A stretch of 64,000 bases of DNA, taken from contig CAWCIZ010000002.1 of assembly GCA_963795855.1 (NCBI GenBank), forward strand, positions 32,001-96,000, read 5' to 3'. The DNA is from Vulcanimicrobiota bacterium. Lineage in GTDB: Bacteria; Vulcanimicrobiota; Vulcanimicrobiia; Vulcanimicrobiales; Vulcanimicrobiaceae. Below the pieces are notes generated by a model that worked only from the letters and a program-made list of their open reading frames with translations, was not told where the DNA came from and made no database searches. How positions within the stretch are numbered: position 1 is the first letter of the stretch; each line of letters begins with the position of its first letter. Positions 1 to 64,000 of the stretch are shown here, one piece after another. The translations under genes were made by a program, and so were the position numbers.

Positions 1-293
1 TTCGGACGTGGGGCGGTCTGGTCGGCATTGGCGGCTATCCGCCGCTCATCGACGGAGGCAGCGTCACGGCGCCGCGTATCGCGATCGGCGGCTTGAGCGG
101 GCACTGGGAGGTCGAGGGACACGGTATTCCTCCCGATGTCGAAGTCTGGCAAGATCCGCGGCTCGTGCGTGACGGGCACGATCCGCAGCTGGAAGCGGCA
201 GTGAACACGGCTATGCGCATGCTGCGCGAACACCCGCTGCCGCATTACACACCGCCGCCCTACCCGAACCATCACGAGAAGGTGCCGCGGTAG
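1..293 (+). CDS. Tricorn-like S41 peptidase, C-terminal part (5' truncated by window)
   Basis: Frame reads RTWGGLVGIGGYPPLIDGGSVTAP...WEVEGHGIPPDVEV...DPQLEAAV, typical of the tricorn/S41 C-terminus. Confidence 0.85.
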   Translation, partial: RTWGGLVGIGGYPPLIDGGSVTAPRIAIGGLSGHWEVEGHGIPPDVEVWQDPRLVRDGHDPQLEAAVNTAMRMLREHPLPHYTPPPYPNHHEKVPR

Positions 294-303
294 CGGCTAA
301 AGT

Positions 304-1047
304 TCAGGGCTTGTAGACGACGACCGGCGTGCCGGGCGCTCGCAGATCCACTGCGGCGAGTTTCTTCCCGCTCGCGCTGACCTGCGAGATGATCGGATCG
401 ATCAGGGGCGTCTTCTTCTGCAAGTCGGCGTCGTCACCGAGCAGCAGCGCGATGCCGCCGCGCGTCGACGCGACGAGATCGCCGAATTTGTCGTATCGCA
501 GCGATTGCACCGCAACGTGGCCGCCAGCAAGCGCGTCGTAATCGTCCGCGAGACGCTCCGCTTGCGCGTCGCGCACGAATTGCCCCGTGCGCGGCATGCT
601 CTTTGCTTTGACGGAGATGAGCGGTAAGTCCGACCCCCCGTCCGCATTTTGCAGTACCCGCAAGTCGCGATCGACGAGCACGTGCTGCGAATGTATTTCG
701 AGCACCGCGAAGGGCCGGCGTTCCGTAATCGCGATCGTGACCGAAGCCGGAAGCGAGCGGTGCACGCGCGCGGTTTTGACGTACGGAATCGCTTCGATTC
801 GTTCGGCTGCGCTGCCGGCGTTCTGCAGCCACACGTTTTCGTGTGGAACGATTTGCGCGCGCGAGAGAATTTCCGTTGCCGGAACCACGCGATTGCCGAC
901 GACCGCAACGCGTCCGGGGTAGAATCCGGGCCATGTAGCGGCCCGGTATGCGCCGGCTGCCGCCGCGGCTATCACGACGACGAACAGCACCCAAAACGGA
1001 CGAAGCCGCGCGCCCGCCGATTTCTTTCTGCGCTTCCCGCCGCTCAT
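304..1047 (-). CDS. ftsQ: Cell division protein FtsQ/DivIB-like (TM + POTRA)
   Basis: Basic N-terminus, one TM helix, POTRA motif IEAIPYVKTARVHRSLPASVTIAITERRP, C-terminal VDLRAPGTPVV. Confidence 0.75.
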   Translation of the reverse strand: MSGGKRRKKSAGARLRPFWVLFVVVIAAAAAGAYRAATWPGFYPGRVAVVGNRVVPATEILSRAQIVPHENVWLQNAGSAAERIEAIPYVKTARVHRSLPASVTIAITERRPFAVLEIHSQHVLVDRDLRVLQNADGGSDLPLISVKAKSMPRTGQFVRDAQAERLADDYDALAGGHVAVQSLRYDKFGDLVASTRGGIALLLGDDADLQKKTPLIDPIISQVSASGKKLAAVDLRAPGTPVVVYKP

Positions 1048-1844
1048 GCCAGCACGAACCGTTCGACGGCTTCGGCGACGCCGTCGTTCTCGACGTCCCC
1101 GACGACCGCGTCGGCCACTTCGCGCAGCTCACGCGGTGCCGAGCCCATCGCGACGCCGAAGCCGGCCGCCTGTAAAAGCGGCGCGTCGTTCCAGGAGTCG
1201 CCGATTGCGAGCACCTCGTTCATCGGAACGCCCAACTGCCGCGCCACGATCTCGAGCGACTTTCCTTTGTTCACCTTGGAGTTCATCACTTCGATGAACC
1301 ACGGAATACTCCGCGTGACGTACGCGCGATCTTTGCAGAGTTCGCGTATTCTCGGCAATTGCTCGACGACGCGCTGCGGTTCGGCGATGATGCACGCCTT
1401 CGTGGCGTCCCAGGTTTCGAACGTGCGGGCGAGCGAGGGAACGACGATGGGTTCGACCCCTGAGATTTTTGCATACAAGTCGGAGTACCGGTTACGCTCC
1501 TCGCAGTAGTAGCGGTCGTTCGCATAGAGCTGAACGTGCAACCCGTTTTCGCGCGCGTAGCATTCCAACTCGAGCGCCTCGGCGTTCGGAAGCGGGACGT
1601 CCTGCAGCACGTCGTCGGTTTGCGGATCGATAACCGCGGCGCCCTGATAGCACACGACCGGCGCGGTGAATTGCAACTGCCGCACGAACGGCAACGCGGC
1701 GCGGTACATGCGGCCCGTCACGATGCAGCCTTGAACGCCGCGCTCGCGCATGCGCTCGATGGCGGACAGCACGCGCGGCCGAAGGAGCAGCTCTTCGCCG
1801 AGCAGCGTCCCATCCAGGTCGAATGCGACGAGCCTATACGGCAT
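1044..1844 (-). CDS. Cof-type HAD-IIB hydrolase
   Basis: AFDLDGTLL, TGR, VNKGKSL, AIGDSWNDAPLL motifs; start taken at MPYRLV. Confidence 0.9.
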   Translation of the reverse strand: MPYRLVAFDLDGTLLGEELLLRPRVLSAIERMRERGVQGCIVTGRMYRAALPFVRQLQFTAPVVCYQGAAVIDPQTDDVLQDVPLPNAEALELECYARENGLHVQLYANDRYYCEERNRYSDLYAKISGVEPIVVPSLARTFETWDATKACIIAEPQRVVEQLPRIRELCKDRAYVTRSIPWFIEVMNSKVNKGKSLEIVARQLGVPMNEVLAIGDSWNDAPLLQAAGFGVAMGSAPRELREVADAVVGDVENDGVAEAVERFVLA

Positions 1845-3129
1845 TTCGACGAATGGCGGCGCTCCGCGCATGCTGGGGCAAGCCTTCGAATTCCGCGAGT
1901 GCGGAGAGGATCGCCGCATCGGCGGTCATGCGCGCCTCGCTGTTTTCGACGACGCTGAAACTGCGCACGAAGTCGTGCGTGCTCAGCCCGGACGAAAATC
2001 GGGCAGCGCCCGACGTCGGCAGCACGTGGTTCGTCCCGGCAATATAGTCGCCGCTTGCGACCGGCGTGTTGGCTCCAATGAAAACTGCTCCCGCGCGCCG
2101 GATGTGCGGAAGGTACGTTTGCGGATCCTGAACTTGCAGCGAAAGGTGCTCCGGGCAAAATCGCTCCACCGCTTGATACACGTGTTTGCGTTTTCGCGCG
2201 TGCACCAAGTACGCGTTTCGTTCGAACACGGCCGCTATGATCTCACCGCGCGGTAGCGCGGCTGCGTCGATTGTTTCCAGCGCCCGAGCGCAGCCTTCGA
2301 GCACCTCGTACGATTCCGAAACGACTGCGACTCTGGCCAGCGGATCGTGCTCGGCTTGCGCGAGCATTTCCGCGACGACGAAATCCACATTCGCCGTTTC
2401 GTCGGCGACCACGAGCACCTCCGACGGTCCCGCAAGCCCGTCTATGGCGCAAGCTCCGAACACTTGACGTTTCGCCTCGGTCACCCACACGTTGCCGGGA
2501 CCGACGATTTTGTCGACGCGGGTGATGGACTCGGTTCCGAACGCCGCCGCGGCGACGGCTTGCGCCCCGCCCACCGCATACAACTCGTCGACGTCGCAGA
2601 GCCAGCATGCGAAGATAACTGCCGGAGCGATTTTGCCGTCTCGCTGCGGCGGCGTAAGCACGATCGTGCGCGACACGCCGGCGATCTTCGCCGGGACGAC
2701 GTTCATGATCACCGACGACGGCAACGCCGCCGTTCCGCCGGGAACGTACGCCGCTACGGAATTCAACGGCCGATACCGCAACGCATACTGCGTGCCGTCC
2801 TCGTCGACGTATTCCACGTCGTCGCGCAACTGCCGGCGATGAAACGCCTCGACGCGTTCGCGCGCAAGCGCCAAGCCTTCGACGATTTCGTGCGGGACCA
2901 GGCCGCGCGCATGCTCGTACATTGGGATGGGCACCCGCAGCTTGCTGATGTCGTACGCAGGGTCGTCGAAGCGGCGCGTGTATTCCACGAGCGCCGCATC
3001 GCCGCGCTTTCGGACTGCCGCAACAATCTCCGCGACGCCGGACGTCACCTGAGCGGGCGGTTCCCAACCGCCTCGGTACAATCCGGCGAGTGCGCGGCGA
3101 TCGGATGCTTCGACGATCGAGAGCTTCAC
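1834..3129 (-). CDS. hisD: Histidinol dehydrogenase
   Basis: YVPGG, VGGAQAVAA, KIVGPGN, AGPSEV, QAEHD, GDYIAGTNHVLPT; GTG start overlaps hisG stop (GTGA). Confidence 0.95.
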   Translation of the reverse strand: MKLSIVEASDRRALAGLYRGGWEPPAQVTSGVAEIVAAVRKRGDAALVEYTRRFDDPAYDISKLRVPIPMYEHARGLVPHEIVEGLALARERVEAFHRRQLRDDVEYVDEDGTQYALRYRPLNSVAAYVPGGTAALPSSVIMNVVPAKIAGVSRTIVLTPPQRDGKIAPAVIFACWLCDVDELYAVGGAQAVAAAAFGTESITRVDKIVGPGNVWVTEAKRQVFGACAIDGLAGPSEVLVVADETANVDFVVAEMLAQAEHDPLARVAVVSESYEVLEGCARALETIDAAALPRGEIIAAVFERNAYLVHARKRKHVYQAVERFCPEHLSLQVQDPQTYLPHIRRAGAVFIGANTPVASGDYIAGTNHVLPTSGAARFSSGLSTHDFVRSFSVVENSEARMTADAAILSALAEFEGLPQHARSAAIRRNAV

Positions 3130-3761
3130 GCGCCGTTCGTTCCCATGCGGTCGATCAAGTCGCGCAGTTGCGCGTACTTGGCTCGAAATCGTACCGGATT
3201 GACGACCAAACGCGCGCTCGAGGGCGCGATGTCGTCGACGACGACCATGTCGTGCTCGCGCAGCGTCTTTCCCGTTGCGACGAGATCGACGATAACGTCC
3301 GAAAGCCCGACCAGCGGGCTGAGCTCGACCGATCCGTGCAGAGCGATGATCTCGCAGGGCAGATCGCGCTCCGCGAAATAGGCCTGCGCCGAGCGTTTGA
3401 ACTTTGTAGCCACACGCAAAAACGTCGGATACCGCGCGCCGGCGTGATAGTTGTCGATGCGTCGAGCGGCTACGACGAGACGGCACGCGCCATATTCCAA
3501 ATCCGCGACCTCGCTCACCGATCGATCCGTCTCCCAAAGCACGTCTTTGCCGACGATGCCGCAGTCCGCCGCGCCGAACTCCACGTAGGCCGGGACGTCG
3601 GTCGGACGCAGCAGGAGCAGTTCGGCTTTTCCGTCGTTGCTGGTAAGGGTGAGACGCCGTCCGCTGCGCGCGGGAACGTCGATTCCCGCCGCCCGAAGTC
3701 TGGCCGCCGTCTCCTCATACAGCGCGCCTTTGGGCACGGCGATGACGAGCCGCTCACTCAT
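3126..3761 (-). CDS. hisG: ATP phosphoribosyltransferase, short form
   Basis: IAVPKG, RPTDVPAYVEFGAADCGIVGKD, VATKF, GSVELSPLVGLSDVIVDLVATGKTL. Confidence 0.95.
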   Translation of the reverse strand: MSERLVIAVPKGALYEETAARLRAAGIDVPARSGRRLTLTSNDGKAELLLLRPTDVPAYVEFGAADCGIVGKDVLWETDRSVSEVADLEYGACRLVVAARRIDNYHAGARYPTFLRVATKFKRSAQAYFAERDLPCEIIALHGSVELSPLVGLSDVIVDLVATGKTLREHDMVVVDDIAPSSARLVVNPVRFRAKYAQLRDLIDRMGTNGA

Positions 3762-4908
3762 CCGCATCCTCGTCGACGGCGACTTCTTCGACGCCGGCTT
3801 CACCGGCGATGATGACCCGCGGTATGCGTTTGTGCCGCGCGTAGGCGAGCAACTCGTCGCGGTCGCAATTGCGCACGTCGGCGCGCACGCGCAGGCCGTT
3901 TCTGCGCTCGCGCGCCGCGATCTCGTCGGACCCGCTCACCAGCACGTCGACTTCATTGCGCGGGCGTTCGTCCTCACGCCTTCGCTCGAGTGCGAGCAGA
4001 ATACGCTCCACGCCGACCATCCAGCCGACGGCGGGCACGTCGTAGCCGAAACGCGGCAGCAGCGAATCGTAACGCCCTCCGCCGCAGAGCGAGAAACCCA
4101 GATCCGTGATGTATCCCTCGAACACGAATCCGGTGTAATACTCCAAATCGCGCAGCAGCGCGAAATCGACGTTGATGCGGTCCCCGTAGCCCAGCGCCGA
4201 TGCGCGTTTTAGGATGCAATCCAGGCGCCGCAACGCGGCGATCGATTCGGGAGTTTTGCACATGGAGCGCATCGCGTCCAGCATCTCGCCGCGGCCGCGC
4301 GTCATCGTCAAACGGCGAATGGTATCGTCTTCGATCGCTACGACGTTCCGGTCGGCGATCAGTTTCTTGTAGCGGCGCAGTTCGTCGCCTTCGTGTCCCG
4401 AACACTGTAAAATGCCGTCGACGATGGCGGCGTCGTTGACGTCGAAGCGCGCATCGGTGAGCCCGACGGCGTCGAGCGTTTCGATGGCCATGAAGAGCAC
4501 TTCTGCTTCGGCGTCGACGCCGGGTCCGCCGATGAGTTCCGCGCCGGCTTGCGTGAACTCTCGCATGCGCCCGAGTTGCGGCTCTTCATAGCGGTAGCCG
4601 GTCGCGATGTACGAGAGACGCAGCGGCAGCGTCGCATTGCGCAGACGCGCGGAAACGACGCGCGCTATCGGCGTGGTCATTTCCGTGCGAAGCGCGAGTT
4701 GCGAACCGAGGGGATCCGTGAAACGAAACGTCTGCTGCATCAGCTTCTCGCCCAGTCCGCGTTCGAGCGACTCGTAACTCTCGAACGTCGGCGTGAGCAT
4801 CTCCGCATACGACCACGTGCGAAACACGCGGCGAATGCTTTCTTCGATCTCGCGTTTGTACGCGAACTCTTGCGGGAGCCAATCTCGCACGCCCGCAGGC
4901 AGCCTCAA
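3754..4908 (-). CDS. hisZ: ATP phosphoribosyltransferase regulatory subunit
   Basis: LPAGVRD, LRTEMTTPIAR, REFTQAGAELIG, YYTGFVF, GGGRYDSL; next to short hisG; TTG start overlaps dnaE stop. Confidence 0.9.
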   Translation of the reverse strand: MRLPAGVRDWLPQEFAYKREIEESIRRVFRTWSYAEMLTPTFESYESLERGLGEKLMQQTFRFTDPLGSQLALRTEMTTPIARVVSARLRNATLPLRLSYIATGYRYEEPQLGRMREFTQAGAELIGGPGVDAEAEVLFMAIETLDAVGLTDARFDVNDAAIVDGILQCSGHEGDELRRYKKLIADRNVVAIEDDTIRRLTMTRGRGEMLDAMRSMCKTPESIAALRRLDCILKRASALGYGDRINVDFALLRDLEYYTGFVFEGYITDLGFSLCGGGRYDSLLPRFGYDVPAVGWMVGVERILLALERRREDERPRNEVDVLVSGSDEIAARERRNGLRVRADVRNCDRDELLAYARHKRIPRVIIAGEAGVEEVAVDEDADE

Positions 4909-7900
4909 TCCGGAAATCCCTCCGAGACGTTGTCCGAGCCGAACACGCGAACCAGTTCGGAGCGCACGCGCCGATCCGGCGCAATCCCGCGAGATAAACG
5001 CTGCGTACGCCGGCCGATGCGCGCCATGACGGGTACCGTGCCCGGCCATTCGTCCAGGATCGCCGCAAGCCGATCAACCTGCTCGCGGTTGGAGACGACG
5101 ACATGCCACCCCGCCGGCGCGGCGGTATATGCCGGACGTTCGAACGGCAGCACTTCGTTTGCGCTTACGGAAAGGTCGACGGGCGGGTCTTCACCCGTCG
5201 CCCCCCGCCGCTCGCGCATGCGCAGCCGGCCTTTCACGATCAGAATGCGATCTTGCTCGAAGAGCGCGCTGACTTGCGGATAGAGCTTGGCGAACACGAC
5301 GACTTCCACGGCGCCGCTCGTGTCCTCGAGCTGTGCGATCAGGATCTGCTGGCCCGCCTTGGTGAGGGTGCGTCGAACGGAAATAACCATTCCCGCGACG
5401 ACGACGAAACTGTCATCCTCTCGGCCGCGCAAGTCTTTCACGGCGATCGCGCCCGTCCGCGCCAAAGCATCTGCGACGTCCGCCAAGGGGTGGCCGGAAA
5501 CGAAAATACCGAGTGTTTCCTTTTCCCACTGCAGCGTTTGCATGGTATTCGGCGGCGGAACGAGCGGAAGCGTTGGGCTCAGTGCCGCGGCCACGGCAGG
5601 CGCGTCGCCGAAGAGCGAGACCTGCCCGAGTTCCGCGTCTCGCGATTCGGCGGCCGCGATGTCGAGCGCCGTGTCGAGCGCGGCGATCTTTTGCGCGCGG
5701 TTGCCGGGCAGACAATCGAGTGCGCCGCATTTGATGAGCGCTTCGAATACGCGGCGGTTCACCTGCTTGTCGTCCACGCGCTTGGCGAGATCGAACAAAT
5801 CCTCGAAAGGACCGCCGGTCTCCCGCGCCTCGAGAATGATTTGCACCGCACCCTCGCCTATGCCCTTGACCGCGGAAAGGCCGAAGCGAATCTTGTCCCC
5901 GACGACCGCGAAATCGGTCCGCGACTGATTCACGTCGGGCGGCAGCACGGAAATGCCCAGCTTCTTCGCCTCGTCGATGTACTCGACGAGTTTATCGGTC
6001 TTGTCTTTCACGGACGACATCAGCGCGCTAAAGTACGGCAACGGATGGTTCGCCTTGAGATACGCGGTTTGGTACGCAACCCACCCGTATGCGGCGGCAT
6101 GGGACTTATTGAATCCGTAACCGGCGAACGGCTCGATGAACTCGAAGATCTTTTGGGCGAGGTCTTCGTCGATGTCCGAATGCTCTTTGCAGCCGTCGAT
6201 GAATTTTTGGCGGTAGACGGGAATTTTTTCCTTTTGCTTCTTGCCCATGACCTTGCGCAGTTCGTCCGCTTCTCCCATGGTGAACCCGGCAAGATCGCGC
6301 GCCATTCGCATGACGCTCTCCTGGTAACAGGCGATGCCGTAGGTTTCTCCGAGAATCGGTTCGAGCTTCGGATGCAAGTACTTGGGCTTCTGCCGCCCGT
6401 GCTTGACCGCGATGTACTCCGGAATCCACTCCATCGGGCCAGGCCGATAGAGCGCGACCAGCGCGATGATATCGTTGAAGTCGGACGGCCGCAGCTCCGT
6501 ACAAACGCGTACCATGCCGTCGGATTCGAGTTGGAAGACGCCCATCGTCTCGCCGCGGGACAGCATGTCGTAGGTGCGCCGATCGTCGTCCGAGATCTTC
6601 GCGATGTCGAAACTCGGATCGGTCGTGCGCCGGATCTCGTCGACCGCGTTCTTCATGACCGTCAGGTTGCGCAGCCCAAGGAAGTCCATCTTGAGCAAAC
6701 CGATCTTTTCGGCCCACACCATGTCGTACTGCGTATTCACGCCGGTGTCGCTCGTTGCGAGAGGAGCGTACTCGACCAGCGGGCCCGGCGAAATGACCAC
6801 GCCCGCCGCATGCGTGCCGGCGTTGCGCGCAAGCCCTTCGATCGCTTTTGCGGTGTCGAGCAGCCGGCGGATTTCCGGGGACATCGCGTACAAACTCTTG
6901 AGTTCCGGGATTTGCTCGATCGCTTGCGCTATCGACATCCCCCCGGGGCCGGAGGGGATCATCTTGGCGACACGGTCGACGTCGGGCAGCGGTACCGCCA
7001 AGGCGCGTCCCGCGTCGCGAACGGCCGCGCGCGCAGCCATCGTACCGAACGTGACGATCTGCGCGACGCGGTCCTCACCGTATTTTTCGGTGACGTATTT
7101 GATGACGTCGTCTCGGCGCTCGACGCAGAAGTCCGTGTCGATATCCGGCATCGAAATGCGATCGGGGTTCAAAAACCGCTCGAAAATCAAGTTGTACTTG
7201 AGCGGATCGAGATCCGTAATCTTCAAGCAGTACGCTACCACGGAACCTACTGCGGAACCGCGCCCCGGCCCGACCGGTATATCGTGATCCTTCGCATACT
7301 TGATGAAGTCCCAGACAATCAGGAAGTACGAGGCGAAGCCCATCTTCAAGATGACGTCCAGCTCGTATTCGAACCGCTCGCGCAGCGCGGCGTCGCCGGC
7401 GGCGCGCTCCTCGCCGTAGCGATCTCTCAGGCCCTGCTCGCATATCGCGCGCAAGTATTCTTCAGGGCTGGTCTCGCCGCCGCGATCTTCTTGCGGCACC
7501 GGAAACGCCGGCAGATGGTAGATCTTCTCGGGAATGCGAATGTCGACTCGCTTGGCAATTTCCAAGGTATTGTCGCACGCTTCCGGCAGATCGGCCCACA
7601 GCTCGCGCATTTCGGCATCGCTCTTGACGTAGAATTGATCCGAATAAAATTTCATCCGGCTCGTATCCGAGACCGTCTTGCCCGTGCCGATACACAGCAG
7701 CACGTCGTGCGCCGGCGCATCGTTCTGCTTGAGGTAGTGCGAGTCGTTCGTAGCAACCAGCGGAACGTTCAGGTCCCGGGCGACGCGCACGAGCCCCTGA
7801 TTGATGACCTCCTCTTCGGGCATCCCGTGACGCATGACTTCGATGTAAAAGCGGTCGCCGAAAATGTCCACGAACGTCTGGGCGGCGGCCTTCGACTTCT

Positions 7901-8348
7901 CGTATTCGTTTTTCAGCAGCGGCGCAGCGACCATGCCGGACATGCACCCGGAAAGGACGATGAGCCCGCGGTTGTGCTTTTCGAGCAGATCCAGGTCGAT
8001 GCGCGGCTTGTAATAATAGCCCTCGAGGAAGCCCTTGGAGATCAGCGCGGTTAAGTTTCTGTAACCCTCGACGTCGGCCGCCAACAGCGTAACGTGCGCT
8101 TCTTCGCGCACGCTCCGGTCGAAACGCCCGCGCGGAGCGATGTAGGCCTCGCAGCCGATGATCGGGGTGAGTTTGAAATCGCGCGCGGTGTAGTAAAACT
8201 CCATGGCGCCGTACATCACGCCGTGGTCGGTCAGGGCGACCGCCGGGCTGCCGTCGCCCGCGGAGCGTTCGCAGAGCGATTCTACGCGGCAAGCTCCGTC
8301 CAGGAGCGAGTACTCACTATGGACATGAAGATGAACGAACTGGCTCAC
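4905..8348 (-). CDS. dnaE: DNA polymerase III alpha subunit
   Basis: FVHLHVHSEYSLLDG, GPGRGSAVGS, MPDIDTDF, KMDFLGL, YGFNKSH; 1147 aa, no intein seen. Confidence 0.98.
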   Translation of the reverse strand: MSQFVHLHVHSEYSLLDGACRVESLCERSAGDGSPAVALTDHGVMYGAMEFYYTARDFKLTPIIGCEAYIAPRGRFDRSVREEAHVTLLAADVEGYRNLTALISKGFLEGYYYKPRIDLDLLEKHNRGLIVLSGCMSGMVAAPLLKNEYEKSKAAAQTFVDIFGDRFYIEVMRHGMPEEEVINQGLVRVARDLNVPLVATNDSHYLKQNDAPAHDVLLCIGTGKTVSDTSRMKFYSDQFYVKSDAEMRELWADLPEACDNTLEIAKRVDIRIPEKIYHLPAFPVPQEDRGGETSPEEYLRAICEQGLRDRYGEERAAGDAALRERFEYELDVILKMGFASYFLIVWDFIKYAKDHDIPVGPGRGSAVGSVVAYCLKITDLDPLKYNLIFERFLNPDRISMPDIDTDFCVERRDDVIKYVTEKYGEDRVAQIVTFGTMAARAAVRDAGRALAVPLPDVDRVAKMIPSGPGGMSIAQAIEQIPELKSLYAMSPEIRRLLDTAKAIEGLARNAGTHAAGVVISPGPLVEYAPLATSDTGVNTQYDMVWAEKIGLLKMDFLGLRNLTVMKNAVDEIRRTTDPSFDIAKISDDDRRTYDMLSRGETMGVFQLESDGMVRVCTELRPSDFNDIIALVALYRPGPMEWIPEYIAVKHGRQKPKYLHPKLEPILGETYGIACYQESVMRMARDLAGFTMGEADELRKVMGKKQKEKIPVYRQKFIDGCKEHSDIDEDLAQKIFEFIEPFAGYGFNKSHAAAYGWVAYQTAYLKANHPLPYFSALMSSVKDKTDKLVEYIDEAKKLGISVLPPDVNQSRTDFAVVGDKIRFGLSAVKGIGEGAVQIILEARETGGPFEDLFDLAKRVDDKQVNRRVFEALIKCGALDCLPGNRAQKIAALDTALDIAAAESRDAELGQVSLFGDAPAVAAALSPTLPLVPPPNTMQTLQWEKETLGIFVSGHPLADVADALARTGAIAVKDLRGREDDSFVVVAGMVISVRRTLTKAGQQILIAQLEDTSGAVEVVVFAKLYPQVSALFEQDRILIVKGRLRMRERRGATGEDPPVDLSVSANEVLPFERPAYTAAPAGWHVVVSNREQVDRLAAILDEWPGTVPVMARIGRRTQRLSRGIAPDRRVRSELVRVFGSDNVSEGFPD

Positions 8349-8420
8349 CGGACGGCTGTGGATCCTCTGCTGCTTCGAGTAATGCTAAAGAAACGAACGA
8401 CCTAAGACGTTACAGTAATC

Positions 8421-9584
8421 GTGGGCCCTAACCTGTCCGCGGCAGGCGCCCAGCCTGTCCCAGACGCCCCGGAAACGGCCGAACTCCTCGCGGAGATCGA
8501 GCGCCTGCGCTCGCGCATTGTCATGCTCGAAGCGGAACGGGACGAGTTGGCGCAACAGAACGCCGAGCTCTTCGTACTGCAGCAAGTCTTCTCCACGATA
8601 AATTCCACGCTGGACATCAACGACATTCTCTCGATGGTCCTGCGCGGGGTTACCGAGGCGCTGAAATTCAATCGCGTCATCCTGTTCGAGATCGACGAGC
8701 ACGGTGACGTCGTCCGTCGTCTGGAAGGAGACGCAACCGGCGCGGTGCTGCACGCCGCCGATGCGTACGACTACTTGCCGAACTCGACGCTGCAAGACGT
8801 GGCGCGCGGCGTGCTGCAAGTAGCATTCGGGCACGAATCGGATCCCGATCGCCCGCTTTCGGACACACAGGGATCGTACTGCATCGCCCCACTGGTCGCG
8901 CGGGACGTCGTGCGTGGAATGCTGTACGTCGATCGCTCGCCCAGCGATACGATCACGGAGCAGCAACTGCGCGTGCTGCTCGACTTCGCTGCGCAAGCGG
9001 CAATCGCCGTCGAAAACGCGCGGCTGTACGAAGAGACGCGCCGGCTATTGGAAGAAACGCAGCGTTTGGCACTGACGGACACGCTTACGGGCATCCCGAA
9101 CCGCCGGGCGCTCGACGAGATGCTGGACCGCGAATTGCACACGTCCGATCGGTACGACACGCCCTTTGCCTTCATGATCTTGGATCTCGACGACCTCAAG
9201 AAAATCAACGACTCCGGCGGACACAGCTTGGGAGATTTGGCGCTCAAGCGTTTTGCCAACGTGTTGCGCAGGACGGCGCGTAAGGGCGACATCGTGGCGC
9301 GCTATGCCGGCGACGAATTCGTCGTCGTCATGACGAAGACCGATCGCGACGCGGCGCAGCGCGGCGTCGAACGCGTGCAGGCCGCACTCCGGCGTAACGG
9401 GCTGCAGAGCTCCATCGGCGTTTCGATGTTTCCCCTCGACGGGACTGAAGGCCAGACCCTATTCTTTGCCGCCGACGAAGCGCTGTATCACGCCAAACAA
9501 GGCGGCAAGGACACGTACCGGTTCTTCGACCGCAAAGCCAGCCTGGCCGCGGCCTCGGCGAAAGCGGCTGCGCAAGCGGATTAG
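8421..9584 (+). CDS. GAF-domain diguanylate cyclase
   Basis: Coiled coil + GAF (QAAIAVENARLY), then TDTLTGIPNRR, DLDDLKKIND, RYAGDEF active-site variant. Confidence 0.9.
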   Translation: MGPNLSAAGAQPVPDAPETAELLAEIERLRSRIVMLEAERDELAQQNAELFVLQQVFSTINSTLDINDILSMVLRGVTEALKFNRVILFEIDEHGDVVRRLEGDATGAVLHAADAYDYLPNSTLQDVARGVLQVAFGHESDPDRPLSDTQGSYCIAPLVARDVVRGMLYVDRSPSDTITEQQLRVLLDFAAQAAIAVENARLYEETRRLLEETQRLALTDTLTGIPNRRALDEMLDRELHTSDRYDTPFAFMILDLDDLKKINDSGGHSLGDLALKRFANVLRRTARKGDIVARYAGDEFVVVMTKTDRDAAQRGVERVQAALRRNGLQSSIGVSMFPLDGTEGQTLFFAADEALYHAKQGGKDTYRFFDRKASLAAASAKAAAQAD

Positions 9585-9673
9585 CCCGTTCGGCCCTCTA
9601 CAACGAAAGCGCCCGCACGCTACAGTAATAATCGGCGCCAGTATGCTTCCGGCGCCTCGAGGCGTTGTATTTT

Positions 9674-9883
9674 ATGCATCGGACTGCGGCTACTCGTATC
9701 AAGCGGCTGGCGAACGCATTGGGCGCCGTCTCCGCGCCGCTCGGACGCCTGATTGATTTTGCAGCCGACGCGGAATGCTCCGGCAACGACCGCGGCTTTA
9801 TCGAAGTGGAGGGCGTTGCCGCCCTCGTCCGTCCACACGCTCACTCCCTGGGCAGTCCCACCTCCACCTTAGCGAGCAAGTAA
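9674..9883 (+). CDS. Small hypothetical protein
   Basis: ORF fills intergenic space; no recognised motif. Confidence 0.3.
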   Translation: MHRTAATRIKRLANALGAVSAPLGRLIDFAADAECSGNDRGFIEVEGVAALVRPHAHSLGSPTSTLASK

Positions 9884-10021
9884 GCGCCCGTAAAGTTTCT
9901 CGAAAGATCGCTTGCCGTGGGTGCAACTGCCCATGACGATGCGCTGGCCGCTTGCTAGGATATGCATGAAAACAGCGACCGTTTATACGTCGCTTCACTT
10001 GTATGTTCGCAGGAAAGAGCC

Positions 10022-10396
10022 GTGGACGATAAACGACGGGCCGTCTATACACGATTGGTGCAAGCCTCACTGCTGATCGACGAGGCTGCCAGCCAGTCAA
10101 ACCGGGCGGCTACACTTGCGGCGAACGCCAAAGATCCGATCGCCCGAATCGCCGAAGGCGTCGCGGAACTTCGCGATTTGGCCGGCTCGCTCGAAGAGAT
10201 CAGCCGGACCGCCGGTCTGCTGGACGCAAGCACGTCGGAGCGGCTCGGCACCGCTTCACGCGCGGCCGGTCGGTTGGCGTGCGCGCTGCTCAGCGAAACC
10301 ACGCGCGCGCGGGCCGGACTCGATACGATGCACACTTCCGTTCAACGCTCTTCCGAATGCACGCAGAAAGCTTCGACGCTCATCAAAGTAGCGTGA
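10022..10396 (+). CDS. Hypothetical alpha-helical protein (MCP-hairpin-like composition)
   Basis: AGGAAAG before GTG; Ala/Ser/Glu-rich heptad pattern; coupled to next ORF by GTGA. Confidence 0.55.
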   Translation: MDDKRRAVYTRLVQASLLIDEAASQSNRAATLAANAKDPIARIAEGVAELRDLAGSLEEISRTAGLLDASTSERLGTASRAAGRLACALLSETTRARAGLDTMHTSVQRSSECTQKASTLIKVA

Positions 10397-10806
10397 AGGA
10401 CGCGGCGCTCCTCACGGAGCTGCTGCACGCGCTGGTCGAAAGCAGCACCGGCAGCGATCATGCCGCGTCGAATCTTGCCGACGTTCTGCGCTGCAGCGAA
10501 ATGCTGTGCGAACAAGCCCTGACCGTCGAGCGCGTGTTCAGCGCGCTGCGCGCGCATTTCGAAGGGTTGGCGCAATTGCATACGTCGCTGTCTTCGCATC
10601 TCTCGCTCGAGCAAACCGCTCGTTTGGACGCGGCCGTCACGGAGTTGCGCGGCAAAATCGGTCTTGCCGTCGGGGCGCTGCGCCGGTGGAATTTGGGCGT
10701 GCAAAATTCCCGGGAGACGGCCCGAGCGGCGAACACTTCCATGGCCTCGGTGCGGACGGCCATGGCAGCGGCTGCGGCAGCCGCCGAGCATCTGCTCGTG
10801 CTCTAG
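10393..10806 (+). CDS. Hypothetical alpha-helical protein
   Basis: GTGA overlap with upstream ORF; helical composition. Confidence 0.55.
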   Translation: MKDAALLTELLHALVESSTGSDHAASNLADVLRCSEMLCEQALTVERVFSALRAHFEGLAQLHTSLSSHLSLEQTARLDAAVTELRGKIGLAVGALRRWNLGVQNSRETARAANTSMASVRTAMAAAAAAAEHLLVL

Positions 10807-10910
10807 CCGGTGACGGCTGCGCTTGCCCCACCCTGACTAAGGTCGTGTGGGGGTACACTGAAGCAGAGTAGTATAAAAGAAGCTCGTTTTTAATACCCCG
10901 AAAGGTCCAC

Positions 10911-12596
10911 GTGATCAAGCACGACGTCGTCGTCATCGGTGGCGGCTTGGCCGGCATGCGTGCTGCTGTCGAGGCAGCCGAGCGCGGTGCCGACGTCGCC
11001 ATCGTCAGCAAGATGCACCCGGTGCGCAGTCATTCCGGCGCTGCGCAAGGCGGCATCAACGCTGCTTTGGGAAACCGCGAAGAGGACACGCCGCAGAACC
11101 ACGCCTTCGATACGGCCAAGGGTTCGGATTATTTGGGCGATCAGAACGCGATCGAAGCAATGTGCGAAGACGCGCCGCGCCAGATCATCTGGCTCGAGCA
11201 CCGCGGCTGCATTTTCTCGCGGATGCCCGACGGCCGCATCGCCCAGCGCCCGTTCGGCGGCGCCGGCTCGCCGCGCACGTGCTATTCCGCGGACGTCACC
11301 GGCCTGGTCATTCTGCACACGCTTTGGGAACAGCTCGAGCGCTTCAACGTCAAAGTGTACGAAGAGTATTTCTGCACGGCGCTCTGCATCGAAGACGGCG
11401 TCGGAACCGGGGTGGTCGCGTACAACATGCGTAACGGCGAACTCGAGCTGATCAACGCCAAAGCGACGATTTTTGCGACCGGCGGTACGGGCCGTATGTA
11501 CATGAAAACGACGAACGGCTACGCATCCACGGCCGACGGTTTGGGCATCGCCTTTCGCGCGGGCATTCCCATCATGGACATGGAATTCGTGCAATTCCAT
11601 CCGACCTCGCTCAAAGAAAACGGCGTGCTCCTTTCCGAAGCGGCGCGCGGCGAAGGCGCGTATCTGCTCAATGCCGCCGGCGAGCGCTTCATGTTCAAAT
11701 ACGCGCCGAACAAAGGAGAACTCGCATCTCGCGACGTCGTCTCGCGCGCCGAATGGACCGAGATTTTGGAAGGCCGCGGCGTCGACGGTTGCGTACTGCT
11801 CGATTTGCGTCACCTTGGCCGCGAGAAGATTCTCGAACGGCTGCCGCAGATTCGCGAACTGGCGTTGGACGCCACCGGTAAAGATGCGATCGACAGCCCC
11901 ATCCCGATTCTGCCCGGCATGCATTATACGATGGGCGGCATCGAAACCGACATCGACGGCGCGACGCGCGTCCCCGGCGTTTATGCGGCCGGCGAATGCG
12001 CTTCTCCGAGCGTCCACGGCGCGAACCGCCTCGGCGGAAACTCGCTGCTGGAAACGATCGTTTTCGGCGCGCGCAGCGCGAAGCACGCGGTGGAGTACAT
12101 CAAATCGGCGGGCAACGTCCGTCCGTCGGAGCGCACGCTCCAAGCCGAAAAAGATCGCTTGAACAAATGGCTCTCCAAGAGCGGCGGCACGCGCGCTCCG
12201 CAGTACCGCGCCGCGATGAACCGCACGATGAGCGAGAACTGCTTCATCTTCCGCAACGAGGCGCAATTGCAGAAGGCGGTGGACGAATTGCTCGACGTCC
12301 GCAAGCAGTTCGACCAAAACGTGTACGTCATGGACAAGTCAAAGACGTTCAACACCGACTTGGTGAACACGATGGAGACGGACTTCCTTATCGACGCCGC
12401 GATGTGCGTCGCGAATGGAGCGCTGGCGCGGCAAGAATCCCGCGGCGCGCAGGCGCGCACCGACTACCCGGAGCGCGACGACGACAAATGGATGGTGCAC
12501 ACCTTGGCATGGCGCCAGGACGGCCAAAATCCGAAGCTCGACTATTCGCGAAGCGTCACCATCACGAAGTGGCAGCCTCAGGTGAGGACGTATTAA
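10911..12596 (+). CDS. sdhA: Succinate dehydrogenase/fumarate reductase flavoprotein
   Basis: GGGLAG, RSHSGAAQGG (covalent FAD His), MEFVQFHPT, HYTMGG, HGANRLGGNSL, RQESRG. Confidence 0.95.
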   Translation: MIKHDVVVIGGGLAGMRAAVEAAERGADVAIVSKMHPVRSHSGAAQGGINAALGNREEDTPQNHAFDTAKGSDYLGDQNAIEAMCEDAPRQIIWLEHRGCIFSRMPDGRIAQRPFGGAGSPRTCYSADVTGLVILHTLWEQLERFNVKVYEEYFCTALCIEDGVGTGVVAYNMRNGELELINAKATIFATGGTGRMYMKTTNGYASTADGLGIAFRAGIPIMDMEFVQFHPTSLKENGVLLSEAARGEGAYLLNAAGERFMFKYAPNKGELASRDVVSRAEWTEILEGRGVDGCVLLDLRHLGREKILERLPQIRELALDATGKDAIDSPIPILPGMHYTMGGIETDIDGATRVPGVYAAGECASPSVHGANRLGGNSLLETIVFGARSAKHAVEYIKSAGNVRPSERTLQAEKDRLNKWLSKSGGTRAPQYRAAMNRTMSENCFIFRNEAQLQKAVDELLDVRKQFDQNVYVMDKSKTFNTDLVNTMETDFLIDAAMCVANGALARQESRGAQARTDYPERDDDKWMVHTLAWRQDGQNPKLDYSRSVTITKWQPQVRTY

Positions 12597-12681
12597 ATGG
12601 CGCTGCATCATAGACTCCGCGCCCCCCAAGCACTCGAGGCGCACACATCTACTGCTAGCGCAAACACTCCCCGAGGGCGCC
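12597..12681 (+). repeat. Degenerate copy of ~105-bp intergenic palindromic repeat family
   Basis: GGCGCT...CGCGCCCCCC...CTCCCCGAGGGCGC matches both ends of the units at 47311-47784. Confidence 0.75.
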
Positions 12682-12684
12682 GCA

Positions 12685-13644
12685 ATGGCTAAGATCAAAC
12701 TCGACATCTTCCGCTTCGACGAAGCCGTCGACGACGTTCCGCATCGCGATCTCGTCGAGGTCGACGTACCGGAAACGACGACCGTTCTCGACGCGCTCGA
12801 GGAAGCCAAAGCACAGGTCGACGGATCGATCAGCTTCCGCCGCTCGTGCCGCTCGGCGATTTGCGGCTCGTGCTCGATGAATATCAACGGTGTGACGGGA
12901 CTGGCGTGCAAAACGCCGTGCAACACCGTCATGGACGATGACGGCGCGATTCACATCGATCCGATGCCGAACTTTCAGCCGATGCGCGATCTCGTCGTGC
13001 ACATGGACCCGTTCTGGGACAAATACACGCGCCTCAAGCCCTATCTGCAGCCTGCGGACAAGGACGAGGAGCATCAAACGGAGCGCCGCGTCAGCCCCGA
13101 GGACATGAAGAAACTCGTGGATGTGGCAAACTGCATCATGTGCGCTACGTGCTACGCGCTTTGCCCCGTGGTCAGCGTCGATCCGGCGTTTGCCGGGCCC
13201 GCCGCAATCGCATACGCCTACCGCTTCATCGAAGACGTCCGCGACGGCCAGCGCACCGAACGCCTCGCGCAAATAAACGAAGATTATTTGTGGCTCTGCG
13301 CCCACTGCTATGCGTGTTCGTACTGCCCCAAACACGTCGATCCGCACTGGCGCATCGTCGACGTCAAGCGCGCAACCATCAAGGATCGCGTGATGATGAA
13401 CGAACGCGGTCCGCGCCATGCGCTGGTCGTGAACAAAACGGTCAAGCAGACCGGCATGCTCGCCGAAACCGAACTGATCATAGGCACCATCGGCCGGTTC
13501 AACATTCGCGGACTGCTCAAAACGGTGCCGCTCGGCTTGCGCATGGCGGCCAAAGGCAAGATGCCGCCGCCGTTCCTCAAACCGATCCCCAAGGTCGACG
13601 AAGTACGCACCATATTCGAATCCTTGGAGGTCCCCGTCGGCTAA
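12685..13644 (+). CDS. sdhB: Succinate dehydrogenase iron-sulfur subunit with C-terminal extension
   Basis: RRSCRSAICGSC...C [2Fe-2S]; CIMCATCYALCP; CAHCYACSYCP. Confidence 0.92.
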   Translation: MAKIKLDIFRFDEAVDDVPHRDLVEVDVPETTTVLDALEEAKAQVDGSISFRRSCRSAICGSCSMNINGVTGLACKTPCNTVMDDDGAIHIDPMPNFQPMRDLVVHMDPFWDKYTRLKPYLQPADKDEEHQTERRVSPEDMKKLVDVANCIMCATCYALCPVVSVDPAFAGPAAIAYAYRFIEDVRDGQRTERLAQINEDYLWLCAHCYACSYCPKHVDPHWRIVDVKRATIKDRVMMNERGPRHALVVNKTVKQTGMLAETELIIGTIGRFNIRGLLKTVPLGLRMAAKGKMPPPFLKPIPKVDEVRTIFESLEVPVG

Positions 13645-13645
13645 T

Positions 13646-13826
13646 ATGAATCGTAATCTTTCAAGCGCAGTGCCTTGTCTCGGACGGAGCGCCTGTTAAA
13701 TGAATCGAATCTTTCAAGCGCAAACCTCGGGGAGAGCTGTGCGTTATGCGCAGACCTCCGGCGCCCGCTTTTGGGGGCCCCGGCTTCGCCGGGGGGCGCG
13801 CAGTCTCGGACGGAGCGCCTGTTAAA
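13646..13826 (-). repeat. Repeat family copy plus an internally deleted tandem copy
   Basis: ATGAATCG(T)AATCTTTCAAGCGCA and GTCTCGGACGGAGCGCCTGTTAAA each occur twice; the full copy is a reverse-complement homolog of the 47311 unit. Confidence 0.8.
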
Positions 13827-14777
13827 ATGAGCACCACTTTACTACCCGAAGAGCAGCCGAAGAATCTGCACCGCCGCTCGCACAGCGCGGAGACCAAACG
13901 CTACGGGTTCTTCCCGGGCTGCGTCGCAAAAGAGTCCTGCAAAGAGCTCTTCAACTCGACGATGCTGCTCGCGGACAAATTGGGCATCGAACTCATCGAA
14001 CTCACGGCGGCGTCGTGCTGCGGTGCGTCCGTCGTCAACGACACGAACCGCGATATCGCGCGCGTGCTTAACGCGCGCACGTACGCGCAAGCGGAAGCAC
14101 TCGGACTCGACGACATCATCACAATCTGCTCGACGTGCACCGGTCACATGCGCGCCGCCAACAAAGAGTTGCTGGATTCCGAAGAAAAATTAACTCACGC
14201 GAACTCGATTCTCGGCAAGTTCGGCGCGAAGTACGACGGCGGCGTGATGGTGCGCCACCTGCTGTGGATGCTCATCGACGACATCGGTCTGGACAACTTG
14301 CGCAAGATGGTCGTACGGCCGCTCAACGGTTTGAAGGTTGCGCCGTTCTACGGGTGCCACATCATCCGGCCGGAGAGCGTGAACGGCTGGGAATCCGCTC
14401 GTAATCCACACTCGCTCGAAGACGTCATAGATGCGCTTGGCGGCGAACCGGTCGATTATGCCGGCAAGACTCGCTGCTGCGGATTTCACATCCAGCTCGA
14501 AAAAGACGGCGTGGCCGCATCGATGGTCGGCCAAAACATGCGCATGGCCAAAGACAAGGGCGCGGAGGCGGTCATCACGCCGTGTCCGCTCTGTCATCTC
14601 GCACTCGACGGGTATCAGCAGGATGCCGCCTCGCGCTGGGGACGGACCGATCTTCCGACGTTCCATCTGCCGCAATTGGTCGCGTACGCGCTCGGCGTTC
14701 CGGCGGAAAAGCTCGGCTTGAACAAGCATCTGATCGACCCGCGCGGCGTGATGGTCGAACGCGATCTCATCGCGTAA
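13827..14777 (+). CDS. CCG-domain (HdrB/SdhE-like) subunit of succinate dehydrogenase
   Basis: YGFFPGC, SCCGA, CSTC, PFYGC, RCCG, CPLC motifs; follows sdhAB. Confidence 0.88.
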   Translation: MSTTLLPEEQPKNLHRRSHSAETKRYGFFPGCVAKESCKELFNSTMLLADKLGIELIELTAASCCGASVVNDTNRDIARVLNARTYAQAEALGLDDIITICSTCTGHMRAANKELLDSEEKLTHANSILGKFGAKYDGGVMVRHLLWMLIDDIGLDNLRKMVVRPLNGLKVAPFYGCHIIRPESVNGWESARNPHSLEDVIDALGGEPVDYAGKTRCCGFHIQLEKDGVAASMVGQNMRMAKDKGAEAVITPCPLCHLALDGYQQDAASRWGRTDLPTFHLPQLVAYALGVPAEKLGLNKHLIDPRGVMVERDLIA

Positions 14778-14913
14778 GCGCACCCTTCTCAAGCGCCGAT
14801 AGGTCGGACTTCCCACGCGCCGGTGAGGCCGGCCGACCGGCCCATCCAATTCATTCGCTGCGTCCGCTTTTGGAGTATGATGGCCCGGCACCACCCCCGG
14901 TGCGGGAGGTCAG

Positions 14914-15753
14914 ATGTCTGTCCTCAGTTCCGTCGCGCCCTCGATTCCGAAGAGCCCGCGCTTTCCACGCAATATCGCCGAGCGAATCGTCAATCGGTAT
15001 CGGATGCAAGCCGCAGCCGCGCGGCTTCGCAGACTTCCGCCCGACGAACGGGGAGAACGCTACGTCGACTATGGCTGGCTCAAACTGCTTTTCAGCGACG
15101 ACGGCGATAAGCAAGAGCTGTACTATCACGCGCATTCGAGCGAATATTACGCAAATGATTTTCCGATCTATTCGAAACTCTTGAAACCCGGCGACGTCGC
15201 AGTCGACGTTGGAGCGAATCTTGGGTGGACGGCAGTGCTCATGGCGTCATTCGTCGGGAGTGCCGGACACGTTTTCGCTTTCGAACCGGCGAAATCGATC
15301 TTCGCCAAATTGCTGAAGACGATCGCTGCGAACGGACTCGAGGCGGTGATCACGCCGCTCAACCTCGCTTGCGGAGGCGAGGCGGGCTGCTGCATGCTGA
15401 ACCGCGTTTCGACGTCGTCGGGCAACAGTTCGATCGTGAACGCCGCCCCCGGCGCGCAAACGGAATCGATTGACGTCGTACGCCTTGACGACGTTGCCGA
15501 ATTAAAGGAGCAAAGGATCACGCTCATCAAAATCGACACGGAAGGATACGAACCCATGGTGCTCGCGGGGTCGGCAGCGCTCATCGCAAGGGAGAAGCCG
15601 TTGATATACTTGGAGATGGGCGGCGACTATTTGCAATCGACGTTGGAATCGCGGCGCATCCTCGAAGCATTCGGCTATCGGCTCAACTCGCCCAAAGATG
15701 TGGACTGGAGCAGAGTCGGAAACGGTTCGAACTTCTTGGCCGTTCCGGTTTGA
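14914..15753 (+). CDS. FkbM family methyltransferase
   Basis: VDVGANLG, VFAFEP, IKIDTEGYE. Confidence 0.92.
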   Translation: MSVLSSVAPSIPKSPRFPRNIAERIVNRYRMQAAAARLRRLPPDERGERYVDYGWLKLLFSDDGDKQELYYHAHSSEYYANDFPIYSKLLKPGDVAVDVGANLGWTAVLMASFVGSAGHVFAFEPAKSIFAKLLKTIAANGLEAVITPLNLACGGEAGCCMLNRVSTSSGNSSIVNAAPGAQTESIDVVRLDDVAELKEQRITLIKIDTEGYEPMVLAGSAALIAREKPLIYLEMGGDYLQSTLESRRILEAFGYRLNSPKDVDWSRVGNGSNFLAVPV

Positions 15754-15770
15754 AAAATCGGACGGGCGGA

Positions 15771-16121
15771 CTACGCCGTTACCACGTTTTGAACGCAGCG
15801 ATTCAAGCATCGCATCGCGCATGAAGTGCACCATTTGTGCCTGATTGAAGCACTCCGTATAACAGTCAGCTCGGCAGGGAAGCGGCTCACAGTCATCCCC
15901 CACCACGATTGGAGCTTACTCACCGTCTCAATTGGCGTATACCGTGAAAAAGCCGTCCTCGTCGTATCTCACGAGGGCGGCTTTGCGGCGTTGCGGTTGT
16001 AGCGTTTTTTCGACTCGTGCGCTTCGGCTTGGGCGCAGATTTTGCGCGGGGCCTTTCAACGGCATGAGGCAGGCCTTTTTCGTCGTTTTCGTTTCATCGC
16101 AGGAACCTCCGCGTATAGTAT
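15771..16121 (-). pseudogene. Decayed duplicate of the two small genes at 18275-18728
   Basis: High similarity to 18275-18728 with two internal deletions (~80 and ~22 nt) and frameshifts. Confidence 0.85.
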
Positions 16122-16268
16122 GGCGTCATTCGTCGGGAGCGCAGGACACGTTTTTGCTTTCGAATCGGCGAAATCGATGCCTCGCCAAATTGCTAAAGAC
16201 GATCGCATGCGAACGGGCTCGACGCGGTGATCGCGCCGGTCAAACCTCGGTTGCGGAGGCGGGCCGGC
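16120..16268 (+). pseudogene. Decayed duplicate of an internal FkbM segment (~15241-15390)
   Basis: ATGGCGTCATTCGTCGGGAG...TTGCGGAGGC repeated with substitutions and indels. Confidence 0.85.
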
Positions 16269-16367
16269 CTAACGGATGGGTCAAGTCCAAACAAAATTTT
16301 ATTTCACTCGACTCACCGTCTGTGCTGGCCTCGTGAACGGTGCGACGTCGCAATTAGCCGCATTCCG

Positions 16368-16535
16368 CTAGGCTTGCGCAACCAGTCTTTTAAGGTGGGC
16401 GGCCAGAACGTCAACGGCTTCGCTCGTGGGCGGTTCGTTGCGTTCCCGCCGCAAAATTCCGGAGGCGATGTTTTGCGCATCAATCTTAGTGAGAAAGCGC
16501 TCTTTCTCAATGATATCTTTAGCGGCCTCGTTCAC
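16368..16535 (-). CDS. Small hypothetical protein (55 aa, MNEAAKDIIEKERFLTK...)
   Basis: Manually translated GTG-start ORF below the track cutoff. Confidence 0.35.
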   Translation of the reverse strand: MNEAAKDIIEKERFLTKIDAQNIASGILRRERNEPPTSEAVDVLAAHLKRLVAQA

Positions 16536-16559
16536 CCGTAGCCATACTCGCAGTCTGCG

Positions 16560-17032
16560 TCATGTGAGTTCAGTCCCACACTCCACGGCGAACATTTCGG
16601 CGCACGGAAAACGGCGTATCTTTACGAACCCGCAAGCACGAAACTGCTCCTCAACCGAAGTTGCGTCGTGTGGGCTCGTGATGTAGGTCACAACGCTGCG
16701 GCCTTCATCGATCGCGAGATTGTAATAGTGCGCCGCATCGGAGGATATCCCCAGGTCTTTAAAATGATCCCTACTGCGCGCATCCAGTAGATACGGGTTC
16801 AGGGCCAATGTCGTTCCCATCCCGGGTACGTTGGTGCCGTGCGATCCCGATGCAACCGGTGAACCGCGAAATGGAATAAAATGGATTCGTGAACGTGCGG
16901 GGATTTGGCGCACGCGCTCTGTACTAAACAGCGTTGTGCGGCTGGGTTCCAGACCGGCACGTTGTGCCAATATCTTTTCGACTCCGCTTCGTCGGCTATG
17001 CGCGCGATTGCGGCGATAAGAACGTCCGGCAT
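16560..17032 (-). CDS. Hypothetical protein, frameshifted
   Basis: MPDVLIAA... joins by one frameshift to ...LGISSDAAHYYNLAIDEGRSVVTY... Confidence 0.45.
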
Positions 17033-17454
17033 AAACTCTCTCTAAGGTACGGCGTACGGTCAGTGATTTGCCGGACATGGTCAGCACCTATGTTCCCGTA
17101 AGTATGCTCTCGAATCGCCGAAATAGCAAATAAACGCGCCGCAGTAAGATCTATCGAGATTCGATAATCCATGATATCGATTACGCGTGTTCGCAGACGC
17201 GAGTGCCCATCTTGTTTCGGTGCTCTTGATTAGCGTCGCCCCGGATGACTGCGCATATCTCGTCGAGCAAGGCGCGGATTTGATGAAGCATAAGCACGAC
17301 CTGCCGGCGTTCCCTGAGGGCGATACTACTTATCACCTACTGCCGCGCCGGCCGAACGACTTCGTCAAGGGCGAGATTGACGTTCTCAAGCAGAAGGCCT
17401 GTAAACCTTGCGGATTACAGGCCTTTGCGATTTTTTCACCCGATCGACTAACAG

Positions 17455-17910
17455 CTACGGCGTTTTTGTGTAGACCATCGCGGGCTCGCGATGAGCAACG
17501 CTGCGGCCCTCGTCGAGATCCAGCAGGTCAGGCCACGTCGTTACATCGGTCCGATCGGGAGCGATGCGAGTGCGTAGTGCAGTGAAATGCTGAAGTGATT
17601 CGCCCTTGGGAACGCTGGTCATCCAGCGTTGGTTAAAGGAAGCAAGTTCGTCCGGCGATTTCTTCCCGACGAAGCCTTTTATGTAGCCCTCGATCTCCGT
17701 ATCGCTCTTCGCGACCTTCAGGAATTCCAGAAAATCTGAGGCTTTCATGCCAAGAAACTCGAACAGGCCTTCATCCATTGCGGAAGGGTACTCGTACTCC
17801 CCTATGGTTCCGTGCGCTAACGCTTTGGCTTTATCGGTGGTTCGCGCCAGTTGCACAAGGCCGAGGAGTTTCTCTCGAACGCTGCGCGGCGTTGTTTGGG
17901 TGAGATTCAT
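17455..17910 (-). CDS. DUF5069-like protein
   Basis: PRSVREKLLGLVQLARTTDKAKA...GEY...D...LDLDEGR pattern. Confidence 0.75.
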   Translation of the reverse strand: MNLTQTTPRSVREKLLGLVQLARTTDKAKALAHGTIGEYEYPSAMDEGLFEFLGMKASDFLEFLKVAKSDTEIEGYIKGFVGKKSPDELASFNQRWMTSVPKGESLQHFTALRTRIAPDRTDVTTWPDLLDLDEGRSVAHREPAMVYTKTP

Positions 17911-18274
17911 CTATTCCATACTTTCAGAATTGTTATTCCGACTGTACGAACCGCGCGACTGCAATTAAGTTGCGAAAACGAAGAATGCAACGTATTAGAG
18001 GGTTTCGCAATGCTTTGTCGGCGGCTTCCGCTCGCTTTAAAAAGTCGGCCAACGTTCACTGAAGCTAATCCGACTCCCGCGCACGATTGCAGTTTAGAGA
18101 TCGGCGTCTTGACTCATCCGTCGCTCGTATTCGACTTCAACCCTTTTAGGCGCGATTCAATCTAATTGCCCAAATCGGCATGCCATTATAACTCGTTTTA
18201 GTGTGCGCGAACCGCCTCGTATGGCGTGCCGTCTTTTTAATCGCTTGAGGCAGCTGCGGGATCGGACCGCTCGG

Positions 18275-18496
18275 CTATGCCGTTACCACGTTTTGAACGA
18301 CGACGTGCACGGATGCAACCCCGCGCGGCTCGATTTGAATTCGTTCCCCGTCGAAGACGATGATCGGCTGGCTCTTACGCAGCGATTCAAGCATCGCATC
18401 GCGCATGAAGTGCGCGATCTGCGCTTGATTGAAGCACTCCGTAAACGTCCGGCCGTCGTGCAGCGTAACAGTCAGATCGGCAGGGAAGCGGCTCAC
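18275..18496 (-). CDS. Small hypothetical protein
   Basis: GGAGG before GTG (VSRFPADL...); also present as a decayed duplicate. Confidence 0.55.
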   Translation of the reverse strand: MSRFPADLTVTLHDGRTFTECFNQAQIAHFMRDAMLESLRKSQPIIVFDGERIQIEPRGVASVHVVVQNVVTA

Positions 18497-18705
18497 AATC
18501 TCATCCTCCAATACGATTGGAGTGTACCGCCCCGCTCAATGGCGTATACCGTGAAAAAGCCGCCCTCGTCGTATCTCGCGAGGGCGGCTTTGCGGCGTTT
18601 GCGGTTATAGCGCTTTTTCGATTCGTGCGCTCCGGCCGGGCGCAGATTTTGCGCCGGACCCATCCTCGGCACGAGGGCGGGCTTTTTTCGTCGTTTTCGT
18701 TTCAC
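18493..18705 (-). CDS. Small basic protein, candidate alternative ribosome-rescue factor (ArfA/BrfA-like architecture)
   Basis: GGAGG + GTG; MKRKRRKK...HESKKRYNRKRRKAALARYDEGGFF; intrinsic terminator inside the ORF. Confidence 0.6.
   Translation of the reverse strand: MKRKRRKKPALVPRMGPAQNLRPAGAHESKKRYNRKRRKAALARYDEGGFFTVYAIERGGTLQSYWRMRL
18554..18591 (-). terminator. Intragenic intrinsic terminator
   Basis: Minus strand AAAGCCGCCCTCG-CGAGATACGA-CGAGGGCGGCTTTTT. Confidence 0.8.
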
Positions 18706-18730
18706 GCGGAAACCTCCGCGTCTAGTATAC

Positions 18731-20395
18731 ATGCCGGGCCAAGCTGTCCCGATCAGCGAACCGGTCGGCGTGAACCAGCTCGATGGCGCGCTTCGCGAAC
18801 TCGACGCGTCGAAAGACGCGTGGGCGCGCCTGCGAATACCGGAAAAGATCGCGCTGCTCGAGGATTTGAAACGCGCCGTTCACCGGGAGGCTACCCAGTG
18901 GGTCGAACTGGCTTCCCGAGCCAAGGGCTTGGCCCCCGGTTCACCGCTCGAGGGTGAGGAATGGATTTCCGGACCCTGGGCGGTGCTGTATGCCATCAAT
19001 CGCTACCTGCGTACGCTGACGGGCATCCGAACCTTCGGACATTCGCCGGTTCCGAAAGCGCAAGCGCGGCGCGACGGGCGAATCACGGTGAGCGTCTTTC
19101 CGCGCACGCCGTACGACCGTCTGCTGCTGAGCGGGATCTCCGCCGAAGTTTGGATGCAGCCCGGCATAGATGCAGACGATGTCACGCGCGACGCCGCATC
19201 TTTTTACGCGCAAACCCAGCCGCATGGGCGTGTCGCGCTCGTTCTGGGGGCCGGCAACATTGCAAGCATCGCGCCGCTGGACGTGCTCTACAAATTGCTC
19301 GCGGACGGCTGCGTGTGCATGCTCAAAATGAATCCGGTCAATGCCTATCTCGGGCCAATCTTCGAGCGCGCATTCGCCTCGTTCGTCCAAGCCGGATACG
19401 TACGCTTCGCGTACGGCGGTGCCGACGTCGGCCGACATCTTTGCTCGCACGAACTCGTGCGGCAGATTCACGTCACCGGCAGCGCGGCGACCTACAATGC
19501 GATCCTCGCCGGCACGGACCGGCATAAGCGCATTACCAGCGAGCTCGGTAACGTCAGCCCGACGATCGTTCTTCCCGGTCCGTGGAGCGACGACGATCTC
19601 GCGTTTCAGGCAGAGAACATCGCGACGCAAAAAGCGCATAACGCCGGATTCAATTGCATTGCCGCGCAAGTGCTCGTTCTGCCGAAGGCCTGGAAACATT
19701 CGCACGCTCTGCGCGATCGGATTACCGCGATTCTGGATAGCATGGAACAGCGCCCGGAGTATTATCCGGGCGCCGAGCAGCGCCGCGCTGCGCTCGGCGG
19801 TGCGGGCACGCGGCTGCGGAGCATCGCGCACGTCGATCCCGCGCAGACGGACCACGCCGCATTCAAAAGCGAAGCATTCTGTGGCCTCCTGGCTTGCATC
19901 GAACTTCCCGGACAATTCGAAGAGTACGTACGCAGCGCCGTCGCGTTCGCCAACGACCGGCTCTATGGAACGCTCGGCGTAAACCTGATCGCGCACCCGG
20001 AAACGATGAAACGCTGGAGCAGCGCGTGTGACGATGCCATCGCTTCACTGCGCTACGGATGCGTCGGCGTGAACTGCTGGACCGCCGTCGGCTATTTCAT
20101 CACGGAGACGCCCTGGGGCGCATACCCGCGTCACACCGCCGGCGACCCGGGCAGCGGGGTCGGCGTCGTGCACAACTCCTATTTTCTCGCGGCCACGGAA
20201 AAGAGCGTGATCCGCGCGCCGTTTTTTCCGTTTCCGCGCGGGCTGCGCCACAGATCGTTTTCCGTGCTGCCGCGGCCGCCGTGGTTCGTCACGAACCGCA
20301 TGCAGGCGCAAATCGGTCGAGCGCTCTGCGATTTCGAACTCAGTCCCTCACCGGCACTGGCCATCGCGATCGCGCGCTTGGCGATGCGCGGTTAG
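18731..20395 (+). CDS. Aldehyde dehydrogenase family protein
   Basis: LVLGAGN, LKMNPVN, HVTGS, SELGNVSP, NAGFNC, EAFCG. Confidence 0.85.
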   Translation: MPGQAVPISEPVGVNQLDGALRELDASKDAWARLRIPEKIALLEDLKRAVHREATQWVELASRAKGLAPGSPLEGEEWISGPWAVLYAINRYLRTLTGIRTFGHSPVPKAQARRDGRITVSVFPRTPYDRLLLSGISAEVWMQPGIDADDVTRDAASFYAQTQPHGRVALVLGAGNIASIAPLDVLYKLLADGCVCMLKMNPVNAYLGPIFERAFASFVQAGYVRFAYGGADVGRHLCSHELVRQIHVTGSAATYNAILAGTDRHKRITSELGNVSPTIVLPGPWSDDDLAFQAENIATQKAHNAGFNCIAAQVLVLPKAWKHSHALRDRITAILDSMEQRPEYYPGAEQRRAALGGAGTRLRSIAHVDPAQTDHAAFKSEAFCGLLACIELPGQFEEYVRSAVAFANDRLYGTLGVNLIAHPETMKRWSSACDDAIASLRYGCVGVNCWTAVGYFITETPWGAYPRHTAGDPGSGVGVVHNSYFLAATEKSVIRAPFFPFPRGLRHRSFSVLPRPPWFVTNRMQAQIGRALCDFELSPSPALAIAIARLAMRG

Positions 20396-20772
20396 GAGCC
20401 GTTCTGCACGGACAGCTCCCAACGGTAGCCGTCGGGATCGTGGAACCATAAGCCCATATGAGGCGAACCGGGCGCCTCCGGACCGATCTCGTCACCGGGG
20501 TCCTCGAGGTCGACGCCGTTATTCTTGAGCGAATCGAGCGCAGCGCGAAGCGTCTGCATGTCTTTGACATGAAAGGAGATGTGATCGATCGCTTCGGGCG
20601 CGGGCGTACCTTGGAACAGTACCATTGTGATCGCGTCGTTCGTCAATCCAACGCCGCCCTCGAACCGAAACATCTCCTGCAGGTCGAAATTGCGAGTCCA
20701 AAACGCCGCGGTGGCATCCGGATCTTTTACCGCGAGGCTGAAATGCCCGACGACACCTAAGTGCACTTTCAC
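20392..20772 (-). CDS. VOC/glyoxalase family protein
   Basis: HFSLAVKD, DHISFHV, FHDPDGYRWEL. Confidence 0.9.
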   Translation of the reverse strand: MKVHLGVVGHFSLAVKDPDATAAFWTRNFDLQEMFRFEGGVGLTNDAITMVLFQGTPAPEAIDHISFHVKDMQTLRAALDSLKNNGVDLEDPGDEIGPEAPGSPHMGLWFHDPDGYRWELSVQNGS

Positions 20773-21275
20773 GGAGCTGCTTTCTCATAGCGCATCAAAT
20801 CGCGCTTGTACGCGCGGATGATGCGATCGTAACGCATGTCCAACCGGTTCGCAACGGCCACCGACGGCGCATTGAACCGATCGATCAGCGCGTACAACCG
20901 GGCGATCCGCAACTCTCCGAACGCGAAATCGAGCACTCCGCGCGCGGCCTCGGTCGCGAAGCCGCGCCCTTGATAGGCGCTATTGAAAATCCACGCTATC
21001 TCTATGTCGGGCTCGTATCCCGGTATCTGCGTGATGCCGCACTCGCCGATGACGCGGTGATCGGCCTTGTGCACGACGGGCCAAATGCCGTAGCCTTGTT
21101 GCTCGTCCCGCTCGATCATGCGCAGCAAAAGCCGCTGTGTCTGCTCCGCGCTTAGCGGGCCGCAGGGAATGAAGCGCATGGTTTGCGCGTCGCCGTAGAT
21201 CGCGTTCGCATCTTCTAAGTCGCGCGGTACATGCCATTTACGGATCAGCAAGCGCTCCGTTTCGATGAAACTCAC
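20769..21275 (-). CDS. GNAT N-acetyltransferase (RimJ/RimL-like)
   Basis: IETERLLIR, YQGRGFATEAA, NAPSVAVANRL. Confidence 0.9.
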   Translation of the reverse strand: MSFIETERLLIRKWHVPRDLEDANAIYGDAQTMRFIPCGPLSAEQTQRLLLRMIERDEQQGYGIWPVVHKADHRVIGECGITQIPGYEPDIEIAWIFNSAYQGRGFATEAARGVLDFAFGELRIARLYALIDRFNAPSVAVANRLDMRYDRIIRAYKRDLMRYEKAAP

Positions 21276-22423
21276 TGCGCGCCGGCAGCTCGCAGCATCT
21301 GCACGACCCGGTCCACGGGAAGGCCATACACCGTTACGCCCCCGCGTCCGCTCATCGTCTTCGCGCTGAACAGCGCGTCGTAGATCGCCCCTTCCGTAGC
21401 TTCTGCGGTGGCGCGATAAAGCGCGTTCAGCGTATCGCTCCGCTCCACGATCGGAATCTTAGGAGCCGCGATATCGAAGTTTCCCGTGCGATCGAAGACG
21501 TAACCGGTGCTGAATGCCAGGAAGAGATCGCCGCTGCCCACGTCGCTCGTCAAGCCGGTGCGCGCCATGCCGAGTGCGGCACGCAGCGCAATCGCACGCA
21601 ACTGACGCGAATCCAAAGGCGCGTCGGTCGCAACGATGATGATGATACTGCCCGAAGCCATGCGCCCGTGCATTGCAACCGGCTTGGGAAACGTCATCTT
21701 GTATTCGTTCTTCAAGCGTTCGCCGACGTGCACGCCGTCGATAGTCAATTGCTCGCGCGTCGAGCCGGTGTTGTCGTTGACGAGCACGCCGACGGTATAA
21801 CCGCCGAGCGACTTCGGCAACACGCGCGATGCGGATCCGATGCCCGCCTTGAATCCGAACGCTTTCATCCCGGTGCCGGCGCCGACGCTGCCTCGCGCGA
21901 ACTGTCCCGGTTTCGCGGAGTCGAGCATCTGCACGACGTCGTGTGCGGTGACGGGGCGAGCTTGAATGTCCGTGAGCAATTGATCGTCGCACTCTGCGAC
22001 GACGGGAAGCGGCACGTCGTCGCGCACGCCGATCTGCGGATGTTTTTCGATTTGCCAACTCACCACGCCGTCGTCGGCGCGCCCGATGTCGAGCGTGTCC
22101 GTAAGCACGATCGGTTCTTCCAGATAACCCGCTTCGTTGACCCAATGCGTTCCGGTCATCTCGCCGTTGCCGTTGAACGGCACCGCCGCAGCGGAAACTT
22201 TTCGGTTCCAAGGGTCCGCATTCGGCAATATCGCCGTGGCGCCGGTGCGAATGTCTCGGCCCTCGACTTTTGTCAGATGTGCGACGAGAACGCCTGGAAC
22301 GTCCGTAATGCCGTCGAGCGGCCCGGCGGCGAACGATCCGAACCGGAAGGGTATAGCCGCAGAAGCGGCTGCACTCGCGGCGAGCACCATGGTACAGACA
22401 AGTGCGATGATCACGCGTCCCAT
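21272..22423 (-). CDS. Secreted P1/S58 family (DmpA-like) aminopeptidase
   Basis: Signal peptide; ITDVPGVLVAH, NGNGEMTG, ECDD, GSVGAGTG, GSIIIIVATDAP, SGDLFLAFST. Confidence 0.88.
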   Translation of the reverse strand: MGRVIIALVCTMVLAASAAASAAIPFRFGSFAAGPLDGITDVPGVLVAHLTKVEGRDIRTGATAILPNADPWNRKVSAAAVPFNGNGEMTGTHWVNEAGYLEEPIVLTDTLDIGRADDGVVSWQIEKHPQIGVRDDVPLPVVAECDDQLLTDIQARPVTAHDVVQMLDSAKPGQFARGSVGAGTGMKAFGFKAGIGSASRVLPKSLGGYTVGVLVNDNTGSTREQLTIDGVHVGERLKNEYKMTFPKPVAMHGRMASGSIIIIVATDAPLDSRQLRAIALRAALGMARTGLTSDVGSGDLFLAFSTGYVFDRTGNFDIAAPKIPIVERSDTLNALYRATAEATEGAIYDALFSAKTMSGRGGVTVYGLPVDRVVQMLRAAGAQ

Positions 22424-22516
22424 GGCGCAGGAGATTAGGCCTATCGGCCGCACCGGCCCTGCAGGCTCGCTCTAGCGCCCTACCTAAGTCCCGATCTTTA
22501 CTACCATAGAGGGAGT

Positions 22517-24088
22517 ATGGCCATACTGACGGTTCCCGAGAAGTTCAAAGCCGCGCACGTGTACGAGAATCTCTCGATCGCGGAGCTCGTCGAACACGCG
22601 CTTCGCCGCGGCGAAGGCGCTCTGGGAAACGACGGTCAGCTCATCGTCGACACGCGCCCCCACACGGGCCGATCGCCGAAGGACAAATTCTTCGTCAAAG
22701 AACCTTCGAGCGAAACCCACATCGATTGGGGCGAAACGAACCGCCCGATTAGCCCGGACGTTTTCGATGCGCTTTGGGAACGCGTCGGCGCGTATCTTTC
22801 CGAACGCGAGGTCTACTCGCTGGATTGTTACGTCGGGGCCGACGAACGCTATCGGCTACCCGTGCGCGTCGTGACGGAGTTCGCGTGGCACAACCTATTC
22901 GCGCGCGACCTTTTCATCGTTCCCGACAACGTGCCGAAGGATTTCATCCCCGAGTTCACCGTCGTCGACGCCGCGCTGTTTCAAGCCGATCCGCAGCGTG
23001 ACGGAACGAACTCATCGACGTTCGTCCTGGTCAACTTCGCCAAGCGTATGATTCTAATTGGCGGGACCCGGTATGCGGGTGAGATCAAGAAGTCGGTATT
23101 CACGGTCATGAACTACCTGCTTCCGCTGCGGCAAACATTGCCGATGCATTGCTCGGCCAACGTCGGCGCCGACGACGGCGTCGCGATCTTTTTCGGCTTG
23201 TCGGGTACCGGCAAGACGACGCTTTCGGCAGATGGTCACCGCCCGCTCATTGGAGATGACGAGCACGGATGGTCGGCGGACGGCGTGTTCAATTTCGAAG
23301 GCGGGTGCTACGCAAAGGTTATTCGCCTCTCACAGAAAGCCGAACCGGAGATTTGGGCGGCGTCGCACCGATTCGGAGCGGTGCTCGAAAACGTCGTGTA
23401 CGACCCTCGTACGCGCCTGCTCGACTTGGACTCCGACGAGAAGACCGAAAACACCCGCTCCGCTTATCCGATCGAATTCATTCCGAATATCGTCCCCGGC
23501 AGCAAAGGCGGCCATCCGAATACGATCGTCATGCTGACGGCCGATGCGTTCGGCGTGCTTCCGCCCATCGCGAAGCTCACCAAAGAGCAGGCGATGTACC
23601 ATTTCCTATCCGGCTACACGGCGAAAGTAGCGGGAACGGAGCGCGGCGTCACGGAACCGCAGGCGACGTTTTCCACGTGTTTCGGTGCTCCGTTCATGGT
23701 GCATCATCCGACCGTGTATTCGCGCCTGCTCGGCGAGCGCATCGACAAACACGGCGTGCAGTGCTGGCTCGTAAATACCGGCTGGAGCGGCGGCCCGTAC
23801 GGTGTCGGCAAACGAATGGCGATCGGTTACACGCGTGCGATGGTGAATGCCGCGATCGAAGGATCGCTTGCAAACGTCCGGTTCGAAACCGAGCCTTTTT
23901 TCGGCTTGTCAATCCCGCTCGCCGTTCCGGGCGTGCCGGCAGAGGTGCTCAACCCGCGAAACATGTGGCTGGATGCCGCTGCCTACGACGCGCAAGCCAA
24001 GAAACTTGCGCTATTGTTCGCCAAGAATTTCGAAAAGTTCGAACGGCACGCCCTTCCCGGCGTACGCGCAGCCGCAGTCAAGCCGTAA
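22517..24088 (+). CDS. pckA: Phosphoenolpyruvate carboxykinase (ATP)
   Basis: [42 protein letters not shown]. Confidence 0.97.
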
Positions 24089-24103
24089 GCGCAAGCGCGC
24101 GGA

Positions 24104-24559
24104 TCATCGGCCCGTATACGCGGACGGCGATGGCGATCCGATGCCGACGGCTTTGAAGAGAATTCGCTTCGCGCGACGCCCGTCGAATTCTCCGTAGTGC
24201 ACGCGCTCCCACGTGCCGAGATCTAGTTTACCGCCGGTCACCGGAACGATCACCTGATGACCGAGAAGCATGCGTTTGAGATGCGCATCCGCGTTGTCCT
24301 CGCCGGTGAGATGGTGCTTATACCCGGGCTTTCGCGGCGCGAGTTCTTCGAGCCACGCCATGATGTCTTCCCAAAGCCCGGACTCGTGATCGTTGACGAA
24401 GATACTGGCCGTGATGTGCATCGTGCTCACCAGTACGAAACCGTCGAACAACCCCGCCTTCTTGCGTACCTCTTCAACGCGATCGGTGATGTCGAGGATT
24501 TCGTACCGCTTCCTCGTCGTGATGGTCTGGTGCTCCGTAAAAGCAATCGGATCTTTCAT
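24104..24559 (-). CDS. YjbQ/UPF0047 family protein
   Basis: HITASIFVND, NADAHLK, LGTWERVHYGEFDG. Confidence 0.9.
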   Translation of the reverse strand: MKDPIAFTEHQTITTRKRYEILDITDRVEEVRKKAGLFDGFVLVSTMHITASIFVNDHESGLWEDIMAWLEELAPRKPGYKHHLTGEDNADAHLKRMLLGHQVIVPVTGGKLDLGTWERVHYGEFDGRRAKRILFKAVGIGSPSPSAYTGR

Positions 24560-24621
24560 GTGATTCTAAGCATACTCCCTGCCGCGGATGCGTTAGAGTG
24601 TAAACACCTTATTTCCAGGAG

Positions 24622-25047
24622 TTGAACCATCCAGTGAAGACCCTTCGTTCTCTTCTTCTTCCCGCGGCACTGAGCGTTGCGCTCGTCGCGCCGCTCGCGG
24701 CGTTCGCGCAGCAGGCTGCCCCGGCCCCTGCGGCAGGAGCCGCGCAAAGCGGCCATCACCATGGCCGCCACGGCTTCATGCGCATGCTGCACGGCGTCAC
24801 GCTCAGCGATCAGCAGAAAACGCAAATCAAGCAAATCGTTCAGCGATTCCGTCAGGCGCATCCGCGCGGAAGCCGCCCCGGCGTTCAAGCGCGTCAGCAA
24901 ATGCGCACGCAGATCATGAACGTCCTCACCCCTGAGCAGCGTACGCAGGTTCAGCAAAACATCCAACAGATGCGTGCTCGGCACCGGCACGATGCCGGCG
25001 GGTCCGCCCAGCCCACTCCCCGCCCGTCCCAGCCTCCCATCAAGTAA
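24622..25047 (+). CDS. Spy/CpxP-like periplasmic chaperone
   Basis: Signal peptide; LSDQQK and VLTPEQR (LTxxQ) motifs. Confidence 0.8.
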   Translation: MNHPVKTLRSLLLPAALSVALVAPLAAFAQQAAPAPAAGAAQSGHHHGRHGFMRMLHGVTLSDQQKTQIKQIVQRFRQAHPRGSRPGVQARQQMRTQIMNVLTPEQRTQVQQNIQQMRARHRHDAGGSAQPTPRPSQPPIK

Positions 25048-25059
25048 TGCGGCGCGGAG

Positions 25060-25518
25060 TTATCGCAAACAGATAGCTCCGCTCTCTTCGATCTCGAGTT
25101 GCAGCGCGCGCAGGGACGCCACGGGGCGCACGTCGCCGAATTGGAACGCGAACTCGCGGCCCTTCGACACCGCAATCACCGTCATGCCCGCGGCCACGCC
25201 GGCCGCGATGCCTTGGCGGCTGTCTTCCACGACCAGACATTTTTCGGGAGCAACCCCGACGCGTTCCGCGGCCAGCCGGTAGCAGTCCGGTGCCGGCTTG
25301 TTTCGCTCGACGTCGTCCGCTGAAACCAACACGCCGGGCTTCGGCAGTCCCGCCTCGGTCAATAACGCCATCGCAAGACCGGTAGGGCACGACGTCACGA
25401 CGGCCCACCGGCACGCCGGAAGTTGCTCAAGCAGTTCGCGAGCGCCGTCGATGGCTTTCGCCCGCTCGGTGACGAGCGTTCCGAAGAGGTCGAACAGCAC
25501 CGCATCAAAGCGCTCCAC
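25060..25518 (-). CDS. HAD-IA family hydrolase
   Basis: FDLFGTL, VTS, KPAPD, VEDSRQG. Confidence 0.85.
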   Translation of the reverse strand: MERFDAVLFDLFGTLVTERAKAIDGARELLEQLPACRWAVVTSCPTGLAMALLTEAGLPKPGVLVSADDVERNKPAPDCYRLAAERVGVAPEKCLVVEDSRQGIAAGVAAGMTVIAVSKGREFAFQFGDVRPVASLRALQLEIEESGAICLR

Positions 25519-25569
25519 GTTCGCCTCTTCGCGGATGAGTTGCGCGCTCTTCTCGCGTACTTGCGCCAG

Positions 25570-26817
25570 ATGAGGAGCGGAGACACTCTTGCAATTCTGG
25601 TCGGAGGCGGCCCGGCACCCGGCATCAACGGCGTCATCGCGTCCGCGGCAATCGAAGCAATCAACAACGGCTTGCGCGTTGTCGGGATCTACGACGGCTA
25701 CTATCATCTTGCAAAAGGCGATCCGTCGCACACTATCGAGCTCGGGCTGGACGACGTCTCCACGATTCACTCGACGGGCGGCTCGATTTTGCGGACGTCG
25801 CGCACCAATCCGGCAAAAGATCGAGCGACGCTCGATTCGTGCGTTCGCGCACTGACGGAAATGGGCGCGCGGTACCTCATCGCGATTGGCGGCGACGATA
25901 CGACGTACGGTGCGACTCGAATTGCAGAACTGGCCGAGGGACGGATCGGCGTGGCAACCATCCCGAAAACGATCGACAACGACCTGCCGCTTCCGGACGA
26001 CGCGCCGACGTTCGGTTTTGAAACGGCGCGCTCGGTTGCAACCGGAATCGTCGAATCGCTGATGGTCGACGCCCGCACGACGAGCCGCTGGTATCTCGTG
26101 ATCAGCATGGGACGCAAATCCGGCTCTCTTGCGCTGGGTATGTGCAGAGCCGCCGGCGCGCACCTGGCGGTCATTCCGGAAGAGTTCCCGGGCGACGAAG
26201 TGGATCTGGAGGCGGTCGTGGATACAATCGCGGGCGCGATCGTGAAGCGGCGAGCCGAGGGCCATCCGAATGGGGTCGCGGTCATCGCCGAAGGAATTAC
26301 CGAACACCTCTCCCAGAAGCAGCTTGCGGCGTTTGAAAACGTTCCGCGCGACGCGTACGGCCATATTCGGCTGGCGGACGTTCCTTTGGGCGCAATCTTA
26401 CGCGATGCCGTGCGCACGCGCCTAGCCGGCATGGGCGTCGATGCAACGGTCGTTACGAAAGACATCGGTTACGAACTGCGGTGCGCGAAACCGGTTCCTT
26501 TCGACGTCGAATACACGCGCGCGCTCGGTTATGGCGCCGTACGGTATTTGCTCGACGGCGGCAGCGGCGCGCTGATCGCCGTGTCCGGCGGGCGAGTACG
26601 TCCGGTTAAACTTGCGGAGTTGCAAGATCCGAGCACCGGACGAGTTCGGGTGCGCATGGTCGACGTCACGAGCGAATCGTATCGCGTCGCACGCGCGTAC
26701 ATGACGCGGTTGGAACCGCCGGATTTCGAGGAGCCGGATCTTACAAGACTGGCTGCTCAGACGAATCTTTCCGCCGCGGACTTTCGAAAGCGTTTCGCCG
26801 ATGCGGTGCTTGCATAA
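25570..26817 (+). CDS. pfp: Pyrophosphate-dependent phosphofructokinase
   Basis: GGGPAPGIN, GGDDT and PKTIDND (PPi-type signature), MGR. Confidence 0.85.
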   Translation: MRSGDTLAILVGGGPAPGINGVIASAAIEAINNGLRVVGIYDGYYHLAKGDPSHTIELGLDDVSTIHSTGGSILRTSRTNPAKDRATLDSCVRALTEMGARYLIAIGGDDTTYGATRIAELAEGRIGVATIPKTIDNDLPLPDDAPTFGFETARSVATGIVESLMVDARTTSRWYLVISMGRKSGSLALGMCRAAGAHLAVIPEEFPGDEVDLEAVVDTIAGAIVKRRAEGHPNGVAVIAEGITEHLSQKQLAAFENVPRDAYGHIRLADVPLGAILRDAVRTRLAGMGVDATVVTKDIGYELRCAKPVPFDVEYTRALGYGAVRYLLDGGSGALIAVSGGRVRPVKLAELQDPSTGRVRVRMVDVTSESYRVARAYMTRLEPPDFEEPDLTRLAAQTNLSAADFRKRFADAVLA

Positions 26818-28093
26818 AGCACTTGGCGCGCTGTGCGCTTCGCTCTCGCCGGCAATCCTGGCGCTGAGTGCATGTGGGGGCGCGGGCGGCTCGGCAACAG
26901 GCGCTCCGAGCGTTGCGCCTTCCGCCGCCGGCCCCGCGCCGCAAAGCTGCGCGGCAAGCGGCACGCCCGCGCCGACTCCAACACCGGCAGGGCCGTCACC
27001 GCAGCCCGCGCCCGGCCTCACCGTCCCTGCGGGATTCACCATCGACATCATCGGTCGCGTCAACGGTGCGCGAGAACTTGCCGCAGCGCCAAACGGCGAT
27101 TTGTTCGTCGGAACGAATGGCTCCAGTATTTACCTGATTCGCAATGCCGAAGGGCAAGCCGCAAACCCCGCCGTTTTTGCCGGCATGGGAGATTCGCCGG
27201 CCGCCGGTGTCGCGCTGTCGGTGTCGCCGCCGAACTGCGCCCTCTACGTCGGTACGCAATTCGGCGTCTACCGCATTCCGTACGTCATCGGCGACACGAC
27301 CGCGCGCGCGACGCCGCAAAAAATCGCGGAAGTGCGGCCTGGCGGCTCGAGCGATCACTCCACGACGTCGGTTGCGATTGCGAACGGCGCATTATATGCA
27401 AGCGTCGGATCCTCGTGCAACGCATGCGCTGAAACCGACCCCACACGAGCGACGATTCAACAATTCCGCTTAGACGGTACGGGTGCCGGCGCAAAAGCCG
27501 TCCACATTCGCAACGCGATTGCGCTTGCCGTGAATCCTGCGACGCAGACATTGTGGACGGGCGACGCTGGACAGGACGACCTTCCCTTCGGTCATCCGTA
27601 CGAGTTCTTCGATGCGGTAACGCTTCACACGGGAACTGCAAATTACGGATGGCCCGATTGCGAAGAAAACCATCACGCGTATACGCTCGGCGCGAACTGC
27701 ACTTCCGTCGTCATTCCGTTGGTTGCGCTTCCGGCATATGAAACGCCGATCGGTGCGGTGTTCTATCCAACGAATCAAACGGGTCCGTACGCGTTTACCT
27801 CGCACTATCGCGGCGGCGCGTTCATTGCCATGCATGGTTCGTGGCATACGGGCTCCGGCGGCGCGTACGCCGCCGCTCCGCTGGTTGCGTTCGTTGCAAT
27901 GACCGGCGACACGCCGCAGACTCCCGTGAACTGGAGCGATCCGGCCGCACAGTGGACGGCGTTCGTAAGCGGCTTTCAAACGCCGGACGGCACGACTCGC
28001 ATAGGGAGACCCACGGGGCTGGCGGTTGGTCCGAGCGGAAGTTTATTCGTGGCGGACGACCAAACCGGGAACATCTACCGTATCCGGCCATGA
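26801..28093 (+). CDS. PQQ-dependent sugar/sorbosone dehydrogenase-like lipoprotein
   Basis: Lipobox LSAC; SVGSSCNAC, IRNAIAL, NYGWP, HGSW, GRPTGLAVG. Confidence 0.8.
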   Translation: MRCLHKALGALCASLSPAILALSACGGAGGSATGAPSVAPSAAGPAPQSCAASGTPAPTPTPAGPSPQPAPGLTVPAGFTIDIIGRVNGARELAAAPNGDLFVGTNGSSIYLIRNAEGQAANPAVFAGMGDSPAAGVALSVSPPNCALYVGTQFGVYRIPYVIGDTTARATPQKIAEVRPGGSSDHSTTSVAIANGALYASVGSSCNACAETDPTRATIQQFRLDGTGAGAKAVHIRNAIALAVNPATQTLWTGDAGQDDLPFGHPYEFFDAVTLHTGTANYGWPDCEENHHAYTLGANCTSVVIPLVALPAYETPIGAVFYPTNQTGPYAFTSHYRGGAFIAMHGSWHTGSGGAYAAAPLVAFVAMTGDTPQTPVNWSDPAAQWTAFVSGFQTPDGTTRIGRPTGLAVGPSGSLFVADDQTGNIYRIRP

Positions 28094-29178
28094 TGATCAT
28101 TCCACCCGGCTTCACCGCCGCACAAATCGCTACCGTGCCCGATGCGCGGGAATTGGCGCTCTCCCCGTCCGGCGATCTCTACGTTGGAACGAGCGGAGCG
28201 AACGTGTACGTCGTACGCCGCGCCGAAGACGGCGTTCCGGATTCGGCGCGCGTGTACGTAACGATTGACGATGCCCCAACCGCAGGCGTCGCTTACGGAA
28301 ACGGAACGTTGTACGTAGGTTCGGAACACGGCGTGTGGCGCGTGCAAAACGGTCATGCGGTCAAACTTGCGTCCGTTCGCAGCGGCAGCCCGCCGGCCGG
28401 AAGCGACGGCGACGTCCACGTGACGACATCCGTCGCGATTGACGGCACCACCCTGTATGCGAGCGTCGGATCCTCGTGCAACGAGTGCGTCGAAACGGAC
28501 CCGACTCGCGCTACCGTCGGCAAGATCGAAGGTGGGCGTTACGTCCCCATTGCGAAGCGTATTCGCAACGCAATCGCACTTGCGATCGATCCGGCGACGC
28601 ATGCGCTGTGGGCGTCTGACGCCGGGCAAGACGAATTACCGCCCGCACATCCGTTTGAATTTTTCGATGACGTCAGCTCGCGCGCGCAAGAAGTCGACTA
28701 CGGCTGGCCCTACTGTTACGAAAATCACCGTCATAAACCCGGTACGAGTGAGAATTGCGCGAACGTCGCCGTTCCCGATGTCGTGTTTCCCGCTTACGAA
28801 ACGCCTATCGGCGCGGTGTTCTATCACCCGAACGCGCATGCACGCTATGCATTTCCGGCGCGCTATTTTGGCGGAGCGTTCGTGACGTTGCACGGCTCGT
28901 GGCATGGCCCCGCACAAGGTTTGTCCGGATACGTCGCGCCGCGGGTGGTGTTCGTCCCCATGCGAAACGGAAAGCCGGCAACCCCCGTGGATTGGAACGA
29001 TCCCTCGAAGCAGTGGACCCTCTTCGCCGGGGGCTACCAAGTCGGCGGGAGCATGCAGCGTACCGGCCGGCCGACAGGGATTGCCGTCGGACCGCAAGGC
29101 GATCTCTTCATCGCTGACGGCCAAACGGGCGCGATCTATCGCATCCGCTCAAAGCGGGTACCAGGAACGCATGGCTGA
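28090..29178 (+). CDS. PQQ-dependent sugar/sorbosone dehydrogenase-like protein (paralog)
   Basis: Same motifs as upstream gene; ATGA overlap. Confidence 0.8.
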   Translation: MMIIPPGFTAAQIATVPDARELALSPSGDLYVGTSGANVYVVRRAEDGVPDSARVYVTIDDAPTAGVAYGNGTLYVGSEHGVWRVQNGHAVKLASVRSGSPPAGSDGDVHVTTSVAIDGTTLYASVGSSCNECVETDPTRATVGKIEGGRYVPIAKRIRNAIALAIDPATHALWASDAGQDELPPAHPFEFFDDVSSRAQEVDYGWPYCYENHRHKPGTSENCANVAVPDVVFPAYETPIGAVFYHPNAHARYAFPARYFGGAFVTLHGSWHGPAQGLSGYVAPRVVFVPMRNGKPATPVDWNDPSKQWTLFAGGYQVGGSMQRTGRPTGIAVGPQGDLFIADGQTGAIYRIRSKRVPGTHG

Positions 29179-29359
29179 GATTTTCGGAAAAGGCGGTGAG
29201 AGCGTCACCGTAAGCGGATACTACGAATGTTCCGATTGCGGACATCGAGAGAAATTCGAACGCGGCGCGACGTTCCCGCCGAACCATCACCAAGACAAGC
29301 CGTGGACGCTCTATCAAGCGACTGAGGAGCTTCCGGCGCAGCAGACGTCTAAGAGCTGA
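29171..29359 (+). CDS. Small zinc-ribbon/YjzC-like protein
   Basis: GE...SGYYECSDCG...GATFPP...W. Confidence 0.65.
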   Translation: MAEIFGKGGESVTVSGYYECSDCGHREKFERGATFPPNHHQDKPWTLYQATEELPAQQTSKS

Positions 29360-29996
29360 ACACCCGCGCTGCAGCGGCTGCAATTTCCGGGTAGGCGCGC
29401 CGCGCGATTTCCGCATATCCGAAATCGTTCGGATGGAAGCCGTCTTCGCAGAGATACTCGACGCCTGGGCAGAGCGGCGCGTTCGTGAATTCGAACAGAT
29501 CGATGAACCCGACGCCGCTGGACTGCGCTATGCGGCGCATGCGTTCGTTCAGACGCGCGCACAGACGCTCGATCGGCGCTTTGAGCAGCCGCGGCACGCC
29601 CACCGTACGCGTGACGTCCGGCATACCGCCCGCGACTAGTTGTGCCTGCGGCGCCGCTTGGCGAATGGCGTCGAGCAAATGCTGGAATCGCCGAACGATG
29701 ATCAGCACATCCCGGGTGTACCGGAGGTCATTCGCCGCCGCCATCACCAGCACAACGTCCGCAGGTACGCCGCGCAGCTTCGGAACCTGCTGACGTAAAA
29801 CGTCCCCCATAGTTGCATGGGGGACGGCGAAATTGAAAAGTGTGCTTGTCGGCCGCTCGGCCCGAAGCTGCGCGTGGAGCACGCTTGCGAGCCCCGCCTC
29901 CTCCGTAGATGCACCGAGGCCATGGGGGAGGCTGTCGCCAAGAACGGCCATGGTCACGGGTTCAGGATTGCGGAGCGGCTGGGTTAAGGCGTGCAT
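29349..29996 (-). CDS. SGNH/GDSL hydrolase
   Basis: LGDSL, AAND, DGFHPN. Confidence 0.88.
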   Translation of the reverse strand: MHALTQPLRNPEPVTMAVLGDSLPHGLGASTEEAGLASVLHAQLRAERPTSTLFNFAVPHATMGDVLRQQVPKLRGVPADVVLVMAAANDLRYTRDVLIIVRRFQHLLDAIRQAAPQAQLVAGGMPDVTRTVGVPRLLKAPIERLCARLNERMRRIAQSSGVGFIDLFEFTNAPLCPGVEYLCEDGFHPNDFGYAEIARRAYPEIAAAAARVFSS

Positions 29997-30016
29997 GGGA
30001 CCGGAAACCTCCTCAC

Positions 30017-30025
30017 TGCTATAAT
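30017..30025 (+). promoter_or_regulatory. Extended -10 promoter element
   Basis: TGCTATAAT. Confidence 0.5.
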
Positions 30026-30149
30026 GCCCGCTGACCGGCCATTTACAACGCAGGCCTTTCGTACGGCCGATCGGGTCCGCGAGGAGCCGAGCGCCGAACG
30101 GCGGAAGCCCATTGACCTAACCGAACCGCCTGCCTGCCGGAGGCGCCTC

Positions 30150-30326
30150 ATGGAACAAGCGATCCTGCACCTCGCCCACATCGCGGCATGGGTGTTCTTC
30201 ATCATCTTCATCTTGGCACTGATCGGCATTATCGCGATCGTGCGATGGGTGCTCAATCTCTTCCGCCGGACGGAAGCCGCCGTGGAGAGCGGCGTCGAGC
30301 GCGTCGAGGGCTCACTGCACCGTTAG
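30150..30326 (+). CDS. Small single-TM membrane protein
   Basis: GGAGG RBS; hydrophobic stretch WVFFIIFILALIGIIAIV. Confidence 0.7.
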   Translation: MEQAILHLAHIAAWVFFIIFILALIGIIAIVRWVLNLFRRTEAAVESGVERVEGSLHR

Positions 30327-30344
30327 TGCTGCGTCAGCGCCGTA

Positions 30345-30662
30345 TCAGACGCCCTTGCCGAAGAGGTGACAATCCAAGCGTAGCCGCACGCAGTTCAGTT
30401 GAATCAGGCGCAACATGAGCTCGTCGCGCAGTGCAACCCCTTGGCGCCGGCGTATCATCCCTTTGCTCTGCAACTGATGCGCATACGTTTTGCGCGAATC
30501 CAGGTGGTGGTCCACCATCCACCGCGCGCGATCGATCTTTTCGTTATCGTAGATCTCGATCAACAGCCGGCCGATGATTTGCGCAGGTCCTTCGATGAGA
30601 ACCATATACGGCCAAATCTCGAACTCCATGGTCGGCGGATCGTAACGTTCTGACGGTTGCAT
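30345..30662 (-). CDS. Hypothetical protein
   Basis: ORF downstream of the rRNA terminator; start at MQPSER (track ORF overextends into 5S). Confidence 0.5.
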   Translation of the reverse strand: MQPSERYDPPTMEFEIWPYMVLIEGPAQIIGRLLIEIYDNEKIDRARWMVDHHLDSRKTYAHQLQSKGMIRRRQGVALRDELMLRLIQLNCVRLRLDCHLFGKGV

Positions 30663-30722
30663 TAGTCTTTGTATCGGTCGCCGCAAAAGCGCACCACAGA
30701 GCCGAATGGCCCGACCGAATGC

Positions 30723-30757
30723 AAAAAGCCCGCGGCTATTACACCGCGGGCCTTTTG
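30723..30757 (-). terminator. rRNA operon terminator
   Basis: GCCCGCGG/CCGCGGGC stem with A/T tracts, just 3' of 5S. Confidence 0.85.
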
Positions 30758-30767
30758 TGATTCTAAT

Positions 30768-30884
30768 CTGGCGCCGACCTACTTTCGAGGGACCCTGCGG
30801 TCCGACTATCATCGGCGCTGGCGGGCTTAACTGCCGTGTTCGGGATGGGAACGGGTGGAACCCCGCCGCTATGAGCGCCAGAAA
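30768..30884 (-). rRNA. rrf: 5S rRNA
   Basis: Minus strand CCACCCGTTCCCATCCCGAACACGGCAGTTAAGCC...GCCGATGATAGT; CTGGCGC/GCGCCAG terminal helix. Confidence 0.95.
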
Positions 30885-31245
30885 CTTGATCCCTCCGTCA
30901 CGCCGAGCCGGAGCTCCAGGCTGACGACGAAGGAAAGCTGCATACAGAAGAACTTCCAGTGCCAAACGTGAAGACGAGTCAAAAATTTCCGGGCGATTAG
31001 TACCGGTCAGCTCCACCCCTTACAGGGCTTCCACCTCCGGCCTATCAACGTGGTAGTCTACCACGACCCTTCACACTTACGTGATCGAGATCTCATCTTG
31101 GAGTCAGTTTCACGCTTATATGCTTTCAGCGTTTATCTGGTCCGAACATACTACCCGGCTATGCCCCTGGCGGGACAACCGGTTCACCAGCGGTTCGTTC
31201 AACCCGGTCCTCTCGTACTAGGGTCGACACTCCTCAAATCTCTAA

Positions 31246-31294
<49 letters not shown>

Positions 31295-31302
31295 ATCGCG
31301 TA

Positions 31303-31339
<37 letters not shown>

Positions 31340-31372
31340 ACTACAGCCCCAGGATGCGACGATCCGACATCG

Positions 31373-31706
31373 CGCGTCATTCCATCGTTCCCGATGGCGC
31401 AGACTATATCTTCACCTTTCTCGATTTCCCGAGTTAAGGGCCGGCGTATGATAGTGCCGATAGATTTGCGCGACGCATCGCGCAGCAGTCACTATCTCAT
31501 CGTTCTCGCGAACGATTCAGTCGTTACGGGGTCACACGCAGATCGCTCTCGCGTGGACTTCCCACGGTATTGTCCCGCACTGTGTGCGTCGGTCGACTAA
31601 AGCACGTCCTGTGCCCGTCGACACTAGCACCATCCTAGTGCGTCGGAGTTCACCGTTATAAGCCGGAACTTTTGCCGCTGTTTCCAGCGCAACACCCCTG
31701 ATGTTG
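31373..31706 (-). ncRNA. Group I intron at 23S position L2500 (334 nt, IA-like, no ORF)
   Basis: Splits GGCACCU^CGAUGUCGG; U before 5' splice site, terminal G; P1 guide GGGGUGU; R CCGUAACGACUGA; S AAGAUAUAGUC; extra hairpins between P7 and P3'. Confidence 0.92.
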
Positions 31707-31909
31707 AGGTGCCAAACCTCCCCGTCGATGTGGACTCTTGGGGGAGATAAGCCTGTTATCCCCAGAGTAGCTTTTATCCGATAAGCGACGGCCCTTCCAT
31801 TCGGTACCGCCGGATCACTTAGCCCTGCTTTCGCACCTGCTCGACCTGTCCGTCTCGCAGTCAGACTCCCTTTTGCCTATGCACTCTAAACGAACGGTTT
31901 CTGACCGTT

Positions 31910-31979
<70 letters not shown>

Positions 31980-32235
31980 GCTGTCCTACTACCGGATCAC
32001 GGCAGTTAGTTAGAAGCCCAAGATTTTCAGGGTGGTATCCCAAGGTTGGCTCCCTGCGAGCTAGCGCCCGCAGATCGTCGCCTCCCACCTATCCTGTACA
32101 GAAAATCTCAGACCCCAACATCAGGGTACAGTAAAGCTTCATGGGGTCTTTCCGTCCTGCCGCGGGTAACCAGCATCTTCACTGGTACTGCAATTTCGCC
32201 GGGCCCCCCATTGAGACAGTGTCCAAGTCGTTACT

Positions 32236-32277
<42 letters not shown>

Positions 32278-32625
32278 CACTTTTTTCAGCGTGCTTTCGC
32301 ACGAGAGTGGACTATATCTTCATCCAGGAACCTAATCAAGATGGCCGCAGCGTGTAACGTCTGCAGCAATTTCGACACCTGGAGCATCACGTGTAGTCTC
32401 TGAGGATCCCCTACGACCGTAGGGTTTCCTGCGGATTGTCCAATCCACAACCATTTTTACTGCGACGCGTCAGGATGACGCTAGTGTCGACGAGCACAGA
32501 AAGTGCTGGAGCCGACCCGGCGATCAAAATCGCGCCACGAGTAGGTTGGGCTCTAAGGATGTTCCCGCATATAGTGATGTTTTCGTCCGCACATTACTGT
32601 GCGGTGAGGCAACGATAAAGTTGTT
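32278..32625 (-). ncRNA. Group I intron at 23S position L1931 (348 nt, IB-like, no ORF)
   Basis: Splits CUAAGGU^AGCGAAAUU; guide GUUGCCU; P3 CAUCAC/GUGAUG; R UCAGAGACUA; S AAGAUAUAGUC; terminal G. Confidence 0.93.
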
Positions 32626-33140
32626 ACCTTAGGACGGTTATAGTTACCGCCGCCGTTTACTGGGGCTTCAGATCAAAGCTTCGCTTGCGCTAACCTCTCC
32701 CTTTAACCTTCCAGCACCGGGCAGGAGTCAGCCCCTATACGTCCGCTTTCGCGTTCGCAGAGACCTGTGTTTTTGTTAAACAGTCGCTTGGACCTATTTT
32801 CTGCGACCTCCCTCGGCTTTCGCTGTAAAAGCTAGACCAAAGAAGGCACCCCTTCTCCCTAAGTTACGGGGTCAATTTGCCGAGTTCCTTAACAGGGGTT
32901 CTCCCGTCGCCTTAGCATGCTCTGCCAGTCTACCTGTGTCGGTGTACGGTACGGGCACCTATGATCCTATCTAGAGACTTTTCTTGGAAGCGTAGAGTCT
33001 GTCACTTCGGATCGTAAAGATCCTCGTCATTCGCTTCTCGGGGTTAGCCACACGGATTTGCCTATGTGACCCCCTACCGGCTTAAACGCACACATCCATC
33101 GGTGCGCTGACATATCTTACTCCGTCATCCCTTCGATTCA

Positions 33141-33306
33141 TAGATCCTACGAACGGTAGTAGTCCCGCTTTGCTTTTCTTTGATCGCGTCGTTGCTGCTC
33201 GGTTACGATCCAAAGATCGCGCCTTCGGCAGCGTCTAGCGACAAGGAAAAATCAATAGCCGCTTCGTCAAGCGATTTGGATCTAGACACTGTTCGGAAGA
33301 GATCTA
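33141..33306 (-). other. IVS/expansion segment in 23S domain III (~E. coli 1410-1420)
   Basis: 166 nt extra relative to E. coli, closed by inverted repeat TAGATCCTACGAAC...GTTCGGAAGAGATCTA; no group I core. Confidence 0.75.
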
Positions 33307-34234
33307 AACGGTCATCGGTGGTAGCAGAATATGAACTGCTTGTGCATCGCCTACGCATCTCTGCCTCGGCTTCACTCCCGACTCACCCTGAGACGATTGA
33401 CGTTGCTCAGGAAACCTTAGACTTCCGGCGAGAGAGGTTCTCACTCTCTTTTCTCGCTACTTATACCTGCATTCGCACTTGTAGTTCGTCCAGCCGTCCT
33501 CACGGTCGACCTTCTGCCTACGCTACAACGCTCCCCTACCGATTAGTTTTTGCTAATCCCAAAGCTTCGGTTATATGCTTGAGCCCCGTTACATTTTCGG
33601 CGCCCCATCACTCGACTAGTGAGCTATTACGCACTCTTTCAAGGGTGGCTGCTTCTAAGCCAACCTCCTAGTTGTCTATGCGACAAGACTTCCTTTACCA
33701 CTGAGCATATATTAGGGACCTTAGCTGTTGATCTGGGCTGTTTCCCTTTTGACAATGGAGCTTATCCCCCACTGTCTGACTGCTGAGATGTTCGCCTCGG
33801 TATTCGGAGTTTGATGGGGTTCGGTAAGCCGGTAAGCCCCCTAGCCCTGTCAGTGCTCTACCCCCAAGGGTTAAATCTCAACGCTAGTCCTCAAACTATT
33901 TCGGGGAGAACCAGCTATCTCCAAGCTCGATTGGCTTTTCACCCCTATCCACAAGTCATCCAATGTTTTTTCAACAACAACAGGTTCGGGCCTCCACATG
34001 AGGTTAATCATGCTTCACCCTGCTCATGGATAGATCGCTTGGTTTCGGGTCTACTGATACGGACAAGCGCCCTATTCAGACTCGCTTTCGCTACGGCTCC
34101 GGCTCAACACCTTAACCAAGCCCGTACCAAGTAACTCGCAGGTTCATTCTTCAATAGGCACGCGATCACACATATAAAAATAGTGCTTTCACGGTTTGTA
34201 AGCACGCGGTTTCATGTTCTATTTCACTCCCCTT

Positions 34235-34268
<34 letters not shown>

Positions 34269-34890
34269 TTTCGCTATCGGTCTCCACAGAATATTTAGCC
34301 TTGGAAGATGGTCCTCCCAGTTTCAGACAGGGTTTCTCGTGCCCCGCCTTACTCACGAACAACTCCGCAAGATCGATTGATTTCACCTACAGGACTATCA
34401 CCTTCTATGGTGCGGCTTTCCAGCCGGCTTCTGCTATCGATCGATTTTGTAACTTGCGTCCAACTGATCAGAGTTGAAATGGTTGCCGTACAACCCCGCA
34501 CATGCAACGCCTGATCGCTTGCACATATACGGTTTAGGCTGTTCCCAGTTCGCTCGCCACTACTACGGGAATCTCGGTTGATGTCTATTCCTCCGGCTAC
34601 TTAGATGTTTCAGTTCACCGGGTGCGCTCTACTCACGACTATTGAATTCATCGTGGAGTCTGAGCCCATGACGGCCCAGGGGTTGCCCCATTCGGAGATC
34701 CAGGGATCATCGCTTCTTAGCAGCTTCTCCTGGCTTATCGCAGCTTGGTACGTCCTTCATCGCCTGTGGAGCCAAGGTATCCACCTCGTGCTCTTATTAA
34801 TTTTTGACTGATTCTCAATATAAGAAATTGCACCCACGACGTTTACGGAAATAAGACGTCGCGGGCCGCTTCATGTTTTGACACATGAAA

Positions 34891-34918
34891 GTTCTTCTCT
34901 ATGCAGTTTTCAAGGATC
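34891..34918 (-). promoter_or_regulatory. BoxA-like antiterminator / 23S processing-stem 5' arm
   Basis: GATCCTTGAAAACTGCATAGAGAAGAAC, complementary to ~30933-30957 after the 23S. Confidence 0.7.
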
Positions 34919-35305
34919 ATGAGGGCTTGCAACTTCACTCATACTGACGAGTCTGCACGTTGCACAGGACGAGAACTCGCGTGAGGTTCGTTCCCTCAAA
35001 GCTGAACAGTGCAGTACCTTGATCCTTCGCATTGCCCGAAAGCAACCCGTGCGAAGGACGGAAATGGTAAACCCCTATTTTGTAGGAGCCGCGCATCAAC
35101 TAACGTGTTGTATACGGCGTAAAAGGCCATGAACCTCAGCCATACACTCGAGATGAGTGGTAGACCCCTGGTCCGCATCGTTCCCTCTTCGCACTGACAG
35201 TCATCACATGAGGTCTACTGCTACGCGTTTTCAATGGCATCGTCTGTGGTCGACTTAGAATGTACACTGCGCATTCACGCTAGGCGTGAACCAACAGTAT
35301 GTACT

Positions 35306-36815
<1,510 letters not shown>

Positions 36816-37087
36816 AAATTTTATGGAGCCGTTTCTAATGATTGGCTCTCAAATAATCGCTGACTATATTAAGGATAGATTGCGAATCTATCCACACCCG
36901 CTTCGGCAGCCCGCAGTAACGCTGACGTCGAACGCACGCGTTAGTCATAAAGTTTGTACGCTCGGATTTCCAAAGGACCGGTGGAACGGAACCTTCGTTC
37001 CTCCGAGTAAAATTCTCAGAAACTGCAAACAAAAAAACGCCTTTCGGCGCCTTGTCTAGAAGTTTAGAGACCCACAGACTTATGCGC

Positions 37088-37114
37088 TACTGCACTGTTC
37101 AGTTTTCAAGGAAC
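37088..37114 (-). promoter_or_regulatory. Leader boxA / 16S processing-stem 5' arm
   Basis: GTTCCTTGAAAACTGAACAGTGCAGTA pairs with ~34997-35017 in the spacer. Confidence 0.7.
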
Positions 37115-37191
37115 GAACACCGACACCGAACCTTATCAGTTCGGACCTCGCGGCCTCACTTTTCGTGGTAGGCATCGGAGTCACGACGAGC

Positions 37192-37220
37192 ATCATACCT
37201 CGCCGGGTATCGCCTGTCAA
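37192..37220 (-). promoter_or_regulatory. Sigma70 rRNA promoter
   Basis: TTGACA-17 nt-TATGAT. Confidence 0.85.
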
Positions 37221-37256
37221 GCCGTATTCGCAGAATTATTCTCGTTTCAGGCCGAC

Positions 37257-37809
37257 TTAAGTCATGACCGTCGATTTTTTGGCGTGCGCGCCGGCGCTGC
37301 GCCTTCGACGCGATTTCCACAGACCCGCATGCTGCACCAAGCACCCGACCCGTTCTTCGACTTGTCGTAGAACGCCCAGCGGCAGCTGTGTTTGCGGCAG
37401 GCCTTGAGCCGGGGCCACGTGCCCTCGCCAATCGCGTCATAGACGATGGCGAGCATCTCGAGCGACCACGGCGTCGACCCCCGAGCCGCGCGGACGCAGC
37501 GCCGGCAAGCCGGCCGGCGTGATGTACATTCCATAACCGGCGGATGCCACAAAAGGTTCCAAAGCGCGCAGCCGCTCGCTCGCACTTCCCGCTCCGGCAT
37601 GCGCTTCCAAGACGGCGCGCAGCGCCTCGCGGAATTCTCGAAGCCGCCGCAAAGCCGCGTCGTCGAGGCCGGGTACGAAACCCACTCTCGCTGCACCAGC
37701 GAGCAAGCGAGTCATCCGGCCCGAGCGGGTCCGTTACTCGATCGATCTCGACGCTGTTGACGAAGTCCCGCACCATTTCCAACCGTCCGGGAGCGGCGGA
37801 GCATGCCAT
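37257..37809 (-). CDS. CGNR zinc-finger (ABATE) regulator, frameshifted in this assembly
   Basis: DFVNS... and RLKACRKHSCRWAFYDKSKNGSGAWCSMRVCGNR distributed over three frames. Confidence 0.8.
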
Positions 37810-37840
37810 TTCGCTTCGATCATATCACCAGCAAAACGGC

Positions 37841-37869
37841 TTGACAAGTTACCGCCACCGGCGTACGAT
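37841..37869 (+). promoter_or_regulatory. Sigma70 promoter divergent from the CGNR gene
   Basis: TTGACA-17 nt-TACGAT. Confidence 0.7.
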
Positions 37870-37874
37870 GTTTA

Positions 37875-38043
37875 TGGGTTACCAAACCGCACCTGAAAGT
37901 CAAGATCAATGTTAGAGCCAAGCCGCGCGTTCCCGTCATGTTCGACTACGTCGAACTGCGACTTGCGTATGCCGGTCCGCCGGCCGGACGATCCGTTCAT
38001 GCGGGACGCCGGTATCACGCTGCCCATCTCGCGAGTGCTGTAG
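37875..38043 (+). CDS. Possible small protein (~55 aa) broken by indels
   Basis: Reconstructs as MVTKPHLKVKINVRAKPRVPVMFDYVELR...DDPFMRDAGITLPISRVL* after two frame corrections. Confidence 0.3.
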
Positions 38044-38057
38044 GAGGCGAGTGGGAT

Positions 38058-38441
38058 ATGCTTTTCGATCACATCGACATGCGGGTCCGATGTTTGCGCG
38101 ATGCGCTGCCGCTCTACGACGCGCTTCTGCCGGCAATGGGTTTCACGAAACGAAATGCCGACGAGGAATCGGTCGGGTATCATCGCCCCGATGAGACCGG
38201 CGCCGAGCCGTTCTTCTGGGTCCTCGAGGACGCAGAGCACGTCCCCGGCGCAACCCGGTTCGCATTTTCCGCCGGCGACCGCGCGGAGGTCGATCGTCTG
38301 GCGAAGCTCGTGCACGAGGCGGGCGCACGCGCATTCGAAGCCCCGGAACTCATTACCGAGTACGGCCCGAACTATTACGCCGCATTTTTCGAGGACGCGA
38401 CGGGCAACAAGATCGAGATCTGCTGCCGCAAGCGGCAGTGA
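38058..38441 (+). CDS. VOC/glyoxalase family protein
   Basis: AGGAGG RBS; FDHIDMRV, YYAAFFEDATGNKIEI. Confidence 0.88.
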   Translation: MLFDHIDMRVRCLRDALPLYDALLPAMGFTKRNADEESVGYHRPDETGAEPFFWVLEDAEHVPGATRFAFSAGDRAEVDRLAKLVHEAGARAFEAPELITEYGPNYYAAFFEDATGNKIEICCRKRQ

Positions 38442-38451
38442 GCCGCTCGAT

Positions 38452-39629
38452 TTACGAACCGCGCACGAAGAACGCTTTGAGGTATTCCGTTTCGGGCATC
38501 GCCGGGTGAATCGGATGGTCGGGCGCGTGCGCGTGCTTTTCCAGAATCTGCGCTCGCCGCGTCGAGTCTTTTGCCGCGGCCGAGAATGGCGCGCTGCAGC
38601 ATCGCCGGCTCGAGATGATGCGAACAGGAACACGATACGAGAATGCCCTCGCCCGAGAGGACCGCGAACGCCACGCGATTCAGCCGCTCGTACAGTGACT
38701 GCCCCGCAGCGAGTCTTTGCGCCGCTTGATGAGCGCGGGCGGGTCGACGATCACGACGTCGAACTTTCGACCTTCCGCAGCAAACGATCCGAGGACCTCG
38801 AGCGCGTCGCCAAGGTGCGTTTCCACTGTGACGCCATTGCGTCGCGCGTTCTCGATCGCATAGTCGAGCGCGAGCTGCGAACTGTCCGAGCACGTGACTT
38901 CGCTCGCGCCGAAAAGCGCCGCCCGCACGCCCCACGATCCGATGTACGAGTACATGTCCAGCACGCGTTTTCCGCGAACGTAGCGCGCGAGCCGCGCGCG
39001 GTTGTCGCGTTGATCGAAAAAATATCCCGTCTTCTGTCCCGTTCGCAGCGGCGCAGAAAACATCGCGCGTTCTTCTTCCACCGTGGCCGCGTCGGGAACA
39101 TGGCCGACCGTTTCGTCGAATTCGTCGATCCCTTCGATTTGCCGCACCGATCCCGCGCTTCGAAGGAGCATGCCGCGCGGTTTTGCTACGGCTTGCAGCG
39201 CCGCATTAGCACCGGGTCGCGCATTTTTACGATCCCGGCGGTGTTCAACTGCGCGACCAGAATGTCGCCATACCGATCGACCACGAGCCCCGGGCAGCCG
39301 TCCGATTCTCCATATACCGCGCGATAATGCGGCGTGGGATAGATGCTCTCGCGTAAAGCGAATGCGCGCCGGATGCGAGCCGACCACCATGCCTGGTCGA
39401 TTCGAGCCTTTGCGTCGCTGGTGAGAATGCGCGCGCATATGAGCGAACCGGGATTCACGTACGCCGTCCCGACCGGTTTACCGAACGAATCGCGCACGAC
39501 CGCAAAATCGCCGGGTGAAAATGCGGTCAACGGCGATCGACCGATATCGATCTCGTTACTGAACACCCACGCGTGGCCGAGCCGAACGCGCCGGTCCGCG
39601 CGCGGCAGCAAGACGAGGTCGCCCGGCAT
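38452..39629 (-). CDS. RlmI-like class I SAM rRNA methyltransferase, frameshifted
   Basis: GHAWVFSNE, GESDGCPGLVVDRYG, GQKTGYFFDQRDNR, VDPP, SCSCS; several indels. Confidence 0.85.
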
Positions 39630-39631
39630 GG

Positions 39632-40736
39632 TTATGCCGGCGGTTTCCGACGGCGCCATGCGGCGCAGCAAGTCCTCTTCCTGACGCTCCAAAGATCGTG
39701 CGACCGCGAATTGCGCTCGCGCGCGATCCAAGTTTTGCGTCTCGTGATGAACGCGGAAGTACACGTCGCCGCGTAGATAATCGGTCAGGAAACGTATGCC
39801 GTTTTCATAAGCAAGCACTTTTCCCGCGGTGACGAACGCGCTGCGCTCCGCGCCGCAAATCATGCCGACCAGCTCCCTCCAAAAATCCGTTTGCAACGGC
39901 TTGGAAGAGATCGGGATCCACCTCCACTTTCGAGGGGTCCGGTTCATCCTCGGCCGCGCTGGTGCTTGCGGTCCGCACCAGTTCGCCGACGTCGTACAAG
40001 TACGAGGCCCGGCATTAGGGTGTCCAGATCGAGGACGCAAATCGCTTCGCCGCTCTGCGCGTCGAAGAGCACGTTCGTGATCTTGGTGTCGTTGTGCGCG
40101 GCTCGGACCGGAAGCGCTGCGCGAGAAGCCAGATCGCCGAGCGCCGTGCAAAGCGGCTCCAGCGCGAACGCGGCCGCGATCTCCGTTTTCGCGGACGTGG
40201 CCCGGTTGCGCGCGTCACCATCGACCGCCTCGAGAAACGCGGCGAACCGCGCCGGCGTGTCGTGAAAAGTGCGGCAGCGTCTCGTACAAGGATTCTGCCG
40301 GGAAATCCGCCAGCAGCGCTGCAAACTCGCCGAAGGCGCGCGCTGCCGCAAAAGCGTCTTGCGCGCTTCGCACGCTTCCGTAGCACACGCTGTTCTCGAC
40401 ATAGGGGTACGTGCGCCAGTAATCGCCCGCGGCCGTCACGAGGACGTCTCGGCCGTCGAGTGTTGGGAGCAGTCGCAGTACGCGGCGATCGACGTCCGTC
40501 AAGCCGCGCTGCAGCAACTTCGCGCGGATATGCCCGGTTACGGCGGAGATGTTGCTCGTAAGCGCGTCCGGATCGCGAAAGACCGTAACGTTAATGCGCT
40601 GATGCACGTATCGAACGCAGCGGCCGTCCACGCCGTATGTTGCAAAGTACGTGTCGTTGATGTGGCCGCCGTGATAGCGTTCGCAGCCGAGGTAGCGGCC
40701 TTGAAGTTGAAACTGGGCGCCGATCTCCGCGAGCAT
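39632..40736 (-). CDS. APH-fold sugar kinase (N-acetylhexosamine 1-kinase-like), frameshifted
   Basis: GGHINDTY, QRIN, FHDTP, HNDTKITN, DLDT, RFLTDYLRGDVYF. Confidence 0.8.
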
Positions 40737-40839
40737 CGCCGGGTACTTTTTACACCGGCGCGGGAATCGCCTCGATGTTCCGGCCCGCGCGCGGGGGCGA
40801 TATGCAAAGTTGCGGTTTACCGCCCCGGACGCCGACCCC

Positions 40840-42407
40840 TTACTCACTTTACGCGATATGGACTTGGCCTGAAGGAACAGCAGCAGGTAGTCCCGCCCGC
40901 CGGCTTTGCTGTCCGTCCCCGACATGTTGAATCCGCCGAACGGATTGCCGCCGACGAGCGCTCCGGTGCATTTGCGGTTGAGGTAGAGATTTCCGACGTA
41001 GAACTCATTTTTTGCGCGTTCGATCTTCGCCTCGTCCGTCGTATACACCGCACCGGTCAAGCCGAACTCCGTGTTGTTCGCGATCTCCAGCGCATGGTCG
41101 TAATCGCGCGCCTTGATCACGGCAAGAACCGGCCCGAAGATCTCCTCCTGCGCGATGACGCCGTCGGGAGCAACGTCGGCGATGACGGTCGGCTCCAGAA
41201 AATAGCCGTTCTCGCCCACGCGGTTGCCGCCGGCAAGCAGACGTCCTTCTTTCTTGCCGGTTTCGATGTATTTCTGAATCGACGTCAGCGCGCGTTCGTT
41301 GACGACGGGTCCCATGTAGGTCGTTTTGTCGCTCGGATCGCCGACCGTAATTTTTGCGACGCGCTGTTTCAGCTTCTCGAGGAACTCGTCGTAAATCTTC
41401 GCGTCGACGATCGCTCGCGAGCACGCCGAACATTTCTGACCCTGAAAGCCGAAAGCAGAAACCGCGACGCCTTCGACCGCGGAATCCACGTCGGCGTCGG
41501 CTGCAACGATGATGGAATCTTTGCCGCCCATTTCCGCGACGACGCGCTTGATCCACTTCTGTCCTGCGTGCGTCTTCGCGGCGCGCTCGTTGACGCGCAA
41601 CCCGACTTCCTTGGAGCCGGTGAACGAGATGAAACGCGTGAGCGGGTGATCGACGATCGCATCGCCGATGACGCTGCCGCTGCCCGGGATGAAATTCACG
41701 ACGCCGCTCGGCACGCCGACTTCGTGCAGCAAATCGATGAACCACGCGGCTATCACCGCCGAATCGCTCGACGGCTTGAGCACGACGGTGTTGCCCGTAA
41801 CGAGCGCCGCGGACGTCATTCCCGCCATGATTGCGAACGCGAAGTTCCACGGCGGAATGACGACGCCCACGCCGAGCGGAATGTAGCGCAGTTCGTTTTC
41901 TTCTCCCGGAATCGGCGTTACCGGATGTTGCCCGGCGTACCGCAGCGCCTCCCGTGCGTAGAACTCCAGAAAATCGATCGCTTCGGCGGTGTCGGCATCT
42001 GCTTCGACCCAGCTCTTTCCGACTTCGTACACCATTACGGCATTGTAGTGATAGCGCCGCTGCCGCACGAGTTCGGCGGCTTTGAACAGTACGTTCGCGC
42101 GCTCGTCGGCGGTCGTATTCTTCCACGTCTGAAAGCGTTCGTGCGCGATTTCTATGGCTCGATTCGCCTGTTCGAGGGATGCGGACGAAACGTCGCCGAC
42201 GACGTCGCTCGGGTTGGAGGGATTCAATGACGGAATCGTCTTGTCGGTCAAGATCCGCTCGCCGTCGATCAGGAGCGGATATTTCTTGCCGAATCCCGCC
42301 TTGACCGATGCCAGGGCTGCCTGCATGGCGGCCACGTCGGCTGGATCCGTGTAGAGTTTTATGGGCTCGTTCGAAAACGGCGCGATGCGTTCGGCGGTCG
42401 TGCTCAA
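40840..42407 (-). CDS. pruA: 1-pyrroline-5-carboxylate dehydrogenase (3' end approximate; track ORF runs on into the kinase)
   Basis: FSNEP, IPPWNF, FTGSKEVG, AEMGGK, GFQGQKCSAC, EEIFGP, GTDSKAGG. Confidence 0.92.
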
Positions 42408-42508
42408 GTCGGATTCTCTCCTCGCGTAGTGGTCATCTCATTCAACCACAAGAGGGTTCCCCGCAGTTACGACCTTCTTCCTAGGCCGGTGCGGTTTCGT
42501 GCAGGTCC

Positions 42509-43310
42509 CTACGCCGAAGCCGCTTTTTTCAGGGCCTTGCAGAATTGCCGGGCGCGCCGCGCGGCTTCTTCACCCTGCGACCCGGCATACGCCTCGATGA
42601 GCGCGCTTCCCACGATGACGCCGTCGACGATGGCGCGGATTTCGCGGACGTGCTCCGGCTTGCTTATGCCGAAGCCGACGGCGAGCGGTTTTTCGGTTAC
42701 GGCGCGCAGCGTTTCCAGCTCGAGCGCGCAGTGGCGAAAAGTCGGGCGCGGATCCGGCGCCGGTTACGCCAAGGCGCGATACGACATAGACGAATCCCGT
42801 CGCGGCGCCGGCAATGCGCGCGGCTCGCTCGCGGCCGGTCGAGGGTGCGACGAGAAGCGGCATGCACAAGCCGTGCCGGAGCAGTGCTTCGCGCAACGCC
42901 TCGCCTTCCTCCAACGCCACGTCAGGAACGATCGCGCCTGCGGCGCCCGCCTTTGCGGCGTCGTCTGCGAATTGCTCGATCCCGTACTGGTACACCGGAT
43001 TGAAATACGTGAACAGCAAGATAGGAGGCGCGCCGCGCGCGGTCGCGTTTCGAACGAGCTCGAGCACCTGCGCGATACTCACGCCGCTTTGCAGCGCGCG
43101 AGTACCGGCCGCCGCGATCGTCGGACCGTCCGCAAGCGGATCGCCGTAAGGAATGCCGAGTTCGATCGCGTCGGCGCCGGCCTCGCTTATCGCTTCGAGC
43201 ATCAGCGCGCTGGTTTGCAGATCGGGATCGCCGGCCATTACGTATGGAATGAGCGCACATGTACCGGCGCGGAAGATTCGTTCCAGGTCGTGTCGGCCTT
43301 GCGCGTTCAG
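42509..43310 (-). CDS. trpA: Tryptophan synthase alpha (one frameshift near 42720; apparent CTG start)
   Basis: [54 protein letters not shown]. Confidence 0.9.
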
Positions 43311-44485
43311 GGCGAGAGCTCGCGGACTTGCGCGATGTCTTTGTCGCCGCGGCCGCTGAGATTGACCAGAATGAGATCGTTCGAGTCACGCCGTTCCGCA
43401 AGTTTGCGTGCGAACGCGATGGCATGCGCGCTTTCAAGCGCGGGAATGATGCCTTCGGTGCGTGAGAATTCGAAGAACGCGTCGAGCGCTTCGCGATCGG
43501 TGATCGGAACGTAACTGGCGCGTCCCGAAGCTTTGAGGTACGCGTGCTCCGGCCCGACTCCCGGATAATCCAAACCGGCGCTGATCGAGTGCGTTTCCGC
43601 AACTTGGCCGGAATGCGTTTGCAGCAGGTAGGAACGCGAGCCGTGAAGCACGCCGACACTTCCCGCGGTGATTGCGGCGGCGGTACGACCGCTTTCCAAA
43701 CCTTCTCCCGCCGCTTCGACGCCCCAAAGGCGAACGTCGGGGTCGTCGACGAAGCCGGAAAAAATTCCCATGGCATTACTGCCGCCGCCGACGCACGCAA
43801 CGACGTCGGAGGGCAGGCGCCCGAATTGCTCCAGACATTGGCGCCGGGCTTCTATGCCGATGACCTTTTGAAACTCCCGAACCATATATGGGTACGGATG
43901 CGCGCCGACCACGCTTCCAATCACGTAAAACGTATCGTCGACACGCGCCGACCACTGCCGGAATGCTTCGTTCGTCGCGTCTTTCAACGTCTGCGTACCG
44001 CCCGTCACGGAGTGCACCGTCGCGCCGAGCAAGTTCATGATGTACACGTTCAGCGCTTGGCGTTCGACGTCGCGCGCGCCCATGTACACCTCGACGGGAA
44101 AGCCGAAGCGCGCGCCGACCGTTGCCGTTGCAACGCCGTGCTGACCCGCGCCAGTTTCCGCGATGAGGCGTTTCTTCCCCATGCGCCGTGCGAGCAGCGC
44201 TTGGCCGACTGTGTTGTTGATTTTATGCGCGCCGGTATGATTCAGATCTTCGCGTTTGAGCGCAAGCGTCGCTTTGGAAATGCCTGCTGCGTACCGGTGT
44301 GCATGATAAACGGGCGAAGGCCGTCCGACGAATTCGCGCAGCACTGAGTCGTACTCGTTCCAAAACGCCTGGAGCTTGAAGGCGCTTTCGATCTCACGCT
44401 CGAGTTCCGAAAGCGCCGAAACGAGCACCTCGGGAACGAAGCGGCCGCCGAATTCTCCGAAATAACCGCGCGAATCAGGCTGCAT
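43307..44485 (-). CDS. trpB: Tryptophan synthase beta
   Basis: [48 protein letters not shown]. Confidence 0.98.
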
Positions 44486-45107
44486 CGCTGTCCTTGACGG
44501 CCTGAACGAACGCGCGCATTTTCGCGAGATCCTTTCGGCCCTCGGTCTCCACGCCGGTGCGAACGTCCACGCCGAACGGGCGCACCGCGCGCACGCAGTT
44601 CGCTACGTTTTCCGGTGTGAGGCCGCCGCCGACGATGACCTGCCGCTCGCGCGCAAGCGGCGCGATGGTGCGCCAGGGGAAGGTTACGCCGGTACCTCCG
44701 CGCTGGCCGTTCACGGTCGTGTCGAACAAAAGGATAGCCCGCGGATGCCGGTTGCCGGCGCGTTCTACAGCGCCTGCGTCGGCCTCGTCGTGAGGGACGT
44801 GAATCGTTTTGATGATTTTGCCGTCGAGCGATGAGACGAACGTCGGAGATTCCTCTCCGTGAAGTTGAACCACGAGATCGGGAAAGATGTCCCGCGCGCG
44901 CGCGACGTCGTCACGGCTCGGGTCGACGAACACGCCCACGGGCGTTATGAACGGCGGCAGATGCTCGGCGATGTGCTTCGCGGCACTCGCCGTGATTCGG
45001 CGCGGAGACGGTGCGAAGATCATGCCGATCGCATCCGCTCCCGTGTCGACCGCCATCATCACTTCGTGGAGATCGGTGCAGCCGCAAAACTTGATGCGCG
45101 TTCTCAA
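44475..45107 (-). CDS. trpF: Phosphoribosylanthranilate isomerase
   Basis: [36 protein letters not shown]. Confidence 0.95.
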
Positions 45108-45910
45108 TGGAAGGCCGGTGCGTGTACTGCCGCTTTCAGCGCGTGGATGAGCGTTCCGGGCTGCTCCGCGCGCATCAGTGCTTCGCCTACCAAAAATCCG
45201 CGTGCGCCGGCTGCGTGAAGCCGGAGGATGTCTTCCGGGCCTTGCATCCCGCTCTCACTAATCGCGGTGACTTCCGGCGGAACTCGCGGCAGCAGATATT
45301 CGCTCACGGAAAGATCCGTTTCGAAGGTCCGCAGATTGCGATTATTGATTCCGACGAGCGTGGCGCCAAGCGCCAGCGCCCGCGTGAGTTCCGCGGCATC
45401 GTGGACTTCCACCAGCACATCGAGATCGTATTTCGCAGCCTCGCCGATGCAATCGCGAAGTTCGGCGTCGGAAAGGCCCGCAACGATCAGCAAAACCGCG
45501 TCGGCCCCATAGGCAGCCGACTGCGCCATCTGATACGGCGTGTTCAGGAAATCTTTGCGCAAAACCGGACGCGACGCGTTCTTTCGAGCGACGTCGAGAA
45601 ACTCGAGTTCGCCAAGGAAATGGTCCGCCTCGGTCAGGACGCTTATGCAGTCCACGCCGGCTGAATCGTACGTGCGCGCCACGAGCGCGGGATCGAAGTT
45701 TCGAGCTATGAGCCCGGCGGAAGGCGATGCGCGTTTGATCTCGCCGACGATCGCCGGACCCTCGGCGCGCCGGATAGCCTCAAGGAACCGACGCCGCTCG
45801 CGCCTGCGCGCGAGCGCGTGAGCGCGGACTACGTCATACGGCTCACGCAACTCTTCCTGAGCGCGCGCCGCGAGCTTTGCATCGTAAATGCGATGAAGAA
45901 TGTCAACCAT
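45104..45910 (-). CDS. trpC: Indole-3-glycerol phosphate synthase
   Basis: EIKRASPS, ISVLTE, LRKDF, GINNRNL, ISESG. Confidence 0.96.
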   Translation of the reverse strand: MVDILHRIYDAKLAARAQEELREPYDVVRAHALARRRERRRFLEAIRRAEGPAIVGEIKRASPSAGLIARNFDPALVARTYDSAGVDCISVLTEADHFLGELEFLDVARKNASRPVLRKDFLNTPYQMAQSAAYGADAVLLIVAGLSDAELRDCIGEAAKYDLDVLVEVHDAAELTRALALGATLVGINNRNLRTFETDLSVSEYLLPRVPPEVTAISESGMQGPEDILRLHAAGARGFLVGEALMRAEQPGTLIHALKAAVHAPAFH

Positions 45911-46913
45911 GCGAGAACTGCTTTGCGCGCTCGAAGACCGCCGCCGCGCGGCCCTCTTTCAAGAGCGTGCGAGCCAGTTCGATACCCTCCTTCAGACCGC
46001 GTGTGCGTTTGCACACCGTGAACACCAACCCGGCATTGAGCGCGACGACGTCGGCGCTCGGCGATTCTTCACCGGACAGAATACGTTCGAAAGCGGTTCG
46101 GCAAGCTTCGACGGAACCGCCGCGGATTTGCTCGAGCGGCACTCGGATGCCGTAGGCCTCCGGTTCCAGGGTCCAGCGTCTACTCTCGCCCTCGTCGAAC
46201 GTGTACACGGTGGTCGGCCCTTCGCCGCCGACCTCGTCGATACCGCTGGACGCGTGGACCACTGCTGCGGCTCGCACGCCGAGTCCCATCAGCACATCGC
46301 CCATCATTTCAAGCAGCTCCGGCCGGGCAACGCCCACCACTTGATGCGTCGCACGCGCGGGATTGGTTAGTGGGCCGAGCACGTTGAAGATCGTACGCAC
46401 GCCGAGCTCCCGGCGCACGGGACCGACAGTTTTCATGGCGGGGTGATAGCGCGGCGCGAACATGAACGTGAATCCCGTATCCGCGAGCATACGGGCGGCG
46501 CGATCCGGATCGACGTCGATCGCCATGCCTTCGGCTTCGAGCACGTCGGCGCTGCCGCAAGCACTGGACGCTGCGCGATTCCCGTGTTTGGCAACCGGCG
46601 TACCGGAAGCAGCGACGACCAGAGCGGCAATCGTGGAGATGTTTATGGTGTTTGCGCCGTCGCCGCCCGTTCCGACGACGTCCACGACCATCGGCAAGGC
46701 GTGTTCCACATGCAGGCTGCGCTCGCGCATCGCGCGAGCCGCACCGATCACTTCCTCGGTCTTTTCGCCGCTCACCGCGAGCGCAGTGAGCAGTCCTGCG
46801 GACTGCACCGCCGTAAAAGAACCGTCCATGATCGCACCGATCATGGACGCAGCTTCCTGTTGCGTGAGATGTTCGCCGGCGATCAACCGGCGAAGCAAAG
46901 GGGCGTACTCCAT
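45903..46913 (-). CDS. trpD: Anthranilate phosphoribosyltransferase
   Basis: VGTGGDG, NIST, KHGNR, GSADVLE, RTIFNVLGPLTNP. Confidence 0.97.
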   Translation of the reverse strand: MEYAPLLRRLIAGEHLTQQEAASMIGAIMDGSFTAVQSAGLLTALAVSGEKTEEVIGAARAMRERSLHVEHALPMVVDVVGTGGDGANTINISTIAALVVAASGTPVAKHGNRAASSACGSADVLEAEGMAIDVDPDRAARMLADTGFTFMFAPRYHPAMKTVGPVRRELGVRTIFNVLGPLTNPARATHQVVGVARPELLEMMGDVLMGLGVRAAAVVHASSGIDEVGGEGPTTVYTFDEGESRRWTLEPEAYGIRVPLEQIRGGSVEACRTAFERILSGEESPSADVVALNAGLVFTVCKRTRGLKEGIELARTLLKEGRAAAVFERAKQFSHG

Positions 46914-46941
46914 TACGAAGTACGCCCCTAAGCTGCGCTCA

Positions 46942-47295
46942 TTATCGAACGAGCTCGAGCAGCGAGAGTTCGGCGGCGTCGCCCGAACGAACGCGCGTCT
47001 TCGTGATGCGCGTATAACCGCCGGTGCGCTCCTTGAGCGCGGGAGCGATTTGCTCGACGAGTTTCTTCACCACGGCGGGCTCGGTGATGTACTCGGCAAT
47101 CAGGCGGCGGGAATGCAGATCGCCGCGAGACGCCTGCGTGATGAGGCGCTCCACGACGCGGCTAACTTCCTTGGCTTTCGTCGACGTCGTTTCGATTTTC
47201 TCGTGTTTGAAAAACGAGGTCGCCAAATTGCGCAGCAGCGCTTTCCGGTGTCCGTCGGTTCGCGAGAGTCTCTTATAGGCGATTTGATGCGGCAT
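46942..47295 (-). CDS. rplQ: 50S ribosomal protein L17
   Basis: HRKALLRNL, IETT, RTGGYTRI. Confidence 0.97.
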   Translation of the reverse strand: MPHQIAYKRLSRTDGHRKALLRNLATSFFKHEKIETTSTKAKEVSRVVERLITQASRGDLHSRRLIAEYITEPAVVKKLVEQIAPALKERTGGYTRITKTRVRSGDAAELSLLELVR

Positions 47296-47310
47296 TTGTT
47301 TTCCTTTTTA

Positions 47311-47784
47311 AAGGCGCTCCGGCCTAGCCTGCGCGCCCCCCGCTCAGCGGGGCCCCCAAAATACGGCGCGCATAAACTTGCTACTAACGTGCACCCTCCC
47401 CGAGGGCGCGCCCGATTTTTATTTCTTTATTTCAAGGCGCTCCGGCCTAGCCTGCGCGCCCCCCGCTCAGCGGGGCCCCCAAAATACGGCGCGCATAAAC
47501 TTGCTACTAACGTGCACCCTCCCCGAGGGCGCGCCCGATTTTTATTTCTTTATTTCAAGGCGCTCCGGCCTAGCCTGCGCGCCCCCCGCTCAGCGGGGCC
47601 CCCAAAATACGGCGCGCATAAACTTGCTACTAACGTGCACCCTCCCCGAGGGCGCGCCCGATTTTATGTCTTTATTTCAAGGCGCTCCGGCCTAGCCTGC
47701 GCGCCCCCCGCTCAGCGGGGCCCCCAAAATACGGCGCGCATAAACTTGCTACTAACGTGCACCCTCCCCGAGGGCGCGCCCGAT
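47311..47784. repeat. Tandem array of 4 identical ~106-bp palindromic units (period 123/123/122)
   Basis: Units start at 47311, 47434, 47557, 47679 and are joined by near-identical AT-rich 16-17 nt linkers. Confidence 0.97.
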
Positions 47785-48710
47785 CAGGATTGGCGCAACG
47801 AGAGCCCGCGCTCTTCCAGCACTTGCTTGATCTCGTCCAGCGACTTCTTGCCGAAGTTGCGCATCTTGATGATTTCGTCTTCGCTCATGTCGAGCAGTTC
47901 CGAAACCTTCGAAATTCCCGCGCGTTTGAGGCAGTTGAACGAACGCACCGAGAGGTTGAGCGTTTCGACCGGGATGTCCCATTCGCTGGTCGGAGCGGCC
48001 GGGAGCGGCTTCTCCTCATTCGTGAAATTGACGAACAGATCGAGCTGGTCTTGCATGATCGTCGCCGCGGTCGAGAGCGCTTCGTCCGGCGTCACCGAAC
48101 CATTCGTCTCGATCTCGATCGTCAGACGATCGAAGTCGACGTTCTGCCCGACGCGCGTATCGTCGACCGTGAAATTGACCTTGCGGATGGGCGAAAAGAT
48201 CGAATCCAGCGGAATGAGCCCGATCATGTGCTCGACGTTGCGCTGACGGTCGGCCGTAACGTAACCGCGGCCTTTTTCGATGCCCACTTCCATCGACAGT
48301 TTGGCCGTCTTGGCGGAAAGCGTCGCGATGTGATAGTTCGGATCGAGAATTTCCACGTCGGCATCCGGCGCGAAATCGGCGGCCGTGACGTCTTTCGTGC
48401 CGCCGACGCTCAGCATTAGGACTTTCGGTTCGTCGGTGTTCAGTTTCACCGGCAAGCCCTTGAGGTTGAGCATCAGGGCGATCGTGTCTTCAACGATGCC
48501 CGGAATGGTCGAGAACTCGTGCAGCACGCCGTCGATCTTCATATACGTGACGGCTGCGCCCGGAATCGAACTCAGCAGTATGCGGCGCAGCGCGTTGCCG
48601 AGCGTGATGCCGAAGCCGCGCTCGAGCGGCTCGACGACGAATTTCGCGGAGTTATCCCGGCGCTCGCGTACTTCGATGTTCGCGCCTTGAGGGGTGTCAA
48701 GAACGGTCAT
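47784..48710 (-). CDS. rpoA: RNA polymerase alpha subunit
   Basis: EPLERGFGITLGNALRRILLSSIPG, LSVRSFNCLKRAGI, NFGKKS. Confidence 0.98.
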   Translation of the reverse strand: MTVLDTPQGANIEVRERRDNSAKFVVEPLERGFGITLGNALRRILLSSIPGAAVTYMKIDGVLHEFSTIPGIVEDTIALMLNLKGLPVKLNTDEPKVLMLSVGGTKDVTAADFAPDADVEILDPNYHIATLSAKTAKLSMEVGIEKGRGYVTADRQRNVEHMIGLIPLDSIFSPIRKVNFTVDDTRVGQNVDFDRLTIEIETNGSVTPDEALSTAATIMQDQLDLFVNFTNEEKPLPAAPTSEWDIPVETLNLSVRSFNCLKRAGISKVSELLDMSEDEIIKMRNFGKKSLDEIKQVLEERGLSLRQS

Positions 48711-48815
48711 GGCTTGTCTTTGGTCCTTTGTGCTCCTTACGTTATCCGCAACGGCCACCGGCCGGTCACGATCGTACGCCTAGGAGCGGCGTGTGGTTTT
48801 GTTTCGCTTTCTCGC

Positions 48816-49473
48816 TTAACGAGAGTAGTATTCGACGATCAGCTGTTCGTCTACAGGCGTGTCGATCTGCTCCCGGCTGGGAAGCTGCACGATCTTCGCG
48901 GATTGATCGCCCTCGTTCCACTCCAGCCATTCGGGTGCGCGGCGGTTTTTCGCGACCTCGAAGTTTGCTTCGAAAACCGGTGACTTCTTACTGCGCTCGC
49001 CGATGCTGACGACGTCCCCGGCTTTGACGATGAACGACGGGATGTTCACCAGTTTGCCGTTGACGCGGAAGTGACGGTGCGTGACCAGCTGACGCGCCTG
49101 CGCGCGGCTGCTCGCCAGATTCAGGCGATAGACGACGTTGTCGAGACGGCGCTCGAGCAGACTGCAGAAACGTCTTGCCGGTTTGGCCCGGAACGCGGGC
49201 CGCTTCACGGAAATAGTTCTCGAACTGCGTTTCGTGCACGCCGTAATAGCGGCGCATCTTCTGCTTTTCGCGCAGCTGGCGGCCGTACTCGGAGATCTTC
49301 TGACGCTGTTTGCCTTGCGTCTTCTGGCCCGGCGCGGTGCCCCGGCGTTCGACGGCGCACTTTTTGCTCAGGCAGCGATCGCCTTTGAGAAACAGTTTGA
49401 TTTTTTCGCCGGTCTTGCTTGCGGCGGTTTCGCGACGGCAGAGACGGCAAACTGGTCCAATATAACGTGACAT
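48816..49473 (-). CDS. rpsD: 30S ribosomal protein S4 (one frameshift near 49160)
   Basis: [43 protein letters not shown]. Confidence 0.95.
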
Positions 49474-49493
49474 GTACTCTCTCTAAACTCCCA

Positions 49494-49889
49494 TCAGACG
49501 CGGCGCCGTTTTGGCGGACGGCAGCCGTTGTGCGGGATGGGCGTTACGTCTTTTATGAGTGTGATTTCCAAACCGGCGGCCTGCAGCGAACGAATAGCGG
49601 CTTCGCGGCCGGCACCCGGCCCTTTGACCAGAACTTCCGTCGACTTCATGCCGTGCTCCATCGCTTTGCGCGCAACCGCTTCCGCGGCCATCTGAGCGGC
49701 GAACGGCGTGGACTTTTTCGAACCTTTGAATCCGAGATTGCCCGCCGATGCCCACGCGATGACGTTGCCGAGGTTGTCCGACATCGTCACGATGGTGTTG
49801 TTGAACGACGCATGAATGTGCGCGACGCCCGATTGAACGTTCTTGAACTCACGCTTTTTGCGCGACTTCACTTGCTTCTTCGCTGCCAA
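49494..49889 (-). CDS. rpsK: 30S ribosomal protein S11
   Basis: [35 protein letters not shown] start with GGAG. Confidence 0.97.
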
Positions 49890-50076
49890 GATTGCTCCGG
49901 AACCGTCCCGTCGGGGACGGCGCTGCATGGTTTATCCTGTCCGCTCAACGAGAGCGGTGTCGTCGCCTCGACCCTTGACGGATCTCGTACGGGCCCGCGG
50001 CGAAGGGGCTCCGGCCCCGTGGTGCGGCTAAAGCACCTCGAAGCGCGCCAGGAGAGAGGTCCGGCGCCAAGGGGTT

Positions 50077-50105
50077 ATTTTACAGGGAACCGCGCGCGAG
50101 TGCAA
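50077..50105 (-). promoter_or_regulatory. Sigma70 promoter for rpsK-rpsD-rpoA-rplQ
   Basis: TTGCAC-17 nt-TAAAAT. Confidence 0.7.
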
Positions 50106-50145
50106 GCGCCATAGGCGGGCGCGCCGCCGCAGCAGGCAAGCAACC

Positions 50146-50180
50146 AAAAAGAGACGGCCGCGTCGCCGCAGCCGTCTCTT
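50146..50180 (-). terminator. Intrinsic terminator
   Basis: AAGAGACGGC/GCCGTCTCTT stem followed by a T-run on the minus strand. Confidence 0.8.
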
Positions 50181-50198
50181 CCCTCAAGCGGGTGACCG

Positions 50199-51668
50199 CT
50201 AGAAGTGGATGCCCAGCCCGATGTACGGACCGCTGTGCGTGAAGTCAACGGGGGCGTTGGTCTTGTTGCGGCCGTCGTCGCCCAAATACCCGAAGTCGAG
50301 GAACACGGGTACCGAGCTGCCGCCGAGATTGACCGTTGCGCCGACCTGATATTTCAGGAGGCGATATGCCAGATCGAACGGCCCGGTCGGGCAAACGTCC
50401 GTGCCGCACGTACCGCGCACGCTCGGGTAGTAATACGCGCTGCCGTACAGCGAGAACGTTTGATTGAGATCCGGAAGTTTTTCGAGTCCGAATCCAACGC
50501 CGTTCTGACGCGGATATCCGTAGTTCGTCGTGCGCCAGAGATAACCGACGCCGATGAAAATGTGCGGATCGGCGACCTTCAGGCCGAGACGCGCATCGAC
50601 GTCCGTGTCCTTGGCGGTGAATGCGGGCACGTAGACCTGCCCTTGACCGCCGATTATGGTGACGAGGCACTGCGGATCGATAGGAACGCTGCCGACTGCC
50701 GTTCCGCAATTATGCGGATACTGATACTGCCGGAAATCGCCGGCAATCATCCAAGGCAGGTTGAACAAGTTGAACTCGAACGCACCGCGCGCCGCGAATG
50801 AACCGCTGTTGCCGGTGTTGCCCGGGCTGAACTCATTGTAGACCTTGGGTTTGATGATGTAGTCGCCCGCGATGAATCGATCTTGATACGGCGTTGCGGC
50901 CGGTACGGGCGTCGGTGCCGTTGTCGGCGCAGGTGCAGGTGCCGGCGGCGGAGTGCTCGGCGGCGGAGGCGGCGTCGGCGCAACGTAACGCACGACGACG
51001 ACGCGCTTGTCGGGCACCCATTGCACGTATGCGCCCATGCCTTCGGAGATCACGCGAACCGGAACGAGAATCTGACCTTGATACATCATCGGCGGCACGT
51101 CGAGCGGACGCGTTTCGCCGTTGATCGTAACTTCCGGCCGGCCGACCGTGACTTTTACGTCGGAGCCGGGTTTGGTTACGTCGACCGATTTGCTCGCCGG
51201 ATCGTATGAAACCGTTGCGCCCATTTGTTCGAACATCGAACGCAAAGGCACGAGGATCGTACCGCCGCGCACGAGCGCAGCCAGAACGCGTCCTTGTTTG
51301 AGAACGTCGGGTTTCGAATAGACGTGGTGATCGTTGAAAAGAATTGGAATTTCGCCCGACGGCGGTGAGCCGAATTGCATTGGCGGCACATTTGCCGCGG
51401 GCGGGGTCGTAGTCGTCGGTGCCGGCGAAGCCGCGGGCGCCATTGATGCGCCGGGTGAGGCCGCGGGCGTCGTCGTCGCGCCGGGCGAGGCCATCGGCGT
51501 TGCAGCGGGAGACGCTGCAGCCGACGGCGAGGGTGCCGGCGTGGCTTGCGCAATCACGTTGTGTCCGATGTTTCCACGCGTTGCATGGCTCGACGGAGCT
51601 GCGACCGCGGTGAGTCCCATGCTCGCTACGATCAGCGCGCTTAGAACTCCGGTGCTCAGTCGTTTCAA
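50199..51668 (-). CDS. Secreted copper-amine-oxidase N-terminal (stalk) domain protein with beta-barrel-like C-terminus
   Basis: Signal peptide, Pro/Ala linkers, LVPLRSMFEQMGATVSYD / LVPVRVISEGMGA, terminal YIGLGIHF. Confidence 0.8.
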   Translation of the reverse strand: MKRLSTGVLSALIVASMGLTAVAAPSSHATRGNIGHNVIAQATPAPSPSAAASPAATPMASPGATTTPAASPGASMAPAASPAPTTTTPPAANVPPMQFGSPPSGEIPILFNDHHVYSKPDVLKQGRVLAALVRGGTILVPLRSMFEQMGATVSYDPASKSVDVTKPGSDVKVTVGRPEVTINGETRPLDVPPMMYQGQILVPVRVISEGMGAYVQWVPDKRVVVVRYVAPTPPPPPSTPPPAPAPAPTTAPTPVPAATPYQDRFIAGDYIIKPKVYNEFSPGNTGNSGSFAARGAFEFNLFNLPWMIAGDFRQYQYPHNCGTAVGSVPIDPQCLVTIIGGQGQVYVPAFTAKDTDVDARLGLKVADPHIFIGVGYLWRTTNYGYPRQNGVGFGLEKLPDLNQTFSLYGSAYYYPSVRGTCGTDVCPTGPFDLAYRLLKYQVGATVNLGGSSVPVFLDFGYLGDDGRNKTNAPVDFTHSGPYIGLGIHF

Positions 51669-51802
51669 TGTAGCCTCCCTAATCGTTTGTTTTATGCGGA
51701 GGCCGGCTCAGTCAGCTCTGGCGGCGTGGGCAATCACACCTTCGGCCTCCAAGCTGTTTAAACGAACGAGGGCGAGTTCGAGGTTCCCCCTGCCCGACAG
51801 CC

Positions 51803-53011
51803 CTAGGGAATATTCCCAGATGAGTTGTTTTCAACCGAAGCCGGCGCTGCAGGCAAGCGCCAAATCCATGCGATGCCGCAAAGCACTTCCAGACCCGCGA
51901 TGACGAATGCTATTCGCGCCGCGTGGGCGCTCTCCAGTGCGTGCATTCGTGCCAGCACCGCATTGGCAATCAGCGGCGCCGCGATCTGCGGCAGCAGCAA
52001 CGCGAGGTTCCAGACCCCCATGGCCGTGGCCAGCGCGAAACGCGGCAGCAGGTGACATCCGAGCGCCCAATCGCCGCTCAAGAACACGCCCCACGCGACG
52101 CCGGCGAGCAACGCACTGCAGATTACGGCGAAGAGCGTGTGCGAGAACAGAAATGCCGCGAGCGCCGCGACGAACGCCAATGCGCCCGCTGCGGCGACCG
52201 CGCGGCGATCGAAGTGGTCCGCGGGGCGTGCCGCCAGTGCGGCTCCGAGCGCGCCGCTGGCAGTGACGGCGAGAATGATTTCGCCGGTAACCAACTTCGT
52301 ATCTCCGGCGAACGTGCCGCGTACGTAAAAGAACACGTACCCCAGCAGCGTGTAAAATCCGAGAAAGACGAGCGAGCGCGACACGAAGAGATCGATGAAC
52401 GCGCGGCTGATGCGCAGCGATTGCGCGTGAATCGGCTCGAGCGGAAGATTACGCACGTGCAGCACCGTAATCGCGCACGACGCCAGCAATGCGCCGGCGA
52501 TTGCAGCTGCGACGACACGCGCTTGAGAGGTGAGCGCCGCCACAACGGCGCCGCATGCGTTGCCCACGCTTTGCAGTGCGGCCATCCATGACGACGCCGT
52601 GCCCACTTCGCGTCTCGGAACGAAATCCGGAATGATCGCTTGATACGGCCCGATAGCGAAGTTCATGCTCGCCTGCAGCGCGAGAAGCGCGCAGACGAGC
52701 TGGGTGAAATTCGGCGCGAGATAAAACCACGCGAGCGCAGGACATGCGAGTATCGCGCCTGCGACGTAGAATTCGGTGCGACGGCTGCCGCGTGCGCGCC
52801 GCCGGTCCGCGATGATGCCGACGAGTATTTGCGTGAGGGCGGCGACGGCCGCGCCCGACGATGCAAGCACGCCGTATGCGGCGACCGCATTCACACTTGC
52901 GATCTCGGACGCGCGAGCCTGAAGCGAAACGCCCAGCAACGCGCCCCAGACGACTTGGATGCCGAACCAAAAAGCGCCGAGAAGCGACGGTTTAATCGTG
53001 CCCGGCTGCAT
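51803..53011 (-). CDS. MFS transporter
   Basis: About 12 hydrophobic segments; GIIADRRR motif. Confidence 0.85.
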   Translation of the reverse strand: MQPGTIKPSLLGAFWFGIQVVWGALLGVSLQARASEIASVNAVAAYGVLASSGAAVAALTQILVGIIADRRRARGSRRTEFYVAGAILACPALAWFYLAPNFTQLVCALLALQASMNFAIGPYQAIIPDFVPRREVGTASSWMAALQSVGNACGAVVAALTSQARVVAAAIAGALLASCAITVLHVRNLPLEPIHAQSLRISRAFIDLFVSRSLVFLGFYTLLGYVFFYVRGTFAGDTKLVTGEIILAVTASGALGAALAARPADHFDRRAVAAAGALAFVAALAAFLFSHTLFAVICSALLAGVAWGVFLSGDWALGCHLLPRFALATAMGVWNLALLLPQIAAPLIANAVLARMHALESAHAARIAFVIAGLEVLCGIAWIWRLPAAPASVENNSSGNIP

Positions 53012-53729
53012 ACCGATATTCGGCGAGCGTATCGACGTCGTAAGCGAGTTCCGGCGGCGCGCCGCGTACCGCCGCGGCCGAGATGCCGAGCAACCGGTGC
53101 GCGTGCGCTTCGAGCTGCGAAACGCGCAAGCGGCGTAGGGCAAAACGGATCAGCAATGCGGGACCGGTCAAGCGAGCCATGCGCCAAACATTTTTTCGCG
53201 CGTCGAAAAAACGCGTCGCGAACCGCTCGATTCGCTCGTGCGCTCCCGGCGGTATTGCGAAAGCGCCGCCGTTTACCACACGCTCTCCGCCGAGCGTTAC
53301 GCCGAACGGCGGCGCGCCCGGAAATCGCGCAATGAAATCGGCGTACTCGGTGAGCGGCAGAGCGAGCGTTTCCGCCGGCACCGCATCGAGAAAAAGCCGA
53401 ATGGCGCGCGCCGTAACGAACGGCATATCGCTGGTGAGGTACAGCAGCGGTGCGTTGGAATCCCAAGCACGAAGCGCCCGGCGCAGATTTTCGGCGCCGC
53501 CGGCACTTTCTTCCACGACTTTTTCGACACAGTCTTCGCAGGCCGCGCGCACCTGCGCACCACCGACGACGGCGATGCGATCGATCCCGGCGCCGCGCAG
53601 CGCTTCAATCGTGATGTGCAGAAACGTCGTGCCGCCGAACGGCGCGAGCGCTTTTACCGGGGTCCCAAGCGCGCTCGCGAACTCGGCGTCGACCCGTCCG
53701 CCGGCCGTGATGACCGCATGGTAGCTCAC
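52992..53729 (-). CDS. MobA-like NTP transferase domain protein
   Basis: AVITAGG, PVKAL, TSDMPF, DVDT. Confidence 0.8.
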   Translation of the reverse strand: MSYHAVITAGGRVDAEFASALGTPVKALAPFGGTTFLHITIEALRGAGIDRIAVVGGAQVRAACEDCVEKVVEESAGGAENLRRALRAWDSNAPLLYLTSDMPFVTARAIRLFLDAVPAETLALPLTEYADFIARFPGAPPFGVTLGGERVVNGGAFAIPPGAHERIERFATRFFDARKNVWRMARLTGPALLIRFALRRLRVSQLEAHAHRLLGISAAAVRGAPPELAYDVDTLAEYRYAAGHD

Positions 53730-54562
53730 GCACGCTGCTTTGCACCGACTTTTGCGACAACCTTTTCGGCGTTCTTGCCGAAGCGGGTCCGCAGCATGGC
53801 GCCGAGCATCTCGGCGTTATCCGCCGCCTGGCCTCGCCGGTGGTTGTTGAAGAATGCCAGCGTTTCTTTTACCTCGGCGTCGACGTCGATGAGGCGGTCC
53901 ACCCAAGGCTCGAGTTCTTCTTTCGAATACAGATACTCGTATCGCGTCGTGTTGTCGCCGCTCCACCACTTCTTGTAGTTGCGGCCGTGAAAGCGGACGT
54001 ATCCGCGTCCGTCGGTGACGTCGGAACTCGGGTGCAGCAGCGCTTTGAACTGCGGCTGATCGACGTTGCACCAGCTGATCCCGAGCTCGTCGAGCAGCTC
54101 GAGCGTTTCGTTCGACTGCCACGCCCGATTTCGAAACTCTGCGACGAGGCACAGGCCTTTCCACGCTTCGCGCAGCCGCCGAAGATAGTCAGCCGTTTTG
54201 TCTGCCGGTTTGAACGAATTCGGAAACTGCATCAGGACCGCCGAGAGTTTGTGCTGCTCGACCAGCGGCTCGACGTTTTCGCTAAAATACTTTACGTCGG
54301 CATGGAGACGCATGCGCGCGTCCGTGGGAAGATGCGTTACGGTTCCCGGCGCCTTCACGCTGAAACGAAAACCTTTAGGCGTGCGTTCCGCCATACCGGC
54401 GAATGTCTTGTCCGAGAAAACGCTGTAATAGGTCGCGTTGATTTCAACACAGGGAAAGCGGCGCGCGTAGTACGCGAGCATGTCGCGCTGCTTGGTACCC
54501 TCCGGGTAGAACGGACCTATCCAGTCATTATACGAGTAGCCGCTGGTGCCGACGTAGATCAT
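53726..54562 (-). CDS. DUF72 protein
   Basis: YVGTSGYSYNDW, VEINATYY, QFP, EFRN, YVRFHG, FFNNH. Confidence 0.92.
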   Translation of the reverse strand: MIYVGTSGYSYNDWIGPFYPEGTKQRDMLAYYARRFPCVEINATYYSVFSDKTFAGMAERTPKGFRFSVKAPGTVTHLPTDARMRLHADVKYFSENVEPLVEQHKLSAVLMQFPNSFKPADKTADYLRRLREAWKGLCLVAEFRNRAWQSNETLELLDELGISWCNVDQPQFKALLHPSSDVTDGRGYVRFHGRNYKKWWSGDNTTRYEYLYSKEELEPWVDRLIDVDAEVKETLAFFNNHRRGQAADNAEMLGAMLRTRFGKNAEKVVAKVGAKQRA

Positions 54563-55383
54563 CCATCGAACAGCGTACCCTGGGAAGGGCGGGCGCTACG
54601 CTTGGCGCCGAGGAGTTCGCAAAACAATTCGGCGTTCCGCGCCGCATTGCCGCGCGCGTGATTATTGAAGAACGCGTACGTCTGACCGGCTCGTTCCTCC
54701 ATATCGGCCACGCGATTCGTCCACGGCTGCAATTCACGCGCCGTATAGTCGTAGTCATAGCGGGCCGTGTTATCGCCGGTCCACCACTTTTCGGCATTTC
54801 GACCGTGAAATCGCACGTAGCCTATGCCGCAGGAAACGTCCGCGCTCGGCCGCATCAGCGTGTCGTAGCCGGGCATGTCGACGTTGCACCAGCCGACCCC
54901 GAGCTCGCACACCAACTCGAAATATTCCGGCGTCTGCCATTCGCGGTTTCGGAACTCGGCGACCAGAGGCAGCGGTTGCAAAGCCTCGACCGCTGCGCGG
55001 AGATATCGTTCCGTGCGATCGTTGGGTTTAAATGCATTCGGAAATTGCAGCAGCGCGCAGCCGAGTTTACCCGCGGCGCATATCGGAGCCAGGCTTTGAA
55101 CGAACGCCTGCGCGTCGCCGTGAACGCGGCCGAGGCCGGCGTCGGGCGGATGCGAAACGGTTTGAGGAACCTTGAAACAAAAACGAAAGCGCGCGGGGGT
55201 GCGCGCGCTCATTCGAGCCGTCGTGTCCGAGCCGAGGACGCCGTAGTACGACGCATCGACTTCGACCGCGTCGAAACAATTTGCGTAGTACGGCAGCAGT
55301 TCGGTCTGACGGATCGTGCCCGGATAAAAGGGCCCGATCCACTCTTTATACGCGTAGCCGCACGTGCCGACGTAGATTGCTAT
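54559..55383 (-). CDS. DUF72 protein (paralog; apparent ATA start overlapping rpsM stop)
   Basis: In-frame upstream extension of the track ORF reads [21 protein letters not shown]...VEVDASYY. Confidence 0.88.
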
Positions 55384-55766
55384 TTCTTCGCGGCGGCTTT
55401 CTTCTTGTTTCCGACGGTTTTCTTGGGGCCTTTACGCGTGCGCGCATTCGTTTTCGTGCGCTGCCCGCGGACGGGCAAACCACGGCGATGACGGATCCCG
55501 CGATAGCAGCCGATGTCCATCAAGCGTTTGATGTGCGAACTGACTTCACGCCGCAGGTCGCCCTCGACTTTGATGCCCTCAGCGTCGATCGCCTCGCGCA
55601 ACTTCCGCTCGTGGTCCTCGCTCAATTCCTTGACGCGTGTGTCGGGATTCACGCCCGAACGCGCGAGCAATTTTTGCGCCGTCTTCGGCCCAATGCCGTA
55701 GATGTACGTCAAAGCGACTTCGATGCGCTTGTCACGCGGCAGATCGATACCGGCAATACGTGCCAT
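55380..55766 (-). CDS. rpsM: 30S ribosomal protein S13
   Basis: [28 protein letters not shown]. Confidence 0.98.
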
Positions 55767-55780
55767 TACCAGAGTTCTCC

Positions 55781-55897
55781 TTAACCCTGCACTTGCTTGT
55801 GCTTGGGATTGACGTCGCAGATCACGCGCACTTTGCCTTCGCGCCGAATGATCTTGCACTTTTCACAGATTCGTTTTACTGACGGTCGAACTTTCAT
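55781..55897 (-). CDS. rpmJ: 50S ribosomal protein L36
   Basis: Manual translation [38 protein letters not shown]. Confidence 0.97.
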
Positions 55898-55904
55898 ATC
55901 TAAT

Positions 55905-56044
55905 GGCGCTCCGGCCTAGCCTGCGCGCCCCCCACTCGTGGGGCCCCCAGACCGAACATGGCGCCTCATCCTTTCTGCCGCTGTGCACCCTCCCCGAGGG
56001 CGCCGTGTAGTTTTTCTGCCGCTGTGCACCCTCCCCGAGGGCGC
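55905..56044. repeat. Repeat family copy with duplicated right end
   Basis: GGCGCTCCGGCCTAGCCTGCGCGCCCCCC identical to the array unit; TTTCTGCCGCTGTGCACCCTCCCCGAGGGCGC twice. Confidence 0.9.
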
Positions 56045-56055
56045 GGTTGTTTCTT

Positions 56056-56347
56056 CTATTTATATCTGTACGTGATTCTGCCGTGCGTCAAATCGTACGC
56101 AGAGAGTTCCACCAGAACTCGGTCGCCGGGGAGGATACGGATGAAGTGCATCCGGATCTTGCCCGACACGTGGGCTAACACTCGATGGCCGCTGGTGAGT
56201 TCCACGTGGAACATGGCGTTGGGGAGCGGTTCGACGATGGTGCCCTCGACTTCGATCGCTTCTTCCTTAGGCGTCGCGCTTTGCGCCGCTTTCTCGGCTC
56301 TTCGGCGACCTGGATCGGGGCGGCTGGCCGCGTCTCCCTCTGGCCAC
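56056..56347 (-). CDS. infA: Translation initiation factor IF-1 (N-terminal extension, one frameshift)
   Basis: [24 protein letters not shown]...[36 protein letters not shown]. Confidence 0.92.
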
Positions 56348-56361
56348 TATGTGCACCCCAT

Positions 56362-57163
56362 TCATGCTGCCATCTCTTCCTTCGGACGGTACTTCGCGAC
56401 GTCGGGGTGCTCGCCGATGTCGCGCAGCGTCAAGATTTTGGACCGTCGTCCGTAATGGCGATGGTATGCTCGAAGTGCGCTGCGAGTTTACCATCTGCCG
56501 TGACGACTGTCCAGCCATCCTGAAGGGTTTCTACCGAGTAATGCCCCTCGGTAATCATAGGCTCGATTGCCAGAACCAGGCCCGGGCGCAGCTCGAGCCC
56601 GCGCCCGCACGGCCGTAGTTGGGCACCTGCGGCTCCTCGTGCATCTTGGTGCCGATACCGTGACCGACCAACTCTCGCACGACGCCGTAGCCATTCGACT
56701 CCGCGTACTCCTGGACGGCGTTGCCGATGTCGCCCAGGTGCTTGCCTTTGTACATCTGCGCGATGCCGGTCATCAAGCATTCCTGAGTAATGCGCATCAG
56801 CCGCTCGGCGTTCTCGCCGACGCTGCCGACGGCAACCGTAATGGCCGAATCGCTCACATACCCGTCGAGCGTCGTGCCGATGTCGATTGAAAGCAAGTCG
56901 CCGTCCTGCAGCACTTGATCGCCGGGTATTCCGTGAACGACTTCCTCGTTGACCGACGTGCAAATGCTGCACGGATAGCCGTGATAGCCTTTGAAGGTCG
57001 GCAGCCCGCCCATGGAGCGAATCCCGCGCTCGGCAAGATCGTCCAAGTCGCGCGTCGTCATCCCGGGGCGCACCGCACGGATCAGATCGCCGAGCACCTT
57101 CGCGGTCACTTTACCGCTGCGGCGCATCTTTTCGATTTCGCGGGGCGACTTGATCGTGATCAC
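56362..57163 (-). CDS. map: Methionine aminopeptidase type I (two frameshifts)
   Basis: [38 protein letters not shown]. Confidence 0.93.
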
Positions 57164-57816
57164 GACGCGGCCTGCTTCGGTCCATCGAGCTTCGAAATCA
57201 GTTCGCGCGTCACGTCGTCGACGGAAGCGAGCGCGTCGATGCCGATCAATTTTCCCCTATGGCGATAGTAGTCGACGAGCGGGGCCGTTTGACGATCGTA
57301 CACGTCGAGCCGCTTCGTAACCGTCTCGGGTTTGTCGTCCTCGCGCTGAACGAGCGGGCCGCCGTCCTCGTCGTCCACGCCGGTGATCCGCGGCGGGTTC
57401 GTCACGGCGTTGTACGTGCGGCCGGTGCGCGGGTTCGTCCACCGCGCGGTCAGCCGCGTGAACAGCGACTCGCGATCGGCGTTGAAGAGCACGACGGCGT
57501 CCAGCGGCGTCTTGCGCGCTTGGAGCAGCGCGTCGAGCGCCTCCGCCTGCGCGACCGTGCGCGGAAAGCCGTCCATGATGAAGCCGCCGCGATCCTTTTC
57601 CAGTTCGGCTTCGATCATCTTGATGATCACTTCGTCCGGCACGAGCGCACCGCCGACCATGTAGCTCTGCGCGAGCTTCCCGAGCTCGGTGCCTTTCGCG
57701 CGGTTCTCGCGCAGGATGTCGCCCGTCGAAATTTGCTTCGCGGCGAAACGCTCCGAGAGAATCTTCGCCTGCGTGCCTTTCCCTGCGCCGGGCGGGCCTA
57801 AAAAAACGAGGCGCAT
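57160..57816 (-). CDS. adk: Adenylate kinase
   Basis: GPPGAGKGTQA, STGDILR, DGFPRT, QREDD. Confidence 0.97.
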   Translation of the reverse strand: MRLVFLGPPGAGKGTQAKILSERFAAKQISTGDILRENRAKGTELGKLAQSYMVGGALVPDEVIIKMIEAELEKDRGGFIMDGFPRTVAQAEALDALLQARKTPLDAVVLFNADRESLFTRLTARWTNPRTGRTYNAVTNPPRITGVDDEDGGPLVQREDDKPETVTKRLDVYDRQTAPLVDYYRHRGKLIGIDALASVDDVTRELISKLDGPKQAAS

Positions 57817-59108
57817 CAGCGCTTTATGAAGCCCCGATAATCGCGCATTGCCAAGCGCGCTTCGATCTGTGTGATCGTGTCGAGCGCGACGCCGACGACG
57901 ATGAGCAGCGAGGTGGAGCCCAGATAGAACGTCGTCACGGAAAGTCCGCGCTGCAGCGCGCCCGGCAGCACCGCAAGCAGACCGAGGTATATCGCGGCCG
58001 CGGTGGTGATGCGCAGCAGGATGCGGTTGATGTAATCGACCGTCGGCTGCCCCGGACGAATACCCGGAATGAACGAGCCGCTCTTCTTAAGGTTGTCCGC
58101 GATGTCTTTGGTGTTGATGACGACCGCGCTGTAGAAGAACGTGAAGATCACGACCAGCACGAAATATACGAGATTATACAGCCACGAGTTCGGGCTGAAA
58201 TTCACGCTGATCCATCCCGATATGCCGGCCCAGAAGCCGGTCGATCCGCCCTTGTTGAACCACGAAAGCGCCTGCTGCGGCAGCAGCAGAATCGAAATCG
58301 CGAAGATGATGGAAATGACGCCGGCGTTGTTCAGGCGCAGGGGAATGTACGTCGATCGCCCCGCGAACATCTTGCGTCCGACGACCCGGCGCGCTTGCTG
58401 CACCGGGACGCGGCGCTGTCCTTGATACAGGAACACAATGGAGATGATGACCGCAACTGCGATGACGATATAGAGGATCAGGTTGACCACGGACTCGCCG
58501 CCCTTCGACGTCGACGAGTACGTTTGCGAAACGTACTGCGGATAGCGCAGCACGATGCCGATGAAGATGATCAGTGAAACGCCGTTGCCGATGCCTTTGT
58601 CGGTGATTTGCTCGCCCAGCCACATCAGGAACAGCGTGCCGGCAACCATGGCGATGACCGCGTAGACGCCGAACCACCAGCTGGTGTCGTAAAAAACGCC
58701 GGAACCGCGCATGACGTTGACCATGAAAAAGCCCTGCAGCGTGGCCAGAACGATCGTGAGCCAGCGCGTATACTGACCGATCTTCTTGCGGCCTTCCTCG
58801 CCGCCTTTCTTGGCCATCTCTTCGAGCTGCGGCATCACCACGGTCATAAGCTGCATGATGATCGACGCGTTGATGTAGGGCGTGATGCCCATCGCGATGA
58901 TCGACAGCTTCTGCAGCGCGCCGCCGGACAAGAAGCCGAGCAGGTTATAGAACGTTCCACCCTGCAGCACCGATTGCCATCGCGCTTCGTTCACGTTCGG
59001 CAGTTGCACGTGAATCATGAACACGAACACGGCGAACGCGAAAAAGACGAACAGCACTCGCTGCCGGATATCCGGAACCAGAAGCGCCGCGCGAAGGTTG
59101 TTCAGCAC
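57816..59108 (-). CDS. secY: Preprotein translocase SecY
   Basis: GITPYINASII, GIGNGVSL, IPGIRPG, STSLLIVVGV. Confidence 0.98.
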   Translation of the reverse strand: MLNNLRAALLVPDIRQRVLFVFFAFAVFVFMIHVQLPNVNEARWQSVLQGGTFYNLLGFLSGGALQKLSIIAMGITPYINASIIMQLMTVVMPQLEEMAKKGGEEGRKKIGQYTRWLTIVLATLQGFFMVNVMRGSGVFYDTSWWFGVYAVIAMVAGTLFLMWLGEQITDKGIGNGVSLIIFIGIVLRYPQYVSQTYSSTSKGGESVVNLILYIVIAVAVIISIVFLYQGQRRVPVQQARRVVGRKMFAGRSTYIPLRLNNAGVISIIFAISILLLPQQALSWFNKGGSTGFWAGISGWISVNFSPNSWLYNLVYFVLVVIFTFFYSAVVINTKDIADNLKKSGSFIPGIRPGQPTVDYINRILLRITTAAAIYLGLLAVLPGALQRGLSVTTFYLGSTSLLIVVGVALDTITQIEARLAMRDYRGFIKR

Positions 59109-59728
59109 TAGCCTTCGTCACCATGAGCGTCGTCGAACGAAGCGCCCGCGGCGTTCAACGCCTCGCGCGCACTATTCGAGAAGACGACGTCCCGGAAACG
59201 CAGCCCGGACGGGACCGTCTTGCCCGATTTGCTGCCGCCGAGAATCTTCACGCCGTCGCGTACGGCTTTGATCTTCTTGGCGACCTTAAGCGTTTGCGGC
59301 GTGACTTCGACGGAAGTGTCCCAGTCGGCAAGATCGTGCAAATTGACCACGGCGTATTCCGTACGGAAATGCCCGATGTCGCGCGCCTTCTGCGAGTAGC
59401 CGCGCCGATGCGGCAAGCGACGCGCCCACGGCGTTTGACCGCCCTCGAACGCCGGCCCTTTGCCGCCGCCGGAACGAACCGTTTGTCCTTTTCCGCCTTC
59501 GCCGCCGGTCTTGACCATGCCGGAACCATGTCCGCGCCCGACCCGCGTGCGCTTGGGCCAGCTGCCCTCGGCGGGTTTCACGACACCGAGCGAAAGAAGC
59601 GAACTCTTCGCCGTAGCGAGGTTTGCTTTCGCAGCGGTTTTTGTAGCGGTTTTTGCGGCGGTTTTTGAAGCGGCCTTCGTGCTGGACTTTGCGCTAGCCG
59701 TCTTCGTTGATTTTTTTCTCTCTGCCAT
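59108..59728 (-). CDS. rplO: 50S ribosomal protein L15 with Lys/Ala-rich N-terminal extension
   Basis: RVGRGHGSG..KT, KGQTVRSG, FEGGQTP. Confidence 0.93.
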   Translation of the reverse strand: MAERKKSTKTASAKSSTKAASKTAAKTATKTAAKANLATAKSSLLSLGVVKPAEGSWPKRTRVGRGHGSGMVKTGGEGGKGQTVRSGGGKGPAFEGGQTPWARRLPHRRGYSQKARDIGHFRTEYAVVNLHDLADWDTSVEVTPQTLKVAKKIKAVRDGVKILGGSKSGKTVPSGLRFRDVVFSNSAREALNAAGASFDDAHGDEG

Positions 59729-59744
59729 ACTATCTCCGTTTAAA

Positions 59745-59772
59745 AGCGCTGCGGCCGAGCCTCCGCGCCCTG
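59745..59772. repeat. Left-end remnant of the repeat family
   Basis: AGCGCTGCGGCCGAGCCTCCGCGCCC resembles GGCGCTCCGGCCTAGCCTGCGCGCCC. Confidence 0.55.
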
Positions 59773-59778
59773 AGGTCT

Positions 59779-60294
59779 TCAAGCGGCGAATATGTCGCCG
59801 ACGTTCTTGCCGCGCAGTCGGGCGACTTGCTCGGCGGTTTTCAGCGTGCGAAGCGCTTCGACCGTCGCGTACACGACGTTCACCGGGTTGCTGGTGCCGA
59901 GCGATTTCGTCAGGATGTCGTGAATGCCGGCCAGTTCCAGCACCGCGCGCATCGGGCCGCCGGCGATAACGCCGGTACCCGGAGCCGCCGGTTTGAGCAG
60001 TACCCGTGCCGCGCCGATCGTGTGATTTACTTGGTGCGGAATCGTCTTCTCCACCATCGGCACGGTAACGAGATTTTTCTTCGCGCCTTCGACCGCTTTG
60101 CGGATCGCTTCGGGCACTTCACCGGCTTTCCCGATGGCGAAACCGACGCGCCCCTTGCGATCGCCGACGACGACGAGCGCGCTGAAGCTGAAGCGTTTAC
60201 CGCCTTTGACGACCTTCGCGACGCGATTGACGCGCACGACGGTTTCTTCAAATCCGGAATTGTCGCGTTCGCGACCACCACCACGGTATTGCAT
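59779..60294 (-). CDS. rpsE: 30S ribosomal protein S5
   Basis: [31 protein letters not shown]. Confidence 0.98.
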
Positions 60295-60343
60295 TAAAGG
60301 CGCTCCGCTCTAAAAGAGATGCTGCTGCTATCAGGCCACTGCA

Positions 60344-60709
60344 TTAAAATTCGAGTCCCGCTTGACGAGCTGCGTCGGCAAGCGCTTTGACGCGGCCGTG
60401 GTATTTCAAACCGCCGCGATCGAAGACGACCTGCGTAATGCCGGCCTGTTTCGCTTTGGCGGCGATCGCCGTGCCGATTTTCTCGGCTGCGGCAAGGTTC
60501 GTCGTCGAATCGAGTCCGTCGGCCAAATCCTTCTCGCGAGTCGACGCGGACGCAATGGTGTGGCCCTTCGCGTCGTCAACGACGGTTGCGTAGATATGAT
60601 GCAGCGTGCGGCGCATCAGCAGGCGCGGACGCTCCGCAGAGCCTCCGAGCTTGCGCCGCAGCCGGCGATGCCGCTTCTGACGGCTCTGATCTTTTGAGGT
60701 GCCGGCCAT
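60344..60709 (-). CDS. rplR: 50S ribosomal protein L18
   Basis: [22 protein letters not shown]. Confidence 0.97.
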
Positions 60710-61257
60710 TACTTTTTACCTGCCTTACCGGCCTTGCCGAGTTTCTTGCGCACGACTTCCGCGGCGTAACGCACGCCTTTGCCTTTGTACGGCTCGGGCG
60801 GACGAAGGTTGCGGATCTCCGCCGCCACCTGGCCGACTTGCTGCTTGTCGATGCCCTCGACGTGAATCTTGTTCGTGCCTTCGACGGAGAGCGTGATGCC
60901 TTGGGGCGCTTTGTACGCGACGGGATGCGAATAGCCCAGCGTCAGGTTCAGGCCGTCGCCGGATTTCGCGGCGCGATAACCCACGCCCTGAATCTCCAAG
61001 CTCTTACGGAACCCTTTGCTCACGCCCTCGATCATATTGTTCACGAGCGTGCGCGTGAGGCCGTGCGCGGAGCGGTGCTCTTTAGCGTCGCCCTTGCGTT
61101 CGACCAGCACTTTGCCGTCCTCCAGTTTCACCGCGACGTGCGCGAGCACGCGCTGGCGAAGTTCGCCTTTCGGCCCCTTCACCTGCACTTCGCTGCCGTC
61201 GATTGTGACGTTTACGCCGCTCGGAACGGCTACGGGTAACTTTCCAATACGTGACAT
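60709..61257 (-). CDS. rplF: 50S ribosomal protein L6
   Basis: [20 protein letters not shown]. Confidence 0.98.
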
Positions 61258-61295
61258 TCTAAAGGCGCTCCGCTCGAATGTAGACTGCGTTCATC

Positions 61296-61697
61296 TCACC
61301 AGACATAAGCCAGCACTTCGCCTCCGCAGCCTTCCTTTTTGGCCCGCTTGCCGGACATGATCCCCTTCGACGTCGACATGATGACGAGCCCGAGACCACC
61401 GAGCACGCGCGGAATCTCAGTCTTAGTCGTGTAGACGCGCAAGCCGGGACGCGAGATGCGGCGCAGTCCGGTAATAATTTTCTCTTTGTTCGGGCCGTAC
61501 TTGAGTTTGATCCGAATCACGCCCTGAGGGCCTTCGTTCAGCCGCTCGAAGTCGTTGATGAACCCTTCGTCTTTGAGAATTTGCGTAACCGCGTGCTTCG
61601 TACGCGATGCCGGAACGTCCACCACGTCATGATTGGCGGTGTTCGCGTTGCGGATGCGCGTGAGCAGATCGGCGATGGGATCCGTGATGACAGCCAT
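61296..61697 (-). CDS. rpsH: 30S ribosomal protein S8
   Basis: [30 protein letters not shown]. Confidence 0.98.
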
Positions 61698-61711
61698 TAC
61701 TCGTTACGCTC

Positions 61712-61897
61712 CTACCACGACGCCTTGGTCACGCCGGGAATGTTGCCTTTGTGCGCGTTCTCACGAAAACAAATACGGCACAGCGCGAATTTGCGATACA
61801 CGCCGCGCGGCCGGCCGCAAAGCTCGCAGCGCAGGTGCGCGCGCACTTTGAACTTCGGCGTGCGTTTCGATTTTTCAATAAGAGCCGTCTTGGCCAT
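61712..61897 (-). CDS. rpsN: 30S ribosomal protein S14, zinc type Z
   Basis: 61 aa, [22 protein letters not shown]. Confidence 0.97.
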
Positions 61898-62451
61898 TAA
61901 CGTGCACCTGTTTTCTGCAGCGGCAAGCCCATTGCGGTCAGGAACTCGGTCGCCTCTTCGTCGTTCTTCGCCGTCGTCACGATGACGATGTCCATGCCGC
62001 GCATCTTGTCGACCTTGTCATAGTTGATCTCGGGAAACACGATCTGCTCGCGCAATCCCATGTTGTAGTTGCCGCGCCCGTCGAACGACTTGCGCGCCAG
62101 TCCGCGAAAGTCGCGGATACGCGGCAGGACGATGTTGAACAGCTTGTCCAAAAACACGTACATCCGCTCGCCGCGAAGCGTAACCTTCGCGCCGATGTTC
62201 ATACCTTCGCGCAGCTTGAACGCGGCGATCGACTTCTTAGCCTTGGTCACGACCGGCTTCTGACCCGAGATCGCCTGCAACTCGCCGACGGCTGTGTCCA
62301 GTACTTTCGAGTTGCTGATCGCGTCGCCGACGCTCATGTTGATGACGACCTTCTTCAGCTTCGGAATCTGGCTGACGTTCTTGTAGCCGAAACGCTCCTG
62401 CAGCTGCTTGCGAACTTCTTTGTCGTATTTTTCTTTCAATCGCGTGGGCAT
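61897..62451 (-). CDS. rplE: 50S ribosomal protein L5
   Basis: [26 protein letters not shown]. Confidence 0.98.
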
Positions 62452-62455
62452 CGCA

Positions 62456-62809
62456 CTAGGCTCCCTTTGCCGATAGACGCGCAGGCTCGCCGCACTTGGC
62501 GCAGACGCGATGCGTACCTTCGGCCGTTTCGCGATGACGGATGCGCGCCGGCGCTTTGCATTTTTCGCAGACGTACTGCAGAGCCGCGAGCGGAAGCGGA
62601 GCTTCCTTCTCGAGAATGCCGCCGGTTTGCGCAGCGCCGCCCATGTTCTGCTGCTGCGTACCCTGCTTGGTGTGTCGCTTGACGACGTTGAGGCCTTCCA
62701 CGGTCGCCATGCCCGCTTTCGGGAACACGGCCTTCACCACGCCGCGTTTGCCTTTTTCTTTGCCGCGGCGAATCATGACGGTATCGCCTTTTATGATGTT
62801 CATAGCCAT
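62456..62809 (-). CDS. rplX: 50S ribosomal protein L24
   Basis: KGDTV...[22 protein letters not shown]. Confidence 0.95.
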
Positions 62810-63186
62810 TAGAGAACCTCGGGAGCCAGCGATGCGATCTTCAGGAAGCCGCGGTCGCGCAGTTCGCGCATGACCGGGCCGAAGACGCGCGTGCCGCGCG
62901 GATCCAAGTTGTCCTTGTCGCCTTTGATGATGACGCACGCGTTGTCGTCCGACTTCACGACCGAACCGTCCGCACGGCGAATCGGCGCGGACGTGCGCAC
63001 GATCACCGCTTTGACGACTTGACCTTTCTTGACCGCCGCACCCGGAATCGCACTTTTCACCGTGCCGACGACGATGTCGCCGACGTGCGCGTAGGGATGA
63101 CGGCTGCCGCCGCTCACGTGAATCACGAGCAGTTCGCGCGCGCCGGAGTTGTCCGCCACTTTGAGCCGTGTCTCTTGCTGGATCAT
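62809..63186 (-). CDS. rplN: 50S ribosomal protein L14
   Basis: [31 protein letters not shown]. Confidence 0.98.
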
Positions 63187-63455
63187 TTTGCGCGCTCCAC
63201 GACCTCGACCAGGCGCCAGCGCTTGTCCTTGGACAGCGGACGGCATTCCATGATGCGAACGGTATCGCCGGCTTTGGCATCGTTTTGCTCGTCGTGCGCT
63301 TTGAACTTCACCGACTTGCGAACGATCTTGCCGTACACCGGGTGCGGCACGCGCGTCTCCGACACGACGACGATCGTCTTGTCCATCTTGTCGGAAACGA
63401 CGCGGCCTTGTTTGATGCGGCGATTGTGCCGCTTGCTCGTGTTAAGCTGCTCCAT
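63183..63455 (-). CDS. rpsQ: 30S ribosomal protein S17
   Basis: [26 protein letters not shown]. Confidence 0.97.
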
Positions 63456-63663
63456 TCTTAGCCTCGGCGATCCGTTTCTCTGAAATGACGGTATGAATTT
63501 GCGCATAGGTGCGGCGCATCGCGCGCACTTTGCTGAAATCGGACAGATGGCCGGTGCGCAGCGCGAAGCGAAGGTTGAACAGTTCTTCCTTCGTCTCTTT
63601 CGCCTTCTGCTGCAACTCGGCGATCGTCAAATTGCGGAGCTCTTTGAAATCATGCGTTCTCAT
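63442..63663 (-). CDS. rpmC: 50S ribosomal protein L29
   Basis: [15 protein letters not shown]; position between rplP and rpsQ. Confidence 0.95.
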
Positions 63664-63711
63664 TCTAACGGCACTCCGTTCTGGGAGCCGACGCCGCAAA
63701 AAGCACCGCAA

Positions 63712-64000
63712 TCATGAAGCGGCCTCCTCGCGGGAAACGATCTTCGTTCCGATGGGCAGTTTCGAAGCCGCAAGTGCGAGCGCGCGCTTTGCGACGTCCC
63801 GCTCGACGCCGGAGAGTTCGAACAGCACGCGGCCCGGACGCACGACGGCGACCCAGAACTCCGGATTGCCTTTACCGGCGCCCATGCGGACTTCGGCGGG
63901 CTTCTTCGTCACCGACTTGTCGGGGAATACTTTGATCCAGACCTTGCCGCCGCGCTTGATGTGACGCGTCATCGCGATACGCGCAGCTTCGATCTGACGG
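63712..64000 (-). CDS. rplP: 50S ribosomal protein L16 (5' truncated by window)
   Basis: [30 protein letters not shown]. Confidence 0.97.

What the first reader, a model, noticed from the sequence alone, without database searches (positions are those of the whole stretch)
18493..18705. Candidate alternative ribosome-rescue factor encoded on a self-truncating (non-stop) mRNA
Seen: a 70-codon, very basic ORF with a GGAGG RBS and the motif HESKKRYNRKRRK. A strong intrinsic terminator (18554-18591, 13-bp stem plus U-tract) lies inside the ORF, about 60 nt before the stop; the codons KAAL...EGGFF are the hairpin itself. Known: E. coli ArfA and B. subtilis BrfA are made from truncated non-stop mRNAs (BrfA through an internal rho-independent terminator). 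tmRNA tags and destroys them unless trans-translation fails, and they use a basic C-terminal motif to enter the mRNA channel. Inference: a lineage-specific backup rescue factor controlled by tmRNA, possibly an undescribed family.
Basis: partly seen in the sequence, partly recalled or inferred. Interest (0 to 1): 0.78.

Follow-up and report, generated by a model that had tools for sequence, protein, structure and literature searches.

The report
Stop-less candidate ribosome-rescue gene family
A small, very basic protein gene of soil Vulcanimicrobiota bacteria carries a conserved RNA hairpin inside its reading frame that probably cuts its message off before the stop codon, as in the back-up ribosome-rescue genes arfA and brfA, so it is a good but untested candidate for a new rescue factor.

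Summary
Observation confirmed, on the minus strand: 70-codon GTG ORF 18705-18493 with TATACT box and GGAGG; perfect 13-bp hairpin (18591-18556) 60 nt before the stop; modest U-tract (5 of 8). It is a real uncatalogued family of Vulcanimicrobiaceae (strong hits in 65 of 251 phylum genomes; no Pfam, NCBIfam or PDB match; no homology to ArfA). Of 102 members, 64 carry the homologous hairpin: 11 of 13 pairs show compensatory changes, and its 3' arm is read in different frames. The stop lies at least 9 nt past the stem in 63 of 64 (29 of 29 in a hold-out set). Tail identity is 9%, core identity 84%. tmRNA and SmpB are present; ArfA and ArfB were not found. Best reading: a tmRNA-gated, release-factor-dependent back-up rescue factor of about 51 aa (0.55). 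Against: no rescue activity, RNA end or RF binding shown; 38 of 102 lack the hairpin; the opposite-strand U-tract is about as common; no KH/KGKGS motif. The scan noted this layout before in other families, never on this DNA.

The parts
18493..18705 (-). 70-codon ORF (GTG start), small basic protein. Conserved part is residues 1-51; residues 52-70 are an unconserved tail lying over the next gene's promoter and RBS
18613..18675 (-). Family core LxPRxGPxxNLRPAGAHxxKK (residues 11-31), under protein-level selection: synonymous sites vary freely
18556..18591 (-). In-frame 13-bp hairpin (5' arm 18591-18579, 3' arm 18568-18556); putative intrinsic terminator or RNase III site
18550..18558 (-). U-tract UUUUUCACG after the last G-C pair (18559). 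Inferred mRNA 3' end about 18552-18550, giving a 51-52 aa non-stop product ending ...DEGGFF
   Evidence: sequence; the 3' end is inferred
18724..18729 (-). TATACT -10-like box; the commonest hexamer upstream of family members (16 of 101)
18713..18717 (-). GGAGG Shine-Dalgarno, inside a 7-bp hairpin (18721-18704) that also covers the start of the GTG; this hairpin is not conserved
18275..18496 (-). Downstream co-directional gene of about 73 aa (VSRFPADL...), no Pfam or NCBIfam match, with its own TACACT box (18526-18521) and GGAGG (18509-18505) inside the tail of the ORF
15888..16097 (-). Decayed second copy of the gene and of the start of the downstream gene: 3 indels and 17 substitutions in 165 nt; hairpin kept at 15984-15949
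18731..20395 (+). Divergent aldehyde dehydrogenase family gene (neighbour, not part of the element)

Best explanation
A lineage-specific back-up ribosome-rescue factor that works like ArfA/BrfA but is not detectably related to them in sequence. The gene is transcribed from its own promoter. In most members the transcript ends at, or is cut in, a hairpin encoded by the codons KAAL...E(D/G/S)GF, so the ribosome runs off a stop-less message. tmRNA-SmpB tags the product of about 51 aa for destruction, so it accumulates only when trans-translation is overloaded. It then binds non-stop 70S ribosomes through its basic segments and, having no GGQ, recruits RF2 or RF1 to release the chain. Shown: real conserved protein; RNA-level selection on the hairpin; hairpin before the stop; tail unconserved; tmRNA/SmpB present; ArfA/ArfB not found. 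Inferred: termination or cleavage, tagging, ribosome binding, RF recruitment, rescue.
For: Family: 50 of 50 candidates at E<=0.01, 113 representatives. Core codons vary synonymously while hairpin codons do not (Ala after Lys is GCC in 54 of 58; genome usage 28%). Structure: 90.7% of cells paired, 11 of 13 pairs compensatory, 0 of 500 shuffles as high, slid controls 35-58% (kin are not independent). The 3' arm is read in frame 0 in 51, frame 2 in 12 and frame 1 in 1 of 64, so it is kept as RNA, not as peptide. Stop >=9 nt past the stem in 63 of 64 and 29 of 29 hold-out. Identity 84% in the core, 9% after the hairpin; predicted product 47-58 aa, median net charge +12 before the stem, the size range of ArfA (about 55), BrfA (62) and ArfT (40). 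Hairpin kept, with its best sense U-tract (median 5.5), in 12 loci whose downstream gene is co-directional. tmRNA and SmpB in G000 and 54 of 54 relatives. ArfA in 0 of 61; no extra ArfB-like RF-1-domain hit in 61. No GGQ in 102. The three known RF-dependent factors are mutually unrelated, narrowly distributed, and more are predicted (PMC6881298 passages).
Against: Function rests on layout and composition alone. 38 of 102 members and 23 of 52 hold-out members lack the hairpin and end at fixed stops with acidic tails, in genomes that keep tmRNA/SmpB; at least 4 gains or losses are forced on a poorly resolved tree. The sense U-tract has >=5 U in only 37 of 64 and <=3 in 16 of 64; the opposite strand has >=5 in 34 of 64. 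No KGKGS (0 of 102), KH in 5 of 102, no profile match to ArfA. The in-frame stop is nearer than in the other frames (median 33 against 58 nt), so some read-through product may matter. Terminators more than 100 nt into a translated frame are partly repressed by coupled ribosomes in E. coli (PMC4824070 passages). G000 also has an RqcH/NFACT homologue, so it does not lack all back-up rescue.
Confidence: 0.55

Rival explanations
1. The hairpin is an ordinary, often bidirectional terminator, selected mainly for a convergent neighbour (sdh operon end, VOC-family gene) or as an mRNA 3' stabiliser, that has become embedded in the tail of a small basic ribosome- or RNA-binding protein of another function (accessory ribosomal protein, hibernation or stationary-phase factor). 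The normal product is made with a stop codon.
For: At least 21 of 64 hairpin loci have a convergent sdhE or VOC gene. Opposite-strand U>=5 in 34 of 64. 38 of 102 members do without the hairpin. Classical terminators are rare in G000 (15 of 1634 genes at or after the stop by the strict test). Viral copies have ordinary stops.
Against: The hairpin is kept in 12 loci with a co-directional neighbour, including all 7 genus loci, with the U-tract on the gene's own strand. It starts at the same codon position in genomes with unrelated neighbours. 7 hairpin-less members face a convergent ALDH gene without it. Stops behind the hairpin range from 6 to 930 nt and tails are 9% identical. The opposite-strand T-run is partly forced by Lys codons (inference).
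Confidence: 0.2
2. The non-stop switch is real, but the gated protein is not a release-factor adaptor. It is another effector that appears when trans-translation fails, for example a translation or initiation inhibitor, a ribosome-protecting factor, or a partner of RqcH-type quality control.
For: All evidence for the switch is silent on the protein's activity. No ArfA/BrfA motif. The invariant core GPxxNLRPAG is Pro/Gly-rich, and the model shows no beta-strand of the kind ArfA and BrfA add to RF2 (low confidence). RqcH homologue present. Trans-translation also regulates genes that are not rescue factors (zntR; PMC10107115 passages).
Against: In the papers read, the small basic proteins built to be made from non-stop mRNA are the rescue factors ArfA and BrfA. 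The feedback logic fits rescue best. The basic run ends about 12 residues before the predicted cut, as ArfA's ends about 10 before its own.
Confidence: 0.2
3. Leader-peptide attenuator: the ORF and hairpin control read-through into the downstream 73-aa gene, with the upstream near-copy of the 5' arm (18686-18671) as anti-terminator.
For: In the window the downstream gene is co-directional and its GTG overlaps the ORF's TGA. The segment 18686-18671 is 88% complementary to the 3' arm (I5).
Against: The downstream gene has its own -10 box and RBS. It follows only 12 of 64 hairpin loci. The anti-terminator and the stop/start overlap are not seen in the genus relatives. The peptide core is conserved far beyond what a leader peptide needs.
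Confidence: 0.04

Closest known systems
BrfA (YqkK) of Bacillus subtilis
   Same: Small basic protein; intrinsic terminator inside the ORF, a few codons before the stop; narrow range within one family; no GGQ; coexists with tmRNA-SmpB (PMC6881298).
   Different: No sequence match (PDB chain search 0 hits at E<=10); no KH motif; N-terminal half predicted without helices; product about 51 aa against 62; a third of members lack the hairpin; activity untested.
ArfA (YhdL, Pfam PF03889) of E. coli and relatives
   Same: Stem-loop in the 3' coding region, poorly conserved C-terminal tail, product of about 55 aa, basic run about 10 residues before the cut, a Y-x-R-K word (70 of 102 members; ArfA SYxRK). 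[quoted passage not shown]
   Different: No Pfam match; profile-profile probability 0.06-0.24%, within shuffled controls; no KGKGS; short GC-rich stem rather than a long interrupted one.
ArfT of Francisella
   Same: Very small basic factor unrelated to ArfA and of narrow range; apparently not regulated by a non-stop mRNA, a precedent for the hairpin-less members (10.1101/465609 passages).
   Different: No motif shared; a different phylum; sequence not compared directly.
DUF7230 (Pfam PF23876)
   Same: Small basic proteins of unknown function. Weak ESM Atlas neighbour (0.90, family on 18% of that cluster, recognition below threshold); 1 of 60 distant members matches at E=0.0067.
   Different: The query and 35 close members do not match; a profile against one DUF7230 sequence scored no better than shuffles. 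A lead only.

Membership tests
ArfA (PF03889) | Sequence homology to the ArfA profile | tested here: not met
   no match. hhalign against 25 ArfA sequences: probability 0.06-0.24%, with 21 of 60 and 53 of 60 shuffles as high
ArfA (PF03889) | KGKGS / KH mRNA-channel motifs | tested here: not met
   KGKG in 0 of 102, KH in 5 of 102
BrfA (YqkK) | Sequence homology to BrfA | tested here: inconclusive
   Only indirect: the family profile found 0 PDB chains at E<=10, and the review names PDB 6SZS as holding BrfA. No BrfA alignment was obtained
RF-dependent alternative rescue factors (ArfA/BrfA/ArfT kind) | Small (40-62 aa mature), strongly basic, no GGQ | tested here: met
   Predicted product 47-58 aa, median net +12 before the stem; GGQ in 0 of 102
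RF-dependent alternative rescue factors (ArfA/BrfA kind) | Conserved hairpin inside the ORF before the stop, with an unconserved tail | tested here: met
   met for 64 of 102 and 29 of 52 members, including the window gene; not met for the rest
RF-dependent alternative rescue factors (ArfA/BrfA kind) | mRNA really ends or is cut before the stop; product SsrA-tagged | not testable with these tools
   Needs 3'-end sequencing and tagging assays; tmRNA (tag ANTEYALAA) and SmpB are present
RF-dependent alternative rescue factors | Binds non-stop 70S and recruits RF1/RF2; synthetic lethal with ssrA | not testable with these tools
ArfB (YaeJ) | RF-1 domain with GGQ | tested here: not met
   No PF00472 match, no GGQ
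DUF7230 (PF23876) | Match to the Pfam profile | tested here: not met
   0 of 35 close members; 1 of 60 distant members, E=0.0067

The most novel reading that the evidence does not exclude
A further, independently evolved release-factor-dependent rescue factor with a new ribosome-binding core (GPxxNLRPAGAH), the first for Vulcanimicrobiota. Its tmRNA-gating hairpin has been gained or lost repeatedly within one family, giving paired regulated and constitutive alleles. Stop-codon-bearing copies on viruses could let phages switch hosts from tag-and-destroy to release-and-keep rescue.
Probability: 0.4. Interest if true: 0.8.

Novelty: new variant of a known kind. Interest (0 to 1): 0.62.

Why it matters
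The known RF-dependent rescue factors (ArfA, ArfT, BrfA) were found by genetics and are unrelated in sequence; the BrfA authors state that sequence similarity cannot find the others and that better strategies are needed. A covarying, frame-independent hairpin before the stop of a small basic gene is such a strategy. Here it yields a ready-to-test 51-aa candidate in a little-studied soil phylum in which neither ArfA nor ArfB was found. The natural hairpin-less alleles allow a direct test of what non-stop gating is for.

Tried and rejected
Library searches: Pfam, NCBIfam, PHROGs, PDB sequence and Rfam gave nothing convincing. Homology to ArfA was tested and rejected; the first run, held one mis-stranded row and was redone. 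DUF7230 link: only one family sequence was obtained, inconclusive. AlphaFold model: low confidence (pLDDT 69, pTM 0.28, one helix 30-48), so no fold search was run. Complex prediction with RF2 (alignments A6 and A2) was not available; nothing was folded. RNA runs: none was listed. The idea that hairpin loss goes with tmRNA loss was rejected (54 of 54 have tmRNA and SmpB). The SD-covering hairpin and the upstream anti-terminator-like repeat are not conserved. Range outside Vulcanimicrobiota was not established. L128, L133, L169, L181, L183 and L184 carry other phylum labels, but their best flanking genes match G000 genes at 73-87%. L194 and L195 are chance motif matches. L150, L162 and L166 are unresolved. 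ARAGORN missed the tmRNA; Rfam found it. The strict terminator test passes 0 of 25 true arfA loci (one mis-stranded), so it suits GC-rich stems only and is not a general positive control. GenBank phages: no match; a second viral scan found nothing. Rows dropped before counts: loci without the core motif (weak hits among L023-L030 and L101-L109; L087) and duplicates. L013, L073 and L084 passed the energy threshold with non-homologous stems and were moved to 'no hairpin'; L018, just under the threshold, was moved in by eye; five anchors were corrected by hand. In the hold-out set, 1 of the 29 (L322) is a non-homologous stem left in.

Full report
Observation. The ORF is on the minus strand, 18705 to 18493: GTG start, 70 residues, 21 K+R against 4 D+E. 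Upstream lie TATACT (18729-18724) and GGAGG (18717-18713). The hairpin has arms 18591-18579 and 18568-18556, 13 bp and fully complementary, and is followed by UUUUUCACG; 60 nt separate stem and stop. Termination 7-9 nt after the last G-C pair would leave 51-52 codons and no stop (inferred). The 19 tail codons lie over the -10 box and RBS of the next gene, a co-directional orphan of about 73 aa. A decayed duplicate of both genes lies at 16097-15888, with three indels in the ORF and the hairpin retained.

The protein family. 50 of 50 candidates matched at E<=0.01, two named Ca. Baltobacteraceae, which NCBI files under Vulcanimicrobiaceae. A profile found 113 representatives among 1.84 billion, and a wider one 500 proteins among 2850 candidates. 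In 251 genomes of the phylum, 65 have a match under 1e-10 (counted from the table), all in the window's family: 64 of 160 others plus G000. Of 90 genomes outside the family, 2 have weak matches only. Invariant core: GPxxN(L)RPAG. Synonymous sites in the core vary freely, so it is a protein under selection. No Pfam, NCBIfam, PHROGs or PDB match of weight. Four viral loci, two with the same protein, encode stop-bearing relatives. Cellular range outside Vulcanimicrobiota was not established.

The hairpin. From the loci non-redundant members were analysed. 66 passed a fixed threshold; after removing three non-homologous stems and adding one just under threshold, 64 carry the homologous hairpin. 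On their alignment 90.7% of cells pair, 11 of 13 pairs have compensatory changes, and none of 500 shuffles reaches this; slid controls give 35-58% (relatedness inflates the shuffle test). The stem is far more stable than synonymous recodings: 59 of 64 were beaten by at most 1 of 30. Its 3' arm is translated in frame 0 in 51 members, frame 2 in 12 and frame 1 in 1, so selection acts on the RNA. The in-frame stop ends at least 9 nt beyond the last G-C pair in 63 of 64 (range 6-930 nt, median 33). Identity is 84% in the core and 9% behind the stem. Hold-out: of 80 metagenome loci, 52 were new; 29 passed the same threshold (27 anchored on the same codon, one non-homologous), and all 29 have the stop at least 9 nt downstream. 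A strict in-frame terminator test is met by 30 of 64 members, 0 of 38 hairpin-less members and 1 of 1634 long G000 genes. It also misses true arfA loci (0 of 25), so it measures GC-rich stems only. Two of the 64 rows (L011, L069) come from genomes flagged unpublished; no claim depends on them.

Results against. 38 of 102 and 23 of 52 members have no hairpin. They end at clade-fixed stops with acidic tails (median -3 in the last ten residues), and a weakly resolved tree on the core needs at least 4 gains or losses (11 on the best tree). These genomes keep tmRNA and SmpB. The sense U-tract has >=5 U in 37 of 64 and <=3 in 16; the opposite strand has >=5 in 34 of 64, and at least 21 loci face a convergent sdhE or VOC gene. 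In many genomes the hairpin may therefore also serve the neighbour. But in the 12 loci with the co-directional 73-aa gene, including the window's whole genus set, it is kept with its best sense tract (median 5.5 against 4). Where U-tracts are weak, RNase III cleavage is an alternative; the enzyme and Rho are present in G000. The in-frame stop is nearer than in the other frames (33 against 58 nt). In E. coli, terminators deep in translated frames are partly repressed (PMC4824070, passages).

Host context. G000 has tmRNA (tag ANTEYALAA) and SmpB, RF1 and RF2 only, and an RqcH/NFACT homologue. Among 61 relatives, ArfA was found in 0. PF00472 gave two hits in 54, fewer in 5 and three in 2, with no extra ArfB-like hit (that ArfB carries this domain is recalled). 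The genomes are incomplete, so this means 'not found', not 'absent'.

Mechanism. Most likely (0.55): a back-up rescue factor gated by trans-translation. Shown: the protein, the RNA-selected hairpin, its place before the stop, the junk tail and the genomic context. Inferred: truncation of the message (about 0.75 on its own), SsrA tagging, binding to non-stop 70S through the basic runs at residues 2-8 and 28-39, and recruitment of a release factor. The AlphaFold model (pLDDT 69, pTM 0.28) shows only a helix at 30-48 and adds little. Rivals: an embedded ordinary or bidirectional terminator in a small ribosome-binding protein of another job (0.2); a tmRNA-gated effector that is not an RF adaptor (0.2); a leader-peptide attenuator (0.04).

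Comparison with the known. It works like BrfA and ArfA in layout (PMC6881298: passages and section 12; PMC8012679: abstract, outline and section 7; PMC3989581: passages). It is not a member of ArfA: no profile match against 25 sequences, and no KGKGS or KH. BrfA membership was tested only through the PDB search; the paper's supplementary alignment was not read. ArfT (10.1101/465609, passages; supplements closed) is a precedent for a factor without non-stop gating. PMC10107115 (passages) shows trans-translation control of a gene that is not a rescue factor. DUF7230 is a weak lead. Searches for a description of this family in print found none: 'Eremiobacterota + ribosome rescue', 'DUF7230 / PF23876 / Baltobacteraceae small protein / ArfA-like', 'Vulcanimicrobiota + small proteins', and the listings; the library lacks most subscription papers. 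Earlier scan notes hold nothing like this sequence but record the same layout in other families; these are unchecked and not counted as support.

Verdict. A real, uncatalogued small-protein family with strong comparative evidence for an in-frame RNA switch in about 60% of members and indirect evidence for rescue activity. New variant of a known kind; interest 0.62.

Noticed in passing
window 15757-16270: Decayed duplication: a frameshifted copy of this gene and its downstream gene (82% identity over 355 nt), next to a partial repeat of the FkbM methyltransferase gene (15241-15388 against 16120-16270).
   Followed up: partly
window 18275-18496 (-): Orphan gene of about 73 aa (VSRFPADL...) conserved in Vulcanimicrobiaceae, with its own -10 box and RBS, following this gene in about 19 of 102 loci, both with and without the hairpin; no Pfam or NCBIfam match.
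   Followed up: partly
window 18704-18721 (-): A 7-bp hairpin covers the Shine-Dalgarno and the start of the GTG; the strongest of 101 members (-11.2 kcal/mol) and not conserved. It could slow initiation and so favour termination.
   Followed up: yes
window 18655-18692: Near-copy of the hairpin's 5' arm within the ORF (88% complementary to the 3' arm). On the + strand this stretch forms a small hairpin followed by a T-run. Not seen in genus relatives.
   Followed up: partly
window 18724-18733: Only 25 nt separate the start codons of this gene and the divergent aldehyde dehydrogenase, so their promoters must overlap or the ALDH starts later.
   Followed up: no
G000 whole genome: Classical GC-rich, U-tract terminators look rare (15 of 1634 long genes at or after the stop by a strict test); Rho is present. 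ARAGORN misses this genome's tmRNA, which Rfam finds (L031).
   Followed up: partly
L095-L098, L100; L068-L076 group: Hairpin-less subfamilies have their own conserved C-terminal words (L.A.G.WA(F/Y)DED; (E/D)(V/I)DLNVD); in the second a small stem sits just before or across the stop.
   Followed up: no
L112-L115: Viral contigs encode stop-bearing relatives; in L112 a strong hairpin spans the stop codon.
   Followed up: partly
L040:850-900: RF2 gene with the CTT-TGA +1 frameshift site.
   Followed up: no
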